From the NCBI GenBank assembly GCA_029856125.1, contig JAHQWJ010000141.1, positions 1-64,000 of the forward strand: 64,000 nt of DNA, read 5' to 3'. The notes beneath the pieces were generated by a model. It saw only the letters and a list, made by a program, of their open reading frames with translations, ran no database searches and was not told where the DNA came from. This document shows positions 1 to 64,000 of the stretch, piece by piece (positions within the stretch are counted from its first letter, which is position 1; the number at the start of each line of letters is the position of its first letter). This DNA comes from Promethearchaeia archaeon (GTDB taxonomy: Archaea > Asgardarchaeota > Lokiarchaeia > Sigyniarchaeales > SOKP01). The position numbers and the translations under genes were made by a program.

Positions 1-1065
1 CTGGTTTTCAATTGTAATCTCGAGTGGAGAAGTTTTATCCAGAAGAGGAGGTCTTAAATTTCTTATTGATGCTGTCAATGTAGCAGGAGGAGAAACCAAG
101 TTGGGTGTTATCGATTGAGTTTCATACTGAAAAATCAAATCGTTATTTAACTCGCATGTAAGCACCATGGGACCGATATTTGAATTGTCAACTTGAAAAT
201 GAGGTTTAATTTTGAATCGTAAATGAGTTTCCTCACCTAAGTCTAAAAGCAACGGGACTCTTGGTTTATTGTTTGTCGCTAAATTATCAGACAAATTTAT
301 TAAAATTTTAGTGATATTAAACTGGTTCAATTCAAACTGATAGAAAGAGTTATTTATGATTTCCACTAAATGTTTTGTATTAAATGTTAAATCTAAATTA
401 AGAATTTCATTTGTGGTATAAGTTTCTTTGTCTAATTTAAATGAGGTCGTAATGCTAAGCTTAATATGGGTTATTAATAATACCAATTTTAAGAGTTTTA
501 ATTCTGCTTCTCTAAATTTGTAATTTCCAATATTATCTTTGATTTTTTTGATGTATTTAGTTTCGTTATCTCTCAAAGCTAGAGTAATTTCCGAAACAAG
601 CTTAATCAACTGATGTTCCTTAAAAAATTCTTTATCAACCTTTTTACTAATTCTCTTTAAAAACTCCAATCCTTCGTTTGGAGTTCCTTTGACATAGGAA
701 CACATGTAAGAAAGCACGGAAAATATAACAAAATTCGAGTTTCTATCCCCTTCACTCTTGAGTTTAGGAATGAGATTTAATGCCTCCTTATAAATCGAGT
801 TTGCATCTCTATAGTTATTTGCCCATAAACAAGCTTCTCCAGATTGTCTAAATAACTCTACGCTGGTGTCAAAACGCCCAATTTCAGTAAAAATTTTTGC
901 ACTGTTCATGAAACAAACTTTAGCTTTTTCGTAATCATTTAATTTAAGCAACAAATTCCCGGCTAAATGGTAAGTTTTACCAGCTTTTTTAAATTGTTTC
1001 GCTCTATACAGTTGCTCAGCTTTTAGTATCTGTTTTTCAACAACTAGTTTTTGGTCCTTTCCCAT
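1..1065 (-). CDS. Partial (runs off window) protein with N-terminal SNAP/TPR-like helical repeats and C-terminal beta-sandwich-like region
   Basis: Not in ORF track. Open frame of 355 codons from ATG at 1065 to the window edge: MGKDQKLVVEKQILKAEQLYRAKQFKKAGKTYHLAGNLLLKLNDYEKAKVCFMNSA...; later alternating beta pattern (FKLDKETYTTNEILNLDLTF, PLEITIENQ). Confidence 0.75.
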   Translation of the reverse strand, partial: MGKDQKLVVEKQILKAEQLYRAKQFKKAGKTYHLAGNLLLKLNDYEKAKVCFMNSAKIFTEIGRFDTSVELFRQSGEACLWANNYRDANSIYKEALNLIPKLKSEGDRNSNFVIFSVLSYMCSYVKGTPNEGLEFLKRISKKVDKEFFKEHQLIKLVSEITLALRDNETKYIKKIKDNIGNYKFREAELKLLKLVLLITHIKLSITTSFKLDKETYTTNEILNLDLTFNTKHLVEIINNSFYQFELNQFNITKILINLSDNLATNNKPRVPLLLDLGEETHLRFKIKPHFQVDNSNIGPMVLTCELNNDLIFQYETQSITPNLVSPPATLTASIRNLRPPLLDKTSPLEITIENQ

Positions 1066-1154
1066 TCTAAAATCACTATTATATTAAATTAAACGTGAAA
1101 TTAATAATTGAGGGATTGTTTTGACTTTTTGGCACTTAGAAGTCTTATTAAATT

Positions 1155-1167
1155 AAAAAAAAAAAAA
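1155..1167 (-). terminator. Oligo-T tract, probable archaeal intrinsic terminator
   Basis: 13 T on the minus strand immediately after the stop of 1170..1775. Confidence 0.35.
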
Positions 1168-1169
1168 GA

Positions 1170-1775
1170 TTAATAAGCCATTAAGAGAAGAATAAATGCC
1201 ACCATGATGATTGTTCCACTAACACCAGACACCCATGAAAAGATTACAAACCCAATGATGAGTAAAACCCACCATGAATAAGGTATTTTGATATCGATTT
1301 TATCAAATAGCGTTAGAAGTAAAATGATACCAAAAATAATCCCCACTATTGCCAAGGCGATATTTCCCCCTAGGATAAACATTATTGCTTCATATATTAA
1401 ATAACAAGCACCAATCAATGCTACTATTTTTGAGGCGGCGTACGATTTCTTCTGACTTAAAATCTCTATTATTGCTGCAGTTATTACTAAAATCCCCGCT
1501 AAATAAGAAGGCCCTACTAGATACTCAAAGAGTAGAAGAACGATTCCTATGATAAGTAGAACCCACCATATATAAGGTATCTTAAGCTTTTTAAAATCAA
1601 TTATTTCTAGAGAATCAAATACAAGAAATGCAATGATTAAACCTAAAATCCCAAATAAAATGGCCATCCAGTTCGTCGTGTAAAAATAGAAAATGCTATC
1701 TCTGATTAAGATTAGCGTACCTATAAGAGCAACAACTTTAGAGGCTGAAATTCCAACTTTAGAGCTTTCACCCAT
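1170..1775 (-). CDS. Integral membrane protein with two-fold internal repeat
   Basis: 201 aa, hydrophobic; ASKVVALIG...KIPYIWWVLLIIG repeated as ASKIVALIG...KIPYSWWVLLIIG. Confidence 0.8.
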   Translation of the reverse strand: MGESSKVGISASKVVALIGTLILIRDSIFYFYTTNWMAILFGILGLIIAFLVFDSLEIIDFKKLKIPYIWWVLLIIGIVLLLFEYLVGPSYLAGILVITAAIIEILSQKKSYAASKIVALIGACYLIYEAIMFILGGNIALAIVGIIFGIILLLTLFDKIDIKIPYSWWVLLIIGFVIFSWVSGVSGTIIMVAFILLLMAY

Positions 1776-1970
1776 AATTTTTCACAAAAATTTGTTAAAT
1801 TAATTTATTAATTAATCCTAATTCTATACAGAACTAGAATATAACGAGTACTAGAAATCCTCATATATATAATTTTATGTTAATTTATATTAGAAGTTTA
1901 ATAGAGTTAAACTTCAAAAAATTAAAAAATGGGGGTAAAACTTTTATCACCGATACCATTGCAGAATGGT

Positions 1971-2016
1971 CCGTCTTCTCGCGACTATTATTTTTTCGCG
2001 AAAATCATTCCTTCGG
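1971..2016 (-). promoter_or_regulatory. Eukaryote-like SECIS element
   Basis: mRNA CCG-AAGGA-AUGA-UUUUCGCGA-[AAAAAUAAUAG]-UCGCGAGAA-GA-CGG: AUGA/GA core, 9-bp upper stem, apical A run, CCG/CGG lower stem; lies at the 3' end of a UGA-containing operon. Confidence 0.8.
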
Positions 2017-2490
2017 TTTAATATTTTTCTTTTTTTCTTCAGAATCTTTTTTTTCAGCTTCTTTAATCAGTGATGCTTTAATGGGGTTGGTTCCTAGATT
2101 CTCAATAATTTCAGATATTCGGGTGACTTCTTCTTGAAATCTTTGGCCTTCAGCTGCACTACAGTAAAACATTTGGATTCTCTCTGGTGCTACTCCTGCT
2201 GTTTTTAAAATTTCCTTTGTGTATTCTACATTCTTTGCCGCTACTAAATTCCCAGTTTCGTAGTCGCATTCTCCTTCGTATCATCCAGCAACTATTACAC
2301 CATCTGCTCCCTTTCCGATAGCTCTCATCATTAAGCTAGGTGTAACTCTCCCCGTGCAGTTTATCCTTATTGGTCTAATTGTTGCGGGATATTGAGCTCG
2401 AATCGTACCGGCCATGTCTCCAGCGCCATAGCCTCATTTCCAACACATAAAGGCTAAAATTTTTACTTGGTCTTTTACCTTCGCTGTCAT
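2005..2490 (-). CDS. mvhD: Hydrogenase/Hdr [2Fe-2S] subunit MvhD/VhuD, selenoprotein (Sec19, Sec70), 161 aa
   Basis: Missed by ORF track. MTAKVKDQVKILAFMCWKUGYGAGDMAG...IRINCTGRV...GADGVIVAGUYEGECDYETGN...ERIQMFYCSAAEGQRF. TGA at 2434-2436 and 2281-2283 occupy the conserved Cys positions of CxxC and GCxxGxC. Confidence 0.92.
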
Positions 2491-2503
2491 ATTTTACACC
2501 TCT

Positions 2504-4480
2504 CTATATGTTTTCCAATATAGCATCAATTTGTTTTTCATATTGGGGCTCACGATAGTATCTTAAAGTTATTGCTTCTGAGGGACAATTAGCTAAACAA
2601 GCACCGCATCCTCTACATAGGATTTCATTGACTTCAGCACCATCAGGTTCTACTTTAATAGCATCGTAAGGGCAGTTAAGTTGACATAACCCACATTTCG
2701 CACACTTTTCATTATCAACAGTTGCACGAATTAAGAGAATTCGATATTTATCCTTCATCATTAACCTTGCTAAAGAAGACGCAGCTGCTCTTCCTGACGC
2801 TATTGAATCCGAAATCGCTTTAGGTCCTTGAGATACACCAGCTAGCACTATTCCTGGAATCTTTGTGTCGATAGGGTTTAATCGCGAATGAAATTCCTTG
2901 AAAAACCCATCATGACTTTTTTCAAGTTTTAAGATGCTAGCAATTTTTTCAATCCCCTTAGCTGGCACCATAGCACTAGATAAAACAACTAAATCGAACT
3001 CGAATTCTTTTAACTTAGTAGTTCCAACCGTGTTTTGTAATGCAACCTTAAGATTGTGTGTTTCGGGATCTTCTTGAAGCCGGGATACATTTGTTCTAAT
3101 GTATTTTATTCCTTCTTTTCGAGATGCTGTGAAATATTCCTCGTAATCTTTCCCTGCTGCTCTTATATCCATGTAGGCTACAGTGACATCTATGTGGGGA
3201 CCGTGTTGTTTTATGAGTTTTGTATTCTTAACGGATATCATACAACACACACCTGCACTGCAGTACGTCTTCCGAGTTAAATCTCTTGAACCAACGCATT
3301 GAATGAACAAGACACTTTTCGGTTCTTTTCCATCAGAAGGACGCTTTAAATGTCCAATCGTAGGCCCGTTAGGTGCTAATATCCTTTCAAGTTTTAATTG
3401 AGTGATTACATTTGGATAGACATTGTATCCTAAATAACCCGTTTCAGGTTCGTATTCGTCCCATCCCGTTGCTACAACTATCGAGCCAACCTTGACTTCC
3501 AGAAGTTCATCTTCTTGATCGAAATCAATTGCATCTACTTCACACGCTTTTATACACAAGCCACACTTAATGCATTGCGTCATATCGATTTGTGCCAACA
3601 TTGGAACTGCTTGTGCGAAGGAGGCATAAATTGCTCTCCGAGGGTCTAATCCTTCGTTAAATTCGTTATATCCATAAGCAGGACAGACTTCCCAACAAGC
3701 ACCACAACCGTTACATTCGTTATTTACGTATCTTGCTTTTTTCCGGATTTTAACCTCAAAATTACCTACAAATCCAGTTACTTCTTCTACTTCACTGTAT
3801 GTATGTAAGTTTAATCCCGGGGTTCTAGCTGTTTGGAGCATTACTGGTCCGAGAATTCAAATACTACAATCGTCCGTAGGAAAAGTTCTGTCAAGCATCG
3901 CCATTTTACCGCCAATCGTTGGTTTCTTTTCAACTAAGTGCACTTCAAATCCTTCTTCAGCTAAATCGATTCCTGCCGATAATCCAGCAACTCCACCACC
4001 AATTATAAGAGCTTTCTTTGTTATGTCCACTTCCTTAATAAGGATTTTCTCTAAGGTGGCAGCTCGAGCGACTCCAGCGCGAATGGCATCTTCAGCTGTA
4101 CTCTTTGCTCCGGGTCTATCGTTTCTATGGACAAAACTCGAGTGCTCTCGAATATTAACGAATTCTAAGTACGATGGATCCAAATTCATCTCTTCCAACA
4201 CGCTTTTAAAAACCGGTTCGTGGGTTTTTGGGGTACAAGATGCCATAAGTAATCGATTAGCGTTGTGTTCTATCATCTTTTCTTTTATAAACTCAGCACC
4301 GGACTGAGTTCATAGAGCGATATAGTCTATTGCTTCGACGACGTTCGGTAACTTTTTTGAATATTCTGCTAACGCTTTTGTATCTATTATTTCAGCGATA
4401 TTCAGTCCTCACTGACATATTGTTACTAAGATTCTGACATCATCACTTTCAGTCATTACTTTGTCTTTAGTTTCTACCAT
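2504..4480 (-). CDS. hdrA: Heterodisulfide reductase subunit A, selenoprotein (Sec24, Sec57, Sec208), 658 aa
   Basis: ORFs 3857..4276 and 2504..3841 plus upstream sequence are one frame from ATG 4480 (AGGAG upstream). In-frame TGA at 4409-4411 (ICQUGLNIA), 4310-4312 (ALUTQSG), 3857-3859 (FPTDDCSIUILGP). GGGVAG FAD motif, ASCTP, IQCVGSRD and ferredoxin motifs are present. Confidence 0.93.
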
Positions 4481-4665
4481 TGCATATTTCTCCTAGTGTT
4501 ATTTTATTAGTTCCTCCAATAATTTTTACGCTAATTATTATTCATGAAATATTTTATTCTAATTTAAAATAACGATTAAAAAAATTAACTTTAAATCAGT
4601 ATTCTTTTATATATCTTTTAAATTAAATCAAATTTAAATAGATTTTCCACGGTTATTACTTTAAG

Positions 4666-5079
4666 ATGCTATTTACTTTTTTACAAATGGGAACACCTTC
4701 AATAGGGGACTTAATACCGTTTATTATAATGGGCGCGTTCGCTGCAGGAGATATATTGCTATTAAAGTTAGCATTAGTGGTAACTAAAGCTCAGAAAAGG
4801 ACTCGGATGAAATGGGTTGCGGGAAGTTTTGCTATTCAATTTGGAATAATTTTTATTATTAGTTCTCCCTTGTTTTTGCTAGGTTTTATGGGTAAATTTC
4901 AAGGAGAACCTGATGTAATAATACCTATCGTCATCTTATCATTATTTATAGATCTCAACGTGATAAATGTCTTACATCAAGTTGGTCTAAAGCGTTCATT
5001 TGGCATTCTTTTGATTACATTCGTTCCGATAATAATCGTAATGATTATTTTAGGGAACACCCTTGCAAGAATGCCATAG
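4666..5079 (+). CDS. Hypothetical membrane protein
   Basis: 137 aa, about 4 hydrophobic helices; start uncertain. Confidence 0.7.
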   Translation: MLFTFLQMGTPSIGDLIPFIIMGAFAAGDILLLKLALVVTKAQKRTRMKWVAGSFAIQFGIIFIISSPLFLLGFMGKFQGEPDVIIPIVILSLFIDLNVINVLHQVGLKRSFGILLITFVPIIIVMIILGNTLARMP

Positions 5080-5093
5080 AACCAATAAGTTAC

Positions 5094-6014
5094 TCATAAA
5101 TTAATTTCTCTGTTAATTTGCTGATTCATAGCAATAATTTCTTCTCGTGCAGCCTCACCAAATTTATCAGAGGGGTATTTTTCATTTTTAAAATAAGCAT
5201 ATGTTATTCCTCTTGACGAGTTAACTATCCCCCCTAAACCGTTTTCATTAAATCCACTTTTTATATCTCTCGCTGCAGCACCTTGAGCTCCAAAACCAGG
5301 CAATAATATGTACGAATTTTTCACAATACTCCTTATCGACTCTAACTCTTGCGGGAAGGTTGCGCCTACTACTACGCCTAAATTATGAAACTTTGAAAAT
5401 TGGTTTAAATTCTCACCCCAATCTGCTACGAGCCGAGCCATTTTTATATAATTTCTTTCTAACGTCATTTTTTCTACATTGATTTCAATAGCAGAATCTA
5501 AAACATTTGGAATTCTGGCACTAAAAAGATTCTGAAAATCGTTGCTACTGGGATTCGATGTTTTTACTAATACGAATACACCTTTTTCTTTATGTTCTAA
5601 AAAGGGTCTAACTCCGTCAATTCCAAGGTACGCATTTAACGTGCATGCGTCTGCATTAAACACCTTAAATGTGGAATGTGCATAAGCTTCTGAAGTCGCC
5701 CCGATATCATTTCTTTTTGAGTCTAATATAACAAGCAGATCTTTTTTATGGGCATATTTTATGGTTTCTTTTAAGGCAGATAATGCATCATATTTCTCAT
5801 AAAATGCAATTTGGGGCTTTACAACGGGGATCAAATCTGCTGTATTATCTATTAAAATTTTATTAAATTCAAGAATGATCTTGTTCGGGTATTCAAATTC
5901 TTTAATAAGGAATTGTGGAATTTCTCCTTCTTTATCCAACCTAGGATCTAAACCCATGCATACAACACTATGTTTGTCAATGATAGATTGGATCAGATCT
6001 TCGATAAAAGTCAT
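5094..6014 (-). CDS. pyrF: Orotidine-5'-phosphate decarboxylase
   Basis: CMGLDP, KPQIAFYE, LDSKRNDIGAT (DxKxxDIxxT), VKTSNP, GVVVGAT, LLPGFGAQG, VNSSR. Confidence 0.93.
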   Translation of the reverse strand: MTFIEDLIQSIIDKHSVVCMGLDPRLDKEGEIPQFLIKEFEYPNKIILEFNKILIDNTADLIPVVKPQIAFYEKYDALSALKETIKYAHKKDLLVILDSKRNDIGATSEAYAHSTFKVFNADACTLNAYLGIDGVRPFLEHKEKGVFVLVKTSNPSSNDFQNLFSARIPNVLDSAIEINVEKMTLERNYIKMARLVADWGENLNQFSKFHNLGVVVGATFPQELESIRSIVKNSYILLPGFGAQGAAARDIKSGFNENGLGGIVNSSRGITYAYFKNEKYPSDKFGEAAREEIIAMNQQINREINL

Positions 6015-6077
6015 AATTCTTCATCAATCCTCGTTATTACATTACTATTTCAAATACTCTCAAAGTTCTATCGTGTT

Positions 6078-6698
6078 TTAAATAAATGATATATCTTGAT
6101 ACTCTATAGTTTCCTCATTTTTTTTAGCAATACCTAGTTCCCGTACTTTACGATTTAAATTTATAAAAGCTTCTTTCACGAATTTCTTATTTTTTGCTCC
6201 TGTACAAACAACTTTTCCAGTGGAAAATATCAAAAAAACCGTTTTAGGGTCTTTCATTCGGTAAATTAACCCTGGAAAGACTTCTGGCTCGTACATGGCA
6301 TTTTCCATTATAATTGCAGCCATATTTAAATCAATAAATGTGTGTAAATCTCCACTTGCGACAATATTTTGAACCGTGATTTCTGGATTAGATACCTTAA
6401 TTCCTGCATTTTTAATAGATTTAATAATTTTTGTTACTCCAGGGCTTGCCTCCTCTGCTCTTCTAAGTCCTGTAATAACCATTTTTCCCGTAGAGAATAT
6501 AAGAAATGTTGCTTTTGGGTCCTTAATTCTCATGACAAGACCCGGAAACCTTTCGGGATTATACTCGGCATCTTCAAATTTGCGGGCGATTTTGGTAAGG
6601 TCAATCTTTTCAGTAATCTCCAGTACAACTGTGGCAACAACATTTTCGATTTTATAGTCTAATTTAAAATTAGATTCATCTCTTTTTTCTACCGACAT
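6078..6698 (-). CDS. tbp: TATA-box binding protein
   Basis: Two repeats IENVVAT...YNPERFPGL...LIFSTGKMVITG and VQNIVAS...YEPEVFPGL...LIFSTGKVVCTG. Confidence 0.98.
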   Translation of the reverse strand: MSVEKRDESNFKLDYKIENVVATVVLEITEKIDLTKIARKFEDAEYNPERFPGLVMRIKDPKATFLIFSTGKMVITGLRRAEEASPGVTKIIKSIKNAGIKVSNPEITVQNIVASGDLHTFIDLNMAAIIMENAMYEPEVFPGLIYRMKDPKTVFLIFSTGKVVCTGAKNKKFVKEAFINLNRKVRELGIAKKNEETIEYQDISFI

Positions 6699-6795
6699 AA
6701 TTCTTTACCTAAAAGAAATAATTGTTCATTAAACATAATTCTTTATATAAAAAAAATTTATTTATTTAAATAACATTCGATCGAGTTAAATCTTT

Positions 6796-7764
6796 CTAAT
6801 TTGTTTCCTCAATATCCTCTGTCGCTATTCTTTCACGGATTTCTTTCTTAATTTTTTTTATTGTAACTCCTTTAAGTTTAATGAATTGATGAATTAATAT
6901 ACCAGTGGAGATAAGAATTCCAATTAAGTAAAACACCTGAATAGTCCAAAAAAATGGCTCGATAGATGTAAAGAATACAAGATTGAATGTGTAAGACAAA
7001 CATGCGATTGTCGTAATGCAAATCATAGAGATAAGTAAAGCTATTCTTTCATAAAACTTAGGTTCGCCTTTTTCAAAAACAATTATTTTTAACCAAAAGA
7101 TTATGCAAACAAATGCTAAAGGTGTAAAGATAAGTGCCCCGATGGCAATTGGGATAAGTAAATACACTGCAAATTGATCTCTCCAGATATCTAGGACGTC
7201 TCCTAATGTCATCTGATCTTGAATTTGAGCTTTCGCGTACTTTCCTCTCCAGTTAAAGTATCCTTTCTTCATTTTTCGTCCTATTTCTTTTGTTCCTCTC
7301 TTCACACGTTTAATTATTCCCATGTCTACAGCCTCCTGAAATTCTTCTCTAATTAAGGGAATGATATATAATGTTAGCATTAAAGAGATAATACCGTAAA
7401 GAAATACAAGAAGATCAAGCCAATATTGTATACCTGTTGGAGGTATTGCGGGAGGTAAGCTTGAAATTATGCTATAAATAGCATATCCAATGAAAATTCC
7501 TGGAACTATCACTTGAATAATTATAAGAATCTGAACATGTTTTTTCGTAAATTTTTCAGTAAAACGACTAAGAATCCACAAAATACCATTAGAAACAGTT
7601 AGTATCAAACCAAAACCAGAAAGAAGCTTCATTGTCCAAAAGAAAAGTAAGAACGTAATATTCAACGCAACAAATCCAAAAACAAACTCAAGAATCATGA
7701 AAATTACAGTTGCAACTAAACCAATTATATAAAATATATCAAATTTTTTGAGATTTAGATTCAT
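6796..7764 (-). CDS. Hypothetical multi-pass membrane protein
   Basis: 322 aa with several transmembrane segments and a basic loop. Confidence 0.75.
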   Translation of the reverse strand: MNLNLKKFDIFYIIGLVATVIFMILEFVFGFVALNITFLLFFWTMKLLSGFGLILTVSNGILWILSRFTEKFTKKHVQILIIIQVIVPGIFIGYAIYSIISSLPPAIPPTGIQYWLDLLVFLYGIISLMLTLYIIPLIREEFQEAVDMGIIKRVKRGTKEIGRKMKKGYFNWRGKYAKAQIQDQMTLGDVLDIWRDQFAVYLLIPIAIGALIFTPLAFVCIIFWLKIIVFEKGEPKFYERIALLISMICITTIACLSYTFNLVFFTSIEPFFWTIQVFYLIGILISTGILIHQFIKLKGVTIKKIKKEIRERIATEDIEETN

Positions 7765-7876
7765 AAGTAAAAAATATTCCTTAAAATCTTAATAATTTTT
7801 GTGTTTTCAGACTAAAAGTCATATTTTTCAAAAATAGGAATTATGTTTTATAATAAATGATATGATAAATTTAGGT

Positions 7877-9238
7877 TTAGAGTGCTGATTCGTCAATTAT
7901 ATCATAAATTTTATCAATGAGGGAGCTAATTTTTATGGTTTCTTGCGCTTCAGTTTTCATATTTTTTATTGTAACTTCGTTTTGTTCCATCTCTTTTGGA
8001 CCAATGATCAATACAATTAGAACTCCAAGTTCATTGGCTTTACTCAATTGATTTTTAAGATTTGAAAATCGATAATCTACGATACATGGAAAATCTTCAC
8101 CTCTTACCATTCCAGCGAGTTTTAACGCGTAACCTGACACAGTTTCGTTAATTGAAGCAATGTAAATAGTATCGGTATAATCAGGTTCCCGAATTTCTTC
8201 TGGGATTAAATTATATGTTTTTAGAAATAAAGAGAACATTAAAACACCCATTCCAAATCCGGTTCCTGTTATTTTTTCATCAGAAAATAAAGTAAGTAGG
8301 TCATCATAGCGTCCACCACCAAAAATACTTCTAATATTTTCTTTTCCTGTATCAAAAACTTCATATACTATTCCCGTATAATAATCCAGACCGCGTGAAA
8401 CTCCAGGTGAAAAGTTACAATACTCTGAGATCTTAGCATCTTCTAGAAGTTGTATAAATGAAGTTAACTCTTTATACCCTATAGTACCGTAAAATTCCTC
8501 AGAAATATCTTCAAATCGGTTTAAAAGGTCTTTTAAACTTGTCGCTTCTTTTAACTTAGTTATGCCTTGAATAATAATTTCATCTTGAAAAATATCTAAT
8601 ACGTACTTCTCGTATTCTGAATCTTCCATTTTATCAGCTTTATCTAAAATTTTATAAACTAATGGTATTTTTTCTTTAGGCACATTCAAAATTAATTCAC
8701 AAACCGAATCTATGAAGCGACGATTATTGTAATAAATTTGGAATTGCTCTGATGTAGCACCAAATTCAGAAAAAATGTCAACGATAATGTTAAATATCTC
8801 TAAATCAGCATAAAGACTATCTTCTCCCAAAATATCCATATTAATTTGCTTGAATTCCCTTCGTCGACCTTTTTGTGGCCTTTCGTATCGATAGCATGTC
8901 GGTACTGAAAACCACCTTATAGGTTTTTTTAGTTCTTGACGCTTCGCAGTGATCATTCGCGCTAAAGATGGAGTAAGTTCAGGAATTAATATTAATTTTT
9001 CTCCTTTTTTCTTCTCAACTATGAAAGATTGTTCATTTACTAACTCGTCAGAGGATTTAGCGGCAAAAATCTCAATGGGTTCTAAACTGGGACTCTCGAA
9101 TTCTTCATAACTATATAAATCCGCAACATCTCGAATATTATCAATTATCCAGTTTGTTTCCCGCAAATCCGAAGGATAATAATCTTCCATTCCTCTTAGT
9201 GGTTTAGTTGATAGTTTCTTAGACATAATATTGTTCAC
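7877..9238 (-). CDS. hisS: Histidine--tRNA ligase
   Basis: RGMEDY, PELT, YRYERPQKGRRREFKQ, RGLDYYTG, GGGRYD, GTGFGMG, C-terminal anticodon-binding domain. Confidence 0.96.
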   Translation of the reverse strand: MNNIMSKKLSTKPLRGMEDYYPSDLRETNWIIDNIRDVADLYSYEEFESPSLEPIEIFAAKSSDELVNEQSFIVEKKKGEKLILIPELTPSLARMITAKRQELKKPIRWFSVPTCYRYERPQKGRRREFKQINMDILGEDSLYADLEIFNIIVDIFSEFGATSEQFQIYYNNRRFIDSVCELILNVPKEKIPLVYKILDKADKMEDSEYEKYVLDIFQDEIIIQGITKLKEATSLKDLLNRFEDISEEFYGTIGYKELTSFIQLLEDAKISEYCNFSPGVSRGLDYYTGIVYEVFDTGKENIRSIFGGGRYDDLLTLFSDEKITGTGFGMGVLMFSLFLKTYNLIPEEIREPDYTDTIYIASINETVSGYALKLAGMVRGEDFPCIVDYRFSNLKNQLSKANELGVLIVLIIGPKEMEQNEVTIKNMKTEAQETIKISSLIDKIYDIIDESAL

Positions 9239-9381
9239 TTAAATTAGCGCTAGTAATATTTAAAAAAGCGATCATTTACAATTATCTTTTTCGTTTTTAT
9301 TGGATTAAGGAAAGTTAATTCAACCATTTCAATATCATTCAAGATAAAAACCTATTAAAATAATTAAGCGTTAAAATAATT

Positions 9382-9759
9382 ATGCCAAATATTGAAATGA
9401 TTAACCCGGGAACCCCCGTTGCAGGACCTTATAGTCCAGGTATAAAAGCAGGTAATTTTCTATTTATTTCTGGTCAAGGTTCGGCTCAATCGAAAGAAGA
9501 TATTAAAGAACAGACCTTAACTACACTTAATAAAATAAAAACAATCGTAGAGGCTGGAGGCGGCAAAATTTCTAATATCGTTAAAGCAACCGTGTATTTA
9601 AAAAATATTAACGATTTTAGTGAAATGAACTCTGTTTACAAGAAATTTTTTAATGAAAACGGCGTTTCAGAATTTTATCCTTCAAGAGCAGCATTGGAAG
9701 TATCGAATTTACCTTTACCTAGCATGTTAATAGAAATAAGTGCAATCGCTGTGTTGTAA
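9382..9759 (+). CDS. ridA: RidA/YjgF family enamine/imine deaminase
   Basis: GPYSP, FISGQ, VKATVYL, MNSVY, PSRA, IEISAIA. Confidence 0.88.
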   Translation: MPNIEMINPGTPVAGPYSPGIKAGNFLFISGQGSAQSKEDIKEQTLTTLNKIKTIVEAGGGKISNIVKATVYLKNINDFSEMNSVYKKFFNENGVSEFYPSRAALEVSNLPLPSMLIEISAIAVL

Positions 9760-9849
9760 TTCACTATAATGTATTTTTTTTTTACAAAATCTAAAAAGCA
9801 ATTTTCATCTATTATCACTTAATTACTAATTACGAAGGTTGAATGATAT

Positions 9850-11034
9850 TTGATTTTAACATCTAGTTATGAAGAATTAAAGAATTTAGTAAAAAACAAG
9901 AAATTTCCTCTGGCGATATGTGATCTTGATGCTTTCAATCAGAATCTAGAAAAAGTTGGTAAATTTCTTAGAACAACAAAGAAGAGTTTACGATTATGTA
10001 CTAAATCTGTCAGAGTTCCTGAACTGGTAAATAAAGTTGAAAAAGAAGATTTTGTTAACGGTATCTTTACCTACAACTCAGCAGAAGCTTTATTCTATGC
10101 AGAAAAATATAGAATTAAAGACATCTTGATGGGTTATCCCACAATGTCTAAGATCGATGTCGAAGAATTATGTCAAGCTGCAAAAATAGATGATGTAAGG
10201 ATTTCAGTGATGGTAGATGATACCAAGCAGATTGATCTTTTAGATGAATTAGCGGTTAGGAATAGCGTTGAATTTGATATTTTAATTGAAATAGATGTTG
10301 CTGACAAATTATTTGGAAGAAATGTTGGCGTTTTAAGAAGTCCGATAAGGGAACCTGAAGTTGTAGTAAGTCTTGCACGATTTATCAATAAAAAATCTCA
10401 GTTGCATTTTCTAGGGATTATGGGTTATGAAGCTCAGAACGCGAGTATAGGAGATGACAAAATGTTGTTTAGATATGCGAAGAGGAGATCAAGGAAAAAA
10501 GTTAATATATGGCGTCAAAATACTGTAGATGCCCTCATTACTGCTGGATTTCAACCAGAAGTTGTAAATGGAGGAGGTTCAGGATGCTTTCAAGAAACAG
10601 CTACCGAGCCCTCTATAACTGAAATAGGTATAGGATCATTACTTTTTAAATCGCATATTTTTGACTCAATTAATTCTTTAAACGAGTTCCTACCATCTAT
10701 GTTTTTTGTTCTACAAATTGTTAGAAAACCGCGAATAAATATTGCCACTGCTTTTTCAGGAGGGTACGTGAGCTCTGGAAGCGTGAGAGCATTACCTATG
10801 TCGGTTATTCCAAAAAATTTGAAGATATCTAAAGACGAAGGTTTTGGCGAAGTTCAAACACCCTTTATTTTTGATCCAAAGCAACTTGAACTTAACCTTG
10901 GAGACCCCGTATTTTGTAGGTTTGGAAAAGCGGGGGAGCCCTTAGAACACTTCAATGAAGTATTGATTTATAGTAAAGGTGAACTAATAGATAGATATAA
11001 AACGTACCGTGGACACGGCAAAAGATTTTCTTAA
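9850..11034 (+). CDS. Fold-type III PLP enzyme (alanine racemase/DSD1-like amino acid aldolase or deaminase)
   Basis: DLDAF..N, RLCTKSVR (PLP lysine), GIMGYEA, NGGGSG, EIGIGS, EGFGEVQTP, TYRG. Confidence 0.8.
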   Translation: MILTSSYEELKNLVKNKKFPLAICDLDAFNQNLEKVGKFLRTTKKSLRLCTKSVRVPELVNKVEKEDFVNGIFTYNSAEALFYAEKYRIKDILMGYPTMSKIDVEELCQAAKIDDVRISVMVDDTKQIDLLDELAVRNSVEFDILIEIDVADKLFGRNVGVLRSPIREPEVVVSLARFINKKSQLHFLGIMGYEAQNASIGDDKMLFRYAKRRSRKKVNIWRQNTVDALITAGFQPEVVNGGGSGCFQETATEPSITEIGIGSLLFKSHIFDSINSLNEFLPSMFFVLQIVRKPRINIATAFSGGYVSSGSVRALPMSVIPKNLKISKDEGFGEVQTPFIFDPKQLELNLGDPVFCRFGKAGEPLEHFNEVLIYSKGELIDRYKTYRGHGKRFS

Positions 11035-11080
11035 TAAAATTAAAGCGGTTCAGAAAAAAAATAAAATTAGAAATTATTAT

Positions 11081-12916
11081 TTAATATAAGTCCTTAGTAG
11101 CGAAATCTAGATCAAGTTCAATTAAAGTTTCTTTGAGAGGGTACCCATTCTCAGGATTCCAACCCATTTTTGAACAATATCCTTTATAGTCTTCTAAATA
11201 ATCAACTGTTACGGTTCGTTCTGGAAGTCTATTTTTGATAATATCAATTCCTTCACGTAATGTGAACGCTTGCCTTAACGTTTGAATTCGGCGTCCAGTC
11301 TTAATGGCTTCTTCAATAGTTAAATCCCATCCAACAACTGCTTTAATTAATTCTAATAAAGGATATTTCTGAAAAACATACGCAAATTCGCATAGTCCGA
11401 TGCTATGAGTAAATTGCATAATAGCTGTGAAAAGTTTTTCAGCCTCGCTCCTATCGTCTCCTGGACGTTTAAATTTTCTTGGAAGCGTTATTCCCTCAAA
11501 TAAACCATTGGGTTTAATTATTGGCCCCATTACGAAGAAATCTAAACTTGCTGTTGTGTGCCTACCTGGTGTTGGATCGAAAGCCATAGTAGTCCCCATA
11601 TTTTTATAATATTTTGGTGAATGCATGCCCAATTCTTGACCCATTGAATGCATTGCATATTCTGAACCCTTACCAAGTTTTTCTGCAGCAATTTTAGAGC
11701 CGTCTGCCAGTAAATCACCAATTCCTTCCCTATTTATCATTTTATTTAATAACGTAAGTATAGCTTCTGAATTTCCCCAAGTCAATTCGAGTCCGTCAGT
11801 ATCGTCCTTAGAAATTAAATTATTTTCGTAGCATTCGATTGCAAATGCAATAGTCGCCCCAGCAGAAATTGTATCAATTCCAGCTCGATTACACAAATCG
11901 TTCGCCTTAAATATTGACATGAGATCGTCGTTGAGTAAGAGATGCCCAAAACTAGCACAAGTTTCATACTCTGGTCTATGAGTTTCTTCTAAATCCACTT
12001 CTGGAACTTTCATGATTGCCCCACAACGAACGGGACATGAGAAGCATCCATATGGTTTTTGTTTATACTTATCTATTTCAACGCCTGTTATTTTAGATAA
12101 TTTCTCAGGGGGAAAATCTTCTTTTGTTCCTCCCCAATTCTTGCAGGGAGTATCTCCTATTTGAAATAAAATTTCATTTCCCATTGTAGTTCCTAATGTC
12201 CTATACCCCTCAATTCCACCTACAGTTGTGTTGTTTATACCTTCGTTATATTCCTTGGTATGTTGGATAAGAGCGTTGTTATCTGCAATTTCGATCTTTT
12301 TTGCTCCTTTGAGAACAATTGCTTTAAGTTTTTTAGAACCCATAATCGCACCAAATCCAGATCTACCAGCAATTCTAGCTTTGTCATTAACAATTCCAGA
12401 AATTAAACTTAATTTTTCACCAGATTGACCAATGCTAGCAATTTGAACTCTCCCATATTTATCTTTTAGTTTATCTTCGGTTTGAACAGCATCCAAACCC
12501 CATAAGTCCGAAGCGTCTAAAATTTGCTTATCGCCTTCTATAATTGTTATATATTTTGGACTTTCTGCCATTCCTTTAATCAGAATTGCATCATACCCGC
12601 ACTTTTTTATTTCTGGACCAAAATAGCCTCCACAATTTGAATCACCCCATGTTTTTGTTAGCGGAGATTTCCCTGCGACCATGAAACGGCCTGTTAATGG
12701 TGCAACTGTACCAGTTAATAGTCCGGGAAAAAATCCGAATACAGATTCGGGACCGAGAGCATCTGTTTTTGGGGGCATGCTTTCATATATGAGTTTGGCT
12801 GCTAAACCAAATCCTCCGATGTATTGACGATAAATTTGTTCTGATAGTTCTTCTTCTTTAAATGTTTCACTAGTAAGATCTACCCATAAAATTTTACCAA
12901 AAAATCCGTTTGACAA
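11081..12916 (-). CDS. aor: Tungsten-dependent aldehyde:ferredoxin oxidoreductase family protein
   Basis: KILWVDL, KSPLT..GDSNCGG, GRSGFGAIMGSKKLKAI, CFSCPVRC, PEYET, GIDTIS, REGIGDLLADG. Confidence 0.93.
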   Translation of the reverse strand: MSNGFFGKILWVDLTSETFKEEELSEQIYRQYIGGFGLAAKLIYESMPPKTDALGPESVFGFFPGLLTGTVAPLTGRFMVAGKSPLTKTWGDSNCGGYFGPEIKKCGYDAILIKGMAESPKYITIIEGDKQILDASDLWGLDAVQTEDKLKDKYGRVQIASIGQSGEKLSLISGIVNDKARIAGRSGFGAIMGSKKLKAIVLKGAKKIEIADNNALIQHTKEYNEGINNTTVGGIEGYRTLGTTMGNEILFQIGDTPCKNWGGTKEDFPPEKLSKITGVEIDKYKQKPYGCFSCPVRCGAIMKVPEVDLEETHRPEYETCASFGHLLLNDDLMSIFKANDLCNRAGIDTISAGATIAFAIECYENNLISKDDTDGLELTWGNSEAILTLLNKMINREGIGDLLADGSKIAAEKLGKGSEYAMHSMGQELGMHSPKYYKNMGTTMAFDPTPGRHTTASLDFFVMGPIIKPNGLFEGITLPRKFKRPGDDRSEAEKLFTAIMQFTHSIGLCEFAYVFQKYPLLELIKAVVGWDLTIEEAIKTGRRIQTLRQAFTLREGIDIIKNRLPERTVTVDYLEDYKGYCSKMGWNPENGYPLKETLIELDLDFATKDLY

Positions 12917-13039
12917 CTTTATTTAACTCCTATGCTTTAATTTCTATAAATACCTTTTATGTGTATTTATTAAATAATTAAATGTTTAGAATGTTTAAAA
13001 AGATTATAAACGAGAAAATTATAAAATAGCTAACAAATC

Positions 13040-13330
13040 ATGTCTAAACATATAAATAATTTTATTATTATGCATCCAGATGATAATTGTGTTACTGCTC
13101 TTGAAGATATATTAAAAGGTTCACAAATTCAAATAAGAGAAAGTTCCATTGTCATTAACCAAAATATACCCTTAGGGCATAAAATCGCTTTAGAAGATAT
13201 TAGAAAAGGCGATTTGGTTAAAAAATATGGCCATTCTATAGGAATTACTACAGAAGATGTAAATCAAGGAGATTGGATACATATTCATAACCTTACAAGT
13301 CAGTATCTCAAGGAGGTAATGAAAATATGA
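13040..13330 (+). CDS. UxaA/SuyA-like SAF-domain small subunit of a dehydratase
   Basis: HPDDNCVTAL, IPLGHKIAL, VKKYG, WIHIHNL; overlaps the next gene (ATGA). Confidence 0.88.
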   Translation: MSKHINNFIIMHPDDNCVTALEDILKGSQIQIRESSIVINQNIPLGHKIALEDIRKGDLVKKYGHSIGITTEDVNQGDWIHIHNLTSQYLKEVMKI

Positions 13331-14514
13331 TTGAAGAATTTATGGGATATCAACGACCGAATGGAGAAGTTGGAATTAGAAATAAAATTGCAATAATTTC
13401 ATCTGTTGTATGCGTAAATCACGTAGTTCAGCAGATCGCTAGTAAAGTTAAGGATGCAGTGCCTATTACCCATCCTCTAGGATGTGGTCAATTTGGACCT
13501 GATTATAGCAACACTTTGAATACTTTAATCGGTTTAGGAAAGAATCCTAATGTGTTCGGAGTTGTAGTTGTTGGGTTAGGATGTGAAAATATTAGTAGTA
13601 GGTTATTAGCTAAAAATATCATAAAATCAAAAAAGCCAGTTGAATTTTTTGATTTACAAGACATTAAAGGAGGATCACCAGCTGCAATAGAAAAAGGTAT
13701 TATCCTCGGGAATAGAATTTCTGAGGAAGCAAGAGAATTGAAAAGAGAACCATTTGATTTCTCCCACATCGTTTTAGGATTAGAATGTGGAGGATCAGAT
13801 TCAATTTCAGGGATATCAGCAAATCCAGCTTTAGGTATTATATCTGATAGAATTGTTCAATTTGGAGGGACTTCTATTTTAGCAGAATTTACGGAGTGGA
13901 TTGGCACTGAACATTTATTAATTAAACGAGCAATTGATAAAAGTGTTGCAGAACAAATACATGAGTTACTCTCCGGTTTTTTAGAAAATCTAAAAAATTT
14001 AGGCATTAATTTTCTTGGAGTACAACCCACACCGGGGAACATTCAAGGCGGTTTAACAACGATAGAAGAAAAAAGTTTAGGTTCCATAGCAAAAGCGGGA
14101 AAATCTCCTATCCAGGGTTTAATTCAATATACAGAAAAACCTAAAGGGAAAGGGTTGTGGTTAATGATCGAACCAAGTTTGGATGTTGAATCTATGACGG
14201 GATTAGCTGGAGTAGGAGCAAATATTATTGCCATGACGACAGGAAGGGGTAGTCCTTGTGGAAATCCTGTGGCTCCCGTGATAAAATTATGCGGGAATCC
14301 AAAAACTTGTGAATGGATGGCAGAAAACATTGATGTTGATGTTAGTTCAATTATTAAAGGAGAAAATTCCGTGGAGGAACTTGCTGAAGTTCTGTGGTTA
14401 AGAATGAAAAAGGTATTGAACGGTGAAAAAACTCAAGCAGAAAAATTAGGTTTTAACGATATAGCGATTTGGAGAAATACAGCAGCACCGTTTCAATACA
14501 TGCATTGTAAATAA
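13327..14514 (+). CDS. UxaA/GarD/SuyB-family dehydratase large subunit
   Basis: GYQRPNGEVGIRN, SVVC, HPLGC, GLGCE, LECGGSD, PGNIQGGLTTIEEKSLG, TTGRG. Confidence 0.92.
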   Translation: MIEEFMGYQRPNGEVGIRNKIAIISSVVCVNHVVQQIASKVKDAVPITHPLGCGQFGPDYSNTLNTLIGLGKNPNVFGVVVVGLGCENISSRLLAKNIIKSKKPVEFFDLQDIKGGSPAAIEKGIILGNRISEEARELKREPFDFSHIVLGLECGGSDSISGISANPALGIISDRIVQFGGTSILAEFTEWIGTEHLLIKRAIDKSVAEQIHELLSGFLENLKNLGINFLGVQPTPGNIQGGLTTIEEKSLGSIAKAGKSPIQGLIQYTEKPKGKGLWLMIEPSLDVESMTGLAGVGANIIAMTTGRGSPCGNPVAPVIKLCGNPKTCEWMAENIDVDVSSIIKGENSVEELAEVLWLRMKKVLNGEKTQAEKLGFNDIAIWRNTAAPFQYMHCK

Positions 14515-14526
14515 AAATGGGGTAAC

Positions 14527-15831
14527 TTATAAAAACGGATTCTTATCTCTGAGTATTTTTTCTTTATATTCTTTTAAAGAAGGAGGACAAAGCTCTTTTT
14601 CAGTAGCTTCTTTTTTAAGTGTTTTCATAATTTCTGCTAAATCAACTCCTACTGGACACCAGTTAGTGCAATTTTCGCAACCTGTACATAAGAATAAACC
14701 ATCTTTAACAGCAGCTTCGATTCCATTATGAATGTAATCCCGAACGATATTTATTGCTCCAATACCGTATTTTGATGCGTATATATTACCAAATGCTCGA
14801 GAAGCTGTGCATACATAATCACAACTTTTACATGCGATACATTTTAAAATATCTTTATAAAATAGATTTTCTTTTGCTGCTTTAATTCTCCAGTCATCTA
14901 CTAGTATTATAACTACTTCTTTCGCACCATACATCCCAAACACGCGCTTTCCTTGAATATCGGAAGTATTTGATGCCGCGGATATAAAACTAATATAAGC
15001 TCCATCTACATTATTTATTCTCTCTTGTAATTTGGCTACAATTAGAGCATCAAAAACATTTGGAACGATTTTTTGTATTCCTACTACAACGATATGTTTC
15101 TCAGTCGCCCTAGTTAAAAGACTAATATTTCCTTCGTTTTCAATTAGAACGATAGAACCATCATTTGCAGCAATTACATTAGCCGATGTAAGAGAAACAT
15201 TAACATCGTTAAGTAATTCGGGACGATAATTCTTTCGGTAATATGCTACTATTGCTTCTGCTTTCGCTTCTATATCTATTCCATGTTTTTCCTTTATTTT
15301 TGCGGCGATTTCTTTTTCAGTAAATTGTACTCCAGGAGCTAAAGTGAAACTTGGATATTTATAATCAAATAATTGACATAGAACGTCGCCTAAATCCGTT
15401 TCTTTAATTTCTATATTATTTTTCTTCAAAACATCAATTAGTCCAATATCTTTAGCTTCCAAGGATTTTGATTTATATAATATTTTATTATCCCCTAATT
15501 CTTCCATAAAGATTTTTTGGGCTTCTTCGTTTGTTTTGGCGTAATAAACCTTAAATTTGTTAGTCTTACTCATGACATTTATACACTTTTCCACGTATTC
15601 CTCAATATTTTCGATGAAATCCTCACGCATTTTAGTAAGTTGCTCTTTGTGTTCTTCTACAAATTCTCTACTAGTATCTTCGTAAAGATATCGTAAATCG
15701 AAGGAACGATACTTGCCTAAGCTAGCTATCTTCCAAATATCTCCAAATTTGCTGTAAACAGAATCTTTATCGTTTAATTGTTCTATTTTTTCTTTTACTT
15801 TTTCATATAGCTCCTTTCCTTTCTTATTCAT
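14527..15831 (-). CDS. LUD-domain Fe-S protein (LutB/LldF-like)
   Basis: KSKS, ETDLG, SANVIAA.DGS...ENEGN, VVGIQKIVP, TSDIQ...GMYG; CIACKSC and CTGCENCTNWCP. Confidence 0.88.
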   Translation of the reverse strand: MNKKGKELYEKVKEKIEQLNDKDSVYSKFGDIWKIASLGKYRSFDLRYLYEDTSREFVEEHKEQLTKMREDFIENIEEYVEKCINVMSKTNKFKVYYAKTNEEAQKIFMEELGDNKILYKSKSLEAKDIGLIDVLKKNNIEIKETDLGDVLCQLFDYKYPSFTLAPGVQFTEKEIAAKIKEKHGIDIEAKAEAIVAYYRKNYRPELLNDVNVSLTSANVIAANDGSIVLIENEGNISLLTRATEKHIVVVGIQKIVPNVFDALIVAKLQERINNVDGAYISFISAASNTSDIQGKRVFGMYGAKEVVIILVDDWRIKAAKENLFYKDILKCIACKSCDYVCTASRAFGNIYASKYGIGAINIVRDYIHNGIEAAVKDGLFLCTGCENCTNWCPVGVDLAEIMKTLKKEATEKELCPPSLKEYKEKILRDKNPFL

Positions 15832-16565
15832 ATTAATGGGTCCTCCTGATTCATTATTTTGATTATAAAATCCTCAAATTTAATTACAGGTTTCTTAATA
15901 TTATTTTCTTCTCGTATTCTTCGTAAAGCGGTATAACAAAATGGACAAGCTGTCAACATAGCTTTTCCTTTCCTCATTTGATTAAAAATCGTTTTAGCGT
16001 TGTAATCGCTATTTTCTTTAAAAGTAGCATAGACCCCTCCACCAGCCCCACAACAAATGCTATTCATTCTAGTATTTTCCATTTCAAATAATTCTATGTT
16101 CTCTATAGAGTTGATGATTTCTCTTGGTTCTTCGATAATTGGTGGAATCGCATTTCGCAGATGGCAAGCGTCGTGATAATTGACAGTTAATTTTTTTCCA
16201 GAATGTTTTAAATTCAACTTTTTTAAATTTTTAGGTATAGCCATGAATTGTAAGAGGTGTTTAACTTCAATATTGAAATCAGAACCCAAATATTGTTTAT
16301 AATATCGAGTTAGGTAATTATAACAACCTGCACAAATTGTAACAATTTTAGAAACATCATTTGAATTAAACCAATTATTTACAAATTCTACATGTTTCTT
16401 TAATTCTTCGTCGTTGGCTATGTGATAAGATAACGCACCGCAACAAGGGACGCCATCGAGGATTTCGTATTCATCGTCTAAGAATTTAATAATCTTTATT
16501 CCATTTTCGCAAGTTTCTTTATATTTAGAGCTTGATAAACACCCTAAATAAATTAATTTTCTCAT
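15828..16565 (-). CDS. CCG-domain Fe-S protein (LutA/GlpC/HdrD-like)
   Basis: YLGC, PCCG, TICAGC, YHDACHL, CCGAGGG, TACPFC. Confidence 0.9.
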   Translation of the reverse strand: MRKLIYLGCLSSSKYKETCENGIKIIKFLDDEYEILDGVPCCGALSYHIANDEELKKHVEFVNNWFNSNDVSKIVTICAGCYNYLTRYYKQYLGSDFNIEVKHLLQFMAIPKNLKKLNLKHSGKKLTVNYHDACHLRNAIPPIIEEPREIINSIENIELFEMENTRMNSICCGAGGGVYATFKENSDYNAKTIFNQMRKGKAMLTACPFCYTALRRIREENNIKKPVIKFEDFIIKIMNQEDPLI

Positions 16566-16711
16566 AATTTAATTAACTTTTTAGTTTAAATTAAGATTTG
16601 ATGTTATTTTATTTAAGAATAATTGGAGAAAGACTTAAAATAAATTAAATTGAAATATATAACGATAAAAAGATATAATTAGATATTAGAAAAAAACTGA
16701 GATGGTTCAAT

Positions 16712-16990
16712 ATTCCAAAATTATTAGAAAACAAAGAGAAGAATTTTTCGCTATTCCTAAATAAAAATAGGTGTGGAGGTTGCCAAGCTTGCGTATATGT
16801 GTGTCCAACGGGAATTTTAGAAATGGGAAACGAATTAAATATGAGAATAGCGTATACTCCCCAGGTTAAAGAAGGAAAAGCAAAGTATTGCACAGCATGT
16901 AAAAGATGCGAATATGGATGCCCAGATTGGTGTATTTATATTTTGAATGAATCAGATAATGAAAGTACTGCAAAAAAGGCAGAGGTTTAA
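16712..16990 (+). CDS. 2[4Fe-4S] ferredoxin, delta subunit of 2-oxoacid:ferredoxin oxidoreductase (start uncertain)
   Basis: The frame of ORF 16799 is open back to 16679 and contains the first motif CGGCQACVYVCP; second motif CTACKRCEYGCPD. No ATG/GTG/TTG precedes the first motif; ATT at 16712 is a guess. Confidence 0.8.
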   Translation: MPKLLENKEKNFSLFLNKNRCGGCQACVYVCPTGILEMGNELNMRIAYTPQVKEGKAKYCTACKRCEYGCPDWCIYILNESDNESTAKKAEV

Positions 16991-17003
16991 CGAGGTTAGA
17001 AAA

Positions 17004-18173
17004 ATGGATATAGGAAATAACAAAAGATTCTTACCAGAAGGTAAATATTTAATGATGGGAAACATAGCAATGTCAGAAGGTGCTCTCGCTGCGGGATTGA
17101 AATTCTTTGGAGGATACCCTATCACTCCCAGCACGGAAGTTATTGAGCACCTTGCTGTGAGATTACCACAAATTGGCGGAGTATGTATGCAAATGGAAGA
17201 CGAATTAGCATCGATTAATGCTGTGATTGGGGCTTCTTTAGTCGGAAGCAAAGCTATGACAGCAACCTCGGGTCCTGGGATTTCTTTAATGACTGAAACC
17301 ATCTCAATGGCTGCAAACCTAGAAGTACCATTTGTATTCTGTGATGTACAGCGTAATGGTCCGGGAACGGGGTTTGTAACTGAACCACATCATAACGATA
17401 TAGGGCTAATGCGGTTTGCTGGAAACGGCGAGTTTCAAGTGATAACATTAGCGCCTATGAGTTGTCAAGAATTATATGATTTAACTATTACTGCTTTTAA
17501 TTTTGCTGAGATTTATCGTTGCCCTGTATTTATTATGTCAGATGCTTATCTAGGACACATTCACGAAGTGGTAACCATACCCTCAAAGGAAGAAATATTA
17601 AAGAAAGTAATTGACCGGGAAATACCCGATGAAATGACTAAAAAATTCTCCTATAAAGATGATACTACAGGAAATTATGTTATCCCCAAACCACCAATTA
17701 TGGGTACAGATTACTGTCCAGGCATGTTTCTCTCTCAACCTCATAGCTCTGAAGGAATGCCCACGCCTAAACCCCAATTATTCACTGAAATGATGATTAA
17801 AAAAATTACTAGCAACATAGATAAAATTTCTCTTACCGAATCGTACAAACTAGAAGACGCAGAGGTAATTATAATAGCTTATGGCTTACCAGTCAGAGCA
17901 AGTTATCGCGCGGTTGATATAGCTCGGAAAGAAGGAATAAAAGTTGGTATTTTTAGGTTGATAACAATTTGGCCTTTTCCAGACGAAAAAGTTAAAGAAA
18001 CGGTTAAAGATGCAAAAGTGGTTATCGTTCCAGAATTAAATTACACGGGAGTTATAGCAGAACAAGTCGAACGGGTTACCGACCTTAAGACGCCTGTAAT
18101 TCGAATTCCTAATGTATGCGAAATTCATCATCCACATGATATTTTAAAAGTTATAAAAGAGGTGGCTAAATAA
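17004..18173 (+). CDS. 2-oxoacid:ferredoxin oxidoreductase alpha subunit (KorA/VorA-like)
   Basis: GNIA, GYPITPSTE, MEDELAS, TATSGPG, DVQRNGPGTG; ATG 17004 has GAGGT upstream. Confidence 0.93.
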   Translation: MDIGNNKRFLPEGKYLMMGNIAMSEGALAAGLKFFGGYPITPSTEVIEHLAVRLPQIGGVCMQMEDELASINAVIGASLVGSKAMTATSGPGISLMTETISMAANLEVPFVFCDVQRNGPGTGFVTEPHHNDIGLMRFAGNGEFQVITLAPMSCQELYDLTITAFNFAEIYRCPVFIMSDAYLGHIHEVVTIPSKEEILKKVIDREIPDEMTKKFSYKDDTTGNYVIPKPPIMGTDYCPGMFLSQPHSSEGMPTPKPQLFTEMMIKKITSNIDKISLTESYKLEDAEVIIIAYGLPVRASYRAVDIARKEGIKVGIFRLITIWPFPDEKVKETVKDAKVVIVPELNYTGVIAEQVERVTDLKTPVIRIPNVCEIHHPHDILKVIKEVAK

Positions 18174-19090
18174 TGTCGGGAATAGGACCTTTATATCCAA
18201 ACGAGAAACCAGAGAATCCGTATGTTTTAGTATCATATGCTGGACACTTATTAGGGAACTATTCGTCTAGATTATGTGCTGGTTGTGGATATGGAATCAT
18301 CGGACATATTTTTACCCGACTATTTGAAGACGAAAAACTTGATCCAAAACTATATCCACTAGTTCTTGGTATAGGGTGTTATTCTCAAATGCTATTAACA
18401 GTACACTACGCAACCCAAAAAGTTTTATCTCTCCACGGCCGCGCTCCTGCTTTAGCGACAGGTATGAAAATGGCAAATCCTCTAATGAAACCAATAATTT
18501 TTACTGGCGATGGTGATTGTTTGGGTATTGGAGGTAATCATTTTATACACACGTGCCGTCGAAATTTAGATTGTATTATTTTAATTTTCAACAATAGCAT
18601 TTACGCAATGACTGGTGGACAGGGTGCTCCTACAACATTATTTGGTGCTAAAAGTACAACGACACCATATAAAATGTTTGAAAATAGGAGCGACGGAGTC
18701 AAACTTGCTTTGGCTGCGGGAGCTACTTATGTAGCACGAACAACAGTTGCTCATCCACGCACTTTTATGAAGTATTTTAGAAAGGCACTGAAACATAAGG
18801 GAACCTCTGTAATAGAATTAATTACGCCTTGTGTTACTTACTTCGGGAGAAAAAATTTAAATAACCTTGGAGCAGAAAACTTAGGATTAAAAGGAGAGAA
18901 GATGGACACAGCAGGTAAAATGATAGATTGGATAAAAAGAAATAGTGTTAGAGAAAACCAAGCCAAGTTCATGAACGAAGAAGAATTGTTTAACAAATAT
19001 GTTATTGGAGAATTTAGATACGCACCAGATAAACCCGAGTATTCCGAAGAATACGCTAAAATACAAAAAATAGCTAGAGGAGGTAGTTGA
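18173..19090 (+). CDS. 2-oxoacid:ferredoxin oxidoreductase beta subunit (TPP-binding)
   Basis: CAGCG, GIGC, HGRA, GDGD...GGNH, NNSIYAMTGGQ, PC. Confidence 0.94.
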   Translation: MSGIGPLYPNEKPENPYVLVSYAGHLLGNYSSRLCAGCGYGIIGHIFTRLFEDEKLDPKLYPLVLGIGCYSQMLLTVHYATQKVLSLHGRAPALATGMKMANPLMKPIIFTGDGDCLGIGGNHFIHTCRRNLDCIILIFNNSIYAMTGGQGAPTTLFGAKSTTTPYKMFENRSDGVKLALAAGATYVARTTVAHPRTFMKYFRKALKHKGTSVIELITPCVTYFGRKNLNNLGAENLGLKGEKMDTAGKMIDWIKRNSVRENQAKFMNEEELFNKYVIGEFRYAPDKPEYSEEYAKIQKIARGGS

Positions 19091-19094
19091 AATC

Positions 19095-19694
19095 GTGTCT
19101 CGATATGAATTTCGCGTAAGTGGGTTTGGTGGACAAGGGGTTATAACTCTTAGTAAAATGATAATAATGGCAAGCTCAATCTATGAGGGTCTTGCTGCTA
19201 CGCAAACCGAAGCCTATTCCGCAGCTGCAAGAGGAGGAAAATGCTGGGCAGAAGTAGTTGTTGACTTAGATAAAAAAATAGAGTTTATAGACTACCCTAA
19301 AGCTTTAAAGCCCTACGATTTTTTAATCGTCTTATCAGAAGAATCTGCTAATGGTGTTAAGGTTGATTTTGTAAAGGATGAGGAAAACACAGGATTTTTA
19401 ATATGGGACTCATCTACAATTAAAAAATTCAGAGTAGCAAAAAAAATTACTAAGGTTTTGGGTATTCCAATTCAAAAAATAGCAGTCGAAAAGTTCGGGA
19501 ATATTGTTTTTGGAAACTCAATTTTGTTTGGTATCTTTACGATACTTTCAGGAATCTTCTCCGAAGAATCTGCTTTAGAAACTCTTAAGAAATTTGTTCC
19601 GAATTCTACTTTAGATAAAAATTTAGAAGCCTTTGAATTAGGGAAACAAGAAGCAATGAATTTTTTAGTACAAATAAAGGAGGTGAACGAGTAG
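19095..19694 (+). CDS. 2-oxoacid:ferredoxin oxidoreductase gamma subunit
   Basis: SGFGGQGV, YSAAARGG, NLEAFELG; GTG start. Confidence 0.93.
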   Translation: MSRYEFRVSGFGGQGVITLSKMIIMASSIYEGLAATQTEAYSAAARGGKCWAEVVVDLDKKIEFIDYPKALKPYDFLIVLSEESANGVKVDFVKDEENTGFLIWDSSTIKKFRVAKKITKVLGIPIQKIAVEKFGNIVFGNSILFGIFTILSGIFSEESALETLKKFVPNSTLDKNLEAFELGKQEAMNFLVQIKEVNE

Positions 19695-19695
19695 A

Positions 19696-21513
19696 ATGCA
19701 TATCGGGAAAATTCAAAAAGGTTGGAAAGAGCTATATGAAGAAGTAATTCAAACGGGGAAATGTGTATACTGTGGAGCTTGTGGGGCATTCTGTGCTAAT
19801 ATTCTATTTGATAAAGAAAAGGAGATCCCAATAGAAGATGGGTCCTGCAAAGATATGAACACATGTAAAGATGGTTTCGGACTTTGCTATAATCTCTGTC
19901 CAAAAACGGAAACTGAAACGATTCCTTTGTCGTTATTAGACAATTGGGTTTTTGGAAAGAAACACGATAAGATTCTGGGACATTATCTCAAAATTGTCTC
20001 AATTAAGCTAACAGATAAAGCAAGAGAAAGCGTACCAGCTAAAGCGGGGCCTTTAACAGGACTATTATGGTTGGCTATGGAAAACGGTTTAGTCGATTCT
20101 TCTATTATTACTGATAAAGACGATAACTTTAGACCATCCCCAATGATCGCCCAGAATTCACAAGATATATTCAAAGGAGTAGGGTATAAGCCAAGTCAAG
20201 GTCCTTTACTCTCACTTTTAGGAGAAGCTATCAATAAAGAAAACGTAGATATTGCTGTAGTAGGAACGCCTTGCCAAATTCAAGCTCTAAGAAAGCTACA
20301 GAATCACCCCGCTTTTGATTACGAAGCATACGATTTAGTATCGCTGGTCATTGGGATCTTTTGCTTCGGAACTTATTATAACCAATTATTAGAAATGGTT
20401 TTTGAGGAATTTGGGGTTAAATCAAGTGAGATAAACAAAATAAACACCGATAAAGATAATTTTAAGATGAAAATTAGTAGTGATTCGACTATAAAAGAAA
20501 TACCACTAAATTATTTATACGAAAAAGCAATAAGAAAAGCTTGTTTTTCCTGCTCTGATTACACAGCTTCCTTCGCAGATTTATCAATTGGAAATTTTGG
20601 TAGTAAAGACAGCTGGAATACGCTAATTGTAAGAACAGAAAGAGGTAAACAAGTTTATGATTTAGCTATTGAACAAGGGTTCATCGAAACAATACCATTA
20701 GAACACGATAAGGAAGAACTTATTTTGGATTTAACCCGAAATAAAACGGATATAGTCAAGATAGAATCAATAAAGCAACATTCCTCCGAAATTAAAAGTT
20801 TTACGATTAGAAACTCGAGGATTGCAGGCGCTTACAAACCGGGGATGTTTGTTATTTTATGGCTTCCTGATGTTGACTTCTTACCAATGTCCATCTCGAG
20901 TATAAAAGAAAACCTTATGGAAATAACCGTTAAAAAAATAGGAGAGGGAACATCCAAATTATTTGATTTAGTTGAAGGAGACTCAATTGGTATTAGAGGT
21001 CCTTTTGGGAATTCGTTTAATTACGAGGATTCGAAAAGTATTCTTGTCGTAGGAGGAGGGATGGGGATCGCAGCCTTAACAACTTTAATAGAAACTCTTA
21101 AACAAAACAAGGCAAACGTACAAGTGGCAATTGGAGCCAAAGATGAAGATTCTTTAATATTCGCTGATAGATTGTTGGAATTGATTCCAAATACGATGTG
21201 TACTACTGATGATGGATCTTTTGGTAAGAAATGCGTTGTAACTGATCCTGTAGAAGATCTAATTAAAAAAGAAAATTTCGATTTGATTGTTACATGTGGT
21301 CCTGAAATTATGATGAAAAAGGTTCTTGAACTAGCAGAATCAAAGAATATTGAACTTCAAGCTAGCTTGGAACGAAAAATGAAATGTGGTGTAGGCTTAT
21401 GTGGTTCTTGCTGCATAGGAGTAGAGAATAATATTACTATTTGTAAAGATGGACCCGTCTTTAATTCAGATCAATTGAAAAAATTTCCTAAATTTGGAAC
21501 TTATTCTAAATAA
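19696..21513 (+). CDS. Fusion of FrhB/FdhB-type F420-binding flavoprotein with PyrK/NfnA-type FAD/NAD(P)/[2Fe-2S] electron-transfer subunit
   Basis: N-half: CVYCGACGAFC, CYNLCP, VGTPCQ, GIFC, CFSCSD, DLSIG, IVRTERG. C-half: PGMFV, RGPFGN, VGGGMGIA, TDDGS, CGPEIMM, MKCGVGLCGSC...CKDGP. Confidence 0.9.
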   Translation: MHIGKIQKGWKELYEEVIQTGKCVYCGACGAFCANILFDKEKEIPIEDGSCKDMNTCKDGFGLCYNLCPKTETETIPLSLLDNWVFGKKHDKILGHYLKIVSIKLTDKARESVPAKAGPLTGLLWLAMENGLVDSSIITDKDDNFRPSPMIAQNSQDIFKGVGYKPSQGPLLSLLGEAINKENVDIAVVGTPCQIQALRKLQNHPAFDYEAYDLVSLVIGIFCFGTYYNQLLEMVFEEFGVKSSEINKINTDKDNFKMKISSDSTIKEIPLNYLYEKAIRKACFSCSDYTASFADLSIGNFGSKDSWNTLIVRTERGKQVYDLAIEQGFIETIPLEHDKEELILDLTRNKTDIVKIESIKQHSSEIKSFTIRNSRIAGAYKPGMFVILWLPDVDFLPMSISSIKENLMEITVKKIGEGTSKLFDLVEGDSIGIRGPFGNSFNYEDSKSILVVGGGMGIAALTTLIETLKQNKANVQVAIGAKDEDSLIFADRLLELIPNTMCTTDDGSFGKKCVVTDPVEDLIKKENFDLIVTCGPEIMMKKVLELAESKNIELQASLERKMKCGVGLCGSCCIGVENNITICKDGPVFNSDQLKKFPKFGTYSK

Positions 21514-22358
21514 TTAATATTCTCGGGAATCCCATTTGAACAGGAAACTCCTACTTGACATAGTCCACATCCATAAATGTTAATTCCATAATTTTTTTTT
21601 ATATATGGAACTGTTCCCATAACGTGATTGGAGCATATAATTTTATCGTGGCGATTTTCAGATGTTATTGCGTTAACTGGGCAACGGTCGATACAATCCC
21701 CACAATTAATACAATATTCGTATGGATCTGAAGGTCTCTTGGCAGCATCAGAAGGTAAATCGTAATCAATAATAATACTCCCACACCTCATTGCTTTACC
21801 CCTTGAATTAATGAATCCATCGGATAAACCAAACGATCCTAAACCAGAGGCAAAGCAGCAATGCCTGTGAGACCAGTTAGAAGCCCAAATCTTACGGTTG
21901 ATTTTAAATAAGCGTTTTTCCTGGGTAGGTGCCATCGCATTTATTTTTAACTTCTTTAACTCGTTAATTAAATGTGTTTGGGTTTTCACATTAGCTTGTT
22001 CTCCGAATAATCGCGTATTTGCCCATCTTTCTGAAGGATTAACTTTAGAATATTCAAAATTCTGCTCCTTTGTTTTCTTATTTATCGGGAGGATATAGGT
22101 CACTACGCTTATATTTTCAGTTGAGATTGGTACACCATTTCTTTCGCAATACCACGAGTAAGCTTCTATTGGTGTGAGATAAAATTCACCTATAATATTT
22201 TTATATTCGCTAAAAATGGGATCGTCTCCAGAAACAAACCCAACAATTATATCGGGTTCAAAAATGAGAGAGTTATCTACCATTTTCATCTTATTACTTT
22301 CGTCATTTTCTAAGAAACTATTTATCTTTTCAACGAACCAATCTTTATTTATCCCCAT
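21501..22358 (-). CDS. QueG/reductive dehalogenase-like 4Fe-4S protein (probably cobalamin-binding)
   Basis: SNWSHRH...GLGSFGL, CINCGDCIDRCPVNAI, CGLCQVGVSC. Confidence 0.8.
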   Translation of the reverse strand: MGINKDWFVEKINSFLENDESNKMKMVDNSLIFEPDIIVGFVSGDDPIFSEYKNIIGEFYLTPIEAYSWYCERNGVPISTENISVVTYILPINKKTKEQNFEYSKVNPSERWANTRLFGEQANVKTQTHLINELKKLKINAMAPTQEKRLFKINRKIWASNWSHRHCCFASGLGSFGLSDGFINSRGKAMRCGSIIIDYDLPSDAAKRPSDPYEYCINCGDCIDRCPVNAITSENRHDKIICSNHVMGTVPYIKKNYGINIYGCGLCQVGVSCSNGIPENINYLE

Positions 22359-22477
22359 AAGAAAGTAAAACCCTAGTTAAATCAAATTTAACTATTTACT
22401 TATATATTTAATTACCCTTTAACTTTATTCATCATTCCTTAAATTCGGAAATTATTAGACATTAAGGTTTTGTTCTA

Positions 22478-23434
22478 TTGGTAATGGAAAATTACAATTT
22501 TAGAAAAGGTTTGATTAACGGAATTATAACCGTACTGTTAATAGGGTTACAACCAGTCATTTCACTATCGAGACCGCCGATAATTGACGCTTTTACTTTT
22601 TCTACCATCACGGCACTATTTATGGCGATAATCTTTTTTCCTTTATTCTTAATCGAAAGATTTAAGTTGAAAAATTTAGTTAAAACAGAATCGAATGACA
22701 GGATACGTTCTCTACTGAGTGGTTGGAAGCAACCGAGGAATATTAGATTACTTGTTGGAATTGGAATTGTTTTTTCTATTGTTCCTGTATTATTAATAGT
22801 GGGTTACGATCTCGCTGGAGCAGTTAATAGCTCACTGGCGTTAAAAAGCGAAGTTATCATTGCTCTATTATCGGGTTATATATTTTTAAATGAGAAGCGG
22901 ATATCAAAAATCCAGATTTTTTTCTGCATAATCTTAATTTTAGGATTATTTATCGCAATTACCCAAGGATTTTCAGAGTTGTTTGAAATTAACCTCGGGG
23001 TCCTAATAATTGTAGTGGCAGTTATTATCTTTACTATTACGCATGCATTTACTAAATCAGGATTCGATAGGAACGAGATTAGTCCTATTCAAGTAGTGTT
23101 TATTCGGAATGTGTTAAGCGGGACAATATTGTTGTTTACATCTTTCATTTTTTTTCCTTTAGAAGGTCTGGTAACGGTGTTAAGACCAGAATATCTTATA
23201 TATCCTTTTGTTATGGGATTAGATTGGGGGTTCTCTCTGCTATTCTGGTACAGAACATTATCTTACCTACAAATTGGAAAAGCGGGGGTTATTATGTCCC
23301 TAACACCAATCACTTCAGCAATTTTTTCCTGGATCATTCTTGGGGATGAGATCACACCTTTCCACCTCATAGGAATAACGATAGTAATTTTCTCAATTTA
23401 TATGATCGTAAGGGAAAAAAAAGACAATAACTAA
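22478..23434 (+). CDS. DMT/EamA family transporter
   Basis: About 10 TM in two EamA halves; LTPITSAIFSWIILGD..T. Confidence 0.88.
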   Translation: MVMENYNFRKGLINGIITVLLIGLQPVISLSRPPIIDAFTFSTITALFMAIIFFPLFLIERFKLKNLVKTESNDRIRSLLSGWKQPRNIRLLVGIGIVFSIVPVLLIVGYDLAGAVNSSLALKSEVIIALLSGYIFLNEKRISKIQIFFCIILILGLFIAITQGFSELFEINLGVLIIVVAVIIFTITHAFTKSGFDRNEISPIQVVFIRNVLSGTILLFTSFIFFPLEGLVTVLRPEYLIYPFVMGLDWGFSLLFWYRTLSYLQIGKAGVIMSLTPITSAIFSWIILGDEITPFHLIGITIVIFSIYMIVREKKDNN

Positions 23435-23452
23435 AATAAAATAATTACCCTT

Positions 23453-24607
23453 TTATAAAGGGTATACACCAAGGTTATTGGCGGCTTCTATCATCCATCT
23501 TAAATGCTTAACTGACATCCCAGGATGAAAGTTAGCAGGAGATATCATGCCACCTCCTCCAGGACCTAGTGCGTTTATAGCATTTTCAACAGCTTGTTCC
23601 ACTTCTTCTTTTGTAGCATCTACGAGAATATGTCTTGTATCGATATTTCCGGATAAACAGAGTTTGTCACCTATTTTCTTTTTGACTAAATATGGATCTA
23701 CCAAAGGTGGTTCAAGACATTGAAGACCATCAAATCCAGACTCGACGATGAAGTCTAAGAGGTCAGTAACATCGCCATCAGTATGCAATATATATTTTCC
23801 GCCCCACTCGTGAATCTTTTCTGAGACTTCTTGGTAACGGGGGAGTAAATATTCATTAAAGTTTTTGTCGCTCATAAATTGACCTCCCGAATGTGCTATA
23901 TCTCCCCCTTCAAGAAAAATTTTGGCTCCACAATCATGATAGGCTTTAAAGGTAGTTAATGTATAGTCTGTAGTGAAGCGAAAGCGTTCCTTAACAAGTT
24001 TCGGATCGTTCTTAAGAGCCCGAGCGAAATAAGCCATCCCCATTCCCTGCCAAACTGGGGGGAAAACCGAGGTTAAAGCATTTTGAGCGAAAATACAAAT
24101 GTCATCCTTTATATCGCGGCATTTTCTCAAAACTCCCTTATAAAATTTTTTGGCCTTATTGTATTCTTCTTTCATATCAGGTTTAGGATACGCTTCCCAA
24201 TCTTCTCGATTTTTAATATATCCACCATAGTAATCTGGATAAGGATTTCCATCAATATTTCGGACTCTATGTCTCTTTCCAAATACATCTGTCATTTCTG
24301 ATTGACTTTCAAGGATAAAGGGGATGTATTGTACTCCCACTCCATCAAATCCCAGATCGAGACCTGCTCTTACTGCTTTTGAAAACGTTGAAATTTCAAT
24401 GTCAAGAAGGATATCGTTAATTTTATCCAACCAATCATCTGGATATTGTTTTTCCATATCATCAAATATGTCAAAAGCATTCCTTTTCGGACGGCCTAAG
24501 ATTTGATCAGCGACATTTCCATCAATATTTATCGTATGGGTTGGAATTCTATCTGGTTCTTCGAGATTTAATGCCATCCATATCCGTTCGAAACTTTTCA
24601 TAATCAA
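23453..24607 (-). CDS. Uroporphyrinogen decarboxylase-fold protein (MtaA/CmuA-like methyltransferase)
   Basis: ERIWMAL..EEPDRIP, DIA, HTDG, CLSGNID, ISPAN. Confidence 0.85.
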   Translation of the reverse strand: MIMKSFERIWMALNLEEPDRIPTHTINIDGNVADQILGRPKRNAFDIFDDMEKQYPDDWLDKINDILLDIEISTFSKAVRAGLDLGFDGVGVQYIPFILESQSEMTDVFGKRHRVRNIDGNPYPDYYGGYIKNREDWEAYPKPDMKEEYNKAKKFYKGVLRKCRDIKDDICIFAQNALTSVFPPVWQGMGMAYFARALKNDPKLVKERFRFTTDYTLTTFKAYHDCGAKIFLEGGDIAHSGGQFMSDKNFNEYLLPRYQEVSEKIHEWGGKYILHTDGDVTDLLDFIVESGFDGLQCLEPPLVDPYLVKKKIGDKLCLSGNIDTRHILVDATKEEVEQAVENAINALGPGGGGMISPANFHPGMSVKHLRWMIEAANNLGVYPL

Positions 24608-24718
24608 TATTTTAAGGGTTGAATAAACTAATATATTTTTCTTTATAGCGAAAAATGATTCCTTCTTTTCTTCTTCATTATAAAAGTTTTTAATTTTTTC
24701 TAGTTTTTCTTAGATATC

Positions 24719-25660
24719 TTGAGTAATAATCTAAAAAAAGGCTTAATTTTTGGAGGTATCGGAACTATTCTTGTTGGATTTCAACCAATTATAGCAAATT
24801 CGGCCAAATCAATCGATTCTCATGTATTTGCAGCTATGACATGTTTGGTTGAGGCAATAATATTTCTCCCTCTCATGATTTTAGAGATGCGAATGAACAA
24901 AAGGAAAGAAAGGGGAAATCCGGGTTTAATGTCAAATAACTCAATTTTGACAAGCATAAAAAAGAATATTTGGTTATTACTTTTTATCGGGATAATCTTT
25001 AGCATTAATCAACTTCTATTTTTTGTAGGATATCGATTAGCTGGGGCTATTAATGGATCTTTAACTCAAAAAACTTCCGTTTTCTTTGGATTGTTGTATG
25101 GCTTTTTGTTATTAAAAGAAAAAATTTCAAAAATTCAAATCGTATTTTCCATCGTGTTATTTTTAGGTTTAGTAATAGCAATAACTCAGGGTTCGTTGAA
25201 TTTTCTGACCTTTAACACCGATGTTTTGATTGGTGTGTTAATTGTATTATTGATTACAGCTCTATGGATGTTTGGCCACACTATGACGAAACCATTGTTT
25301 AGTCGAAATGACTTAACCCCAACTCAAATGGTTTTCATTCGAAATATGTTAAGTGGAGTCATATTAATAGTTACCTACTTTACATTTTCTCCTGTTGATT
25401 TAAGCGTTTTTTTTAATCCATATAATCAATTCTTTTTTATAATAATGGGAACTGTATATGGTTTAGGATTATTCTGTTGGTATAAGACTTTGTCGTATTT
25501 AGATGTCTCGAATGCAACCATTGTATTATCTCCCACTCCAATAGTTACCGCCATCTTTGCTACTTTTATATTAGGAGAGTTTTTTACACCCTTTCATTTA
25601 ATTGGAGCTGTATTAGTTATCTTCTCTATTATTATAATTATCAAACAAAAAAAAAATTGA
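24719..25660 (+). CDS. DMT/EamA family transporter (paralog of 22478..23434)
   Basis: Shares GxQP, YxLAGA(I/V)N, ISKIQI, AITQG, QxVFIRNxLSG and TPFHLIG with the upstream EamA. Confidence 0.88.
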   Translation: MSNNLKKGLIFGGIGTILVGFQPIIANSAKSIDSHVFAAMTCLVEAIIFLPLMILEMRMNKRKERGNPGLMSNNSILTSIKKNIWLLLFIGIIFSINQLLFFVGYRLAGAINGSLTQKTSVFFGLLYGFLLLKEKISKIQIVFSIVLFLGLVIAITQGSLNFLTFNTDVLIGVLIVLLITALWMFGHTMTKPLFSRNDLTPTQMVFIRNMLSGVILIVTYFTFSPVDLSVFFNPYNQFFFIIMGTVYGLGLFCWYKTLSYLDVSNATIVLSPTPIVTAIFATFILGEFFTPFHLIGAVLVIFSIIIIIKQKKN

Positions 25661-25916
25661 AAAGATATTTCTTTTTTACAATATTTCATTTATTCACGGT
25701 TTAGAGAAATATTTTAGGAAAATGATATTAAAAAATATATTCTTATATGTCGTTCATATCCTCTATAAGAATTGTTCATGTGTCAATTTATAAAAGAATA
25801 AGATAATTCAGAACATTTATATATTGAAGGTATATAGTTATAAATATAAAAAAATATATCTAAAGAATCGAAATTCTTGCTTAAACAGCAGTTTAGACCA
25901 TAAAGGAAGTTATAAA

Positions 25917-26723
25917 ATGATAGATGATAGTATAATCTCTGTGAGAGATTTAAAAAAGTATTTTGGCGAAGTTAAAGCGGTTAATGGCGTTTCTTTTGAT
26001 GTCCATCAAGGAGAGATCCTTGGACTTCTGGGTCCAAACGGGGCGGGAAAAACAACAACTATTAAACTTTTATTAGGATTACTTGAGCCTCTAGAAGGGG
26101 AGATCAGTATTTTCGGGTTAAATCCCGAACGTGAAGAAGTTCTAATGAAGAAGAAAATAGGCTATGTTTCTGAAGAAGCGTTAATTTTTAAATCTCTTAC
26201 GCCTAAGGACTTGTTTAACTTTATTGCTTCAATTCGTAGACTAGATGCAAAAGAAGCAACCGAACGGGTGACTGAATACCTTGAAAGTTTAGGCGCGTTG
26301 GAGTATTATGAACAAATGATCGCAACTTTATCGCACGGAAACAAACAAAAAATGCAAATCGTTGCCGCTCTATTACATGAACCCGAGCTCTTGATTTTGG
26401 ACGAACCATTAGCAGGGCTTGATGCCAAATCTGTGAGAGTAGTAAAGGAATTATTAGATATGCATATTGAAAAAGGTGGAGCCGTGCTTTTTTCCACTCA
26501 TATTATGGAAGTGGCAGAAGATCTATGTGATCGCATTGCTATAATAAATAAAGGTAAATTAGTAGGTCTTGGAACGATTGATGATCTTAGAAATCAAGCT
26601 GAAAAAAGTGGAGCAAGTCTCGAAGATGTTTTTCTCAGATTAACTGAGCAAGATTCTTCAGTAGAAGAGATTGTGAAGAAATTAAGAAAATCTTATAAGA
26701 AAAAGATAGAGGAGTCTGCTTAA
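25917..26723 (+). CDS. ABC exporter ATP-binding protein (copy 1)
   Basis: GPNGAGKTT, LSHGNKQK, LILDEP, STH; start set at M32 by alignment with copy 2. Confidence 0.93.
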   Translation: MIDDSIISVRDLKKYFGEVKAVNGVSFDVHQGEILGLLGPNGAGKTTTIKLLLGLLEPLEGEISIFGLNPEREEVLMKKKIGYVSEEALIFKSLTPKDLFNFIASIRRLDAKEATERVTEYLESLGALEYYEQMIATLSHGNKQKMQIVAALLHEPELLILDEPLAGLDAKSVRVVKELLDMHIEKGGAVLFSTHIMEVAEDLCDRIAIINKGKLVGLGTIDDLRNQAEKSGASLEDVFLRLTEQDSSVEEIVKKLRKSYKKKIEESA

Positions 26724-26724
26724 A

Positions 26725-29367
26725 TTGGAAGAGAAAAAAGGTTTAAAACTTTATTCGGTATCGAAATTTACTAATTTTGAAATGATAATGGATTCTCAGC
26801 TTGCTTCTTCTGGAGCTCATCAAGCCAAAGTACTTGAGAAGTGCGAGAAAAACAATAAGTATATAAAAACACAAGCAATATCGATAAAAATTGTTTCAGC
26901 TTTTTTGATGGTGTTTATGCCTTTAATTTCAGTCATAATGTATTATGAAATTACTGAAGAGATTGGCGATCTCTTTCCTATCCAGGGCAGAATATACATC
27001 TTTAGTTTTTTTATCCTATTGGCTCTAATTATTTCAATATTATATTTATTCCTTTTTGGGTTGTTTACAACAAGTTCGTTGATGTCAGGTTCTGCTTTTA
27101 AATGGTTGCACACGCTACCATTATCTCGAAAAGCTTTAAAAAAGTTAGGATTTATGACTTTGTTTAGAAACCTAAACATACAAATATTGGTGATGACCTT
27201 TGCTTTTCCAATAATTTTTTTTATTATAACGCAAAATATTTTAACATTTTTTATGAGTCTTATTTCCTCGTTTCTAATAACTATTTTTGGAGCGAGTATT
27301 TTAATAATTGTTGGAGAAAAGTTCAGTCGGGTATTCTCAGAATCGAGTAGACAATCAAGCAAAGCTAATCTTTTAAGAATGGTCTCATTGATAGGTTTTT
27401 TCATCATAGCTTTTGGTTCGAGTTTTATTATGAATTTCGGTATAAACGCCCTGTTTACTCTTATAGAGGATTTCAGTTCAAATCCTCCTACAATGGGTTT
27501 AAACATGATATTAAGTATGATCCCATTACCATTTGCACCAGCATATTTGGTGAGTCTAAGTCTGGTCGCTGACCAAGTTCCGTTAAGTCTATGGGCTTCA
27601 ACTATAGTGGGTATGGTGCTTTTAGCGGGGATAACTTTTCTAACTTACAAAATAGCAATCAAATCTTTATCGAGCGTTGCTACTTTTGAATTAGATTCCT
27701 CAAGGGCTAAAAAAGATGCAAAAAGAAAAGAAAAACCAATCTCGATAGAGGTAAAATCAACATCTCCCATAAAATCGTTTATTCGTAAGGATTTAATCGC
27801 TTCGACGCGCGATTATCAATCTTTAATTTTTGTTCTCATGCCTCTCTTTTACCCTGTAATTATGATTTTATCGATGCAAGCTCCTATAACTAATGAAGTA
27901 TCTTCAACTTTTAGTATTATGATATTGTGGGCAATAATTATGATAGCAAGTCAATTTATACCCCTTATGTTAGTAGGAGGTTTACTAAATATGGAAGAAT
28001 CTGGTTCTTCGACACTTGCATCGTTGCCTCTTTTGCCTCGTGATCAAGCGAAAGCAAAATTAGTACTTATGTTAATCATACACGGAATTTCTATGAGTAT
28101 TATGGCTATTGTCCTGATGTTATTAACCCAATCTGTAATGGTTTTGATTTTAATATTAGGTAGTTTACCGATTACTTGGACTCTGCTTTTGTTTGTGTTT
28201 CAAATGAAGGTGCGATTATTTGGTACAATGAAATACAAATATGTGCTTGAAGAATTTAATGTAAAAAATAAATTATTGAAATGGGTATCTATCGTTGCCG
28301 CTGATATAGGTGTCTGTATTTTTATTCTGATACTTGGATTTACTTTTTTCCTTACTCTAGGAATTACATCCACTATTTTGATACTGTATTTCTTAGGTTT
28401 CGTTGGATTATCTGTGCTAATTTACACATTTACAAAAATGTTCCCGAATGTTGATAAGTTACCACAGTTTGAAACAAGAGGATTACTGAGAAATAAACCT
28501 ATTCTTGGAGGTATCGTAATAATGCTTTTATTCATATTATTTCCATGGATTGCAACTTTTATTGAGATTATTTTTCTTCCTCTCATTTTAGGGTTAGAAT
28601 TTATCGGAATCTTATTCTTCGAATTTTTTTATACTGAAGGTTTTTTTATACTTTTATTTCTCCTTATCGTTCCAAAAGGAATGAAATTACCTCGTAAAGA
28701 TGAAACAATTTTAAGTTATACTAAAACAATTGGTTTAACAAGGGTTAAACCTTTAGGTCGAAACCTCCTAGTTGGATTCGGTGCTACTTTTATTCTTTGT
28801 TGTTCTTTGTTTATTGGTGCAAATCTCCTAGGAGTATTTTATTTTATTCCTGAGTTCTTGTTTAGAAATCCAAACCCTTCTTATTTAGGAGTTGCCAGTT
28901 TCGGTTGGTTCATTTGGATTTTTATGATTCGGCCAGGGTTATGGGAAGAAGTAGCATTTAGAGGTGTTGTTATACCTCTTCTTTCAAGAAAATATAAAAA
29001 ATTATTGACGATTTTAATTAGTGGGGTTATTTTTGGACTAGCACACGCATTTAACATCATAGGGGTTTTATTATCCGGGGGTCCTCACATTTTTACGCTA
29101 TTTCAGGTGATATATGCTACTTTAATCGGGTTTTCAATGGGATATATGTTTCTAAAAACAAAAAGTCTGCTTCCAAGCATTATATATCATTATTTACTCG
29201 ATACAGTGGGAATGATTTTTCTAAATGTTTACATCGAAAACATGTTTCTCATGGGAGTATTTTTAATTGTATTTTTAGGCGTTATTCCCGCAATTCTGAA
29301 TATTGGCTTAACAAAATTGGTTTTTTGGAAAGATTATAATAAAGATGTTATAATTAATAAGCGATAA
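26725..29367 (+). CDS. ABC permease fused to C-terminal CPBP (Rce1/Abi-type) intramembrane protease (copy 1)
   Basis: Two permease halves (WLHTLPLS; IRKDL...; LASLPL...AKAKL), then WEEVAFRG, FGLAH, IIYHYLLD. Confidence 0.85.
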   Translation: MEEKKGLKLYSVSKFTNFEMIMDSQLASSGAHQAKVLEKCEKNNKYIKTQAISIKIVSAFLMVFMPLISVIMYYEITEEIGDLFPIQGRIYIFSFFILLALIISILYLFLFGLFTTSSLMSGSAFKWLHTLPLSRKALKKLGFMTLFRNLNIQILVMTFAFPIIFFIITQNILTFFMSLISSFLITIFGASILIIVGEKFSRVFSESSRQSSKANLLRMVSLIGFFIIAFGSSFIMNFGINALFTLIEDFSSNPPTMGLNMILSMIPLPFAPAYLVSLSLVADQVPLSLWASTIVGMVLLAGITFLTYKIAIKSLSSVATFELDSSRAKKDAKRKEKPISIEVKSTSPIKSFIRKDLIASTRDYQSLIFVLMPLFYPVIMILSMQAPITNEVSSTFSIMILWAIIMIASQFIPLMLVGGLLNMEESGSSTLASLPLLPRDQAKAKLVLMLIIHGISMSIMAIVLMLLTQSVMVLILILGSLPITWTLLLFVFQMKVRLFGTMKYKYVLEEFNVKNKLLKWVSIVAADIGVCIFILILGFTFFLTLGITSTILILYFLGFVGLSVLIYTFTKMFPNVDKLPQFETRGLLRNKPILGGIVIMLLFILFPWIATFIEIIFLPLILGLEFIGILFFEFFYTEGFFILLFLLIVPKGMKLPRKDETILSYTKTIGLTRVKPLGRNLLVGFGATFILCCSLFIGANLLGVFYFIPEFLFRNPNPSYLGVASFGWFIWIFMIRPGLWEEVAFRGVVIPLLSRKYKKLLTILISGVIFGLAHAFNIIGVLLSGGPHIFTLFQVIYATLIGFSMGYMFLKTKSLLPSIIYHYLLDTVGMIFLNVYIENMFLMGVFLIVFLGVIPAILNIGLTKLVFWKDYNKDVIINKR

Positions 29368-29400
29368 AAATTTTTAAAAATTTTAATATGTTGATATAGA

Positions 29401-30195
29401 ATGAACGATAATATTGTTATATCTGTAAGTGAGTTAAAGAAATTTTTTGGAGATGTAAAAGCTGTCAATGGTATTTCCTTTAATGTAAAAAAGGGAGAAG
29501 TTTTTGGCCTTTTAGGACCCAATGGCGCTGGAAAAACAACTACTATTAAACTTTTGTTAGGACTACTAGAACCAAACGAAGGTACCATTAAAATTATGGA
29601 TTTAAATCCTGAAATAGATGAAGTTCAAATAAAAAGTCGGACGGGTTATGTTAGTGAAGAACCTTTAATTTTTAAATCTCTTACTCCAAAAGATCTTTTT
29701 AATTTTATTGCGTCAATACGCAAATTGAACGCAGAAGAAACTTCAAAAAGAGCTCAAGAATATATGGAGAGCTTAGGTGCTTTAGAATACTACGAACAGT
29801 TAGTTGCTACTCTTTCCCATGGGAATAAACAAAAAATTCAAATAATATCTTCGATCCTCCACGATCCCGAATTACTCATTTTGGACGAACCACTATCGGG
29901 GCTTGACGCAAAATCTGTAAAAGTTGTAAAGGAAATTATAGATATCCATATCGAAAATGGTGGTGCTGTATTATTTTCAACACATATTATGGAAATTGCC
30001 GAGGATTTGTGTGATCGCATCGCGATATTAAATCAAGGAAAAATAGTGGGAATTGGATCTATGGATGATTTAAGACAGCAAGCAGATCATTTAGGAGCTA
30101 ATTTAGAAGATGTCTTTTTAAGATTAACAGAGCAAGATGTAAGCGTAAACGAGATAGTAAAAAAGCTGAGAAAATCTTTTAGCGGCGGAAACTAA
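29401..30195 (+). CDS. ABC exporter ATP-binding protein (copy 2)
   Basis: Same motifs as, and closely similar to, 25917..26723. Confidence 0.93.
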   Translation: MNDNIVISVSELKKFFGDVKAVNGISFNVKKGEVFGLLGPNGAGKTTTIKLLLGLLEPNEGTIKIMDLNPEIDEVQIKSRTGYVSEEPLIFKSLTPKDLFNFIASIRKLNAEETSKRAQEYMESLGALEYYEQLVATLSHGNKQKIQIISSILHDPELLILDEPLSGLDAKSVKVVKEIIDIHIENGGAVLFSTHIMEIAEDLCDRIAILNQGKIVGIGSMDDLRQQADHLGANLEDVFLRLTEQDVSVNEIVKKLRKSFSGGN

Positions 30196-30208
30196 GACTA
30201 GTTCGATT

Positions 30209-32818
30209 ATGACAGAAAAAGAAATGGGACTTTATAAGCTTGCAAAGTATACTAACCTAGAAATTGTCATGGAGGCACAAGTTCAATCTAGTGGCGCAAA
30301 CCAAGCTCGTGTTATGGAGAAATATAGGAAAAATAAGGGTTCCATTAAACAGCAAGCGTTTGCAATGAAAATAGTTCTTGCAGTGATGCTTTTAGTATTT
30401 GTAGCTGTTTTACCAATTAGTACTTATTTTCAGGTAAGAATCATGCTTAACAATCCATTTGTAATCCCAGATTCTGTATTGATTCCTGGAAGCATCCTAT
30501 TTGGAGCTTTTAATTTAATGCAATTAATTTACCTCATCATGCTCGGTATGTTCGCTATCGGCGCCATGATGTCTGGAGATACGTTTAGATGGTATGAAAC
30601 GCTTCCGATATCAAAGAAAAGGTTAAGAAAATTAGGTTTTATGACTGTTTTCCGTAACTTAGATGTAGGCCTTATTACGATGATTCTTGCTTTTCCGATA
30701 ATAATGTTCGCTGTCTCTCTTAATATATTGCTAGCTTTAGTCGCTCTGATGATTTCAGTTATTAATGTTATGTTTTCTTTTAGCATACTTGTTTTAATAG
30801 CGGGAAGGATTAGTCGCGTATTAAAAATTAGCGAAGCAGGTTCTAAGAAAGCTACTCTCATTCGAATTTTCACGATGTTAAGTTATATGGTAGTCATATT
30901 TTCTGCTTCATTTTTCGTGCAATGGATAATCACTTCAGTAGGAGCCTTTTTTGATATGACGGCATCTTCAGATATTCCCTTGATAGTTAATATAATTATG
31001 AGTTTAATCCCGTATCCTTTTTCGTCTGGTTATTTGATAACTATGTCAATGGAGCCGTCAAGCTTTAGTCCAATTTTATGGGTTTCAGCTTTATTTGGAG
31101 TTGGTCTTTTCATATTATTAACATTTTTTACTTATAAAAAGGCTTTGAAAGCTATGAGAACGGTAACTTCATCAGCGTCTCTTGAAGCAAAACAATCATT
31201 ATCATCAAATGAAACCTATGAAAAACCTATTGAGGTTCTAATCGAGCCCCGAACGCCTATTAAAGCCTATATCCGTAAAGATTTATCTATTGCTACAAGA
31301 GATATTCAAACTTTTATGTTTATCATAATGCCATTTGTTTTTCCGTTTATGGTGTTAATCCCGCTATTAATCAGCCCATCAGGGCTTATGGATTCATTTA
31401 CTGAAGATTTCGTTATGGTTTGGGCTATGGTAACTCTTTATCAACCTATGATTTCAATGATGCTGACTTCGGGATTTTTAAATATGGAAGATTCTGGCTC
31501 ATCGATTCTCTCGTCCTTACCAATACGTACTCGCAATCAAGCGAAAGCGAAATTATTATTATTAGGTTCAATTCAAACGTTATCATATTTTCTTCCTCTA
31601 TTGTTATTTATTCCGAATCCAGAATTCCTTAGTTATTTGTTTTCATTTATTTCTTATTATCCCGTTGTGGTAGTTCTGCTATTATCAATGTTTCAAATGA
31701 AACTTAGATTTTTTGGCAGAATGAAATATAAATTTGTTGTAGAAGAATTTAATCCAGAAAAAAAGGTAACAAAATGGATCATAATGGGCGTTGTTCAATA
31801 TCTAATTTACTTTGCTTTCAACTTCATGGGTAGCATTTTTTTGTTATTTTTTGGGCAGAGTATAATGTTTTTAGGAACATTTATTGGTGGAATCCTCGCT
31901 TTAGGTGTTTTATTACTTTCTTTCAATAGTATGTTTCCAAAAGTACTGGGAAAGAAACAAACTATAAGTATTAGAGAAATCTTTAGAAAGCACACTTTTC
32001 TTGGAACATTAAGTCTCTTAGCTTTAATGTTAGGGTTCTTACTCCTACCCGGGTTTGTTCAACTACCCTTACTATTCTTTCTCGATTCACTCCCTACTAT
32101 AGCTATATTGTTTATTGATTTCTTTGTTAATTTTGGATTGATGATGTTGCTATGGTTGGTAATTGTTCCAAGATTCTTAGGTCTCCCAAACGGAGAAGAA
32201 CATTTAAAAGGATACATAAAGACGATTGGAATAAAAAACGACGGAAAACTTATTCGTAATATATTACTCGGAATAGGTTGCTCTGTAATAGCTTTTATAT
32301 GCAGATTTGTTACGGCGAATATATTTGGAAATTATGTTTTCGACCTAGACACAATTTTTGGGACTCCTGGTTCGAGCGTTTTCTCTTATGGATGGTTCTT
32401 GTTTATACTTATGTTAATTCCAGGCATATGGGAGGAAGTCTCCTTCAGAGGTGTAATGATGACACTGAATATGAGAAAGCACTCTCGTACTACTGTGATT
32501 ATAGCTATATCTCTTCTATTTGGATTGTCCCACTATATTAATTTACGAGGAAGTTCTAATTTATTTGCTACTAATTTACAGGTGATTTGGGCAGCATTGT
32601 TTGGTTTTCTACTTGGATATTTGTTTATAAAAACAAAAAGTCTGATACCCTCAATTATATTACATTATCTTGTAAATACTGTAGGACAATTATTTGTACC
32701 CGTTTCATTTGATAGCGTGATTAACTTAAGTTTATTTGCAGTATTAGGTCTTGGAATACTTCCCGCAGTTTTCGGGATGATTTTAGTTAAATTAGTTGTA
32801 AAAGCAGAAACTAGGTAG
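30209..32818 (+). CDS. ABC permease fused to CPBP intramembrane protease (copy 2)
   Basis: Collinear with 26725..29367; WEEVSFRG, FGLSH, IILHYLVN. Confidence 0.85.
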   Translation: MTEKEMGLYKLAKYTNLEIVMEAQVQSSGANQARVMEKYRKNKGSIKQQAFAMKIVLAVMLLVFVAVLPISTYFQVRIMLNNPFVIPDSVLIPGSILFGAFNLMQLIYLIMLGMFAIGAMMSGDTFRWYETLPISKKRLRKLGFMTVFRNLDVGLITMILAFPIIMFAVSLNILLALVALMISVINVMFSFSILVLIAGRISRVLKISEAGSKKATLIRIFTMLSYMVVIFSASFFVQWIITSVGAFFDMTASSDIPLIVNIIMSLIPYPFSSGYLITMSMEPSSFSPILWVSALFGVGLFILLTFFTYKKALKAMRTVTSSASLEAKQSLSSNETYEKPIEVLIEPRTPIKAYIRKDLSIATRDIQTFMFIIMPFVFPFMVLIPLLISPSGLMDSFTEDFVMVWAMVTLYQPMISMMLTSGFLNMEDSGSSILSSLPIRTRNQAKAKLLLLGSIQTLSYFLPLLLFIPNPEFLSYLFSFISYYPVVVVLLLSMFQMKLRFFGRMKYKFVVEEFNPEKKVTKWIIMGVVQYLIYFAFNFMGSIFLLFFGQSIMFLGTFIGGILALGVLLLSFNSMFPKVLGKKQTISIREIFRKHTFLGTLSLLALMLGFLLLPGFVQLPLLFFLDSLPTIAILFIDFFVNFGLMMLLWLVIVPRFLGLPNGEEHLKGYIKTIGIKNDGKLIRNILLGIGCSVIAFICRFVTANIFGNYVFDLDTIFGTPGSSVFSYGWFLFILMLIPGIWEEVSFRGVMMTLNMRKHSRTTVIIAISLLFGLSHYINLRGSSNLFATNLQVIWAALFGFLLGYLFIKTKSLIPSIILHYLVNTVGQLFVPVSFDSVINLSLFAVLGLGILPAVFGMILVKLVVKAETR

Positions 32819-32835
32819 ATAATGTAAAAATAAAT

Positions 32836-34137
32836 CTATTCCTGTTTGTTGTCTATAAAAGTGCTAGTGATATAAGCAATACATAGTTTTAAAACTTCTT
32901 CGAGACTCCCACGTTCAATTTTATCAATTGTATCAGTAGGTTGGTGATAAAATTGAAGCATTTCTTTTAGATTCATTGCTGAAATATTGAGCGCTTTTAT
33001 TCCTGCTTTTGAAAATGCTGTAGCATCAGTACCACCGGTAATTTGGCCAAATATCTTATCAATCTTCCCCGATCCTCCTAGTGCAGACTCATTCACCTTG
33101 ATATTTGCGCTTTTTGCAGCTTCTGTTAATTTTCTAACCATAATTTCAGAATGCTTAGTTCTCGTAGAAGGCTCAAAATCTATGATAGAAATATTTTTTT
33201 TGCTCTGGATGGCGTCCATATTTACACACTCCGCGTCGTACTTCTTTAATTCGTTAAAATGACCAGAAACATATCTGAAAGCCCCTCTTAGACCGGCTTC
33301 TTCGCAACCAAAAGAAATTAATCGGATTTCAGTGTTTTTAGGGACGATGTTTTTATGTGTGCTCAAATATTTACCTATTGCTAATACGATTGCCACAGCA
33401 CTTAAATTGTCAACAGCACCCGGTACCGTGTTTGCTTTTTCTCCGAAGGATACGAAGAAAAACAAGCCTAAAAACGCAGGGACACCAATAACGAAAAGAG
33501 TGATGATATATATGATAAATAATTCGTAAAAAAATAAGTTAACCAGAATTAACAGAACTATTATTAGTGAGGTAACAAGCCATATCAGCATTATACTAAT
33601 GCCAAGTAAAATCACTATGGGGTAACCTAACTTTAGACGTGTTAATAAATTAAATTCGAGTGCACTGTCGTGATGCCCTGAAAAAATTAAAATCTTTTTA
33701 ACCTCTTCTTTTGGATATATTCTTCCTACAACATTTTGAGAGGTTTTCGATTTAAATAAAGGATCAATAAACTCGCGATAATTGAAAAATTCGTTCCATA
33801 AAATTAAAAACGAAATTAAATTTAATGAGAAAGAAAGAAATGTCATTAGATACCCCCAATAATTTGTAAGGTTAAGTGGTATCAGAAAAAACGCTAAAAA
33901 GGATGTAAGAACTAATAATATATCAATTTTAATATATCCTAAAAACGCTCGAGGGTTACACGAGAAAGGTTCTATTGCTACATCATCGCACGTTTTTTCT
34001 AATTCTTTTTTGATGATTTCAGCACTTTGAGCCTCTTGCGAGCTACATGGCATTCTGCCTGGCTCACATTCCTTGATTATCCTGTTGATTATTTCGTACA
34101 TATACTCTGAATTTTCTTTACTGATATTGAGTTCCAA
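32836..34137 (-). CDS. Membrane-embedded M28 family zinc peptidase
   Basis: GHHDS, GAVDNLSAVA, EEAGLRGA, NMD, TDA, YHQPTD, with inserted TM helices. Confidence 0.88.
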   Translation of the reverse strand: MELNISKENSEYMYEIINRIIKECEPGRMPCSSQEAQSAEIIKKELEKTCDDVAIEPFSCNPRAFLGYIKIDILLVLTSFLAFFLIPLNLTNYWGYLMTFLSFSLNLISFLILWNEFFNYREFIDPLFKSKTSQNVVGRIYPKEEVKKILIFSGHHDSALEFNLLTRLKLGYPIVILLGISIMLIWLVTSLIIVLLILVNLFFYELFIIYIITLFVIGVPAFLGLFFFVSFGEKANTVPGAVDNLSAVAIVLAIGKYLSTHKNIVPKNTEIRLISFGCEEAGLRGAFRYVSGHFNELKKYDAECVNMDAIQSKKNISIIDFEPSTRTKHSEIMVRKLTEAAKSANIKVNESALGGSGKIDKIFGQITGGTDATAFSKAGIKALNISAMNLKEMLQFYHQPTDTIDKIERGSLEEVLKLCIAYITSTFIDNKQE

Positions 34138-34313
34138 ATTAATTACCCCTTTGCGTTCTGAATTTTGAATTTAATTAAGTTTGAGTATTAAGTTATAAAT
34201 TATATATCAATATTGTCTTATAATCTTATAAAATAATTGATTTAGTGAGTTAAAAGTCATAATTTTTTTATTTTTTGAACTGTCCGTTTTTTTATGTTTT
34301 AATGGTGTAGTTA

Positions 34314-35039
34314 ATGAATTTATTTGAAAACGAACAATATGTGTGCAAAGTATGTGGTTTTAATATTATAGGACACTTTCCTGAACGATGTCCTTTCTGC
34401 GGTGCTTTAAACATAAATTTCATAACAGCAGAGAATTGTTCCGAAAATTATAAAGTTTTAGAAACGAAAGTAACTGATAATGTTTTACAGCTGAATTCTA
34501 CACCACCGTTAGGCTTAGAACACGCAGCCTATAGTATAAAAATAGATAATCAAACCATCTGGATAGATTGTCCATCTACTTTTGATAGTTCTTTAGAAAA
34601 AATGGATAAAATCATATTTACGCATCACCACTTTCTTGGAGCGTCAAATCTATATCGAAGCTATAATACAGCTTTTGTTTGGATTCACATTGAGGATTCA
34701 AAACATATCATGTCTCAAAAACACCCATTTGATAAGAAATTTGACACAGATTTTCAGTTATCAGGAATTAAGGCTTTTTATATCGACGGTCATACCCCCG
34801 GATTTACTTTATATACCTATGAGGATATAGTTTTCGTTTGTGATTATGTATCTATATCGGATGGGAAAATGAAATTCAATCCCTATGGTCCACAGGGAAA
34901 AACGATTGAAGGGGGAAAAATAATTAATAAATTACTTGAAAATCAACATTACCAAAAAGTGTGTGGTTTCGATTATGTAGTAGGTTTTTCAGAATGGATG
35001 AGTCTGTTTGACGACCTTCTTAAATCTTCAACCAACTAA
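34314..35039 (+). CDS. Rubredoxin-like domain + metallo-beta-lactamase-fold protein
   Basis: YVCKVCG...CPFCGA; FTHHHFLGA, GHTPG. Confidence 0.78.
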   Translation: MNLFENEQYVCKVCGFNIIGHFPERCPFCGALNINFITAENCSENYKVLETKVTDNVLQLNSTPPLGLEHAAYSIKIDNQTIWIDCPSTFDSSLEKMDKIIFTHHHFLGASNLYRSYNTAFVWIHIEDSKHIMSQKHPFDKKFDTDFQLSGIKAFYIDGHTPGFTLYTYEDIVFVCDYVSISDGKMKFNPYGPQGKTIEGGKIINKLLENQHYQKVCGFDYVVGFSEWMSLFDDLLKSSTN

Positions 35040-35061
35040 TTATATTGACGTTTAAGGATGT

Positions 35062-35286
35062 TTAATCAGAATTTACATGGTTCTTGGGTTTGAGTTCAAG
35101 TGCATTGGTAGGACAGATATCGATGCATAATCCACAACGTGTACATTTATCGTTTGGATCAATGAAATTCAATTTGCGTTTTTCGCCTATAGGAGTAGGA
35201 GGAGAAAAAAATAGGTTTTCAGGACACACTTCTACGCAATCTCTACATTTAATACATAAAATATTATCAACAATTATTATTTTCAA
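35062..35286 (-). CDS. 2[4Fe-4S] ferredoxin
   Basis: CIKCRDCVEVCP and CTRCGLCIDICP. Confidence 0.88.
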   Translation of the reverse strand: MKIIIVDNILCIKCRDCVEVCPENLFFSPPTPIGEKRKLNFIDPNDKCTRCGLCIDICPTNALELKPKNHVNSD

Positions 35287-35523
35287 AGAAATTCACTATA
35301 ATTCGTTTATTGCTTATCTATTCACTACTTTAAAATTAAAATTAAGTAAAATTAAGTTCAATTTTATTCCTACTACATATAAATTTTTTCTAAATGTTTA
35401 AGTTTTTTAATAAGAATTTTTTTAGTATTTTTAGAAAGAAATTGAATATGTCACATGTAATTAAATTAGAATTTAGTTTAATAACTAATTGATATAGCAT
35501 TACAAAATGGCTTTATACAGATA

Positions 35524-36375
35524 ATGGAAAGCTCAAGATTAAAACAATTTGATATTTCTTGCCCAAAATGTGGAATTGAGAAAGAAATATCTGTTCCGGA
35601 TTCATTGTTTCTCCAAAAAAAGTTTGGAACTGTCAAGATTAAAGTACCTCGGGGTGCGGTGTGTAAAGAACACAATTTTATAGTTTTTATCTCTACTAAA
35701 GGTCAAGTAATTGGATATGATGTAATAGACGCTTCTGTGTCTCTAGACCAGAAAGAAGAACAGTTTGGAGATTTAATTGATCTGACTTTGGATGAACTTA
35801 TAGATGCATTCGGATTTAATTGTGTCGCTGGTTTTATACATGCTAAATTATTCGATTACCCGTCTTCTATTATAAGAAGCGAAGAATTTTTCCTTGACAT
35901 CGGGCAATTAAACGAATTGTTTGATGATCTAATTCCTCCGAAATATCAAACTACAAAAGCCATAAAGGACGAAGAATTTGACTCTTATGTGTTTCCTAAT
36001 CCTAATTATTATTATTCAACTATTAAAAAAGCACACGCCGACGCATTTTTAATTAATAATCGAAAATTAGTCATTCAAGTACCTTGGCGGGTAGAAATTG
36101 ATTTTGAGAAGTCAATTTTAAGCAATGCACTAAGTAAAAAGGATAAAAGTGAGCAATTACAATGCTTGGCTCAATATATCAATCAATTTATTAGCGATGT
36201 AGAATTTACACAAAACCTTCTGGAAAATGTTAGGAGTATTAGTGAAAAGGAATTAATTAAGAAGCTTAAAGAGAACCTGAAAGTATCTACGATTAATAAA
36301 AATAGAATCCTATCGATAAAAGAATTCATAACCAGAAGGATTTCAAAGGAAGTAGCTAGAAGGATTAAAAATTAA
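35524..36375 (+). CDS. Hypothetical protein with N-terminal zinc ribbon
   Basis: CPKC...VCKEH; helical C-terminus. Confidence 0.75.
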   Translation: MESSRLKQFDISCPKCGIEKEISVPDSLFLQKKFGTVKIKVPRGAVCKEHNFIVFISTKGQVIGYDVIDASVSLDQKEEQFGDLIDLTLDELIDAFGFNCVAGFIHAKLFDYPSSIIRSEEFFLDIGQLNELFDDLIPPKYQTTKAIKDEEFDSYVFPNPNYYYSTIKKAHADAFLINNRKLVIQVPWRVEIDFEKSILSNALSKKDKSEQLQCLAQYINQFISDVEFTQNLLENVRSISEKELIKKLKENLKVSTINKNRILSIKEFITRRISKEVARRIKN

Positions 36376-36538
36376 CAAAATTCACCGCTAAGAGGAAATT
36401 TAGAATCTGAAGGTCTGAAATACTATTTTTATGATTTTACCCTAGATTAAGTAAAATACAAAAAAGATAATGAATTAATTATTTCAATAATTAAACAATA
36501 CTACATATTTATTAATAATTATTAGAAGTGAAGAATAT

Positions 36539-37321
36539 ATGGATTGGGGAATGCAAAATCGATTAGCAAGAATAATCAAACCTAAGTCTGGACGATGTGT
36601 GATGCTTGCTGTCGATCATGGATACTTTGGTAATATTCCGGGGTCTCTTAAGTGTTTTGGAGATTTGAACCCTTTATTTCAATACGCTGACGCTTTAATG
36701 TTAACCAGAGGGATGCTAAGAAGTTGTGTTTCTGCCGACGTCGATGTTCCAATAGTTCTAAGAGTATCAGCAGGAGCTAGTATGCTAAAGGAGCTATCGA
36801 ACGAAGAAATTAATGTTACGATTGAAGATGCAATAAGGTTAAATGTTTCAGCGATTACGTGCTCAATTTTCGTTGGAGGCGAGTTTGAAAAACAGAGTTT
36901 AATGAATTTGTCTAAATTAGTTAATTGGGGGCAAGAATATGGCATCCCAGCATTAGCAGTCACTGCTGTTGGTAGGGAAATGGTAAGAGATTACAGATAT
37001 TTAGGTATGGCAAGTAGAATGGCTGCCGAGTTAGGAGCTACTTTTGTAAAGACATATTATTGTGATGATTTTGAAAATGTTACGAGCATTTGTCCCGTAC
37101 CAGTTGTTATTGCTGGTGGGAAAAAATTACCTGAAAAAGATGCCTTACAAATGGCTAAAAACGCCATCAATGCGGGAGCCGTAGGGGTTGACATGGGAAG
37201 GAATATTTTTCAATCAGATAAACCTATTGGAATGATTAAAGCAGTGAGAGCTATAGTCCACGAGAACGCCTCTGTAGATGAGGCTTATGGCATTTATCAA
37301 GATGGCCCAATAGGGTTATAA
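36539..37321 (+). CDS. lsrF: LsrF-type class I aldolase/thiolase
   Basis: MDWGMQNRL, MLAVDHGY, AELGATFVKTYY, VVIAGGKK, GVDMGRNIFQ. Confidence 0.88.
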   Translation: MDWGMQNRLARIIKPKSGRCVMLAVDHGYFGNIPGSLKCFGDLNPLFQYADALMLTRGMLRSCVSADVDVPIVLRVSAGASMLKELSNEEINVTIEDAIRLNVSAITCSIFVGGEFEKQSLMNLSKLVNWGQEYGIPALAVTAVGREMVRDYRYLGMASRMAAELGATFVKTYYCDDFENVTSICPVPVVIAGGKKLPEKDALQMAKNAINAGAVGVDMGRNIFQSDKPIGMIKAVRAIVHENASVDEAYGIYQDGPIGL

Positions 37322-37369
37322 TTTTTTAGATATTAGGTTTAATTAGACTATATACTTTTTTTTTATTCA

Positions 37370-38329
37370 ATGACGACTTCAAAAATAGATAATTTAGAGA
37401 TTAGGAAGTTAACAGAAGATATATTACTTGTTCATCAGAAAAAACCCCCGTTTTATTTCTCTTGTAGTGACGGTATTATTATTTTGCCGAAAAAAAGGAG
37501 AAATGATAGTTCTATTGTATTAGATTTAAATGTGGAGCCTCTTCTTATAGATAAATTGGACGAGATTTACGGCCCTTTTACGAACTATATATGCTCACAT
37601 GGACATATGGATCATATAGCACATGTCCATCAGTGGGAGACGCTTGGAGCTAAAATTCACGCTCCTTTTCCGGAGCACAAATATTTATTAGAGCTTAATA
37701 ATTTTTATAGGGGATTTGGTTTCATTGATGCGATGGATTTTTCGGTTGTTAAGGAATTTGCCGAAAAAAATGGTTATAGAAAATGCCAAAATGTATCTTC
37801 TTTCAAACCAGGTCATACCTTTGAATTTGAAGACCTTATAATTGAAACGATTCCGTTATTAAGTCATTCCAAAGCTCATGTAGGCTTTTTGATTCCTGAA
37901 GAAAGATTATTTCACATAAGCTGCTTAGGATTTGATAAAAAGAGCCCTGAAAAAGATGGATTTGGTCCTTGGTACGGATTTAAAGAGTGTTCAATTGAAC
38001 AATATCTAATAGATATTACGCAAGCGGAGTTAATTTTCCTAGAGCGGGCTAATTTCTTAACATCTAGTCACTCTTATGTTGTAAAAAACCACGATAAAGG
38101 TCCCTTTATTTACATGAGAGAAAAAATCGCGAAAAATCAAGAACTTGTTGATAAAGCAATCAAGTCTCATACCTTAATAAATAAATCTATTGATACGATA
38201 AACTATTTACTTAATCTAGACATTTTCTTTCCAAAAAGGAAAATGGAGGGTTTTTTATCAGAAATTTATAATTTTTGGGAATCTGGAATTATTCGTAAGC
38301 ATGTCGAACGAAGTGAATATCTTAATTAA
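37370..38329 (+). CDS. Metallo-beta-lactamase-fold hydrolase
   Basis: SHGHMDH, SHSKAH, SSH. Confidence 0.82.
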   Translation: MTTSKIDNLEIRKLTEDILLVHQKKPPFYFSCSDGIIILPKKRRNDSSIVLDLNVEPLLIDKLDEIYGPFTNYICSHGHMDHIAHVHQWETLGAKIHAPFPEHKYLLELNNFYRGFGFIDAMDFSVVKEFAEKNGYRKCQNVSSFKPGHTFEFEDLIIETIPLLSHSKAHVGFLIPEERLFHISCLGFDKKSPEKDGFGPWYGFKECSIEQYLIDITQAELIFLERANFLTSSHSYVVKNHDKGPFIYMREKIAKNQELVDKAIKSHTLINKSIDTINYLLNLDIFFPKRKMEGFLSEIYNFWESGIIRKHVERSEYLN

Positions 38330-38344
38330 TGATTCGGTTAGGAG

Positions 38345-39391
38345 TTACTTATCAGGTTCAATTACAACCTTAAGGGACTCAGCAGCCTCATTAACAATTC
38401 TGAATGCTTCTCCTACTTGATCCATAGGAAATCGATGAGTAATTAACTCTGTTACATTAATTTTTTTTGACAATATCCATACATATGATTCTTGGAGATC
38501 TTCAGGTGCAGCGCCATATGAAGTTGTAATTGTTATTTCATTCCTCCAATAATCGTTTATAGGAACTTCTAAATTGACACCAGGTCCTGGGACTGCAAAG
38601 AATATCACAGTGCCTCCCGGTGCTACACAATTTAAAGCCTGTTTCGCTGCCGATAAAGCCCCAGTGCATACAATAACTATGTCAGCTAATTTATTATCAT
38701 TAGTTTCTAGAAGTTTCGAAGGAATATCCTCGTTTGCATGAAAAATTTCATCCGCTCCAAAATCTTGGATTTTTCTCAATCTATAATCGTTTATGTCGGT
38801 TGCAAAGACTTTTTTTGCCCCTCTAAGTTTTGCCAATTGAGCGTGTAAGATTCCAGATACTCCACTTCCTAATATTAAGACTGCTAACCCTTTTCCTACA
38901 TTTGCTAATCTTTGTGCTCTACAAACACAACCAAATGGTTCAATAAGTACTCCACCTTCATAGGAAACGGACTTATCTAACACAAAAACGCCCTTTTTTT
39001 CAATGTTTACTTTAGGTATTCTAATGTATTCGGCAAAACCTCCAGGATCAAAATTAGTGTTATGGAGGAGATCACATGCTGTGTGATGTCCTTGGTTACA
39101 GTAATAGCAATCGAAACATGGTACGTGATGGGAAACGAAAACTCTATCTCCAATTTTATAACCCTTAATACCGTCCCCCACTTCAACTATATCACCGGCG
39201 ATTTCATGTCCAAGAATTAAATTATCTACCCCAAGTTTCTTCATTTTAGCAAATCTATAATACTCTAAGACATCTGATCCACAAATTCCAGATTTTTTAA
39301 CCTTCACCAATAATTCTCCCGGACCAATCGTTGGTTTAGGTATTTCATCAATTCTGACATCGTTATTGTTATAATATCGTGCAACCTTCAT
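38345..39391 (-). CDS. Zinc-dependent (MDR) alcohol/polyol dehydrogenase
   Basis: GICGSD, GHE, CFDCYYC...C, GSGVSG. Confidence 0.92.
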   Translation of the reverse strand: MKVARYYNNNDVRIDEIPKPTIGPGELLVKVKKSGICGSDVLEYYRFAKMKKLGVDNLILGHEIAGDIVEVGDGIKGYKIGDRVFVSHHVPCFDCYYCNQGHHTACDLLHNTNFDPGGFAEYIRIPKVNIEKKGVFVLDKSVSYEGGVLIEPFGCVCRAQRLANVGKGLAVLILGSGVSGILHAQLAKLRGAKKVFATDINDYRLRKIQDFGADEIFHANEDIPSKLLETNDNKLADIVIVCTGALSAAKQALNCVAPGGTVIFFAVPGPGVNLEVPINDYWRNEITITTSYGAAPEDLQESYVWILSKKINVTELITHRFPMDQVGEAFRIVNEAAESLKVVIEPDK

Positions 39392-39527
39392 GATTGAGTT
39401 TAATTTTACCTGTGTTTTATTTTAATGTTAATATGTTATGTTTTAATATAATTCTTTATCAAAAATTAATATTTTTTATATTTTAATAACGATATTTTAA
39501 ATTAGTTATCTATTATTATGTGAATCG

Positions 39528-39926
39528 ATGGTAATTTACATGGAAATGAAAGACATCATTACTTTTTGCCAAAATTGGTTAACATCATGGACAGGAAATA
39601 ATCCAGAAAAACTCATTTCTTTCTACTCAAAAACGGCATTTTATCAAGATCCTGCATATCCTAAAGGATTAAAGGGATATGATAATATATTTCCCTATTT
39701 TAAAAAATTGTTGGCTGCTAATCCAAAATGGATATGGCAAATGATTGAGGCTTATCCTACTGGAAAAGGTTTCATTATAAAGTGGAAAGCGATGATACCA
39801 GTTAAATCTGAAGAGATAATAGAATATGGAATGGACATATTAGAACTTGAAGGTGACTTAATTATCCGAAATGAAGTCTACTTTGATCGAACAGAGCTAT
39901 TATCTTTATTAAAATCAAAAAAATAG
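39528..39926 (+). CDS. SnoaL/NTF2-like protein
   Basis: W..SW....EKL..FY...A.YQDP; GMDILE; NEVYFD. Confidence 0.8.
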   Translation: MVIYMEMKDIITFCQNWLTSWTGNNPEKLISFYSKTAFYQDPAYPKGLKGYDNIFPYFKKLLAANPKWIWQMIEAYPTGKGFIIKWKAMIPVKSEEIIEYGMDILELEGDLIIRNEVYFDRTELLSLLKSKK

Positions 39927-39956
39927 TTTTTAAATAATATTTAATTTCAGTAGATT

Positions 39957-40421
39957 ATGGTTGAAGTAAAAAAAGAGTTGTTAGCTCCTTGTGGTTTATG
40001 GTGTGGGGTGTGTTCGATATATATTGCCCATAAAAATAACAATTTAAAGTTTAAAGAGAAGTTATTACCAGTTTATAAAGCTTTTGCGAAAAATGTAGAC
40101 GATATATCTTGCACAGGTTGTCTATCCGAGGGTACTGTTTTTCCAGTTTGTAGATCGTGCCCGGTTAAGAAGTGTTGCAAAGAAAAGAATATTGATGGTT
40201 GTTACCAATGCGAAGAATTTCCGTGTAAGTTCATTGATAACTTTCCCATACCTGTTGGAAAAAAAGTCATTCTTCGAGCAATTCCATTTTGGCGCGAACA
40301 CGGAACGGAGAAGTATGTTGAAGCAGAAATGAATAGATATCACTGCCCAGAATGTGGAAATCAACTATTTCGTGGGGCAAAAAGGTGCAACAAATGCAAA
40401 GTGCCTGTTAACGTAGATTAA
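39957..40421 (+). CDS. DUF3795-type cysteine-rich protein with C-terminal zinc ribbon
   Basis: APCGLWCGVC, CTGC, CPVKKCC, CYQCEEFPC, CPECG...CNKC. Confidence 0.82.
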   Translation: MVEVKKELLAPCGLWCGVCSIYIAHKNNNLKFKEKLLPVYKAFAKNVDDISCTGCLSEGTVFPVCRSCPVKKCCKEKNIDGCYQCEEFPCKFIDNFPIPVGKKVILRAIPFWREHGTEKYVEAEMNRYHCPECGNQLFRGAKRCNKCKVPVNVD

Positions 40422-40445
40422 AAGAGATTTTAAAATAAAAAAAAA

Positions 40446-40658
40446 TTATGACCTGTTTTTTAGATTGCTTCTAACAAGCATTCTAAAAGTTTCTTCATCT
40501 AAATTTTCGAACATTTTAAGTTCATCTCCCAAGAATTGGCCCAGTGCGGTTCTTATAGCCTCGCTTCGACTCGGGTATACACCTAAATCATTTAGAGTTT
40601 GAATTGCTTCTAGATATTTTTCAGGTAGGTTTATTGTTATAATTTTCATCTTTCTCAA
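40446..40658 (-). CDS. Ribbon-helix-helix (CopG/NikR-like) regulator
   Basis: KIITINLPEKYL...L...GVYPSRSEAIRTA. Confidence 0.88.
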   Translation of the reverse strand: MRKMKIITINLPEKYLEAIQTLNDLGVYPSRSEAIRTALGQFLGDELKMFENLDEETFRMLVRSNLKNRS

Positions 40659-40816
40659 CCCTTTGTTTAAAAATCATAGCTTTTAACGTTTAACTATTAT
40701 TCTTATTTCGTCGGATCACTTATAAATAAAGAGTATTAATGCTTTGATGGTATTAACGGCTTAATTGATGACGAATAAATAATATTATTCCTTTAATATG
40801 TGGGAAAAAAATAAGA

Positions 40817-41569
40817 TCAGAATGGTTTATTAACGGATTTAATGTGCAATATCAGCGAAAACGAGGCTTTATATAGCTCTGCATTGCTCATCTCTTTGAT
40901 CTCATTTAAATAAGTTAAACTATAATCCGCTTCCCGTTTCAAATAGTTTATATCTTTTGTTTTATGCTCGTTATCCAAATACGCATCAATCTGTAATATA
41001 TTTTCATCTAATTTTTTAGGAAACTGAGGCGTCATATTAAAAGTGAACAGTAGATCTGGTTTTGAAGATTCAAAAGCATCAAAAACAAATAAGATGTTTG
41101 GTTGCGCGTAAGAAATAAACGATTCTAAATTGTGAAATAGATCATCAATTTTGATGTTTAGTTTAGAAGCTTCTAAGATGCTACAATCGCTAACTTTTGG
41201 GAATATAAATTTCTCCTTTCCGCGAAAGGCACTGTCTATTTCGCTGGAACTTAAAAATTTCTTAAAGGTATCGTCGTTTTTCTCTAAAACAAATTCATCC
41301 GTTATTGGATCAGACTTGGTATATAACACTATAGAACTCGATGATAACAAATTGATTTTTTGATAATATATATTGAAATCAGGGTTATATGGCAAATTTA
41401 CAATACTTTTATCGCCGCCCAAGCCAAGTTGAGCCATAATATTCATTGGACCTTGGCTCGTTAAAGTTAATAGGATAAACGATCTGAAATTTTCAAGTTC
41501 GATAAAATTGGTAAAACCATTAAAAAATTCGTTAACGATTTTAATTTTATTATTTAACGCTTCGGACAT
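40817..41569 (-). CDS. Hypothetical protein
   Basis: 250 aa ORF filling the gap; no recognised motif. Confidence 0.7.
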   Translation of the reverse strand: MSEALNNKIKIVNEFFNGFTNFIELENFRSFILLTLTSQGPMNIMAQLGLGGDKSIVNLPYNPDFNIYYQKINLLSSSSIVLYTKSDPITDEFVLEKNDDTFKKFLSSSEIDSAFRGKEKFIFPKVSDCSILEASKLNIKIDDLFHNLESFISYAQPNILFVFDAFESSKPDLLFTFNMTPQFPKKLDENILQIDAYLDNEHKTKDINYLKREADYSLTYLNEIKEMSNAELYKASFSLILHIKSVNKPF

Positions 41570-41624
41570 AGTCGGATCATCTAATATATATAATATTTCT
41601 TTAAAGAATTAATTATAATTAAAT

Positions 41625-42041
41625 CTAACCATGATATTTCAAAATAAAACTACGGAAAGATTCTTTAACTTCTTGAGTTATATGATGCTCAATATCGCAT
41701 GATATCTTTTCTACGAGTTCGTCATCGTTTATTTTTAGGATTTCCTTAAAAAAAGTCCGAAGTAGAGCATGAGTTTCTTCTAGCTGAATAGCATATTTTT
41801 TTCCCTTATCTGTAAGTCTAATTGATTTTCTTGGTTCCCAGTTTATCAATTTCTTATTTTTTAGTTTATCTAGCATTCCAGAAACTGAAGCGGGCTCTAC
41901 ATGAAGATTCTCTGCTATCTCTTTATTAGTTACCCAACCGCCCTTTTTTTTCTTTGTAATAGCATAAATTACATCTAAATACCTTTGATAACTCTCTGGT
42001 ATCTCTGATATTTCAGAAAAAAAATTTTCCTTACCGCTCAT
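41625..42041 (-). CDS. DtxR/MntR family metal-dependent regulator
   Basis: YLDVIY, IAENLHVEPASVSGML, LTDKG, H.LL..F, CDIEHHI. Confidence 0.92.
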   Translation of the reverse strand: MSGKENFFSEISEIPESYQRYLDVIYAITKKKKGGWVTNKEIAENLHVEPASVSGMLDKLKNKKLINWEPRKSIRLTDKGKKYAIQLEETHALLRTFFKEILKINDDELVEKISCDIEHHITQEVKESFRSFILKYHG

Positions 42042-42246
42042 CGTTTTCTAAATGGAAATAGTCGTTAATATTTTTACCTTGCCAAGTTTCATAACATTAA
42101 TCATTCTTAAAAGTTTATTTATTTTTCAGTATAAAGTACTTGAGATATTTATCAATTACTTATCATGCGATGTTTTAACCAAGTTTTGATAAAAATTATA
42201 ATAATTAAATCTTTAATAAGAAGTAAAATTTTGAAGATGGGAGCTA

Positions 42247-42813
42247 ATGATAAAAAATTTTCCTGGTAAATTAGTATTGGTTGTAGGTAATTCAGGCTCA
42301 GGTAAAGATTCAATAATTTCCGGAGTAGTTAAAAGATTTCCATCTAATTTAAAAGAAATTCATCTCACTCAGCGATATATTACAAGACCATCTTCAGAAA
42401 CCGAAGATAATATCTCAATAACTCCAGAAATATTTAAAGAAATGTCTCATCAGAAGAAATTTGCTCTTGAGTGGCACATTTACGATTTGGATTATGGTGT
42501 TCCAATAGACATTGACGATTGGTTAAAAAAAGGACACCCCGTAATTGTAAATGTTAGCCGAACAATTGTGAAAAAAGCCCGATACATTTACCGAAATATT
42601 TTAGTTGTTTTTATCAAAGTGCCTTTTGAAATAACTTTTAAGAGAATAAAGGAACGAGCCCGAGAAAGCGGAAAACTTTTACAAGAAAGAATCCAAAGAG
42701 CAAAGGATAACCAGACTTTTCCCGACGCAGATTTTATCGTTGATAATTCTGGAGAATTGGAAATTGCTATCGATCAATTCCTAAGTTATTTAATCAGAGT
42801 AGTTGAAGCATAG
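42247..42813 (+). CDS. phnN: Ribose 1,5-bisphosphokinase PhnN-like kinase
   Basis: VVGNSGSGKDS, RYITR, FALEW...YG, NVSR, RARES, DNSG. Confidence 0.8.
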   Translation: MIKNFPGKLVLVVGNSGSGKDSIISGVVKRFPSNLKEIHLTQRYITRPSSETEDNISITPEIFKEMSHQKKFALEWHIYDLDYGVPIDIDDWLKKGHPVIVNVSRTIVKKARYIYRNILVVFIKVPFEITFKRIKERARESGKLLQERIQRAKDNQTFPDADFIVDNSGELEIAIDQFLSYLIRVVEA

Positions 42814-42900
42814 GAAAAAATCCCGAGCTAGAATATTTAAACCTTCATGTTTATTAATAATTAGATCAGAAAAGCCAATCTAATTTCTAAATACCATCGC

Positions 42901-43005
42901 ATGAAAGAGTTCAAGATCAATGAATTCCTCACCGTGAAATTAATAGATGGTACCCATTTTAAGTTATGTTCCATTTTTTTTCTTGAATCTGTGATTTTCA
43001 AATGA
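42901..43005 (+). pseudogene. Truncated 5' fragment resembling the N-terminus of the expanded Lokiarchaeial LRR-associated protein family
   Basis: MKEFKINEFLTVKLIDG then abrupt loss of similarity and a stop after 34 aa; family recognition is from memory. Confidence 0.45.
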
Positions 43006-43043
43006 TCACAATTTATTTATAAAACACAGAAGGAGTTAGATTT

Positions 43044-44630
43044 ATGAAAATAAGTATATTAAACGAAGTATTAGGGCCAATTCTGCATGGACCTAGTAGT
43101 TCTCATACCGCTGCTTCATATAGTATTGGTCGGTTGACCCATATGTTGTGTGAGAACGAAATAAAGGAAATTAATATTACATTTGATTCAAAGGGTTCTT
43201 TTGATAAGACATATAAATCTCAAAATGGAGATGTTGCGTTCTTAGCAGGGATCATTAATTTAGCTGTTGATGATCCTGACTTTCTTAATTCTAAAAATGT
43301 AGCCAGTGAAGAAGGAATTAGATATCTCTTCGATTCAAAAGATATTCCTGAAGCAGATCATCCAAACTATATGTTAATTAATATTCCTGCTAAAAAATTA
43401 ACAATAGTAGCGAAATCCATCGGAGGAGGTATGATTCTGATAGAAAATGTTAATAATTGGAACATTAAAATTAAAGGAAATAATTATAATATCTTAATAG
43501 AATTTCATACGAATTCTAAGGAAAAAATACTGAATTTAATTCAATCATTTTCCAATTCTCCAGAAAAAATACATATACAGGATGATGAGAGGTATTCTTT
43601 TATTCAACTAAAGAATCCAAATAGGTTTAAAGATGAATTTGTTAATAAATTAAAATCTCTTGATTTTATTTCTAATATCTGGACTACTCACCCTATACTT
43701 TTTCCGACTCATGGGACTCCGTTGTTTAAAAATAGCTTTGAGATGTTAAATCTTGCAATTGAAAAAACGTATTCTCTCGGTAAGCTAGGGCTTATGTATG
43801 AATCAGATCTATTGAATATGGATGAAAAATCTATTTTAGAAGAAATGGAAAAAAGGATTTTAGTAATGTTTTCTTCAATTGAAAAGGGTTTGGAAAAGAA
43901 AAATTCGCGTATGAAATTATTAAAGCATTCGGCAAGTAATATCCAAAAAAAAGAACCTCAGCTTTTCAGTTCTGGAATTAATTTAAGAAGCGCTTATAGG
44001 GCTATGGCAGCTATGGATACTGCTTCTTCAGGGGGATTGATTTGTGCGGCCCCTACAGGCGCATCTTGTGGCGTTATTGCTTCTGTTCTTTATACTCTCC
44101 ATTACGATTTTAATATTAACATGAATAAGATTATTAAATGTGCACTTGCAGCAGGTGTGATTGGTTTAATAAACGGAATGAATTCAACTTTTGCTGCTGA
44201 AATAGCGGGATGTCAAGTTGAGATAGGAATGGCTGGAGCAATGGCAGCGGCAGCGGTTATCGAAGTCGCTAATGGAGGTCCTGCTGCAGCCACAGAGGCG
44301 GCAGCAATTGCATTGCAAAACACAATGGGATCTGTATGCGATCTTGTTGCGGGATTCTGTGAAATCCCTTGCCATACTAGGAATGCAGTGGCAGCGTCAA
44401 ATGCATTTATCTGTGCTGATCTTATTATAGGTGGTTATATTAATCCAATAAATCTTGATGATTCAATCCAAGCATCATTTGAAAGTGGTAAGATGTTGCC
44501 TCCTCAATTACGTTGTACTTCATTAGGAGGAATCGCGATCACAGAATCAGCAAAAAAATTGGTTCAAGAAGTTAAAACAGATTATAATAAGATTAATAGA
44601 GCCAATAAGAAAAATACAAACAGAATTTAA
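43044..44630 (+). CDS. sdaA: Fe-S-dependent L-serine dehydratase, fused beta-ACT-alpha
   Basis: GPILHGPSSSHTA, SIGGG, CAAPTGASCG, AGCQVEIG, GSVCDLVAGFCEIPC, LRCTSLGGIA. Confidence 0.9.
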   Translation: MKISILNEVLGPILHGPSSSHTAASYSIGRLTHMLCENEIKEINITFDSKGSFDKTYKSQNGDVAFLAGIINLAVDDPDFLNSKNVASEEGIRYLFDSKDIPEADHPNYMLINIPAKKLTIVAKSIGGGMILIENVNNWNIKIKGNNYNILIEFHTNSKEKILNLIQSFSNSPEKIHIQDDERYSFIQLKNPNRFKDEFVNKLKSLDFISNIWTTHPILFPTHGTPLFKNSFEMLNLAIEKTYSLGKLGLMYESDLLNMDEKSILEEMEKRILVMFSSIEKGLEKKNSRMKLLKHSASNIQKKEPQLFSSGINLRSAYRAMAAMDTASSGGLICAAPTGASCGVIASVLYTLHYDFNINMNKIIKCALAAGVIGLINGMNSTFAAEIAGCQVEIGMAGAMAAAAVIEVANGGPAAATEAAAIALQNTMGSVCDLVAGFCEIPCHTRNAVAASNAFICADLIIGGYINPINLDDSIQASFESGKMLPPQLRCTSLGGIAITESAKKLVQEVKTDYNKINRANKKNTNRI

Positions 44631-44680
44631 AAAATCAAAAAATGTATAATTAAATTAAAAGTTAAGGACCATCTTAATGA
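44562..44680 (+). repeat. 119-bp direct repeat copy A: relic 3' end of an older HNH gene
   Basis: Ungapped match to 46655..46773 with about 14 mismatches by hand count; in frame with sdaA. Confidence 0.92.
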
Positions 44681-44776
44681 TAAAAAAAATTTGTTGAATA
44701 GAATAAGATTTTCGAGATTAAAGAGGTAAATTTTTTTTAATAAGAAAAATTAGATTAGTTACTTCTATTTTACTAA

Positions 44777-44875
44777 GGCCCGGTTCGTATAGACGAGTCT
44801 CGAAATTTTTTCGTGATTCGGTAAAATGGTTAGTATTGGGGACTATACTTAAGTATTCTTCAATCTCAATCTTTA
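44777..44875 (+). pseudogene. Truncated tRNA 5' half with a BHB intron at 15/16 (44793-44826) and a probable degenerate 32/33 intron
   Basis: GGCCCGGTTCGTATAG identical to 46851-46866; after the 34-nt hairpin intron it resumes TGGTTAGTATTGGGGACT. No T-arm or 3' acceptor strand follows. Confidence 0.8.
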
Positions 44876-45031
44876 AGCTGAAGATTAATGAAATTCTCTA
44901 AATTATAAAACTTATTTTTCTCTTAGTTTTTTAATCAAGTGATTTAAATCCTCCTCTTCTTAATTTTATTTTTCCCTTTAAATAGATTGTGTTTATATTG
45001 TTTTTAAAGGATGATAAAAATGTGATCGGTA

Positions 45032-46780
45032 ATGAACTTTAACTCACCCAAGTCGGAACCTAATAAAACATTTAAAAAAGTTGATACTAAGAAAGTTGAA
45101 AAAACCGAAATCGCTTCAAAACCAGGCCAGAAGCTGAGCGACAAACCAAAGAACAAAATAGAACGCCCCAAGATAGATTTACAAAAAGAACCAAGAAATA
45201 AAATTCAACGCGAAAAAATTAGCCTACTAACTCCATCAAAAAATAAGATAGAACGCCCCAAACTCGATCTAAAAACACCATCCAGAAATAAAATACAACA
45301 TCCAAAATATGACACAAAAGCTCCACCGAGACATAAAATTGAACCCCGAAGGATTAATCTTATGAAAGAACCAAAGTATAAAATACAACATCAAGAATTT
45401 AATACTAAAAAGCTTAACACAGATAAAATTCAAGTGAAACCCAGTCATAAAATAAGAAGTGAAGAGATTGGTGATAATTTAATAATTAAATCATTCCCTA
45501 AAAATACTAGAAATATTATTAGTGAAAATATCTATAAAACTTTTGAGGAAAGAAAAGCTACTTCAAATTCTAAAATAGTAGATACACTAATTAAAGATTT
45601 AGGTGATATTAAATCACAACCGAAGTGGATAAATAGATTACCAAAAGATGAATTGAAAGAATTGAGGAATTATATTGTTAATAATAAGATAGATAGTCGA
45701 TTTGAAGGTAGCTTGTCAAATTATTTTGCTGATCTTACTGATTTAGTAGAAGACATAAAAATTTTAAATAATAGAAATCAAGCCGTTAACTTTTCAGAAC
45801 TCAGTCGTAATTTAATCAAGCAAAATAGAGGATTGAATTTAACAAAAAGAGGTTTAGAAGAAGCTATTTCTGGAATTTATAACCATTTTAAGAATGTTTT
45901 TGATGATTTCAAACTTGAACGTGTAAAAAAAAAGTCTATATTAGGGACGGAATCAGAAAAGGAGTCAATACGATGCTTAAGGAAAGAATATAAATTATTA
46001 ATTGAAATGAATGATGGTAGTTATGGGGGAAAATGTTCAAATCCTAGTTGCAACACTGATTTTAAGCGATTACCTGCTTTTGATTTCCATCATGAAGAAA
46101 AAAAAATAAAAACTACTACTTGGAATGAGATCATGCATAAAAAATATGATGAAATAAAAAATACTTTAGAATCTCAAAAAGTAAAACCTATTTGTAAAAA
46201 TTGTCACTTACCTGAAAATGCTAAAATTTTCAATGATTTTAAAGAGACTATCTTGAAGAAAGATTTATTTACCTATTCAAGTCACGATATTGATAAATTT
46301 TTAAATTTAAAAGTAAATAAGTTTGTTAAAGAAAATAATACAAATTATACGGCTGCTTCGCTAAAAATTGAGGTAAAGAGATGGATTAAAAAAAGAGCCG
46401 TAATTGAACAAGTTTTTAATGGAATGTGTATCTCATGTGCAGAAAAACGACTTCCATCTTTACAAATGCACCATACTAATCAAGATCTTAAAGTTCATAG
46501 ATGGGGTGATATTTCTCGTAAATGGAATATTAAAGAATTAATCAATGATTTTGTAATTGAAGAAGAATGCGTTTGCTTATGTGGAAATTGTCACGCTATG
46601 TTAAATACAATAAACTTTGAAAAAAATGTTGGAAAAGTGCTTGGAGAAAAATATGTTCTAGAAGTTAAAGCAGATTATAATAAGATTAAAGGGGCAATCA
46701 TGAAAAATTCAAGCAGAATTAAAAAAATCAAAAAAAGTATAATTAAATTAAATGTTAAGGACCATCTTAATGAAGAATAG
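45032..46780 (+). CDS. Free-standing protein with two HNH-like zinc-finger nuclease modules and N-terminal basic repeats
   Basis: CSNPSC...FDFHH...ICKNCH and CISC...LQMHH...LCGNCH. Confidence 0.8.
   Translation: MNFNSPKSEPNKTFKKVDTKKVEKTEIASKPGQKLSDKPKNKIERPKIDLQKEPRNKIQREKISLLTPSKNKIERPKLDLKTPSRNKIQHPKYDTKAPPRHKIEPRRINLMKEPKYKIQHQEFNTKKLNTDKIQVKPSHKIRSEEIGDNLIIKSFPKNTRNIISENIYKTFEERKATSNSKIVDTLIKDLGDIKSQPKWINRLPKDELKELRNYIVNNKIDSRFEGSLSNYFADLTDLVEDIKILNNRNQAVNFSELSRNLIKQNRGLNLTKRGLEEAISGIYNHFKNVFDDFKLERVKKKSILGTESEKESIRCLRKEYKLLIEMNDGSYGGKCSNPSCNTDFKRLPAFDFHHEEKKIKTTTWNEIMHKKYDEIKNTLESQKVKPICKNCHLPENAKIFNDFKETILKKDLFTYSSHDIDKFLNLKVNKFVKENNTNYTAASLKIEVKRWIKKRAVIEQVFNGMCISCAEKRLPSLQMHHTNQDLKVHRWGDISRKWNIKELINDFVIEEECVCLCGNCHAMLNTINFEKNVGKVLGEKYVLEVKADYNKIKGAIMKNSSRIKKIKKSIIKLNVKDHLNEE
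45149..45418 (+). repeat. Six 45-nt (15-aa) tandem coding repeats
   Basis: KNKIERPKIDLQKEP/RNKIQREKISLLTPS/KNKIERPKLDLKTPS/RNKIQHPKYDTKAPP/RHKIEPRRINLMKEP/KYKIQHQEFNTKKLN. Confidence 0.85.
46655..46773 (+). repeat. 119-bp direct repeat copy B (3' end of the intact HNH gene)
   Basis: Matches 44562..44680. Confidence 0.92.
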
Positions 46781-46850
46781 CATTATTTGTTTTTTTCGAA
46801 CATTCATAAAATTTTTTTAGTGGGTAGTATTATATCATATATACTTCTAT

Positions 46851-47010
46851 GGCCCGGTTCGTATAGTGGTTAGTGGTAAGATTTTAATCTATCCAACTAA
46901 TATTGGGTACAAACTTAGTATTTCTTACTAAATTCTCCTATGTGAATCCCTAGAAGTGTAAGAATATTCTTATGGCTGGGGAAAGGCGAGTTCAATTCTC
47001 GCATCGGGCC
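46851..47010 (+). tRNA. tRNA-His(GUG) with three introns: 46874-46900 (22/23), 46911-46940 (32/33), 46954-46983 (45/46)
   Basis: Spliced 73 nt: G-GCCCGGT-TC-GTAT-AGTGGTTA-GTAT-T-GGGTA-CT-GTG-AA-TCCCT-AGAG-GCGAG-TTCAATT-CTCGC-ATCGGGC-C. G-1:C73 His identity pair; each junction folds as a bulge-helix-bulge. Confidence 0.87.
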
Positions 47011-47133
47011 CTCTTATATTTCATAAGTTCAATTTGTATGCCTTAGGGCGCCTTATTTTACAATATAAACAATAAATTAATATCTTTTAGTGAATTTTAC
47101 TCTGCAATTAAAAATAGATTATAGGCTTAGACT

Positions 47134-47586
47134 ATGGTTGATTTAGATCCAGAGAAACTTAGAAACATACCAGGATGGGAAAATGCTCCAATTCATATAT
47201 GTATGGGTGCTGATTGTCGAGGTCTAACTTTTTGTTGTAAACCAGGGTATTCTCTTACTTTTGGTTTTAAATGTAGTCGGGATGAAGCTTTAAACGATTT
47301 AGAACTAAGTCCAGAAGATTTTATTAAAATTAAAGAAGATTTTTCGAGAGCAAACGATTGGGACTCCGATCTCGTATGTTTTGGATCAATTTCGTATTGT
47401 TGCATGAGGAAAGGAGGATGTTCAAGGAGAGATCCTGCGCTACAAATGAGATACCCAGATAAAACCAGAGAAGAATTTATGAAAATATATTACGAAAAAA
47501 AGAAAGAGTTAGCTCAGATAATCTTAGAATTCGTAAACAACAACGGAAATAAAGAAAAAGTTGAGCCGTATTTAGATTTATTCTAA
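47134..47586 (+). CDS. Methanogenesis marker 9-like cysteine-rich domain protein
   Basis: WENAPIHICMGADCRGLTFCCKP, CFGSISYCC...CSRRD. Confidence 0.75.
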   Translation: MVDLDPEKLRNIPGWENAPIHICMGADCRGLTFCCKPGYSLTFGFKCSRDEALNDLELSPEDFIKIKEDFSRANDWDSDLVCFGSISYCCMRKGGCSRRDPALQMRYPDKTREEFMKIYYEKKKELAQIILEFVNNNGNKEKVEPYLDLF

Positions 47587-47647
47587 TATTATATTTCAAA
47601 AAACAGAAATACTCTTCTGCTTTAATTAATTTTAAGAGGGATTTAAC

Positions 47648-48604
47648 TTGAAAATGATTGTATCAATTACTCACGAACACGATCTCGATGGAATTGGCTC
47701 ACAAGCAATAATTAAACGTCATCTTGATCTTTCGTCAGTAGTCCTAAAAAAGAAAGTAATCTATGAGTTTGCTACTTATGTCGATTTCGTTGAAAAAATT
47801 CGAGTAATTTTGGATACAGATAAAATTCCTTCAAAGTTAATAATCTCTGATATAGGTTTTAATGACTCTTTTGAAGAATTATTTGCATATTTTGAGACTG
47901 CAATAACGCGAGGATGCAAAATATTGTGGTTCGATCATCACATCGTCGATGATTTGATAAAAGAAAGATTGAGAAACTTAATTGATACATATGTAAATGA
48001 CCCCGAAAGATGTGCGGCGGAAATAGTTAAAGATTTTTATTTACCGGGTGATGACATTTCGAATAACATCGCTAAATTTGCCAGAGATACAGATTTCAGA
48101 ACTGAATTATTCGAGGTAGCTTCAGATTTGCAATCAATTATAAGTTTTAATAGAGGAGCTCATAACGATCACAATAAACACAGAATAGTCAAATTATTAT
48201 CCAAGGGTGATTTTGAAAATGAATGGTTTAGTTCCCAATTAGAATCCTTAAAACAATGGCTCGAAGAGGAGTCAGTGTTTGCCTTAGAACACGCAATAAC
48301 TATTTCTCTAGAATCATTTGGAGATGTCGTTATCTCTTGGGCTAAGTTAGGGGGGGGTAAAATTACGAAGGTAGTAAGGCAGAAATTTCCTCGTGCGAAA
48401 GCCTTTATCGGTATCGACTCAAGGCATAACGAGATTATAATTCACAGCAATTTCCTTAATTGTCGAGAGTTTGCTAAGGCATTTGAAGGAGGAGGTCATA
48501 AAGAAAGAGCAGGTTTTAAATACTCGCATATTTTCGATAATCCTAATGTACTATCTCAATCTTTTATTAGAGACATAAAAAAGAGAATTAGTAAATTTAG
48601 CTAG
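47648..48604 (+). CDS. DHH/DHHA1 family phosphoesterase
   Basis: THEHDLDG, ISD, WFDHH, GGGHKERAG. Confidence 0.9.
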   Translation: MKMIVSITHEHDLDGIGSQAIIKRHLDLSSVVLKKKVIYEFATYVDFVEKIRVILDTDKIPSKLIISDIGFNDSFEELFAYFETAITRGCKILWFDHHIVDDLIKERLRNLIDTYVNDPERCAAEIVKDFYLPGDDISNNIAKFARDTDFRTELFEVASDLQSIISFNRGAHNDHNKHRIVKLLSKGDFENEWFSSQLESLKQWLEEESVFALEHAITISLESFGDVVISWAKLGGGKITKVVRQKFPRAKAFIGIDSRHNEIIIHSNFLNCREFAKAFEGGGHKERAGFKYSHIFDNPNVLSQSFIRDIKKRISKFS

Positions 48605-48665
48605 TAAATGTTAAACGTAATATTTAGAGCTAGTTTAAAGTAATATGATACGATATACAAAAGTG

Positions 48666-48685
48666 CGTGAAATTGGCGTTTCACG
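48666..48685. terminator. Hairpin between convergent genes
   Basis: CGTGAAA-TTGGCG-TTTCACG followed by a T-rich tract. Confidence 0.35.
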
Positions 48686-48736
48686 AACAAATATTTTTAT
48701 TTTTTATTTTAAAGTAATTGAAAATGGAAAAAACCA

Positions 48737-49147
48737 CTAAAGATCAGAGCTATACTTTTTTGCGAGATCCTGGGCCCAATTTTTTCCTCCCATAATGTCA
48801 TCTACTGATTTTGTGAAATTAGTTTCTAAAACATCAAAAATATTATCCCAAAGTAATGATTTCGCCTTCTTACCACTCTTTTCATATTCGATTTTAAGTA
48901 CTTTTCCTTCAGAGGTGTCTTCAATAATCTGAAATCTTCCTTTAAATTGCTTACCTGAAGTAATTTCAAATATGTTAGATGCTATATCTTCAACAGTTGA
49001 TTGTTTTCCAATAAATTTGAATAACATTTTCCCTCTTAAAGCATTAAGATATGTCTCAACTGATTGTTTTGTAGTATCTTTGATAAAATCAAGCCCCCAA
49101 TCTGGATGGCATTTTATAGTTTTTGGCATAATATTATTTAAACCCAT
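48737..49147 (-). CDS. Small protein homologous to the C-terminal domain of the upstream SIR2-TPR protein
   Basis: Aligns by eye with the SIR2-TPR C-terminus: IxCHP, FIK/YIK, SG...K..FQIIE, IE(W/Y)E, (L/I)W. Confidence 0.78.
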   Translation of the reverse strand: MGLNNIMPKTIKCHPDWGLDFIKDTTKQSVETYLNALRGKMLFKFIGKQSTVEDIASNIFEITSGKQFKGRFQIIEDTSEGKVLKIEYEKSGKKAKSLLWDNIFDVLETNFTKSVDDIMGGKNWAQDLAKKYSSDL

Positions 49148-49187
49148 ATGCTTTTAAAGATTTTCACATAATTGAGTATTTTATGAT

Positions 49188-51368
49188 TTATTTTGGTCCT
49201 GGTTTTGAGAGTCTTTTTCTAAATTCTTGAATCATACCTTCCCATATAACCCTAGCCGTTTCACTATGCTCTTCCCATTCAATTAGAATTTCTTTATTTT
49301 TATCTTTCTCTATAATTTGAAATGTTGCTTTATAAGAGGAACCAGATGATATACTCAATAAATTCGGCTCTAATTCATCACAAATGGTTTCAATTCTTTG
49401 CCAATTGAAATGATCTCTAAATCCATTAAAGAAGTTTTCGACAAAAATTTTGATATAATTCTTTATATAAATAGTCTTCCATCTTTTAGGGTGGCAAATT
49501 ATAACATCTTTTATTTTTCTAATTTCTTGGTATGATTCTGTTTCACTTTCCATACCCTGTTTTACCGATTCTTGCTCACTATTCTTTCTGATGTATTTTA
49601 AAATTATATCTTTAGATTTTACATCTCCTATCTGTTCGGCTATTCTAAGTGCCTCATTGAATAGTTTTATGGCTTCTTGATAGTTTCCCTGAGATTGCCT
49701 TATTGTACCGATATTATGAAGACATAATAAATTCAAACTCTTATCTCCCAATTGTTCAGATATCTTTAGTGCTTCTTCATGTCGTTTCAAGGCTTCTGAA
49801 TAATTTCTTTGATTAGCATAAACTAGTCCACTATTGTTTAATATACTACTTTTAAAGCGTATATTACCTAATTGATCAGCAATCTTTAGCGCTTCTTCGT
49901 AATATTTCAAAGACTCAGAAAAACGCTCCTGTATTCGGTATATTGATCCAACATTATTAAGGTTTATTGCAGTTCCATTTAGGTTCCCATATTGTCTATG
50001 AATCTTAGCTGCTTCCTTATAAAGATTTATAGCTCCGGGGTAATCGTTTTTACTTACATAAACATCACCCATATTATTATAAATACTAGATATTAGTTTT
50101 AAACCTACGTCCCCTCCTAAATCTACAGCAATCTTTTTTGCCTCTTCAAATTTTTTTAAAGCATCTGTATATTTTCTTTGTTTATTAAAAATTTGTCCAG
50201 TATTATTGAGGATGATTGCTTTCCACATAGTATCTCCTGTATCATCAGCAACTTGCTTAAGCTTTTTGAGACACCTCAATGCATTATCATACATATCTTT
50301 ATCGATATAAATTTTATAGGGTATCTGATATTTTATTATGTCATTTACTTCCGGATAGATGCTATTAAGATAATCTTTAGGTTGTAAGGAAAAATTTTCT
50401 GAACTTAAGTCCGGTTTAGAATCTATTAATCCTTCTGCCATTTTCTTTGTATTTACATTTAAAAGGTATACATGATCCGCATTTTTCATTTGCCAAATTT
50501 CAAAAAGTATCTGAACAACTTTTCTTAAATTCAGGTCCAAATTGTTTAATGATTGAGGTGTGTGGTCATCAATCTCAAATATTTGCTCTTTTCCTATTTC
50601 AATGTCGTGCGAATAATTTATCCAAATCACATTTTGTATTTGTTTTAAAATTTTTAAGGTAGGTACAATATCAAAATCGTCGCTTCCAGAATAACCTATA
50701 ATAGCTAATGACCGTTCTTTTGTGATGTTCTCAAATAAAGGTTGTTTAAATGATTCTAGCTGAAATACATTTTCTCCTTCTTTGTTTGACCCGAATGCTT
50801 GAATTGTAGCAATTAACGAATCTTTTGTGTCTTTTTGTGTAATTATATTCTTAGGCGAGCCATGTACTTTATAAACAGTTTTTTTTCCTTGATTTAATTG
50901 TTCATATGGGTCAGCAAATACTTCAAAATCCTCTTTGGTTATTACTGGAATAATTTCCTCAATAGGAACTCCTGATTGATTTAATGCATATTCAATCAAA
51001 TGATCAAAATTAGTAGTCATCACAAAATGCCCTTTTTTTATCATTTCAGCTAAGAAAAAATGCTGGATATTTGGTTTATCGCATATACCGTAGTAATCAA
51101 TAAGCACAAGTTTTTCATCTAATGAGTCTCGAAAAATCTCAACTAGGGTTTCAAATCGCACTTCTCCCAATTTTATTAGCTCTAAAATACCTTCACTCTC
51201 TGATTTATCACATGCATGGTCAATAATGGCTTCCATCATCGCATAACCTGCGGGAAGGCAAGAGGGGCTATTAATAGAACATCCAGCACCTACTAGAAAA
51301 GTGAACTTCCCATTAGTATTAAAAATATCAGTTATCTTAAGATTTGTTAGCTCCATACTAATTCTCAA
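49188..51368 (-). CDS. SIR2-like (NADase-type) domain + TPR array + unknown C-terminal domain
   Basis: FLVGAGCS, MTTNFD, YKVHGS, IGYSGSDDFD; about six repeats of the LNNxG..Y..Q..Y.EAL..YEEALKI...LG type. Confidence 0.9.
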   Translation of the reverse strand: MRISMELTNLKITDIFNTNGKFTFLVGAGCSINSPSCLPAGYAMMEAIIDHACDKSESEGILELIKLGEVRFETLVEIFRDSLDEKLVLIDYYGICDKPNIQHFFLAEMIKKGHFVMTTNFDHLIEYALNQSGVPIEEIIPVITKEDFEVFADPYEQLNQGKKTVYKVHGSPKNIITQKDTKDSLIATIQAFGSNKEGENVFQLESFKQPLFENITKERSLAIIGYSGSDDFDIVPTLKILKQIQNVIWINYSHDIEIGKEQIFEIDDHTPQSLNNLDLNLRKVVQILFEIWQMKNADHVYLLNVNTKKMAEGLIDSKPDLSSENFSLQPKDYLNSIYPEVNDIIKYQIPYKIYIDKDMYDNALRCLKKLKQVADDTGDTMWKAIILNNTGQIFNKQRKYTDALKKFEEAKKIAVDLGGDVGLKLISSIYNNMGDVYVSKNDYPGAINLYKEAAKIHRQYGNLNGTAINLNNVGSIYRIQERFSESLKYYEEALKIADQLGNIRFKSSILNNSGLVYANQRNYSEALKRHEEALKISEQLGDKSLNLLCLHNIGTIRQSQGNYQEAIKLFNEALRIAEQIGDVKSKDIILKYIRKNSEQESVKQGMESETESYQEIRKIKDVIICHPKRWKTIYIKNYIKIFVENFFNGFRDHFNWQRIETICDELEPNLLSISSGSSYKATFQIIEKDKNKEILIEWEEHSETARVIWEGMIQEFRKRLSKPGPK

Positions 51369-51543
51369 TATATGATATTTTTGACTAATTTTATATTTCC
51401 CGCATTTACCGGATCACATTTTTAGAATAACTGAAAAATTAGGATATAGCAAGATACATATATTAGCAATCTATCCATGATAACCTTTTCAGGATCTATT
51501 TGTTAGATGCTATGTTAGAAGGAATATTTGATATTCAGATTTT

Positions 51544-51672
51544 TTAGTCTATATCAATAGATTTTCCTTTATCTTTAATCTTTTTCAACCTAACTTCTAG
51601 AATCCCATTAGTGTAGCGCGCTTTTGCGTAATCTTGATTAATTGCCGCTGGTAAATCGATTTCTTTAAAATA
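51544..51672 (-). pseudogene. Displaced 3' end of hsp20 (42 codons plus stop)
   Basis: YFKEIDLPAAINQDYAKARYTNGILEVRLKKIKDKGKSIDID* versus ...LPAEINQ...SIDIE* at 57133-57261; downstream UTR similarity extends to about 51480. Confidence 0.92.
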
Positions 51673-51688
51673 GACTAGAATGACACGA

Positions 51689-51840
51689 CTCACAGAAAAA
51701 GCAATTTTAAAGCTAGTGCGTTAATTAACATAAAATCAAAAGGATGAGAATGATATTATGTAAGAGGATTTATTTCATATATCAACTACATTATAGTTTT
51801 TGTTTTTATTGTAAAAAACATTAATTGAATTGAAGAGCTC
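51689..51840 (-). repeat. Interrupted duplicate of the 3' end of gene 52495..53112
   Basis: 51689-51712 = 52494-52517 (24 nt exact) and 51827-51840 = 52517-52530 (14 nt exact), separated by about 114 nt. Confidence 0.78.
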
Positions 51841-52043
51841 TTCGTGTTTCACGAAGACAAAATATAATTAAGCTACCCCAAAATTTGATCAACAATTAAA
51901 CATGATGATAGAAACTTTCCTTCTAAAGGATATTCTCATTAAAAAAACAACAAACAATAAAAAAGAAATAAAAAAAATCATTACTCGATAAGTTAGAAAA
52001 TAAGTTTTTGGTTGTAACCAAAACTTAGAAAAAATAAAATTAA

Positions 52044-52184
52044 TTATCTTCTATGCTTTTTATAACAATCTCGACAATAAACAGGTCTGCCTTCCTTAGG
52101 CTCAAATGGAACTTCGCACTCGTTTCCGCAGTCGGCACATGTAGCTTTGTGCATCGTTCTATCGCCATAATTTCTATTAGACAT
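52044..52184 (-). CDS. CxxC-x17-CxxC zinc-ribbon protein (46 aa)
   Basis: Missed by ORF track: MSNRNYGDRTMHKATCADCGNECEVPFEPKEGRPVYCRDCYKKHRR; GGTGA upstream of the ATG. Confidence 0.9.
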   Translation of the reverse strand: MSNRNYGDRTMHKATCADCGNECEVPFEPKEGRPVYCRDCYKKHRR

Positions 52185-52494
52185 TTACTTTCACCAAATT
52201 TTAATCTTATACTTGAAACTATAAATATCTCTGTTCAAGCATGTAATGTATATTTTTAAAATTGATAAACCTTGGTATTATGAAAAATGCACTTCAAAAT
52301 TCCGTCAGTAAATATCTTGGTTATTCTTAGTATAAGAGGGTTAAATTGAGGTATTTTAAGAGAAAAAAGTGAATCGGTTAAAATTATAGGGAGATTGGGC
52401 TTTTTTCCTATGTGTTATATTATGTTTATTATACTTTCCTAGGTATAAATTTCTACTTATTTTTGCGAATATTCTAAATAAATTCTTGAAATGC

Positions 52495-53112
52495 TCACAG
52501 AAAAAGCAATTTTAAAGAATTGAAGAGCTCACCCATGTTTTTTTGTTCTCGTTTACATAATTGTCTTTCCTTTGGTGCTTGCCAATTTATTACATATTTT
52601 CTCCAATCAGAATCATTTAAAATTTTGGAATGAATTCCAAAAAATATAAGAATTTCTTTATCATTTACATGACCATTTTCGTTTTCGACAATCAAGTGAG
52701 GGATTTCATGCAAATATGACCTTCCAGCAATCATATAAGAAAGTAGAGAATGGTGTCCGTCAAATAAGACCCATTCCGAATACTTTGTCTTTACAAATTT
52801 AATATTTGGTAATCCACATGAAGACAGGATTTCTTTTCCAGATTTTATTTGTTTAACCATAGTTCTTATCTGGTCTTTGCTTTTAATGCCATTAATATTA
52901 TGCAGGTTTATAATTTCTCTCAATAACACTAGTTTTTTAACTTCTACAATCGTCTTTTTTATTTTTGAACCGATTTCATTTTTAAACTGATCTACAGTAT
53001 CATAAATTGAATTGCTTTTATTTTTTAAATGAACTTTTAAGGATGAAATGCGAGTTAAATTTCCATCTTTAGACTTAACCGGATATATTAGTTTTACGAA
53101 TCTATAATTCAT
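52495..53112 (-). CDS. Hypothetical protein with ParB/sulfiredoxin-like motif
   Basis: PNIKFV...WVLFDGHHSL. Confidence 0.6.
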   Translation of the reverse strand: MNYRFVKLIYPVKSKDGNLTRISSLKVHLKNKSNSIYDTVDQFKNEIGSKIKKTIVEVKKLVLLREIINLHNINGIKSKDQIRTMVKQIKSGKEILSSCGLPNIKFVKTKYSEWVLFDGHHSLLSYMIAGRSYLHEIPHLIVENENGHVNDKEILIFFGIHSKILNDSDWRKYVINWQAPKERQLCKREQKNMGELFNSLKLLFL

Positions 53113-53339
53113 CTGTATTAAAAATATTTAGATTAGTTTATAAAGCTTTTATGAGTGTTTTAATTAAAAATTACGTCTTTCATTAATATTTGGTAAAAAG
53201 TTAATTTTATGATTCGATATAATTAGCTATTCTTTAATATATTATTAAGAAACACCCTCTCCGTAATAATCAAGAATTTTATTTTCTATCCATGATTTAA
53301 TAAGAGAATTTTTATAGGAAAGAGATTGTTAACCTAATC

Positions 53340-54554
53340 ATGGTAATAGTACGAAGAGAAGGAGTCCTCCTAGAACCAACTGAGAACGAGTTTGAAAATC
53401 AAGCTGTCTTAAATCCTACGGTGATTCAACAAGGAGATACATTACATTTATTCTATCGCGCTGTTAAAGAAGGAAATTATTCAAGTATTGGTTATTGTAA
53501 ATTGGAAGGACCTTTGAATATTGTAGAAAGGAAAAATAGTCCTATTTTGTTTCCTGAATATGATTATGAAATACATGGTACAGAAGATCCTAGAATTGTA
53601 TTTCTTGAAGGTATCTACTATATGTTTTACACGGCCTATGATGGAAGAAATGCGTTAATAGCATACGCAACTAGTAAAGACCTAAAAACATGGGAAAAGC
53701 ATGGAATAATTTCGGCTCAAATGAAATACGATGAAGCAGGGGATTTTTTCCGCTTATCAAAACTTAAAGAAAAGTATCATTTCTTTGTTTCATATTATAA
53801 GGATGTGGTTAGTGAAGATGTACTCTTATGGGAAAAAGATTCATTCATTTTACCAAAAAAATATAATAATAAGTTTGCACTGTTCCATAGAGTATTACCA
53901 GATATTCAAATTGTTTGTTTCGATGATTTTAAAGATTTAACAACCGATTTCTGGAAGGATCATCTAAAAACATTAGGTGATCATGTTGTAATAGAGCCAA
54001 AATTTGGATATGAATCAAGAAATATCGGTGCCGGAGCACCATTAATAGAAACTGAAAGAGGTTGGCTCATGTTATATCATTCTGTAGAGGATTCTAATAA
54101 AGGTAAGGTGTATCACGCAAGTGTCGCCCTCCTTGATAAACAAAATCCGTTTAAGGTAATAGGACGACTTAAAGAACCTCTTTTTTCGCCAACCGAAGAT
54201 TATGAAAAAGTTGGAGATGTAAATAATGTTGTTTTCCCTACAGGTACTGCAATATTTGGAGAAAGGCTTTATATTTATTATGGTGCCGCCGATAAAAGAA
54301 TAGCCGTAGTATCGGTAAATCTGCATAAACTTATTCACGAACTCTTGGGGTCTGATTTAGAGGTTGGAATTGGTTTTTTAGCAGGGCAGATCTTTAATCT
54401 TACAATTAAAGAAGAAAAAAGCGTAACCCAACTTATGAATTTAATGGACCAAAAAGAGTATCTTATATTGATGGCAATTGGCTGGTTAACAAGGGAAGAC
54501 AAGGTTCTGTGTAGAATTGATTCAGATGAATTAATCGTTAGATCTATAAGGTAA
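53340..54554 (+). CDS. GH130 family glycosidase/mannoside phosphorylase with C-terminal winged-helix (DUF2582-like) domain
   Basis: VLNP, FYRA, GTEDPRI, YTAYDG, EKDS, FHR, LYH, NVVFPTG, YYGAAD; C-terminal IGFLAGQIF...MAIGWLTREDKV. Confidence 0.88.
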   Translation: MVIVRREGVLLEPTENEFENQAVLNPTVIQQGDTLHLFYRAVKEGNYSSIGYCKLEGPLNIVERKNSPILFPEYDYEIHGTEDPRIVFLEGIYYMFYTAYDGRNALIAYATSKDLKTWEKHGIISAQMKYDEAGDFFRLSKLKEKYHFFVSYYKDVVSEDVLLWEKDSFILPKKYNNKFALFHRVLPDIQIVCFDDFKDLTTDFWKDHLKTLGDHVVIEPKFGYESRNIGAGAPLIETERGWLMLYHSVEDSNKGKVYHASVALLDKQNPFKVIGRLKEPLFSPTEDYEKVGDVNNVVFPTGTAIFGERLYIYYGAADKRIAVVSVNLHKLIHELLGSDLEVGIGFLAGQIFNLTIKEEKSVTQLMNLMDQKEYLILMAIGWLTREDKVLCRIDSDELIVRSIR

Positions 54555-54854
54555 CTATTAATAAAAAAATCATTTCAATTATCGAAGATCTTAAATTTTT
54601 TAATGTTTTTGTCTTTTTTTAAAATTAATTTATCGAATTTTATATTGTGGAACTAATTTTCGGGGGTTTTAAAGATCAGACATTTAATGTCATTATAATC
54701 AAAAAAACTGAACCTTATCCAGTAAAATTAGGGATAAATAACATCTAAAAATTTAAAAGTGGGAAGATTATAATATAATTACTTTATTTCTAATGAAAAA
54801 AAGCAAATCCTATTTTTTTTGCTAAATATATTCATTTTTAAAGAGAGTTTTAGA

Positions 54855-57056
54855 ATGGAACCTAATTGGATCCTTTATGTGGCCACATTTCCTCCGAGAG
54901 AGTGCGGCATTGCTACATTTACAAAGGATTTAATAATAGCAATGGATAAAAAATTTTCTCCGAAAATAAAATCTAAAATACTCGTCATGAATAATAGTGG
55001 CACAAATATTTACAAAAATAATGAAGATGTTTTATTTGACATTGCCGAGACTGACATCTCAGCATATAAAAAAGCTGCTGAAAGAGTAAATGAAATAGAT
55101 GCTATAAAGCTTATAAATATACAACATGAATTTGGGATTTTTGGGGGAGAATACGGAAATTATTTAATAAAATTTCTAGATATTGTGAAAAAACCAATCA
55201 TCATATCCTTCCATACAGTCATCCCAAATCCAGAGGATAAATTAAAGAAAATCGTAAGACAACTAGCTAAAAAATCTTTCTGTTTAGTCGTAATGACTAA
55301 AAGTGGGATTGATATTTTAAGAAAAGATTATAACATTAAAACAAAGATATTTGTTATACCTCATGGAACGCCAACCGCATCATTTGATGGGAGTATGAAA
55401 GAAAAATCAGCGATAGGTATTAGTGATAAAATTGTATTATCGTCGTTTGGCCTTATTAATCCCGGGAAAGGCTATGAATATGTAATTGAGTCGTTAAGTG
55501 AGGTTGTTAAAAAATATCCTACTATTTTATATTTAATAATTGGCGAAACACATCCCGTAGTAAGGAAAAACGAAGGAGAAAAGTATAGAACTTTTCTCGA
55601 GGGAAAAGTGAAAGAGTATTGCCTTGAAAACCATGTAAAATTCTATAATAGGTACATGAAGCTAGAAGAAATAGTAAAATTTCTACTAGCAACAGATATC
55701 TATATTTCTTCATCTCTGGATCCTAATCAGATTGTTAGTGGCACTTTAGCATACGCAGTAGCCTGCGGTAGAGCGATTATCTCTACTCCCTTCCTTTATG
55801 CTAAAGATATTATTGCGCCTGAAAGAGGTCTTTTAGTAAAGTTCAGAGATCCTAATTCATATACTAATGCTCTAATAAAAATATTATCAAATCCCCTCTT
55901 AAAAGAAGAAATGGAAAGAAATAATTATTCATTTTCCAGGTGCATGATCTGGCCAAATGTAGCAATATCGACTTATAACATTTTCAAGCGAGTTATTCCT
56001 GATTTTGAAAAATGTGAAATGTCATATCCAGAAATCAAGTTTGATCATATCAAGAATCTTACGGATGATTTTGGTATAATCCAATTTGCAAATTATGCAA
56101 AACCAGATAAATCATCTGGATATACTCTAGATGACAATGCTCGAGCATTGTTAGTTAGTACGCTATATTATAAGTTATTTAAAGATAATACAATATTGAA
56201 ATTGATGAGAATTTATCTGAATTTCATTAAGTATGTCCAAACAAATGAAAACAAGTTGTACAATTTTGTTAATTACAATAAGGTTATAAATCTTGAAGAT
56301 TGGAGTGAGGACGCCCATGGAAGAGCAATGATGGCTCTTGGTCATTTAATTGCTACAACAAATATTCCAATGGAATTAAGAGTAGAAGCAGAACTGATTT
56401 TTGAAAATGCAAAAAAAGCTGTAGACAAGATTAGATCTCCAAGAGCAATTTCTTTTATTTTGATAGGACTCTATTTCTATAACGTAATAAAAAATTCTGA
56501 AGTCATTATAATTAAAAAATTAGCCGATTATCTAGCCCAGCTCTATAAGGATTGTAATAGTGAGAAATGGAACTGGTTCGAAAATTATCTTACTTATTCA
56601 AATAGTAAATTGCCTGAGGCTCTTTTTTTTTGCTATAAAACAACTAAAAATAACAAATATTTAATAATTGCCAAAGAATCTTTAGACTTTCTTATTTCTA
56701 TTTTGTTTAAAGACGGAAAATTTGCTCCTATTGGTCAGAACGGATGGTATCATAAAAATGGCCATAATGCTAGTCATGACCAACAGCCAGTTGATGCTGC
56801 TTCAATGGTACAAACATTGATCGTTGCATATGATACCACTAAAGAGAATAGGTATATGAAACTTGCAATCGAAGCATTTAATTGGTTCCTTGGAAAAAAT
56901 TCTCTGAATCAAGAAGTTTATAACAATTTAACGGGTGGTTGCCACGATGGTATTGGAGAGTATTCTCTAAACATGAATCAAGGGGCTGAATCATCAATTT
57001 CTTATTTGCTTGCTAGACTTTCACTTCAAAAATCAAAAGCTTCTATTGCTTTTTAG
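54855..57056 (+). CDS. GT4 glycosyltransferase fused to a C-terminal (alpha/alpha)6 glycosidase-like domain
   Basis: PPRECGIATF, IQHEFGIFGG, IPHG, FGLINPGKG, SGTLAYA; C-half GYTLDDNARAL, WFE..LTYSN, DQQPVD, NQGAES. Start set at M13 of the listed ORF. Confidence 0.9.
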   Translation: MEPNWILYVATFPPRECGIATFTKDLIIAMDKKFSPKIKSKILVMNNSGTNIYKNNEDVLFDIAETDISAYKKAAERVNEIDAIKLINIQHEFGIFGGEYGNYLIKFLDIVKKPIIISFHTVIPNPEDKLKKIVRQLAKKSFCLVVMTKSGIDILRKDYNIKTKIFVIPHGTPTASFDGSMKEKSAIGISDKIVLSSFGLINPGKGYEYVIESLSEVVKKYPTILYLIIGETHPVVRKNEGEKYRTFLEGKVKEYCLENHVKFYNRYMKLEEIVKFLLATDIYISSSLDPNQIVSGTLAYAVACGRAIISTPFLYAKDIIAPERGLLVKFRDPNSYTNALIKILSNPLLKEEMERNNYSFSRCMIWPNVAISTYNIFKRVIPDFEKCEMSYPEIKFDHIKNLTDDFGIIQFANYAKPDKSSGYTLDDNARALLVSTLYYKLFKDNTILKLMRIYLNFIKYVQTNENKLYNFVNYNKVINLEDWSEDAHGRAMMALGHLIATTNIPMELRVEAELIFENAKKAVDKIRSPRAISFILIGLYFYNVIKNSEVIIIKKLADYLAQLYKDCNSEKWNWFENYLTYSNSKLPEALFFCYKTTKNNKYLIIAKESLDFLISILFKDGKFAPIGQNGWYHKNGHNASHDQQPVDAASMVQTLIVAYDTTKENRYMKLAIEAFNWFLGKNSLNQEVYNNLTGGCHDGIGEYSLNMNQGAESSISYLLARLSLQKSKASIAF

Positions 57057-57132
57057 TATTTATGAACAATAACCGTTTCACGATCTACTTGTTATCATCT
57101 AGGAAGAAAGAAGAAAATTTGAAATACAGATT

Positions 57133-57795
57133 TTACTCAATATCAATAGATTTGCCTTTATCTTTAATCTTCTTCAACCGAACTTCTAGAATCCCATTTG
57201 TATACCGCGCTTTTGCGTAATCCTGGTTAATTTCCGCTGGTAAATCGATTTCTTTAAAATAACTTCTCCCAAAAACAATTTTTTGCGTAGAAATCGTAAT
57301 AGATCTACCAGTAGCATTCAGTTCGATGTCTTCTTTGTTAACACCTGGCATTTCAGCAATGACAATAATGTGATCCTCTTCTTCGTTAACTTCTACTAAC
57401 GGTTCCCTAGTCTTCCTTACTTTCGTTTCACCAGATATTGGTTCTTTTTCTATGTTCCCAAATGAACCCATGCTTGGTTTTCCATCAGGTCCAATTCCAA
57501 AATTGAATCCGTATACAAAAGGCCCTTTTTTACCAAACTTAGACTGATTTTTCATGAATTCTTTAGTAAAATCTTCTGGTGAAAGTCCCTGTAGATCTTT
57601 AGGGAGAGATTTAGAAATTTGGGCGAAAATTTCTTTAAACATCTTCTGAAACTCTTTTGAATTGAATAGCTTAGCAGGATCTAGATTTTTAAATAGTTTA
57701 GGATCGCCAAAACCTTTGAATGCATCGAAGAAATTTATAGGTTCATCTTCATTATCTTTCTCGTCTTCATCATCATACTCGTCTTTTCCCGACAT
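57133..57795 (-). CDS. hsp20: Small heat-shock protein (archaeal Hsp20)
   Basis: GPFVYGF..IGPDGKP..FGN, REPLVEV, AEMPGV.KEDI, AKARYTNGILEV. Confidence 0.95.
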   Translation of the reverse strand: MSGKDEYDDEDEKDNEDEPINFFDAFKGFGDPKLFKNLDPAKLFNSKEFQKMFKEIFAQISKSLPKDLQGLSPEDFTKEFMKNQSKFGKKGPFVYGFNFGIGPDGKPSMGSFGNIEKEPISGETKVRKTREPLVEVNEEEDHIIVIAEMPGVNKEDIELNATGRSITISTQKIVFGRSYFKEIDLPAEINQDYAKARYTNGILEVRLKKIKDKGKSIDIE

Positions 57796-57997
57796 TTTAT
57801 CACTTCCTTGTAAAATATACCTAGATATTAATTACAATTAAATTTTTAAATATAAATTTAAATATGTATACTAAAGCTAAATATATAATAGCTTTTATTC
57901 TAGAAAAAATTGTTTAGTTTAATAAACTTATTCCAATTAAAAAGTTTGTAATCTAAAATCAAAACAAATTAAAAACAATACAGTAGAGGGAACTTAT

Positions 57998-59815
57998 ATG
58001 TATTCAGAGCTTTCTGACGATGATAAGGAAATGTATCTTGATGTTTTGCGTGAAGCACCAATCTTACCTTTTTCCAATTTTGTGAGTAGGGGGGATATAC
58101 CAGATAAAATCGATATTTCACGCCCAAGAAGCTATATTGATAGAGAAGTTTATATGTTGGTCCGTCAAACTCATAAAGATCGATCATCTCGATTAATTCC
58201 CATTTTAGGGTCCGCTGGAACTGGAAAAACTCATGCTTATCATTCATTTAAAGATAAAGAGCGAGAAAATAGAAAAAAATTAGAACTCAGTACAGAAGCA
58301 GAAGATATGGAAGTATCTCAACTTGAACCTGCTGATTGGACTATTATCTACGTTCCCAGCCCACCTGCTTCTATTAGAGTTTTGTTACACGTCTATACAT
58401 GCATTATCGAAGATGTAGGGCCAGAAATCCTTGATATAGTCTCAGAAAAATTAGTAAGAGAAAAATGGGGAGGAAAAAAAAGCGGTCTATTTCAAAAACC
58501 TAAGATAGAAGAAGTTATTCAAAAGGGTATTAGAGAATTCCCAGGCGTTTTCGCAGATTGCGTGAAAGCGTTAGTTACTTATCAGTTAGATAAAAACAAG
58601 AAAGCGTTAGCAGAAAGATGGTTGCTTGGAGAAGATTTAGATCCAGAAGAACTAAGCGAACTTGGGATAAATTCTGTTGTTGAAGAGGACGATGTCTGCC
58701 TTGCTATGATTAAAATAATTACTGAAAATTTAGATAGAGTCCTAATCCTGTATTTTGACGAACTGGAATCCCCGTATCGTATGCACGGAGAGGCTGCTGA
58801 AAGAAAATTCCTTGAAATACTTAAAAGGTTATATAACGAAGTTAAAGGATTAGTTATCATAACAGCTGTCTTAAAAGAAATTTGGCCGAGAATATTAGAA
58901 ATCGCAGACGCTCCTTTACGATCTCGAATGGAACCGGAACAAGAATTGAAGCCATTCAGTTTAAACGACTTGAAAATCTTTTTTAGTAAGTCTATGGAAG
59001 CTTTTTGGGAAGATAATAATTTAAATCCTCCATTATACCCATTATTTCCGTTAAACGAAAAATTAATCGAGATGATTTATGAAAAAACTCAAGGAAATCC
59101 AAGGAACTCTATAAAACTTTGTAGACGGTTTATTGATAAAGTTGTTACGGAGGAAATGAGCGTAGAAGAGTTGTTAGAAGCAGGTGCGGATATTGTAGCA
59201 ACTGCTAAACCACAAACGGGAGAAGCTGAAGAAGAAATCATAGACTTTTCAAAGCCAAGAGAAGTTATAAAGAAAACTATAGAAGAAATTTTAGCAGAAG
59301 AAGAATACATAATAGATGTAAACCCTTCATCGGTTGCTGGAGCGTCCCTAAAGAGTATCATAAAAGTTGGGGAATCAAAAGAGAAGAAATTCAAAACCCA
59401 AATGGAGTATAAATTTATGATTGGAAAACGGAGTCAAACTTTAGCCGCTTCAATCGAATTTGAGAAGAAGAAATGGGGGATGGAGATTCCTTCTATAAAA
59501 ACATTCGATAGAAGTGCTGGTGTCGCTGGTTATTATGCTGCGAAAAGATTGAAGGACGCTATTGACGAAAAAGCTATAGATTCTGCAATTTTAATAGTTC
59601 CTGTTGGGAGTAGCGGTGCTAAATTTGAGTCGATTCTACAGAACAATTCTAACATTCACAAAGTGGAGTTGACGAATGAAACTGGTGAATCTCTTATTGC
59701 TAATGCGTTGACTTATCCATCCAAAGAGGGTTGGGAGATAGCTAGAATTATTTTTACAGATATTGGTGAATATATTCCACCTGAGCCCGAAGAACCATTA
59801 GAGGAAACCGAATAA
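57998..59815 (+). CDS. AAA+ P-loop ATPase (BrxD/DUF2791-like) with C-terminal alpha/beta domain
   Basis: GSAGTGKT, WLLGE, LYFDELE, LRSR, GNPR. Confidence 0.75.
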   Translation: MYSELSDDDKEMYLDVLREAPILPFSNFVSRGDIPDKIDISRPRSYIDREVYMLVRQTHKDRSSRLIPILGSAGTGKTHAYHSFKDKERENRKKLELSTEAEDMEVSQLEPADWTIIYVPSPPASIRVLLHVYTCIIEDVGPEILDIVSEKLVREKWGGKKSGLFQKPKIEEVIQKGIREFPGVFADCVKALVTYQLDKNKKALAERWLLGEDLDPEELSELGINSVVEEDDVCLAMIKIITENLDRVLILYFDELESPYRMHGEAAERKFLEILKRLYNEVKGLVIITAVLKEIWPRILEIADAPLRSRMEPEQELKPFSLNDLKIFFSKSMEAFWEDNNLNPPLYPLFPLNEKLIEMIYEKTQGNPRNSIKLCRRFIDKVVTEEMSVEELLEAGADIVATAKPQTGEAEEEIIDFSKPREVIKKTIEEILAEEEYIIDVNPSSVAGASLKSIIKVGESKEKKFKTQMEYKFMIGKRSQTLAASIEFEKKKWGMEIPSIKTFDRSAGVAGYYAAKRLKDAIDEKAIDSAILIVPVGSSGAKFESILQNNSNIHKVELTNETGESLIANALTYPSKEGWEIARIIFTDIGEYIPPEPEEPLEETE

Positions 59816-59854
59816 CCAATAATTTGATGAACATCAAATTAATTAGAAAATTTT

Positions 59855-60787
59855 TTATAAATTAGCTAATTTCTCGCTTATTTTTGTATCTAAGCTAAAC
59901 AACTCTTTTGCTAATTCATCTGCTCTTTTAAAGTGGTTTAATAGTTGAGTTAGTTTGGATGTTAATTCATGCTGCTCAAAAGAATTAGATATATTTATTA
60001 CCGATTCTATTGGTCTAATTATCTCATGATACAAATGAAGTTTGTTGTTTTTTAACTCTTCAGTAGTTGACTCCACACTTTTCATTAACGATTCACGCTC
60101 TTTAACTAATTCCGGAAGTTTTCCGACCTGTTCGGCTTTATTTGTTAAAAACGAGACGATGTCGCTTTCTTGGATAATATCTGCTAACTCTGCCGCTTTA
60201 AGAAAGTTCTTTTTAGCTCTCTTGTAGAACTTGTTTTTTAGAAACTGCTCAGCCAGTTTAAGTTCTTCAGATAGTTTTTCTGGGATTTCTTCCCCTAAAT
60301 TAATCAATTCTCTAGCCTCTTGTAAATTTCCATCATCTAGCATTTTTTTTGTCTTATTGTTGATTGTTTCTTTGATCAAAGTAGGCTCTTTTAATTTTTC
60401 CATTAAAGTAAAGATGGAGTCAAATTCTTTTCGTAAAATTGATTCAAGCTTTACTGTATCCTTTGAAAAACCTTTAACAACCTTTTCGGCAATATTTTCT
60501 AGTATACTCTTGGACGAAACTAAATCCTCATCTTGCTTAAGCACGAAACCTAAGAACAGGTTATCTCTTTCTAAGGAAGAAGCGTTAATTTTCCACGAGT
60601 AATACCTTATATCTTCTTTCCAATAAATCGTATTTGAAAACTCTTTTTGAATGTGTTTTTCTTCAAATTCCTTTAAAGTATCATTAGAGACTTTATTTTC
60701 TTGATCAAGATAATATTCTGCTAGTACATTTGGTCCAAACGATTCGTCAATCTCGTAAAGATATATTCCAACTGGCATAATACTCAT
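59855..60787 (-). CDS. Protein with N-terminal longin/uDENN-like domain and helical C-terminus
   Basis: GIYLYEIDESFGPNVLAEY (beta-D-xxx-GP-beta), LFLGFVL then helices. Confidence 0.6.
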   Translation of the reverse strand: MSIMPVGIYLYEIDESFGPNVLAEYYLDQENKVSNDTLKEFEEKHIQKEFSNTIYWKEDIRYYSWKINASSLERDNLFLGFVLKQDEDLVSSKSILENIAEKVVKGFSKDTVKLESILRKEFDSIFTLMEKLKEPTLIKETINNKTKKMLDDGNLQEARELINLGEEIPEKLSEELKLAEQFLKNKFYKRAKKNFLKAAELADIIQESDIVSFLTNKAEQVGKLPELVKERESLMKSVESTTEELKNNKLHLYHEIIRPIESVINISNSFEQHELTSKLTQLLNHFKRADELAKELFSLDTKISEKLANL

Positions 60788-60924
60788 TCTTTGAAATTGT
60801 TTATAGAATAAAATTATTATTAATTACTAGGTAATAAGTTTTTAATTTTATATTTTTATTTGATCCAACTAATTCATGTATTATTGAAGAAGTGTTATTA
60901 GATAATAGAAAAGAAGTGTGAAAA

Positions 60925-61827
60925 ATGGAAATTGTGGATACTTATTGTGAAGCTTTTGAAGGATTAGTAGTTCAATTAATGGTCACTGCTCAAGACGCAG
61001 AATTTTTAAATAGAGCCACAAACGCATTTACTGCGCTTCCCTCAACAGTTTTTGGAGATGCTGAGGGAGGTATTGTTCGTTGGCTTTCTGAAAAAGAAAC
61101 TATCGACGGAAGGTTGGGAGCAATCGTTCAATTATGGGTAACTGGAACCGGTAAGAAGGCTACTGCTAAGTTTTACGAACAACTCGGCCGTAGAATGAGA
61201 CAGGGTATTCTTGTTGTTCCAACAACTGCAGTTTTTGATTATTATCCACGAACAACTGAGTTTAAATTTAATATGATGAATAATGTAGGTCATTGTGGGG
61301 ACGGATACGAATGGATCGTTGAAAAACTTAATCGAAAACTAATTAACATCCCAATTATGATGGGATACGATTTTTTAATTGAAGAAGACATCTCTTACGC
61401 TAAAGGCGTTATGGGAGGGAATTTATGGTTGTTTTGCAACTCTGTTGAATCAGGGATTAAGGTTGGAAGGGAGGGTGTTAAAATACTGGCTGAACTCGAT
61501 GATGTGTGTACTACTTTTGATGTATGTTCTGCAGGTTCAAAACCGGTTCCCCCTGATGCTAAATATCCTGAAATAGGTCCGTCAACGAACCACCCATTTT
61601 GTCCTACACTTATAGGTAAGGTATCTCCAAACGAATTCGAGGTTCCAGAAGGAGTAAACTCGATACCTGAACTTGTATTTAACGGCCTTCAACTTAATGA
61701 TGTAAAATTAGCAATGCGAAAAACTATAGAAGGTATTTCTGATATGGATGGATTGCTTAAGATTTCCGCAGGGAATTATGGGGGTAAGTTAGGAAAGTTT
61801 AAGATATATTTACGAGAGTTAGGATAA
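60925..61827 (+). CDS. ftr: Formylmethanofuran:tetrahydromethanopterin formyltransferase
   Basis: IVDTYCEAF, AEGG, TIDGR, Q.ILVVPT, GDG, IPIM, GVMGGN, AGSK, STNHPFCP, ISAGNYGGKLG. Confidence 0.93.
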   Translation: MEIVDTYCEAFEGLVVQLMVTAQDAEFLNRATNAFTALPSTVFGDAEGGIVRWLSEKETIDGRLGAIVQLWVTGTGKKATAKFYEQLGRRMRQGILVVPTTAVFDYYPRTTEFKFNMMNNVGHCGDGYEWIVEKLNRKLINIPIMMGYDFLIEEDISYAKGVMGGNLWLFCNSVESGIKVGREGVKILAELDDVCTTFDVCSAGSKPVPPDAKYPEIGPSTNHPFCPTLIGKVSPNEFEVPEGVNSIPELVFNGLQLNDVKLAMRKTIEGISDMDGLLKISAGNYGGKLGKFKIYLRELG

Positions 61828-61851
61828 AAAAAGGACTTTTTTAATAAATTA

Positions 61852-62529
61852 TCATTTATAATTGAGAGTTTTGTCTTTTACCGGTAATATCATTTGTCCA
61901 TTTTTCAGTTGAGAAAATTTCGGATATTTTTCATCAAAAATAATTTCAATCTCCTTAAGAGGTAAATCCGCATGAACTCCACGATCTTTGACATATTCTC
62001 CGAATTTATTACCTTCTTCATCAAAAGCAGGAAATGTAGCATCATTTTCGCCGTCAAATTCGACCATTGGAGTAAAACCTCCTTTTAAGGCAGTTTTTGG
62101 GTCAAACGAGGGTGTTAATTTTACCCATTTATTATTAAGGTAAAGTTCGCTATAGCCATGATAATGCATGACATTTGTTTCCATAAAATCTATTATTTTT
62201 TGAGATATTTTATGATTTATCAGATCTACTAAGTGAATCCTGGCAGGAATTCCAATAGCTCGTGCAAAGGAAGATAATAGAACGGATTTCGAGACACAAA
62301 AACCATTTTTCCGTCTTAGAGTCACGCTGGCTTTAAAATTAGCTTTAGCAGAAGGAATATAAGTGTGCATATTGTATTTAATTTTATCCCTTACCCAGTA
62401 AAAGAGCGCTTTGGCTTTATCACTTTCTGTTTCTAAGCCTGCGGTAATCTCAAAGGCTTTAACACGAACAAACTTCTTATTAAAATCGAAAAATTCCGTA
62501 GGTTGTAGATAAATATCAATATTCCCCAT
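61852..62529 (-). CDS. Transglutaminase-like protein
   Basis: YLQPT..FD, WVRD.IKY, GFCVSK, GIPAR, HGY.E. Confidence 0.88.
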   Translation of the reverse strand: MGNIDIYLQPTEFFDFNKKFVRVKAFEITAGLETESDKAKALFYWVRDKIKYNMHTYIPSAKANFKASVTLRRKNGFCVSKSVLLSSFARAIGIPARIHLVDLINHKISQKIIDFMETNVMHYHGYSELYLNNKWVKLTPSFDPKTALKGGFTPMVEFDGENDATFPAFDEEGNKFGEYVKDRGVHADLPLKEIEIIFDEKYPKFSQLKNGQMILPVKDKTLNYK

Positions 62530-62643
62530 GATTATGAAAAATTTTAGTTATTTTTGAACATTACCTTTCCTTCCAATTTTTCATTGAAATGATTACTTTT
62601 CCAGATCAATTGCAAAGGAAATTCATGTGTTCAAGTTTCACTT

Positions 62644-63111
62644 CTATTGCAGGTTCTGCTTTAGGTTCTGAGCAAACTCTTCCGCACGTTTGAGGTCTTC
62701 AGCATTCGGCCTACCCTTATTCATTCCCCCAAAATATTTCATGAAACTATTGGTGTTAAAACCTTTACAACTAAATTCATCAACGATCATGTAACCTTTC
62801 GATAGCAGTTTTTCCCTAAGCAACGAGTGATCCTTGGCGACTTTGGCTTTTCCTTGCATGGCACTTGTTGAAAAAATGAATGCTTTCTTGTTGGTGATTT
62901 GTGGTAGTGTATCGGCAAAGTCAAGCAGAAGTTTATGGTGTTTTTCACCATATATCCCTGAACCAAAGCCAATTAGATTATACTCTTGAAGTTCTCCAGG
63001 GTTTATTTGCTCTGGCGTTTTTATTTGGGCATCCAGAACTTTTGCGAAGACCTTAGCGATTTTCTCAGTATTTTTATGATGGTATGAAAACAAAACCAAT
63101 AGAGATTTCAT
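62644..63111 (-). CDS. Flavodoxin family protein
   Basis: SYHHKNTEKIA, IGFGSGIY, FSTS, GRPN.EDL. Confidence 0.9.
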   Translation of the reverse strand: MKSLLVLFSYHHKNTEKIAKVFAKVLDAQIKTPEQINPGELQEYNLIGFGSGIYGEKHHKLLLDFADTLPQITNKKAFIFSTSAMQGKAKVAKDHSLLREKLLSKGYMIVDEFSCKGFNTNSFMKYFGGMNKGRPNAEDLKRAEEFAQNLKQNLQ

Positions 63112-63283
63112 TATTAACGAAATATTCTCTTATATTTAAGATTATCAGACCGAAGTTTTGATTGCTTTGAATAACTAATTTATTTCAATGGAATTTTCAT
63201 TGATGTCAGAATCTGGAAATACATTTACATTCTTTTTCAATGAAGTGAATACATATATCCTAATACAACGCAGATACTAACGG

Positions 63284-63889
63284 CTAATCCGTATGGGTAC
63301 CAAAAGCAAAGAAGTTACGGGGAAATTCGTCGGGAAACTCAAACTTTTTGTCGACGAGTAGTACGATTTCTTTACCCAGTTTAAAAGCAGCGTTCATCCC
63401 CTTTTCAAGCTTCCTAGCATCCCCTTTCCCTGTTGCATACGCCGCAACGAAATTGGCTGGGAGCATCCTTTTCAGAGTGATAAAGAAATAAAAATCCTTG
63501 AGAGCATCAATGAGACCTATACTGCCTGCCACAACGATTACACCACCTACCTTGTTTGCCAAGCTCTTGCCCGGTTGGTTCAATGCAAAAGTCCGATCCA
63601 TAATGGCCTTAGCTTGCGCTGTCATGCCGTAAAAATGTATGGGGGAACCAAAGACAACGCCATCTGCTGCTATTAATTTTTCGTAAAGCGGTTGCATGTC
63701 GTCTTGGATATGACACACTCCCTTTGAAAAACAAGAATAACAGCCATCACATCCTCTAATATCCTTGCCCGACACACTGAAGAGCTCTATATCAGCGCCA
63801 TGTTCTGCTGCACCCCGGAGCATCTCTTCCAATAGGATTACCGTATTTCCCTTTTTCCGCGGACTACATGAGACACCTAATATTTTCAT
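63284..63889 (-). CDS. Iron-sulfur flavoprotein / NADPH-dependent FMN reductase
   Basis: SPRKKGNT, CDGCYSC...C...DDM, GSPIHF, K..MDR. Confidence 0.9.
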   Translation of the reverse strand: MKILGVSCSPRKKGNTVILLEEMLRGAAEHGADIELFSVSGKDIRGCDGCYSCFSKGVCHIQDDMQPLYEKLIAADGVVFGSPIHFYGMTAQAKAIMDRTFALNQPGKSLANKVGGVIVVAGSIGLIDALKDFYFFITLKRMLPANFVAAYATGKGDARKLEKGMNAAFKLGKEIVLLVDKKFEFPDEFPRNFFAFGTHTD

Positions 63890-63921
63890 TTTGATCTATC
63901 TCCTTTTTGCATCAGTCGAAG

Positions 63922-63999
63922 TTATATTTTTTTCGCAATTAAATCAATTATATCTATTACAGTAATTTTTTCTTGAACATCTGTTTCCATTTCTTTGTA
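63922..63999 (-). CDS. C-terminal end of a gene entering from beyond the window (possibly CCG-domain Fe-S protein)
   Basis: ...YKEMETDVQEKITVIDIIDLIAKKI*. Confidence 0.4.
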   Translation of the reverse strand, partial: YKEMETDVQEKITVIDIIDLIAKKI

Positions 64000-64000
64000 T

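Follow-up and report, generated by a model that had tools for sequence, protein, structure and literature searches.

A double-HNH nuclease gene and an intron-bearing tRNA-His copy in Lokiarchaeia: a candidate case of collaborative homing with archaeal tRNA introns

Introduction

In contig JAHQWJ010000141.1 of a Promethearchaeia archaeon (assembly GCA_029856125.1), the 3′ end of an HNH nuclease gene, a spacer and the start of a tRNA gene occur twice, about 2.1 kb apart. The window, the whole stretch of DNA that was analysed, comprises the first 64,000 nucleotides of this contig. How did this arrangement arise, and does the nuclease have a part in the intron content of the tRNA? That introns could shield tRNA genes is an idea of Randau and Soll, as the article PMC3293823 cites them. 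In Caldiarchaeum a tRNA-Thr(GGU) locus of similar layout, found within one population, was proposed to represent intron gain via a mobile element (PMC3293823). Our literature search found no report of Lokiarchaeia HNH proteins with tRNA introns, or of HNH homing endonucleases adjoining archaeal tRNAs.

Results

Organisation of the locus

The features of the locus, in window coordinates, are the following.

42247..42813, + strand: phnN/guanylate-kinase-like host gene (Pfam PF00625), the flank in most relatives
43044..44630, + strand: L-serine dehydratase cargo gene (PF03313, 5.7e-50)
44554..44680, + strand: 3′ remnant of an earlier HNH gene (89% identity to 46647-46773; profile match E 1.3e-9)
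44681..44776, + strand: spacer and putative promoter of the resident tRNA-His, resembling the region upstream of empty allele L063
44777..44844, + strand: orphan 5′ part of the resident tRNA-His, G-1 to U33 (in run contigs of the empty allele, 44844 leads into the tRNA 3′ half)
44793..44826, + strand: bulge-helix-bulge (BHB) intron 15/16 of the orphan, 34 nt (BHB check; same position in intact alleles L046, L053 and L063)
44845..45031, + strand: incoming leader, a decayed ORF end and conserved HNH upstream region, homologous to the leaders of L042, L031, L033 and L188
45032..46780, + strand: 582-aa double-HNH endonuclease-like gene (PHROG HNH families, E 1e-11, two stretches)
45992..46252, + strand: zinc-HNH domain 1 (CxxxxC..FHH..CKNCH)
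46382..46630, + strand: zinc-HNH domain 2 (CxxC..MHH..CGNCH; AlphaFold pLDDT 95)
46781..46850, + strand: donor spacer and putative promoter of the incoming tRNA, near-identical in L031, L032 and L050
46851..47010, + strand: complete incoming tRNA-His(GUG) gene, G-1 to C73
46874..46900, + strand: BHB intron 22/23 of the incoming tRNA-His, 27 nt
46911..46940, + strand: BHB intron 32/33 of the incoming tRNA-His, 30 nt
46954..46983, + strand: BHB intron 45/46 of the incoming tRNA-His, 30 nt, candidate shield
47134..47586, + strand: conserved 150-aa host gene, the right flank, present in 118/135 genomes of the Lokiarchaeia family

The two HNH 3′ ends (44554-44680 and 46647-46773) match over 128 nt with 89% identity (E 2e-39) at a spacing of 2093. 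The tRNA start GGCCCGGTTCGTATAG lies at 44777 and 46851, and TACTTCTAT at 44760 and 46842. The repeated unit was found as originally described, except that the spacers, given there as 80-100 nt, measure 96 nt upstream and only 70 nt downstream. The remnant at 44554..44680 is the scar of a former invasion; the last ~25 codons of the serine dehydratase ORF are an in-frame piece of this older HNH gene, and the same fusion is seen in L033 and L050. In empty alleles the phnN-like gene lies ~50-170 nt 5′ of tRNA-His.

ARAGORN and Rfam did not detect the tRNA in the unspliced window, and it was decoded by comparison with intron-less relatives. After splicing in silico, the downstream copy, the sole tRNA-His found in the genome, was called as His by ARAGORN. 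The predicted introns fit the BHB pattern of a 4-bp helix with two 3-nt bulges, and removal of the three downstream ones in silico yields a canonical tRNA. Helix pairing is 4/4 for introns 22/23 and 45/46 and 3/4 for 15/16; for 32/33 it is 3/4 in the window and 4/4 with G30, position 30 (46908) being T in the window and G in other assemblies. The two copies had been described as differing in introns 15/16 and 22/23. Both are present, but the downstream copy carries 32/33 and 45/46 too. The upstream copy lacks its 3′ half, as had been noted: it ends after U33 at 44844, the break being U33|G34, and the left junction (44844|44845) is without homology to the tRNA.

The junction recurs in other assemblies and has an empty counterpart

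The left junction is letter-identical in ENA contig L187, the same junction is present in JGI contig L179, and a contig of run X3 bridges 44726-46284. Because the junction is thus found in two other assemblies and one run contig, the locus is no assembly chimera. An artificial joining of two strains, named with the original prediction as what would overturn it, is hardly credible: several strains do coexist in the samples and the right flanks of the window and L187 are unlike, but the left junction recurs as described and analogous structures occur in other lineages.

Empty-site alleles were also found. In runs X1, X2 and X7, position 44844 is joined to the tRNA 3′ half; this allele has 15/16 as its sole intron and is without 32/33 and 45/46. 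Filled and empty alleles coexist in samples, and their mature tRNA-His is identical except for the private T30 of the window. The original proposal was that the element carries a replacement for the 5′ part of the tRNA. Instead, as judged from these comparisons, the cassette replaces the whole gene and not the 5′ part alone, because 45/46, missing from the empty allele, came along and both acceptor strands in L042 are of donor type.

The window protein belongs to a family with two zinc-HNH modules

Against PHROG the window protein matched phrog_3106 (E 1.1e-11) and phrog_2255 (E 2.1e-9), each over two stretches. Pfam gave no HNH match on the whole window protein; across the double-HNH family, HNH PF01844 was matched in 41/125 domains. 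The catalytic and metal motifs are HH (131/136 domains) and CxNCH (127/136), while conservation does not extend to the middle Asn of the HNH motif. The family domain aligns to the active site of EcoKMcrA. In the structure model (pLDDT 95) two strands are followed by a helix. The best matches in the fold search were HNH/Endo VII proteins, and these were weak (Z <=4.3, rmsd 3.6, 67 aligned; Foldseek E > 0.5); a first, weak model (14 sequences, pLDDT 66) gave no significant fold matches. Basic 15-aa repeats are encoded at 45147-45433. Designed PPR proteins, which came up as sequence relatives in the PDB, were rejected as repeat artefacts. The CxxC..HH..CxNCH module is common to the family and to McrA/Endo VII-like zinc-HNH nucleases (EcoKMcrA, 6ghc; T4 Endo VII; phrog_3106, phrog_2255), from which the family differs in having two tandem modules with a variable N-terminal region and in being confined, among the genomes searched, to one Lokiarchaeia family. 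No member was found in 232 genomes of 29 other families, nor any relative in viral contigs searched with the family alignment.

The nuclease gene is optional, mobile and linked to tRNA genes

The double-HNH gene occupies the His site in 5 of ~90 scored genomes of the Lokiarchaeia family, a patchy distribution. It is an optional gene between conserved genes and has empty alleles, as is characteristic of free-standing homing endonucleases. Its dS to all partners is 0.23-0.48 while that of the flank ranges from 0.1 to >2; for a partner from another genus the values are 0.33 and 2.3-2.6. Together with a dN/dS of 0.18-0.31, these estimates indicate a gene under purifying selection that moves between genera. 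In L032/L033 phnN has been swapped. The dS discordance, the swapped phnN and the locus-specific clades show that the gene spreads laterally into a fixed locus and that flanking DNA is co-converted.

Homologs of 45032..46780 are linked to tRNAs, as anticipated: 40/70 family loci adjoin a tRNA gene, against ~2-3% expected, and at ~40% no adjoining tRNA was found. The family tree, a quick version read for its well-supported shallow clades alone, has one clade per tRNA locus, across genera.

Displaced tRNA pieces had been expected to be left by successive invasions. Orphans do occur at several loci, but they are occasional, most nuclease alleles having none, and when the nuclease gene is on the 3′ side of the tRNA the orphan is a 3′ piece. 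Such mirror-image pieces were found for Arg, Gln, Asn, Val and Pro tRNAs, and they start at or 3′ of the donor intron, where present. The His orphans break after different positions (~33 in the window, ~24 in L042, ~6 in L033), and the L033 joint contains ~40 nt of the donor phnN end. The three are independent events, and the His site has been invaded more than once. Scars with the intron retained are seen in L050, L158, L191 and L192. In one bin (G060) an empty Gln allele without an intron was found, and its flank is a close match to the flank on the orphan side of the filled allele.

Intron 45/46 accompanies the nuclease

Intron state was found to track nuclease presence. Intron 45/46 is present in 14/15 nuclease-bearing His alleles and in 43/83 others (52%; p 0.002); the exception, L004, has an intron near 38/39 instead. 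The T-loop intron of Gln-CUG is present in 5/5 nuclease alleles and 8/29 others (p 0.005), and the Pro-GGG intron at the D-stem/anticodon-stem junction in 6/6 and 60/98 (p 0.06). Since the alleles are related, these p-values overstate the association; within the window's genus alone the 45/46 background is 19/29 (p 0.02-0.06), and in species-representative genomes alone 45/46 is present in 4/5, which is not significant. For Asn, a pattern search that was too narrow gave an intron in 15 of 16 matches. The other introns of nuclease-bearing His alleles are less constant: 22/23 in 5/15, 32/33 in 7/15 and 15/16 in 1/15. The contrast between 15/16 and 22/23, to which resistance had been ascribed, is thus replaced by 45/46, the sole near-universal intron, as the candidate shield.

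Discussion

On balance we consider it probable that the 582-aa protein is a free-standing homing endonuclease engaged in collaborative homing with tRNA introns, its cleavage activity being predicted. Each HNH module would probably nick one strand, and the target would be a tRNA-His gene with an uninterrupted anticodon-arm/variable-loop stretch. Intron and nuclease would travel together because the donor 45/46 BHB intron interrupts this target. The break would be repaired from the donor allele; on its right side, homologous recombination would take place within the tRNA 3′ end or past it. On the left, homology in phnN may give the clean swap that is observed; where the left flank differs, an illegitimate joint may form, and the recipient 5′ tRNA part is found stranded. 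The nuclease could later be lost, or cargo such as serine dehydratase could overwrite it, with the intron staying or being lost, and an intron-less allele would be open to re-invasion, the window being such a case.

The introns might instead be mere hitchhikers of a homing endonuclease, carried by co-conversion, with immunity due to polymorphic exons or flanks or to the site being split by the insertion. The common ancestry of the cassette alleles would allow this, as would the presence of 45/46 in about half of the empty His alleles and the intron-less Arg neighbours of intact family members (4/9 Arg-CCU and the Arg-UCG one). Yet among nuclease alleles 45/46 persists, even with its own sequence down to 15/30 identity, against a turnover of the remaining introns and of the tRNA body (three T-stem types). 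In the matched His and Gln pairs the displaced allele is without the intron borne by the nuclease allele, and for His the near-identity of the mature sequences leaves little exon polymorphism. We regard hitchhiking as rather unlikely. That the nuclease serves defence or as a toxin and accumulates at tRNA hotspots, the duplications being by-products of strain recombination, is very improbable: the McrA-type HNH similarity (E 0.011) and the other cargo taken up by the site fit this, but the single clade per locus across genera, the recurrent orphans and the intron link do not, and the window protein has neither a partner gene nor a PADLOC match.

The orphan and the tRNA could also be attL and attR of an island that an integrase created and of which a single passenger gene is left, on the Caldiarchaeum model. 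The anticodon loop, where the break U33|G34 lies, is a usual crossover region for tRNA-targeting integrases, and several loci have the gene between direct repeats of tRNA ends. One crossover at 33/34, though, would keep the host 3′ half without 45/46, whereas the intact copy has it. The break points vary between events, the phnN sequence from the donor at the L033 joint suggests that this donor was chromosomal, and the absence of an integrase noted at the outset was borne out, the neighbours being genes of other kinds and the genome's sole PF00589 match being on another contig (C132). The same layout has been so interpreted in PMC3293823; for our locus this reading is improbable. It is extremely improbable that splicing, in trans or by removal of a 2.1-kb intron encoding the HNH protein, unites the 5′ part of the upstream copy with the 3′ half of the downstream one. 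The two copies do allow a central BHB helix to be drawn, and in the window the anticodon stem of the downstream copy is weakened by T30. But with G30, as in L179 and L187, the downstream gene needs no partner to be intact; orphans are absent from most nuclease alleles, and the intron-side helix of the long form is unpaired. Split or trans-spliced tRNAs need both halves, with complementary leaders, whereas here an intact gene is present.

Several known systems resemble the homing arrangement proposed here. In collaborative homing by F-CphI and the psbA group I intron of cyanophage S-PM2, and in T3-like phages (PMC6083498, PMC10055350), an optional free-standing nuclease gene likewise lies beside an essential gene, the nuclease allele bears the intron that the susceptible allele lacks, and both move jointly. 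The present case differs in its host, a cellular Asgard archaeon; in its target, a tRNA gene; in its intron, a BHB intron of 30 nt that is spliced by proteins; and in its enzyme, a tandem double-HNH protein with predicted cleavage. In the intronless homing of T4 Seg/Mob enzymes, SegB is a free-standing nuclease in the T4 tRNA cluster, with flank co-conversion (PMC2988022; PMC2330249 as cited there). Unlike the window HNH protein, SegB is a GIY-YIG enzyme listed in PMC2988022 as cutting a phage tRNA intergenic region, and its account there describes no BHB intron and no orphan halves. Integrative elements that target tRNA genes with SSV- and pNOB8-type integrases also repeat a tRNA fragment at the far insertion end; the window locus differs in its variable breaks, its exchange of the whole tRNA and its want of an integrase. 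Closest in layout is the Caldiarchaeum subterraneum tRNA-Thr(GGU) insertion (Sugahara et al. 2012, PMC3293823): a 5′ tRNA fragment, ~1.9 kb with one ORF, and an intact tRNA with an extra intron. That was one case, its ORF a "putative recombinase" by SVMProt alone and read as site-specific integration, with no nuclease family and no multi-locus pattern.

These results suggest that a mobile nuclease bringing its own intron-bearing tRNA copy is one way in which tRNA introns spread. The cassette, predicted as a vehicle for intron gain, would spread existing introns; it would explain their spread and not the origin of new ones. More broadly, and with somewhat less than even confidence, the double-HNH family may target many tRNA genes, each clade at one BHB intron position, and a nuclease-tRNA arms race may drive how non-canonical tRNA introns spread, are retained and turn over. 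Since the enzyme is named and its target predicted, empty and filled alleles can be matched within the same samples, and other tRNAs offer parallel cases, the shield idea becomes testable with one cleavage assay. The family could yield single-chain nucleases specific for tRNA genes. If true, the homing explanation would mean that collaborative homing reaches beyond phage group I introns to the BHB introns of a cellular genome, and the arms race, if it exists, would be the first mechanism to drive archaeal tRNA introns at the DNA level.

Organization of the tRNA-His locus

The window, from a 3.69 Mb genome that is 99% complete, carries these features:

42247..42813, phnN, left host flank
43044..44630, serine dehydratase ORF, cargo
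45032..46780 (+), 582-aa double-HNH gene
46851..47010 (+), complete tRNA-His
47134..47586, 150-aa gene, right flank

As originally noted, the HNH 3′ end and a tRNA start occur twice: the HNH 3′ end forms a 128-nt repeat (89% identity, spacing 2093), and the tRNA starts lie at 44777 and 46851. The downstream copy, decoded against intron-less relatives, is a tRNA-His(GUG) that runs from G-1 to C73 and is interrupted by BHB introns at 22/23, 32/33 and 45/46. ARAGORN identifies the in silico spliced product as His, and pairing is seen in the BHB helices. The upstream copy has one 15/16 intron and terminates at U33. The originally noted difference in introns (15/16 versus 22/23) is thus real but incomplete, as the downstream copy also has those at 32/33 and 45/46. 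The serine dehydratase ORF ends in-frame within the upstream HNH remnant. Position 30 of the tRNA (46908) is T in the window and G in two further assemblies that carry this allele (L179 and L187); T30 is therefore a private variant or error. It would disrupt an anticodon-stem pair.

Several other observations were made. Between phnN and the dehydratase (42901-42950) lies a short remnant, MKEFKINEFLTVKL, which resembles the beginning of a leucine-rich-repeat family that is expanded in Lokiarchaeia; it possibly belongs to the cargo event. The leader of the incoming DNA (44845-44900; also at loci L042 and L188) contains a decayed ORF end that looks intact in L042 (..FEQEIDEILSKIENL..). A possible NAD-depleting defence protein is encoded at 49188-51368 on the minus strand (726 aa); a SIR2-like domain occurs in it together with TPR repeats. 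In the whole genome ARAGORN called 17 tRNA genes and an intron-tolerant scan made 40 calls; multiple introns thus conceal most of its tRNAs.

Empty and filled alleles

The empty allele is present in sequencing runs X1, X2 and X7; in it the upstream copy passes at 44844 directly into the tRNA 3′ half; this places the insertion point at U33|G34. Contig depth, which is distinct from the share of cells, was about 12-20 for the empty form, compared with about 5 across the HNH gene. The 32/33 and 45/46 introns are both missing from the empty allele. The incoming DNA therefore supplied an entire tRNA gene, three introns included; a replacement tRNA was correctly predicted, its restriction to a 5′ part was not.

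An assembly chimera of two strains is opposed by recurrence of the filled junction in two independent assemblies, L179 and L187, and by one contig of run X3 that spans 44726-46284. L187 shares the cassette and left junction with the window and differs in the right flank (47034-47150); either the cassette moved on from one strain to another, or one of the assemblies switches strains.

Scars of past invasions

Breaks lie inside the tRNA. Displaced 5′ pieces, as predicted, mark three independent tRNA-His events, with ends near positions 33, 24 and 6. The prediction did not extend to genes located 3′ of their tRNA, where the orphan is a 3′ piece.

Orphan 3′ pieces of displaced tRNA genes
Arg, 16 nt
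Gln, from position 61
Asn, from position 64
Val, from about position 43
Pro, from about position 35

At L033 some 40 nt from the end of a donor phnN remain at the joint, pointing to a donor that was chromosomal and whose left-hand joining was illegitimate. In genome G087 a dehydratase fusion is followed by donor-type spacer and tRNA without HNH, which would fit its loss between the 128-nt repeats. Short HNH ends are retained beside intron-bearing tRNAs at L158, L191 and L192.

Association with introns

The 45/46 intron was present in 14 of 15 distinct nuclease-bearing His alleles (the remaining one has an intron near 38/39), against 43/83 alleles without the gene (p 0.002) and a within-genus background of 19/29 (p 0.02-0.06); the alleles are related and not independent, and these p-values are therefore upper bounds on the evidence. 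Other introns in the same 15 alleles were less regular (32/33 in 7, 22/23 in 5, 15/16 in 1). The Gln-CUG T-loop intron occurred in 5/5 nuclease alleles versus 8/29 others, and the Pro-GGG intron at 26-28 in 6/6 versus 60/98, a seventh nuclease allele also having this intron. Bin G060 includes an intron-less Gln allele, and its flank is a close match to the one located behind the orphan in the corresponding filled allele. More weight attaches to such matched pairs, and to the fact that every other intron turns over, than to the p-values. Against generality, introns are lacking in 4/9 Arg-CCU neighbours and in the Arg-UCG neighbour.

The double-HNH protein

The protein has two CxxC..HH..CxNCH modules, preceded by an N-terminal region that is variable and contains basic repeats. 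PHROG HNH families match it (E 1e-11), Pfam HNH matches 41/125 family domains, the family profile can be aligned with the active site of EcoKMcrA, and a confident single-domain model ranks HNH and Endo VII structures top, at a Z of only about 4. These matches make nuclease activity likely. By analogy with HNH biochemistry, the two modules may produce a double-strand break. Locus L015 (G063:C29), beside tRNA-Asn, has a single ORF with two double-HNH units (four modules). At L023, L028, L088 and L107-type loci several members are fragments or have internal stops, as would be expected if homing endonuclease genes were decaying.

Distribution and lateral movement

The HNH gene is patchy, laterally mobile and under purifying selection (dN/dS 0.18-0.31). 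Its close homologs all lie immediately 5′ of tRNA-His, which is almost always followed by the 150-aa gene, and phnN mostly precedes them; most relatives have the empty site. HNH core dS to seven partners was 0.23-0.48 irrespective of host distance: 0.33 for a partner from another genus (flanks 2.3-2.6) and 0.44 for a close relative (flanks 0.10-0.14). At L032 and L033, phnN dS was about 1.6 versus 0.1-0.2 for the remaining flanking genes, suggesting that phnN was exchanged together with the cassette, in line with co-conversion. The phnN to tRNA-His site is a gene-exchange hotspot; the interval holds other cargo genes in L067, L131, L132, L154, L158 and L163.

The wider family was found in 57/135 genomes of this Lokiarchaeia family and in none of 232 genomes searched from 29 others; 194 representatives fell below 1e-10 in a large library. 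Linkage to tRNA genes holds, with 40/70 family loci adjoining one (His, Arg-UCG, Arg-CCU, Gln-CUG, Gln-UUG, Asn, Glu, Val, Leu or Pro-GGG) where roughly 2-3% is expected from the 40 tRNA-like calls in the genome. Well-supported clades are each confined to one locus; other clades sit at conserved protein genes (L018, L027, L084, L086; L030, L099; L007, L008, L013). By eye, candidate neighbours of the latter are dihydrolipoamide-dehydrogenase-like, UvrA-like and deacetylase-like genes, and at L030 the UvrA-like gene seems to have left a 3′ piece stranded upstream.

Mechanism and relation to known systems

The element probably encodes a homing nuclease. It would cleave the intron-less tRNA gene; the break would be repaired by homologous recombination, two-sided or one-sided; the incoming intron would protect the gene from cleavage; and the nuclease would subsequently be lost, followed by re-invasion. 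This full model, with intron shielding, is favoured somewhat less firmly.

The cassette is real. By genomic criteria it would belong to collaborative homing, in the same mode as F-CphI with a phage group I intron (PMC6083498, PMC10055350), and would work like T4 SegB at tRNA genes (PMC2988022). The same layout, seen once in Caldiarchaeum, was interpreted as integration by a putative recombinase (PMC3293823). Our literature searches found no description of this double-HNH family. A 2026 preprint on Asgard tRNA introns found no general route for their arrival; homing and HNH go unmentioned in it. The present finding concerns one archaeal family and would explain the spread of introns rather than their origin. 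It makes the question of how Asgard tRNA introns arrive testable with one assay.

Follow-up and report, generated by a model that had tools for sequence, protein, structure and literature searches.

A tRNA-His(GUG) gene with three predicted non-canonical introns in a Promethearchaeota genome

The 64-kb stretch of DNA analysed here, which we call the window, very probably contains at 46851–47010 the only tRNA-His(GUG) gene of its genome, interrupted by three introns with BHB motifs and with a predicted spliced product of 73 nt. The gene had been proposed, with its three non-canonical introns, by a first-pass annotation made from the letters of the window; both the orthologous genes of related genomes and the ARAGORN call on the predicted spliced product bear that proposal out. 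The host genome is a 3.69-Mb MAG, 99% complete and of about 32% GC, whose names Promethearchaeota and Promethearchaeia we take to be equivalent to Lokiarchaeota, Asgard. The NCBI taxonomy places the phylum Promethearchaeota in the kingdom Promethearchaeati.

The gene is 160 nt long on the + strand, with pre-tRNA position 1 at window position 46851. Its 5' end, GGCCCGGT, and its 3' end, ATCGGGCC, form an 8-bp acceptor stem that includes G-1 opposite the discriminator C73; the G at 46851 and the C at 47010 that make up this last pair are invariant in 21 of 21 orthologues. The T-arm, GCGAG-TTCAATT-CTCGC, lies just 5' of the 3' strand of the acceptor stem, and CCA is not encoded. When pre-tRNA positions 24–50, 61–90 and 104–133 are taken out, 23 + 10 + 13 + 27 = 73 nt are left, and ARAGORN identifies this 73-mer as tRNA-His(gtg) with a normal cloverleaf, the GUG anticodon in a 7-nt loop and an 8-bp acceptor stem with G-1:C73. 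In Sprinzl numbering the introns fall at 22/23, 32/33 and 45/46, there is a 20a but no nucleotide 17, and the variable loop is 4 nt long, as it is in human nuclear tRNA-His(GTG). In eukaryotes, Thg1 adds G-1 opposite A73; unlike human tRNA-His, the gene described here has a genome-encoded G-1 that pairs with C73, which is the archaeal/bacterial arrangement. The introns (27 + 30 + 30 nt) account for 87 of the 160 nt and none lies at 37/38, in agreement with the initial description. All features of an archaeal BHB tRNA intron that were tested computationally were found. The coordinates are collected in the table.

Table. Features of the tRNA-His locus (positions are those of the window).
Feature	Position	Strand	Content and remarks
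tRNA-His 5' half, read as a fossil	44777..44843	+	exons -1..15 and 16..32; 34-nt intron at 15/16; G30
HNH-like ORF, 582 aa	45032..46780	+	3' of the fossil half and 5' of the complete gene
Promoter-like box AAAATTTTTTTA, putative BRE/TATA	46808..46819	+	ends 32 nt upstream of G-1
Exon 1, 23 nt	46851..46873	+	G-1, acceptor 5' strand, U8, C9, D-stem 5' strand, D-loop, G22
Intron 1, 27 nt	46874..46900	+	tRNA position 22/23
Exon 2, 10 nt	46901..46910	+	positions 23-32: D-stem remainder, position 26, anticodon-stem 5' strand, C32
Private T, tRNA position 30	46908..46908	+	U30.C40 in anticodon stem; T.C mismatch in central helix of intron 2
Intron 2, 30 nt	46911..46940	+	tRNA position 32/33; internal 6-bp hairpin
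Exon 3, 13 nt	46941..46953	+	U33, anticodon GUG, A37, A38, anticodon-stem 3' strand, A44, G45
Intron 3, 30 nt	46954..46983	+	tRNA position 45/46
Exon 4, 27 nt	46984..47010	+	A46, G48, T-arm, acceptor 3' strand, C73
T-rich trailer CTCTTATATTTCATAAG	47011..47027	+	conserved in close relatives (downstream 40 nt of orthologues compared)

Both flanks carry candidate signals. The box AAAATTTTTTTA recurs ~30–50 nt upstream of the tRNA-His start in 20 of 20 orthologous loci, and it probably acts as a BRE/TATA element. The trailer CTCTTATATTTCATAAG is a possible terminator.

For the predicted splice junctions, comparison with orthologous genes is the decisive evidence. A DNA search of 60 relatives yielded 20 orthologous genes, all from the same genus. 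Matches in these relatives are interrupted precisely at query positions 23/24, 91 and 134: exon 1 is matched as query 1–23/24 and exon 4 as query 134–160, while exon 2 is contiguous with exons 1 and 3 in the orthologues that have no intron. When the search was widened, matches in further genera of the family were interrupted at these positions too. The 20 congeneric orthologues have between 0 and 3 introns each, at five sites. Three of them (L021, L025 and L027) are intron-less, and their uninterrupted 73-mers match the predicted exon joins. They differ from the predicted product at 6–11 positions, mostly by compensatory changes in stems, and the two of the three that were scanned (L021 and L025) score 57–59 bits with RF00005. 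Partly interrupted genes supply intermediate states, with the 45/46 intron only (L009), introns at 22/23 and 45/46 (L010), introns at 22/23 and the canonical 37/38 (L018), a single intron at 15/16 (L016 and L017), introns at 32/33 and 45/46 (L022–L024 and L026), or introns at 15/16 and 32/33 (L028). Two genes (L006 and L007) have three introns, at 15/16, 32/33 and 45/46, and five (L002–L005 and L011) are interrupted at the same three sites as the window gene. Thus, the 73-nt product and the three junctions first predicted from the window agree with the intron-less and the partly interrupted orthologues as well as with the ARAGORN call of tRNA-His.

The introns of the orthologues were placed by splice-aware alignment to the intron-less genes, without use of the BHB motif. 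The exact pattern of a 3-nt bulge, a 4-bp helix and a 3-nt bulge was present at 38 of 41 alignment-defined introns as compared with 15 of 800 controls shifted by 3–12 nt, a difference subject to a small bias because boundaries were picked among a few equivalent slides. For all three window introns the alignment-defined boundaries are the BHB cut sites. Intron 1 is precisely missing at the 22/23 join in L009, L021, L025, L027, L022–L026 and others, and where L010 and L018 carry a different sequence at this site, AACC stands for AACT, giving G-C instead of G-U. The 32/33 site is occupied in 13 of 21 genes; the 3' strand reads CTCC, CCCT, CCCC or ACCC and still pairs with GGGG, and the central helix, which has 3/4 pairs in the window, has 4/4 in 11 of 12 orthologues. 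The 45/46 intron of L022 and L023 shows a compensatory change from CCCT/GGGG to CCTT/GAGG. Helices of the mature tRNA covary as well, the T-stem being GCGAG/CTCGC, ACGGG/CCCGT or GGGGG/CCCCC among the orthologues and the acceptor pair C3-G70 or U3-A70. Orthologues with three introns share 89–99% of exon positions with the window gene and 53–85% of intron positions, and their introns are 26–31 nt long save for one of 46 nt.

Two further observations were made on intron positions in tRNA-His. Across the orthologue set L001–L028, the 15/16 intron occurs in 5 genes and the 22/23 intron in 8, and no gene has both; competing BHB folds in the D-arm may underlie this exclusion, or it may simply reflect shared ancestry. 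In another genus, the locus L138 (G077:C14, 2990–3125) carries a homologous 45/46 intron in tRNA-His together with an insert of ~29 nt in the T-loop, which brings the intron positions of this isoacceptor in the family to six.

BHB geometry was scored with the central helix formed between the two 4-nt segments that immediately precede the 3-nt bulges. Intron 1 combines GGTT (18–21) AG↓T with AACT (45–48) AA↓T (arrows mark the cuts; numbers are pre-tRNA positions), with 4/4 central pairs, 4 outer bp and 2 inner bp. Intron 2 combines GGGT (55–58) AC↓A with CTCC (85–88) TA↓T, with 3/4 central pairs owing to a T.C mismatch, 1 outer bp and 2 inner bp; intron 3 combines CCCT (98–101) AG↓A with GGGG (128–131) AA↓A, with 4/4 central pairs, 1 outer bp and 3 inner bp. 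All helices and bulges quoted in the first-pass annotation were thus found in place, with 4, 3 and 4 central bp, the T.C of intron 2 having gone unflagged there. As a chance control, introns of the same lengths were placed across the 160 nt, and 8 of 229 such placements had 4/4 central pairs. By themselves, a BHB motif plus a cloverleaf are not decisive for the splice pattern, because chance resemblances to BHBs abound in this AT-rich DNA: when BHB-like segments were naively removed at this locus, 405 solutions were acceptable to ARAGORN.

The precursor is predicted to be strongly structured (z = -4.85). Its MFE fold contains the acceptor stem, the T-arm and the hairpin of intron 3 and lacks the BHBs of introns 1 and 2, an absence that carries little information because nearest-neighbour energies penalise paired 3-nt bulges. 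In addition, intron 1 pairs with G18–U20a of the D-loop, the CTCC of intron 2 takes the 5' strand of the anticodon stem (GGGG), and the GGGG of intron 3 takes its 3' strand (CCCT). Since introns 2 and 3 each pair with one strand of the anticodon stem, this stem would form only after both have been removed.

One base of the window gene calls for separate consideration. At tRNA position 30 the window has T, and 24 of 24 other copies have G (20 orthologues and 4 copies on metagenome contigs found by a pattern scan). Contig L136 is 99.3% identical to window 44633–46944; position 46908 is among the 16 differences, and L136 has G there. The presence of G in every other copy, including this near-identical one, marks T30 as either a SNP private to this copy or an error in the consensus, and not as a feature of the lineage. 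It could be argued from this base that the window allele is a decaying or unexpressed copy on its way to becoming a pseudogene, T30 being a real and deleterious mutation, or that the T reflects an error of sequencing or of the consensus in the MAG, given that it is found in 1 of 25 copies, strikes two functional helices at once and weakens the cloverleaf energy from -22.7 to -19.4 kcal/mol. As an account of the locus we consider this very unlikely. The gene is the sole tRNA-His gene of a 99%-complete genome, where loss of function would be lethal; the rest of it is intact, with exons 97–99% identical to those of relatives; and one U.C mismatch together with a 3/4 helix lies within the tolerance reported for loop-bearing EndA enzymes (PMC3241643, PMC5829648). 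If the base is real, the T30 allele may nevertheless be less well spliced or decoded than its G30 counterparts.

The region upstream of the three-intron gene holds a second tRNA-His sequence. The 15/16 intron of the 5' half listed in the table has a BHB with 3/4 central pairs (GTAT AG↓A ... GTAA AA↓T), and within 44777–44900 the half is followed by a degenerate 32/33 intron and then by no 3' half. The same promoter-like A/T box lies upstream of it. The 582-aa ORF between the half and the complete gene begins with Lys/Pro-rich repeats and ends in a double CxxC...HH...CxxCH region. It matches phrog_3106, an HNH endonuclease, in two stretches (PHROGs, E = 5.7e-11); a Pfam search of the ORF returned no match, and the ORF is single-copy in the genome. 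Contig L136, which is independent, shows the arrangement of fossil half, HNH ORF and complete gene as well. Two copies of a 128-bp direct repeat, at 44554–44680 and 46647–46773, are 89% identical and correspond to the 3' end of the HNH gene; the upstream copy forms the C-terminus of a serine-dehydratase-like ORF at 43044–44630. In the sister genome G003, the spacer upstream of the three-intron gene is a left/right hybrid of both repeat copies and everything between them is gone, which points to recombinational deletion.

With this arrangement in view, the functional gene might be a composite, in which the 5' half at 44777–44843 is joined to the 3' part from 46941, either across a ~2.1-kb ORF-bearing BHB intron or by trans-splicing, the local 5' part with T30 being dead. 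The GGGG-AC of the upstream half at 32/33 would indeed pair 4/4 with the CTCC at 46935–46938, the half shares the promoter-like box, and the local 5' part is damaged by T30. However, the long-range BHB (44844 to 46940) scores only (4,1,1), with 1 outer and 1 inner bp, and ~70 other pyrimidine 4-mers in the interval match or beat this site; it is unspecific because GGGG pairs with any C/U tetramer. Known split tRNA halves are held together by extended complementarity, and between these two halves none was seen beyond a few flanking pairs. Furthermore, L136 has the same arrangement and yet carries G30 downstream, hence an intact downstream gene; G003 lacks the upstream half and the HNH gene and has kept only the three-intron gene; and a second 5' half is present in 0 of 19 other orthologous loci. 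We therefore regard a composite gene as highly improbable and, on the grounds of the weak long-range BHB, the intact gene of L136 and the deletion in G003, treat the upstream half as a fossil, with the downstream three-intron gene as the predicted functional unit.

In four lineages from two genera, close HNH orthologues (65–78% identity) lie ~70–100 nt upstream of tRNA-His, and orthologues are directly upstream of tRNA-His in G015, in G077 (another genus) and on contig L135. For more distant HNH paralogues, a tRNA gene or tRNA-like T-arm lies within 1.5 kb of 6 of 27 loci, against a chance expectation of about 4% that assumes ~46 tRNA genes in 3.7 Mb, itself an estimate and not a tool count. 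The order in the window is an HNH 3' remnant, the tRNA-His 5' half with its 15/16 intron, the intact HNH gene and the complete tRNA-His with its 22/23 intron. It is conceivable, though we hold it doubtful, that an HNH cassette carrying a tRNA-His 5' part re-invaded near 32/33 and displaced the resident half, thereby swapping a 15/16 for a 22/23 intron. The linkage of HNH genes to tRNA loci, the recurrence of the arrangement in L136 and its recombinational deletion in G003 are hints in this direction; the tandem arrangement is equally compatible with plain local duplication or with an integrated element. If such a re-invasion did take place, the HNH cassette would be one concrete route of arrival for Asgard tRNA introns, a matter left open by a recent preprint (10.64898/2026.10.13.758758). 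The adjacent HNH gene and the displaced half-gene could thus bear on how introns arrive.

A different splice pattern, in which intron 1 would start at the first of the two AGTGGT repeats, at pre-tRNA position 17, or the introns would be fewer and longer, deserves almost no weight: the direct repeat AGTGGT(T/A) at pre-tRNA 15–21 and 22–28 does offer an alternative 5' site and ARAGORN accepts many alternative BHB-like solutions, but these alternatives remove G18 G19 or other universally kept nucleotides, GTGGTTAG is intact in orthologues without intron 1, and at all three introns the cut sites of the BHBs coincide with the boundaries drawn by alignment.

The host has candidate enzymes for the three-intron pattern. 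Two genes with a tRNA-intron endonuclease domain (PF01974) are present in the genome, at G000 C135:58699–58923 and C56:19911–20159, and their products, each about 200 aa long, are EndA paralogues. In a 171-residue alignment with the catalytic alpha subunit of the Aeropyrum pernix heterotetramer, the first retains the catalytic His (GPGLEH) as well as K-P-R, equivalent to K44/R46 in the crenarchaeal-specific loop. The second shares 30% identity with the first and carries Ser where the catalytic His would be, so it looks like a structural beta subunit. The pair is consistent with an (alpha-beta)2 enzyme with a full-length beta subunit. The crenarchaeal-specific loop confers cleavage at non-canonical positions (PMC3241643), and (alpha-beta)2 EndA with an L1 loop has been reported in Asgard archaea (PMC5829648). 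RtcB (PF01139) is also present in the genome, which by sequence therefore encodes a predicted splicing endonuclease for non-canonical sites and an RNA ligase.

From the anatomy of the gene we infer the following course of transcription, cleavage and ligation, including the order of events. The conserved A/T box about 32–43 nt upstream would drive transcription of a ~160-nt precursor, in which the last nucleotides of each intron would pair with the four exon nucleotides before its own 5' splice site, giving three BHB motifs; introns 2 and 3 would do so by mimicking the opposite strand of the anticodon stem. A heterotetramer-type endonuclease, composed of the catalytic alpha subunit with its K-P-R loop and the His-less beta-like paralogue, would cut within the 3-nt bulges. 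Six cuts by EndA and three ligations by RtcB would join the exons of 23, 10, 13 and 27 nt. RNase P would leave the encoded G-1 opposite C73, and CCA would be added later. With the anticodon-stem strands sequestered and exons down to 10 nt, the precursor would make a demanding test substrate for the Asgard (alpha-beta)2 endonuclease.

Standard tools do not find the gene, as had been anticipated for default finders. ARAGORN reported 0 tRNA genes in the 64-kb window and still missed the tRNA-His gene when run in intron mode on the whole genome, and Rfam gave no match to the gene at the gathering threshold; at a relaxed threshold the T-arm alone was matched, as a 17-nt fragment. The genome's sole tRNA-His gene is thus invisible to standard finders, which matters for annotation. 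Across the 99%-complete genome just 28–29 tRNAs were detected, about half of them with an intron, and ARAGORN found no tRNA for His, Asp, Asn, Tyr, Trp or Phe. The lack of ARAGORN calls for six amino acids in so complete a MAG implies that the tRNA completeness of such genomes is underestimated, and several further multi-intron tRNA genes are probably hidden in this one. A SPLITS-like census of the whole genome, in which T-arm plus acceptor seeds were sought (44 seed loci), BHB removals enumerated and the products filtered with ARAGORN, was too permissive, with 830,573 candidates and many isotypes per locus, and yields no usable count of hidden tRNAs. A second candidate for tRNA-His was not found in the genome. 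A third match to the 5'-exon pattern, at C132:4373–4388, was examined and is not a tRNA.

Multi-intron tRNAs are already known in Asgard archaea, and the tRNA-His gene fits that picture fully. They reach an extreme in Atabeyarchaeia and Freyarchaeia (2024, PMC11291895), and an analysis of 90 Asgard genomes described many introns, especially in the D-arm, that tRNAscan-SE misses, that sit at BHB motifs and that have been gained repeatedly (preprint 10.64898/2026.10.13.758758). As in these published cases, the gene described here has multiple non-canonical BHB introns, its D-arm intron escapes standard finders, and the presence of introns varies among close relatives, so that introns must have been gained or lost more than once; the deciding method, comparison with compact relatives, is also that of the Asgard census. 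In contrast to the published Asgard cases, the host here is a Promethearchaeota (Lokiarchaeota-type) MAG, and the Loki-type names that were looked for are absent from the main text of the preprint. Unlike the census, the present comparison traces one isoacceptor through 21 congeners, which carry 0–3 introns at five sites. A single isoacceptor in a single genus thus shows all states between no intron and three, and the tRNA-His set illustrates, on a small scale that can be checked, the recurrent gain and loss described for tRNA introns of Asgard archaea.

Multi-intron tRNAs have also been described in Thermoproteales (Sugahara 2008 and Fujishima 2010, as cited in PMC4090602 and preprint 10.64898/2026.10.13.758758). 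The first-pass annotation called triple-intron tRNAs rare and best described in this order; multi-intron tRNAs are no longer best described there only, since such genes have been published for Asgard archaea (PMC11291895; 10.64898/2026.10.13.758758). As relayed in the citing papers, the tRNAs of Thermoproteales resemble the gene described here in having up to three non-canonical BHB introns, the D-arm and the variable region included, and they are processed by an (alpha-beta)2 EndA with the crenarchaeal-specific loop, to which the EndA pair of our host is predicted to be alike. According to the same accounts, related intron sequences recur in different tRNA genes of Thermoproteales through transposition. 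Unlike these, the three introns have no detectable copy elsewhere in their genome: a blastn-type search of it with the 160-nt gene returned only the gene itself and the upstream half, and the next match had E = 0.28. The AT-rich, mesophile-type Asgard host, of about 32% GC, also differs from the hyperthermophile Thermoproteales.

A parallel for intron 1 is the pre-tRNA-Thr of Aeropyrum pernix, whose D-loop BHB intron is cleaved by APE-EndA (PMC3241643). Both have a strict D-loop BHB intron requiring a loop-bearing alpha subunit, and the host alpha paralogue has the loop K-P-R and the catalytic His as in A. pernix, the Asgard enzyme being known from its sequence. Unlike the A. pernix precursor, that of tRNA-His would carry three BHBs within 160 nt, with exons as short as 10 nt. 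Finally, the likeness of the D-arm to eukaryotic tRNA-His, noted in the first-pass annotation, proved to be exact over 17 nt: TCGTATAGTGGTTAGTA, tRNA positions 8–24, which spans the join of exons 1 and 2, is identical to human nuclear tRNA-His(GTG), the 5' halves of which are listed in PMC6935952.
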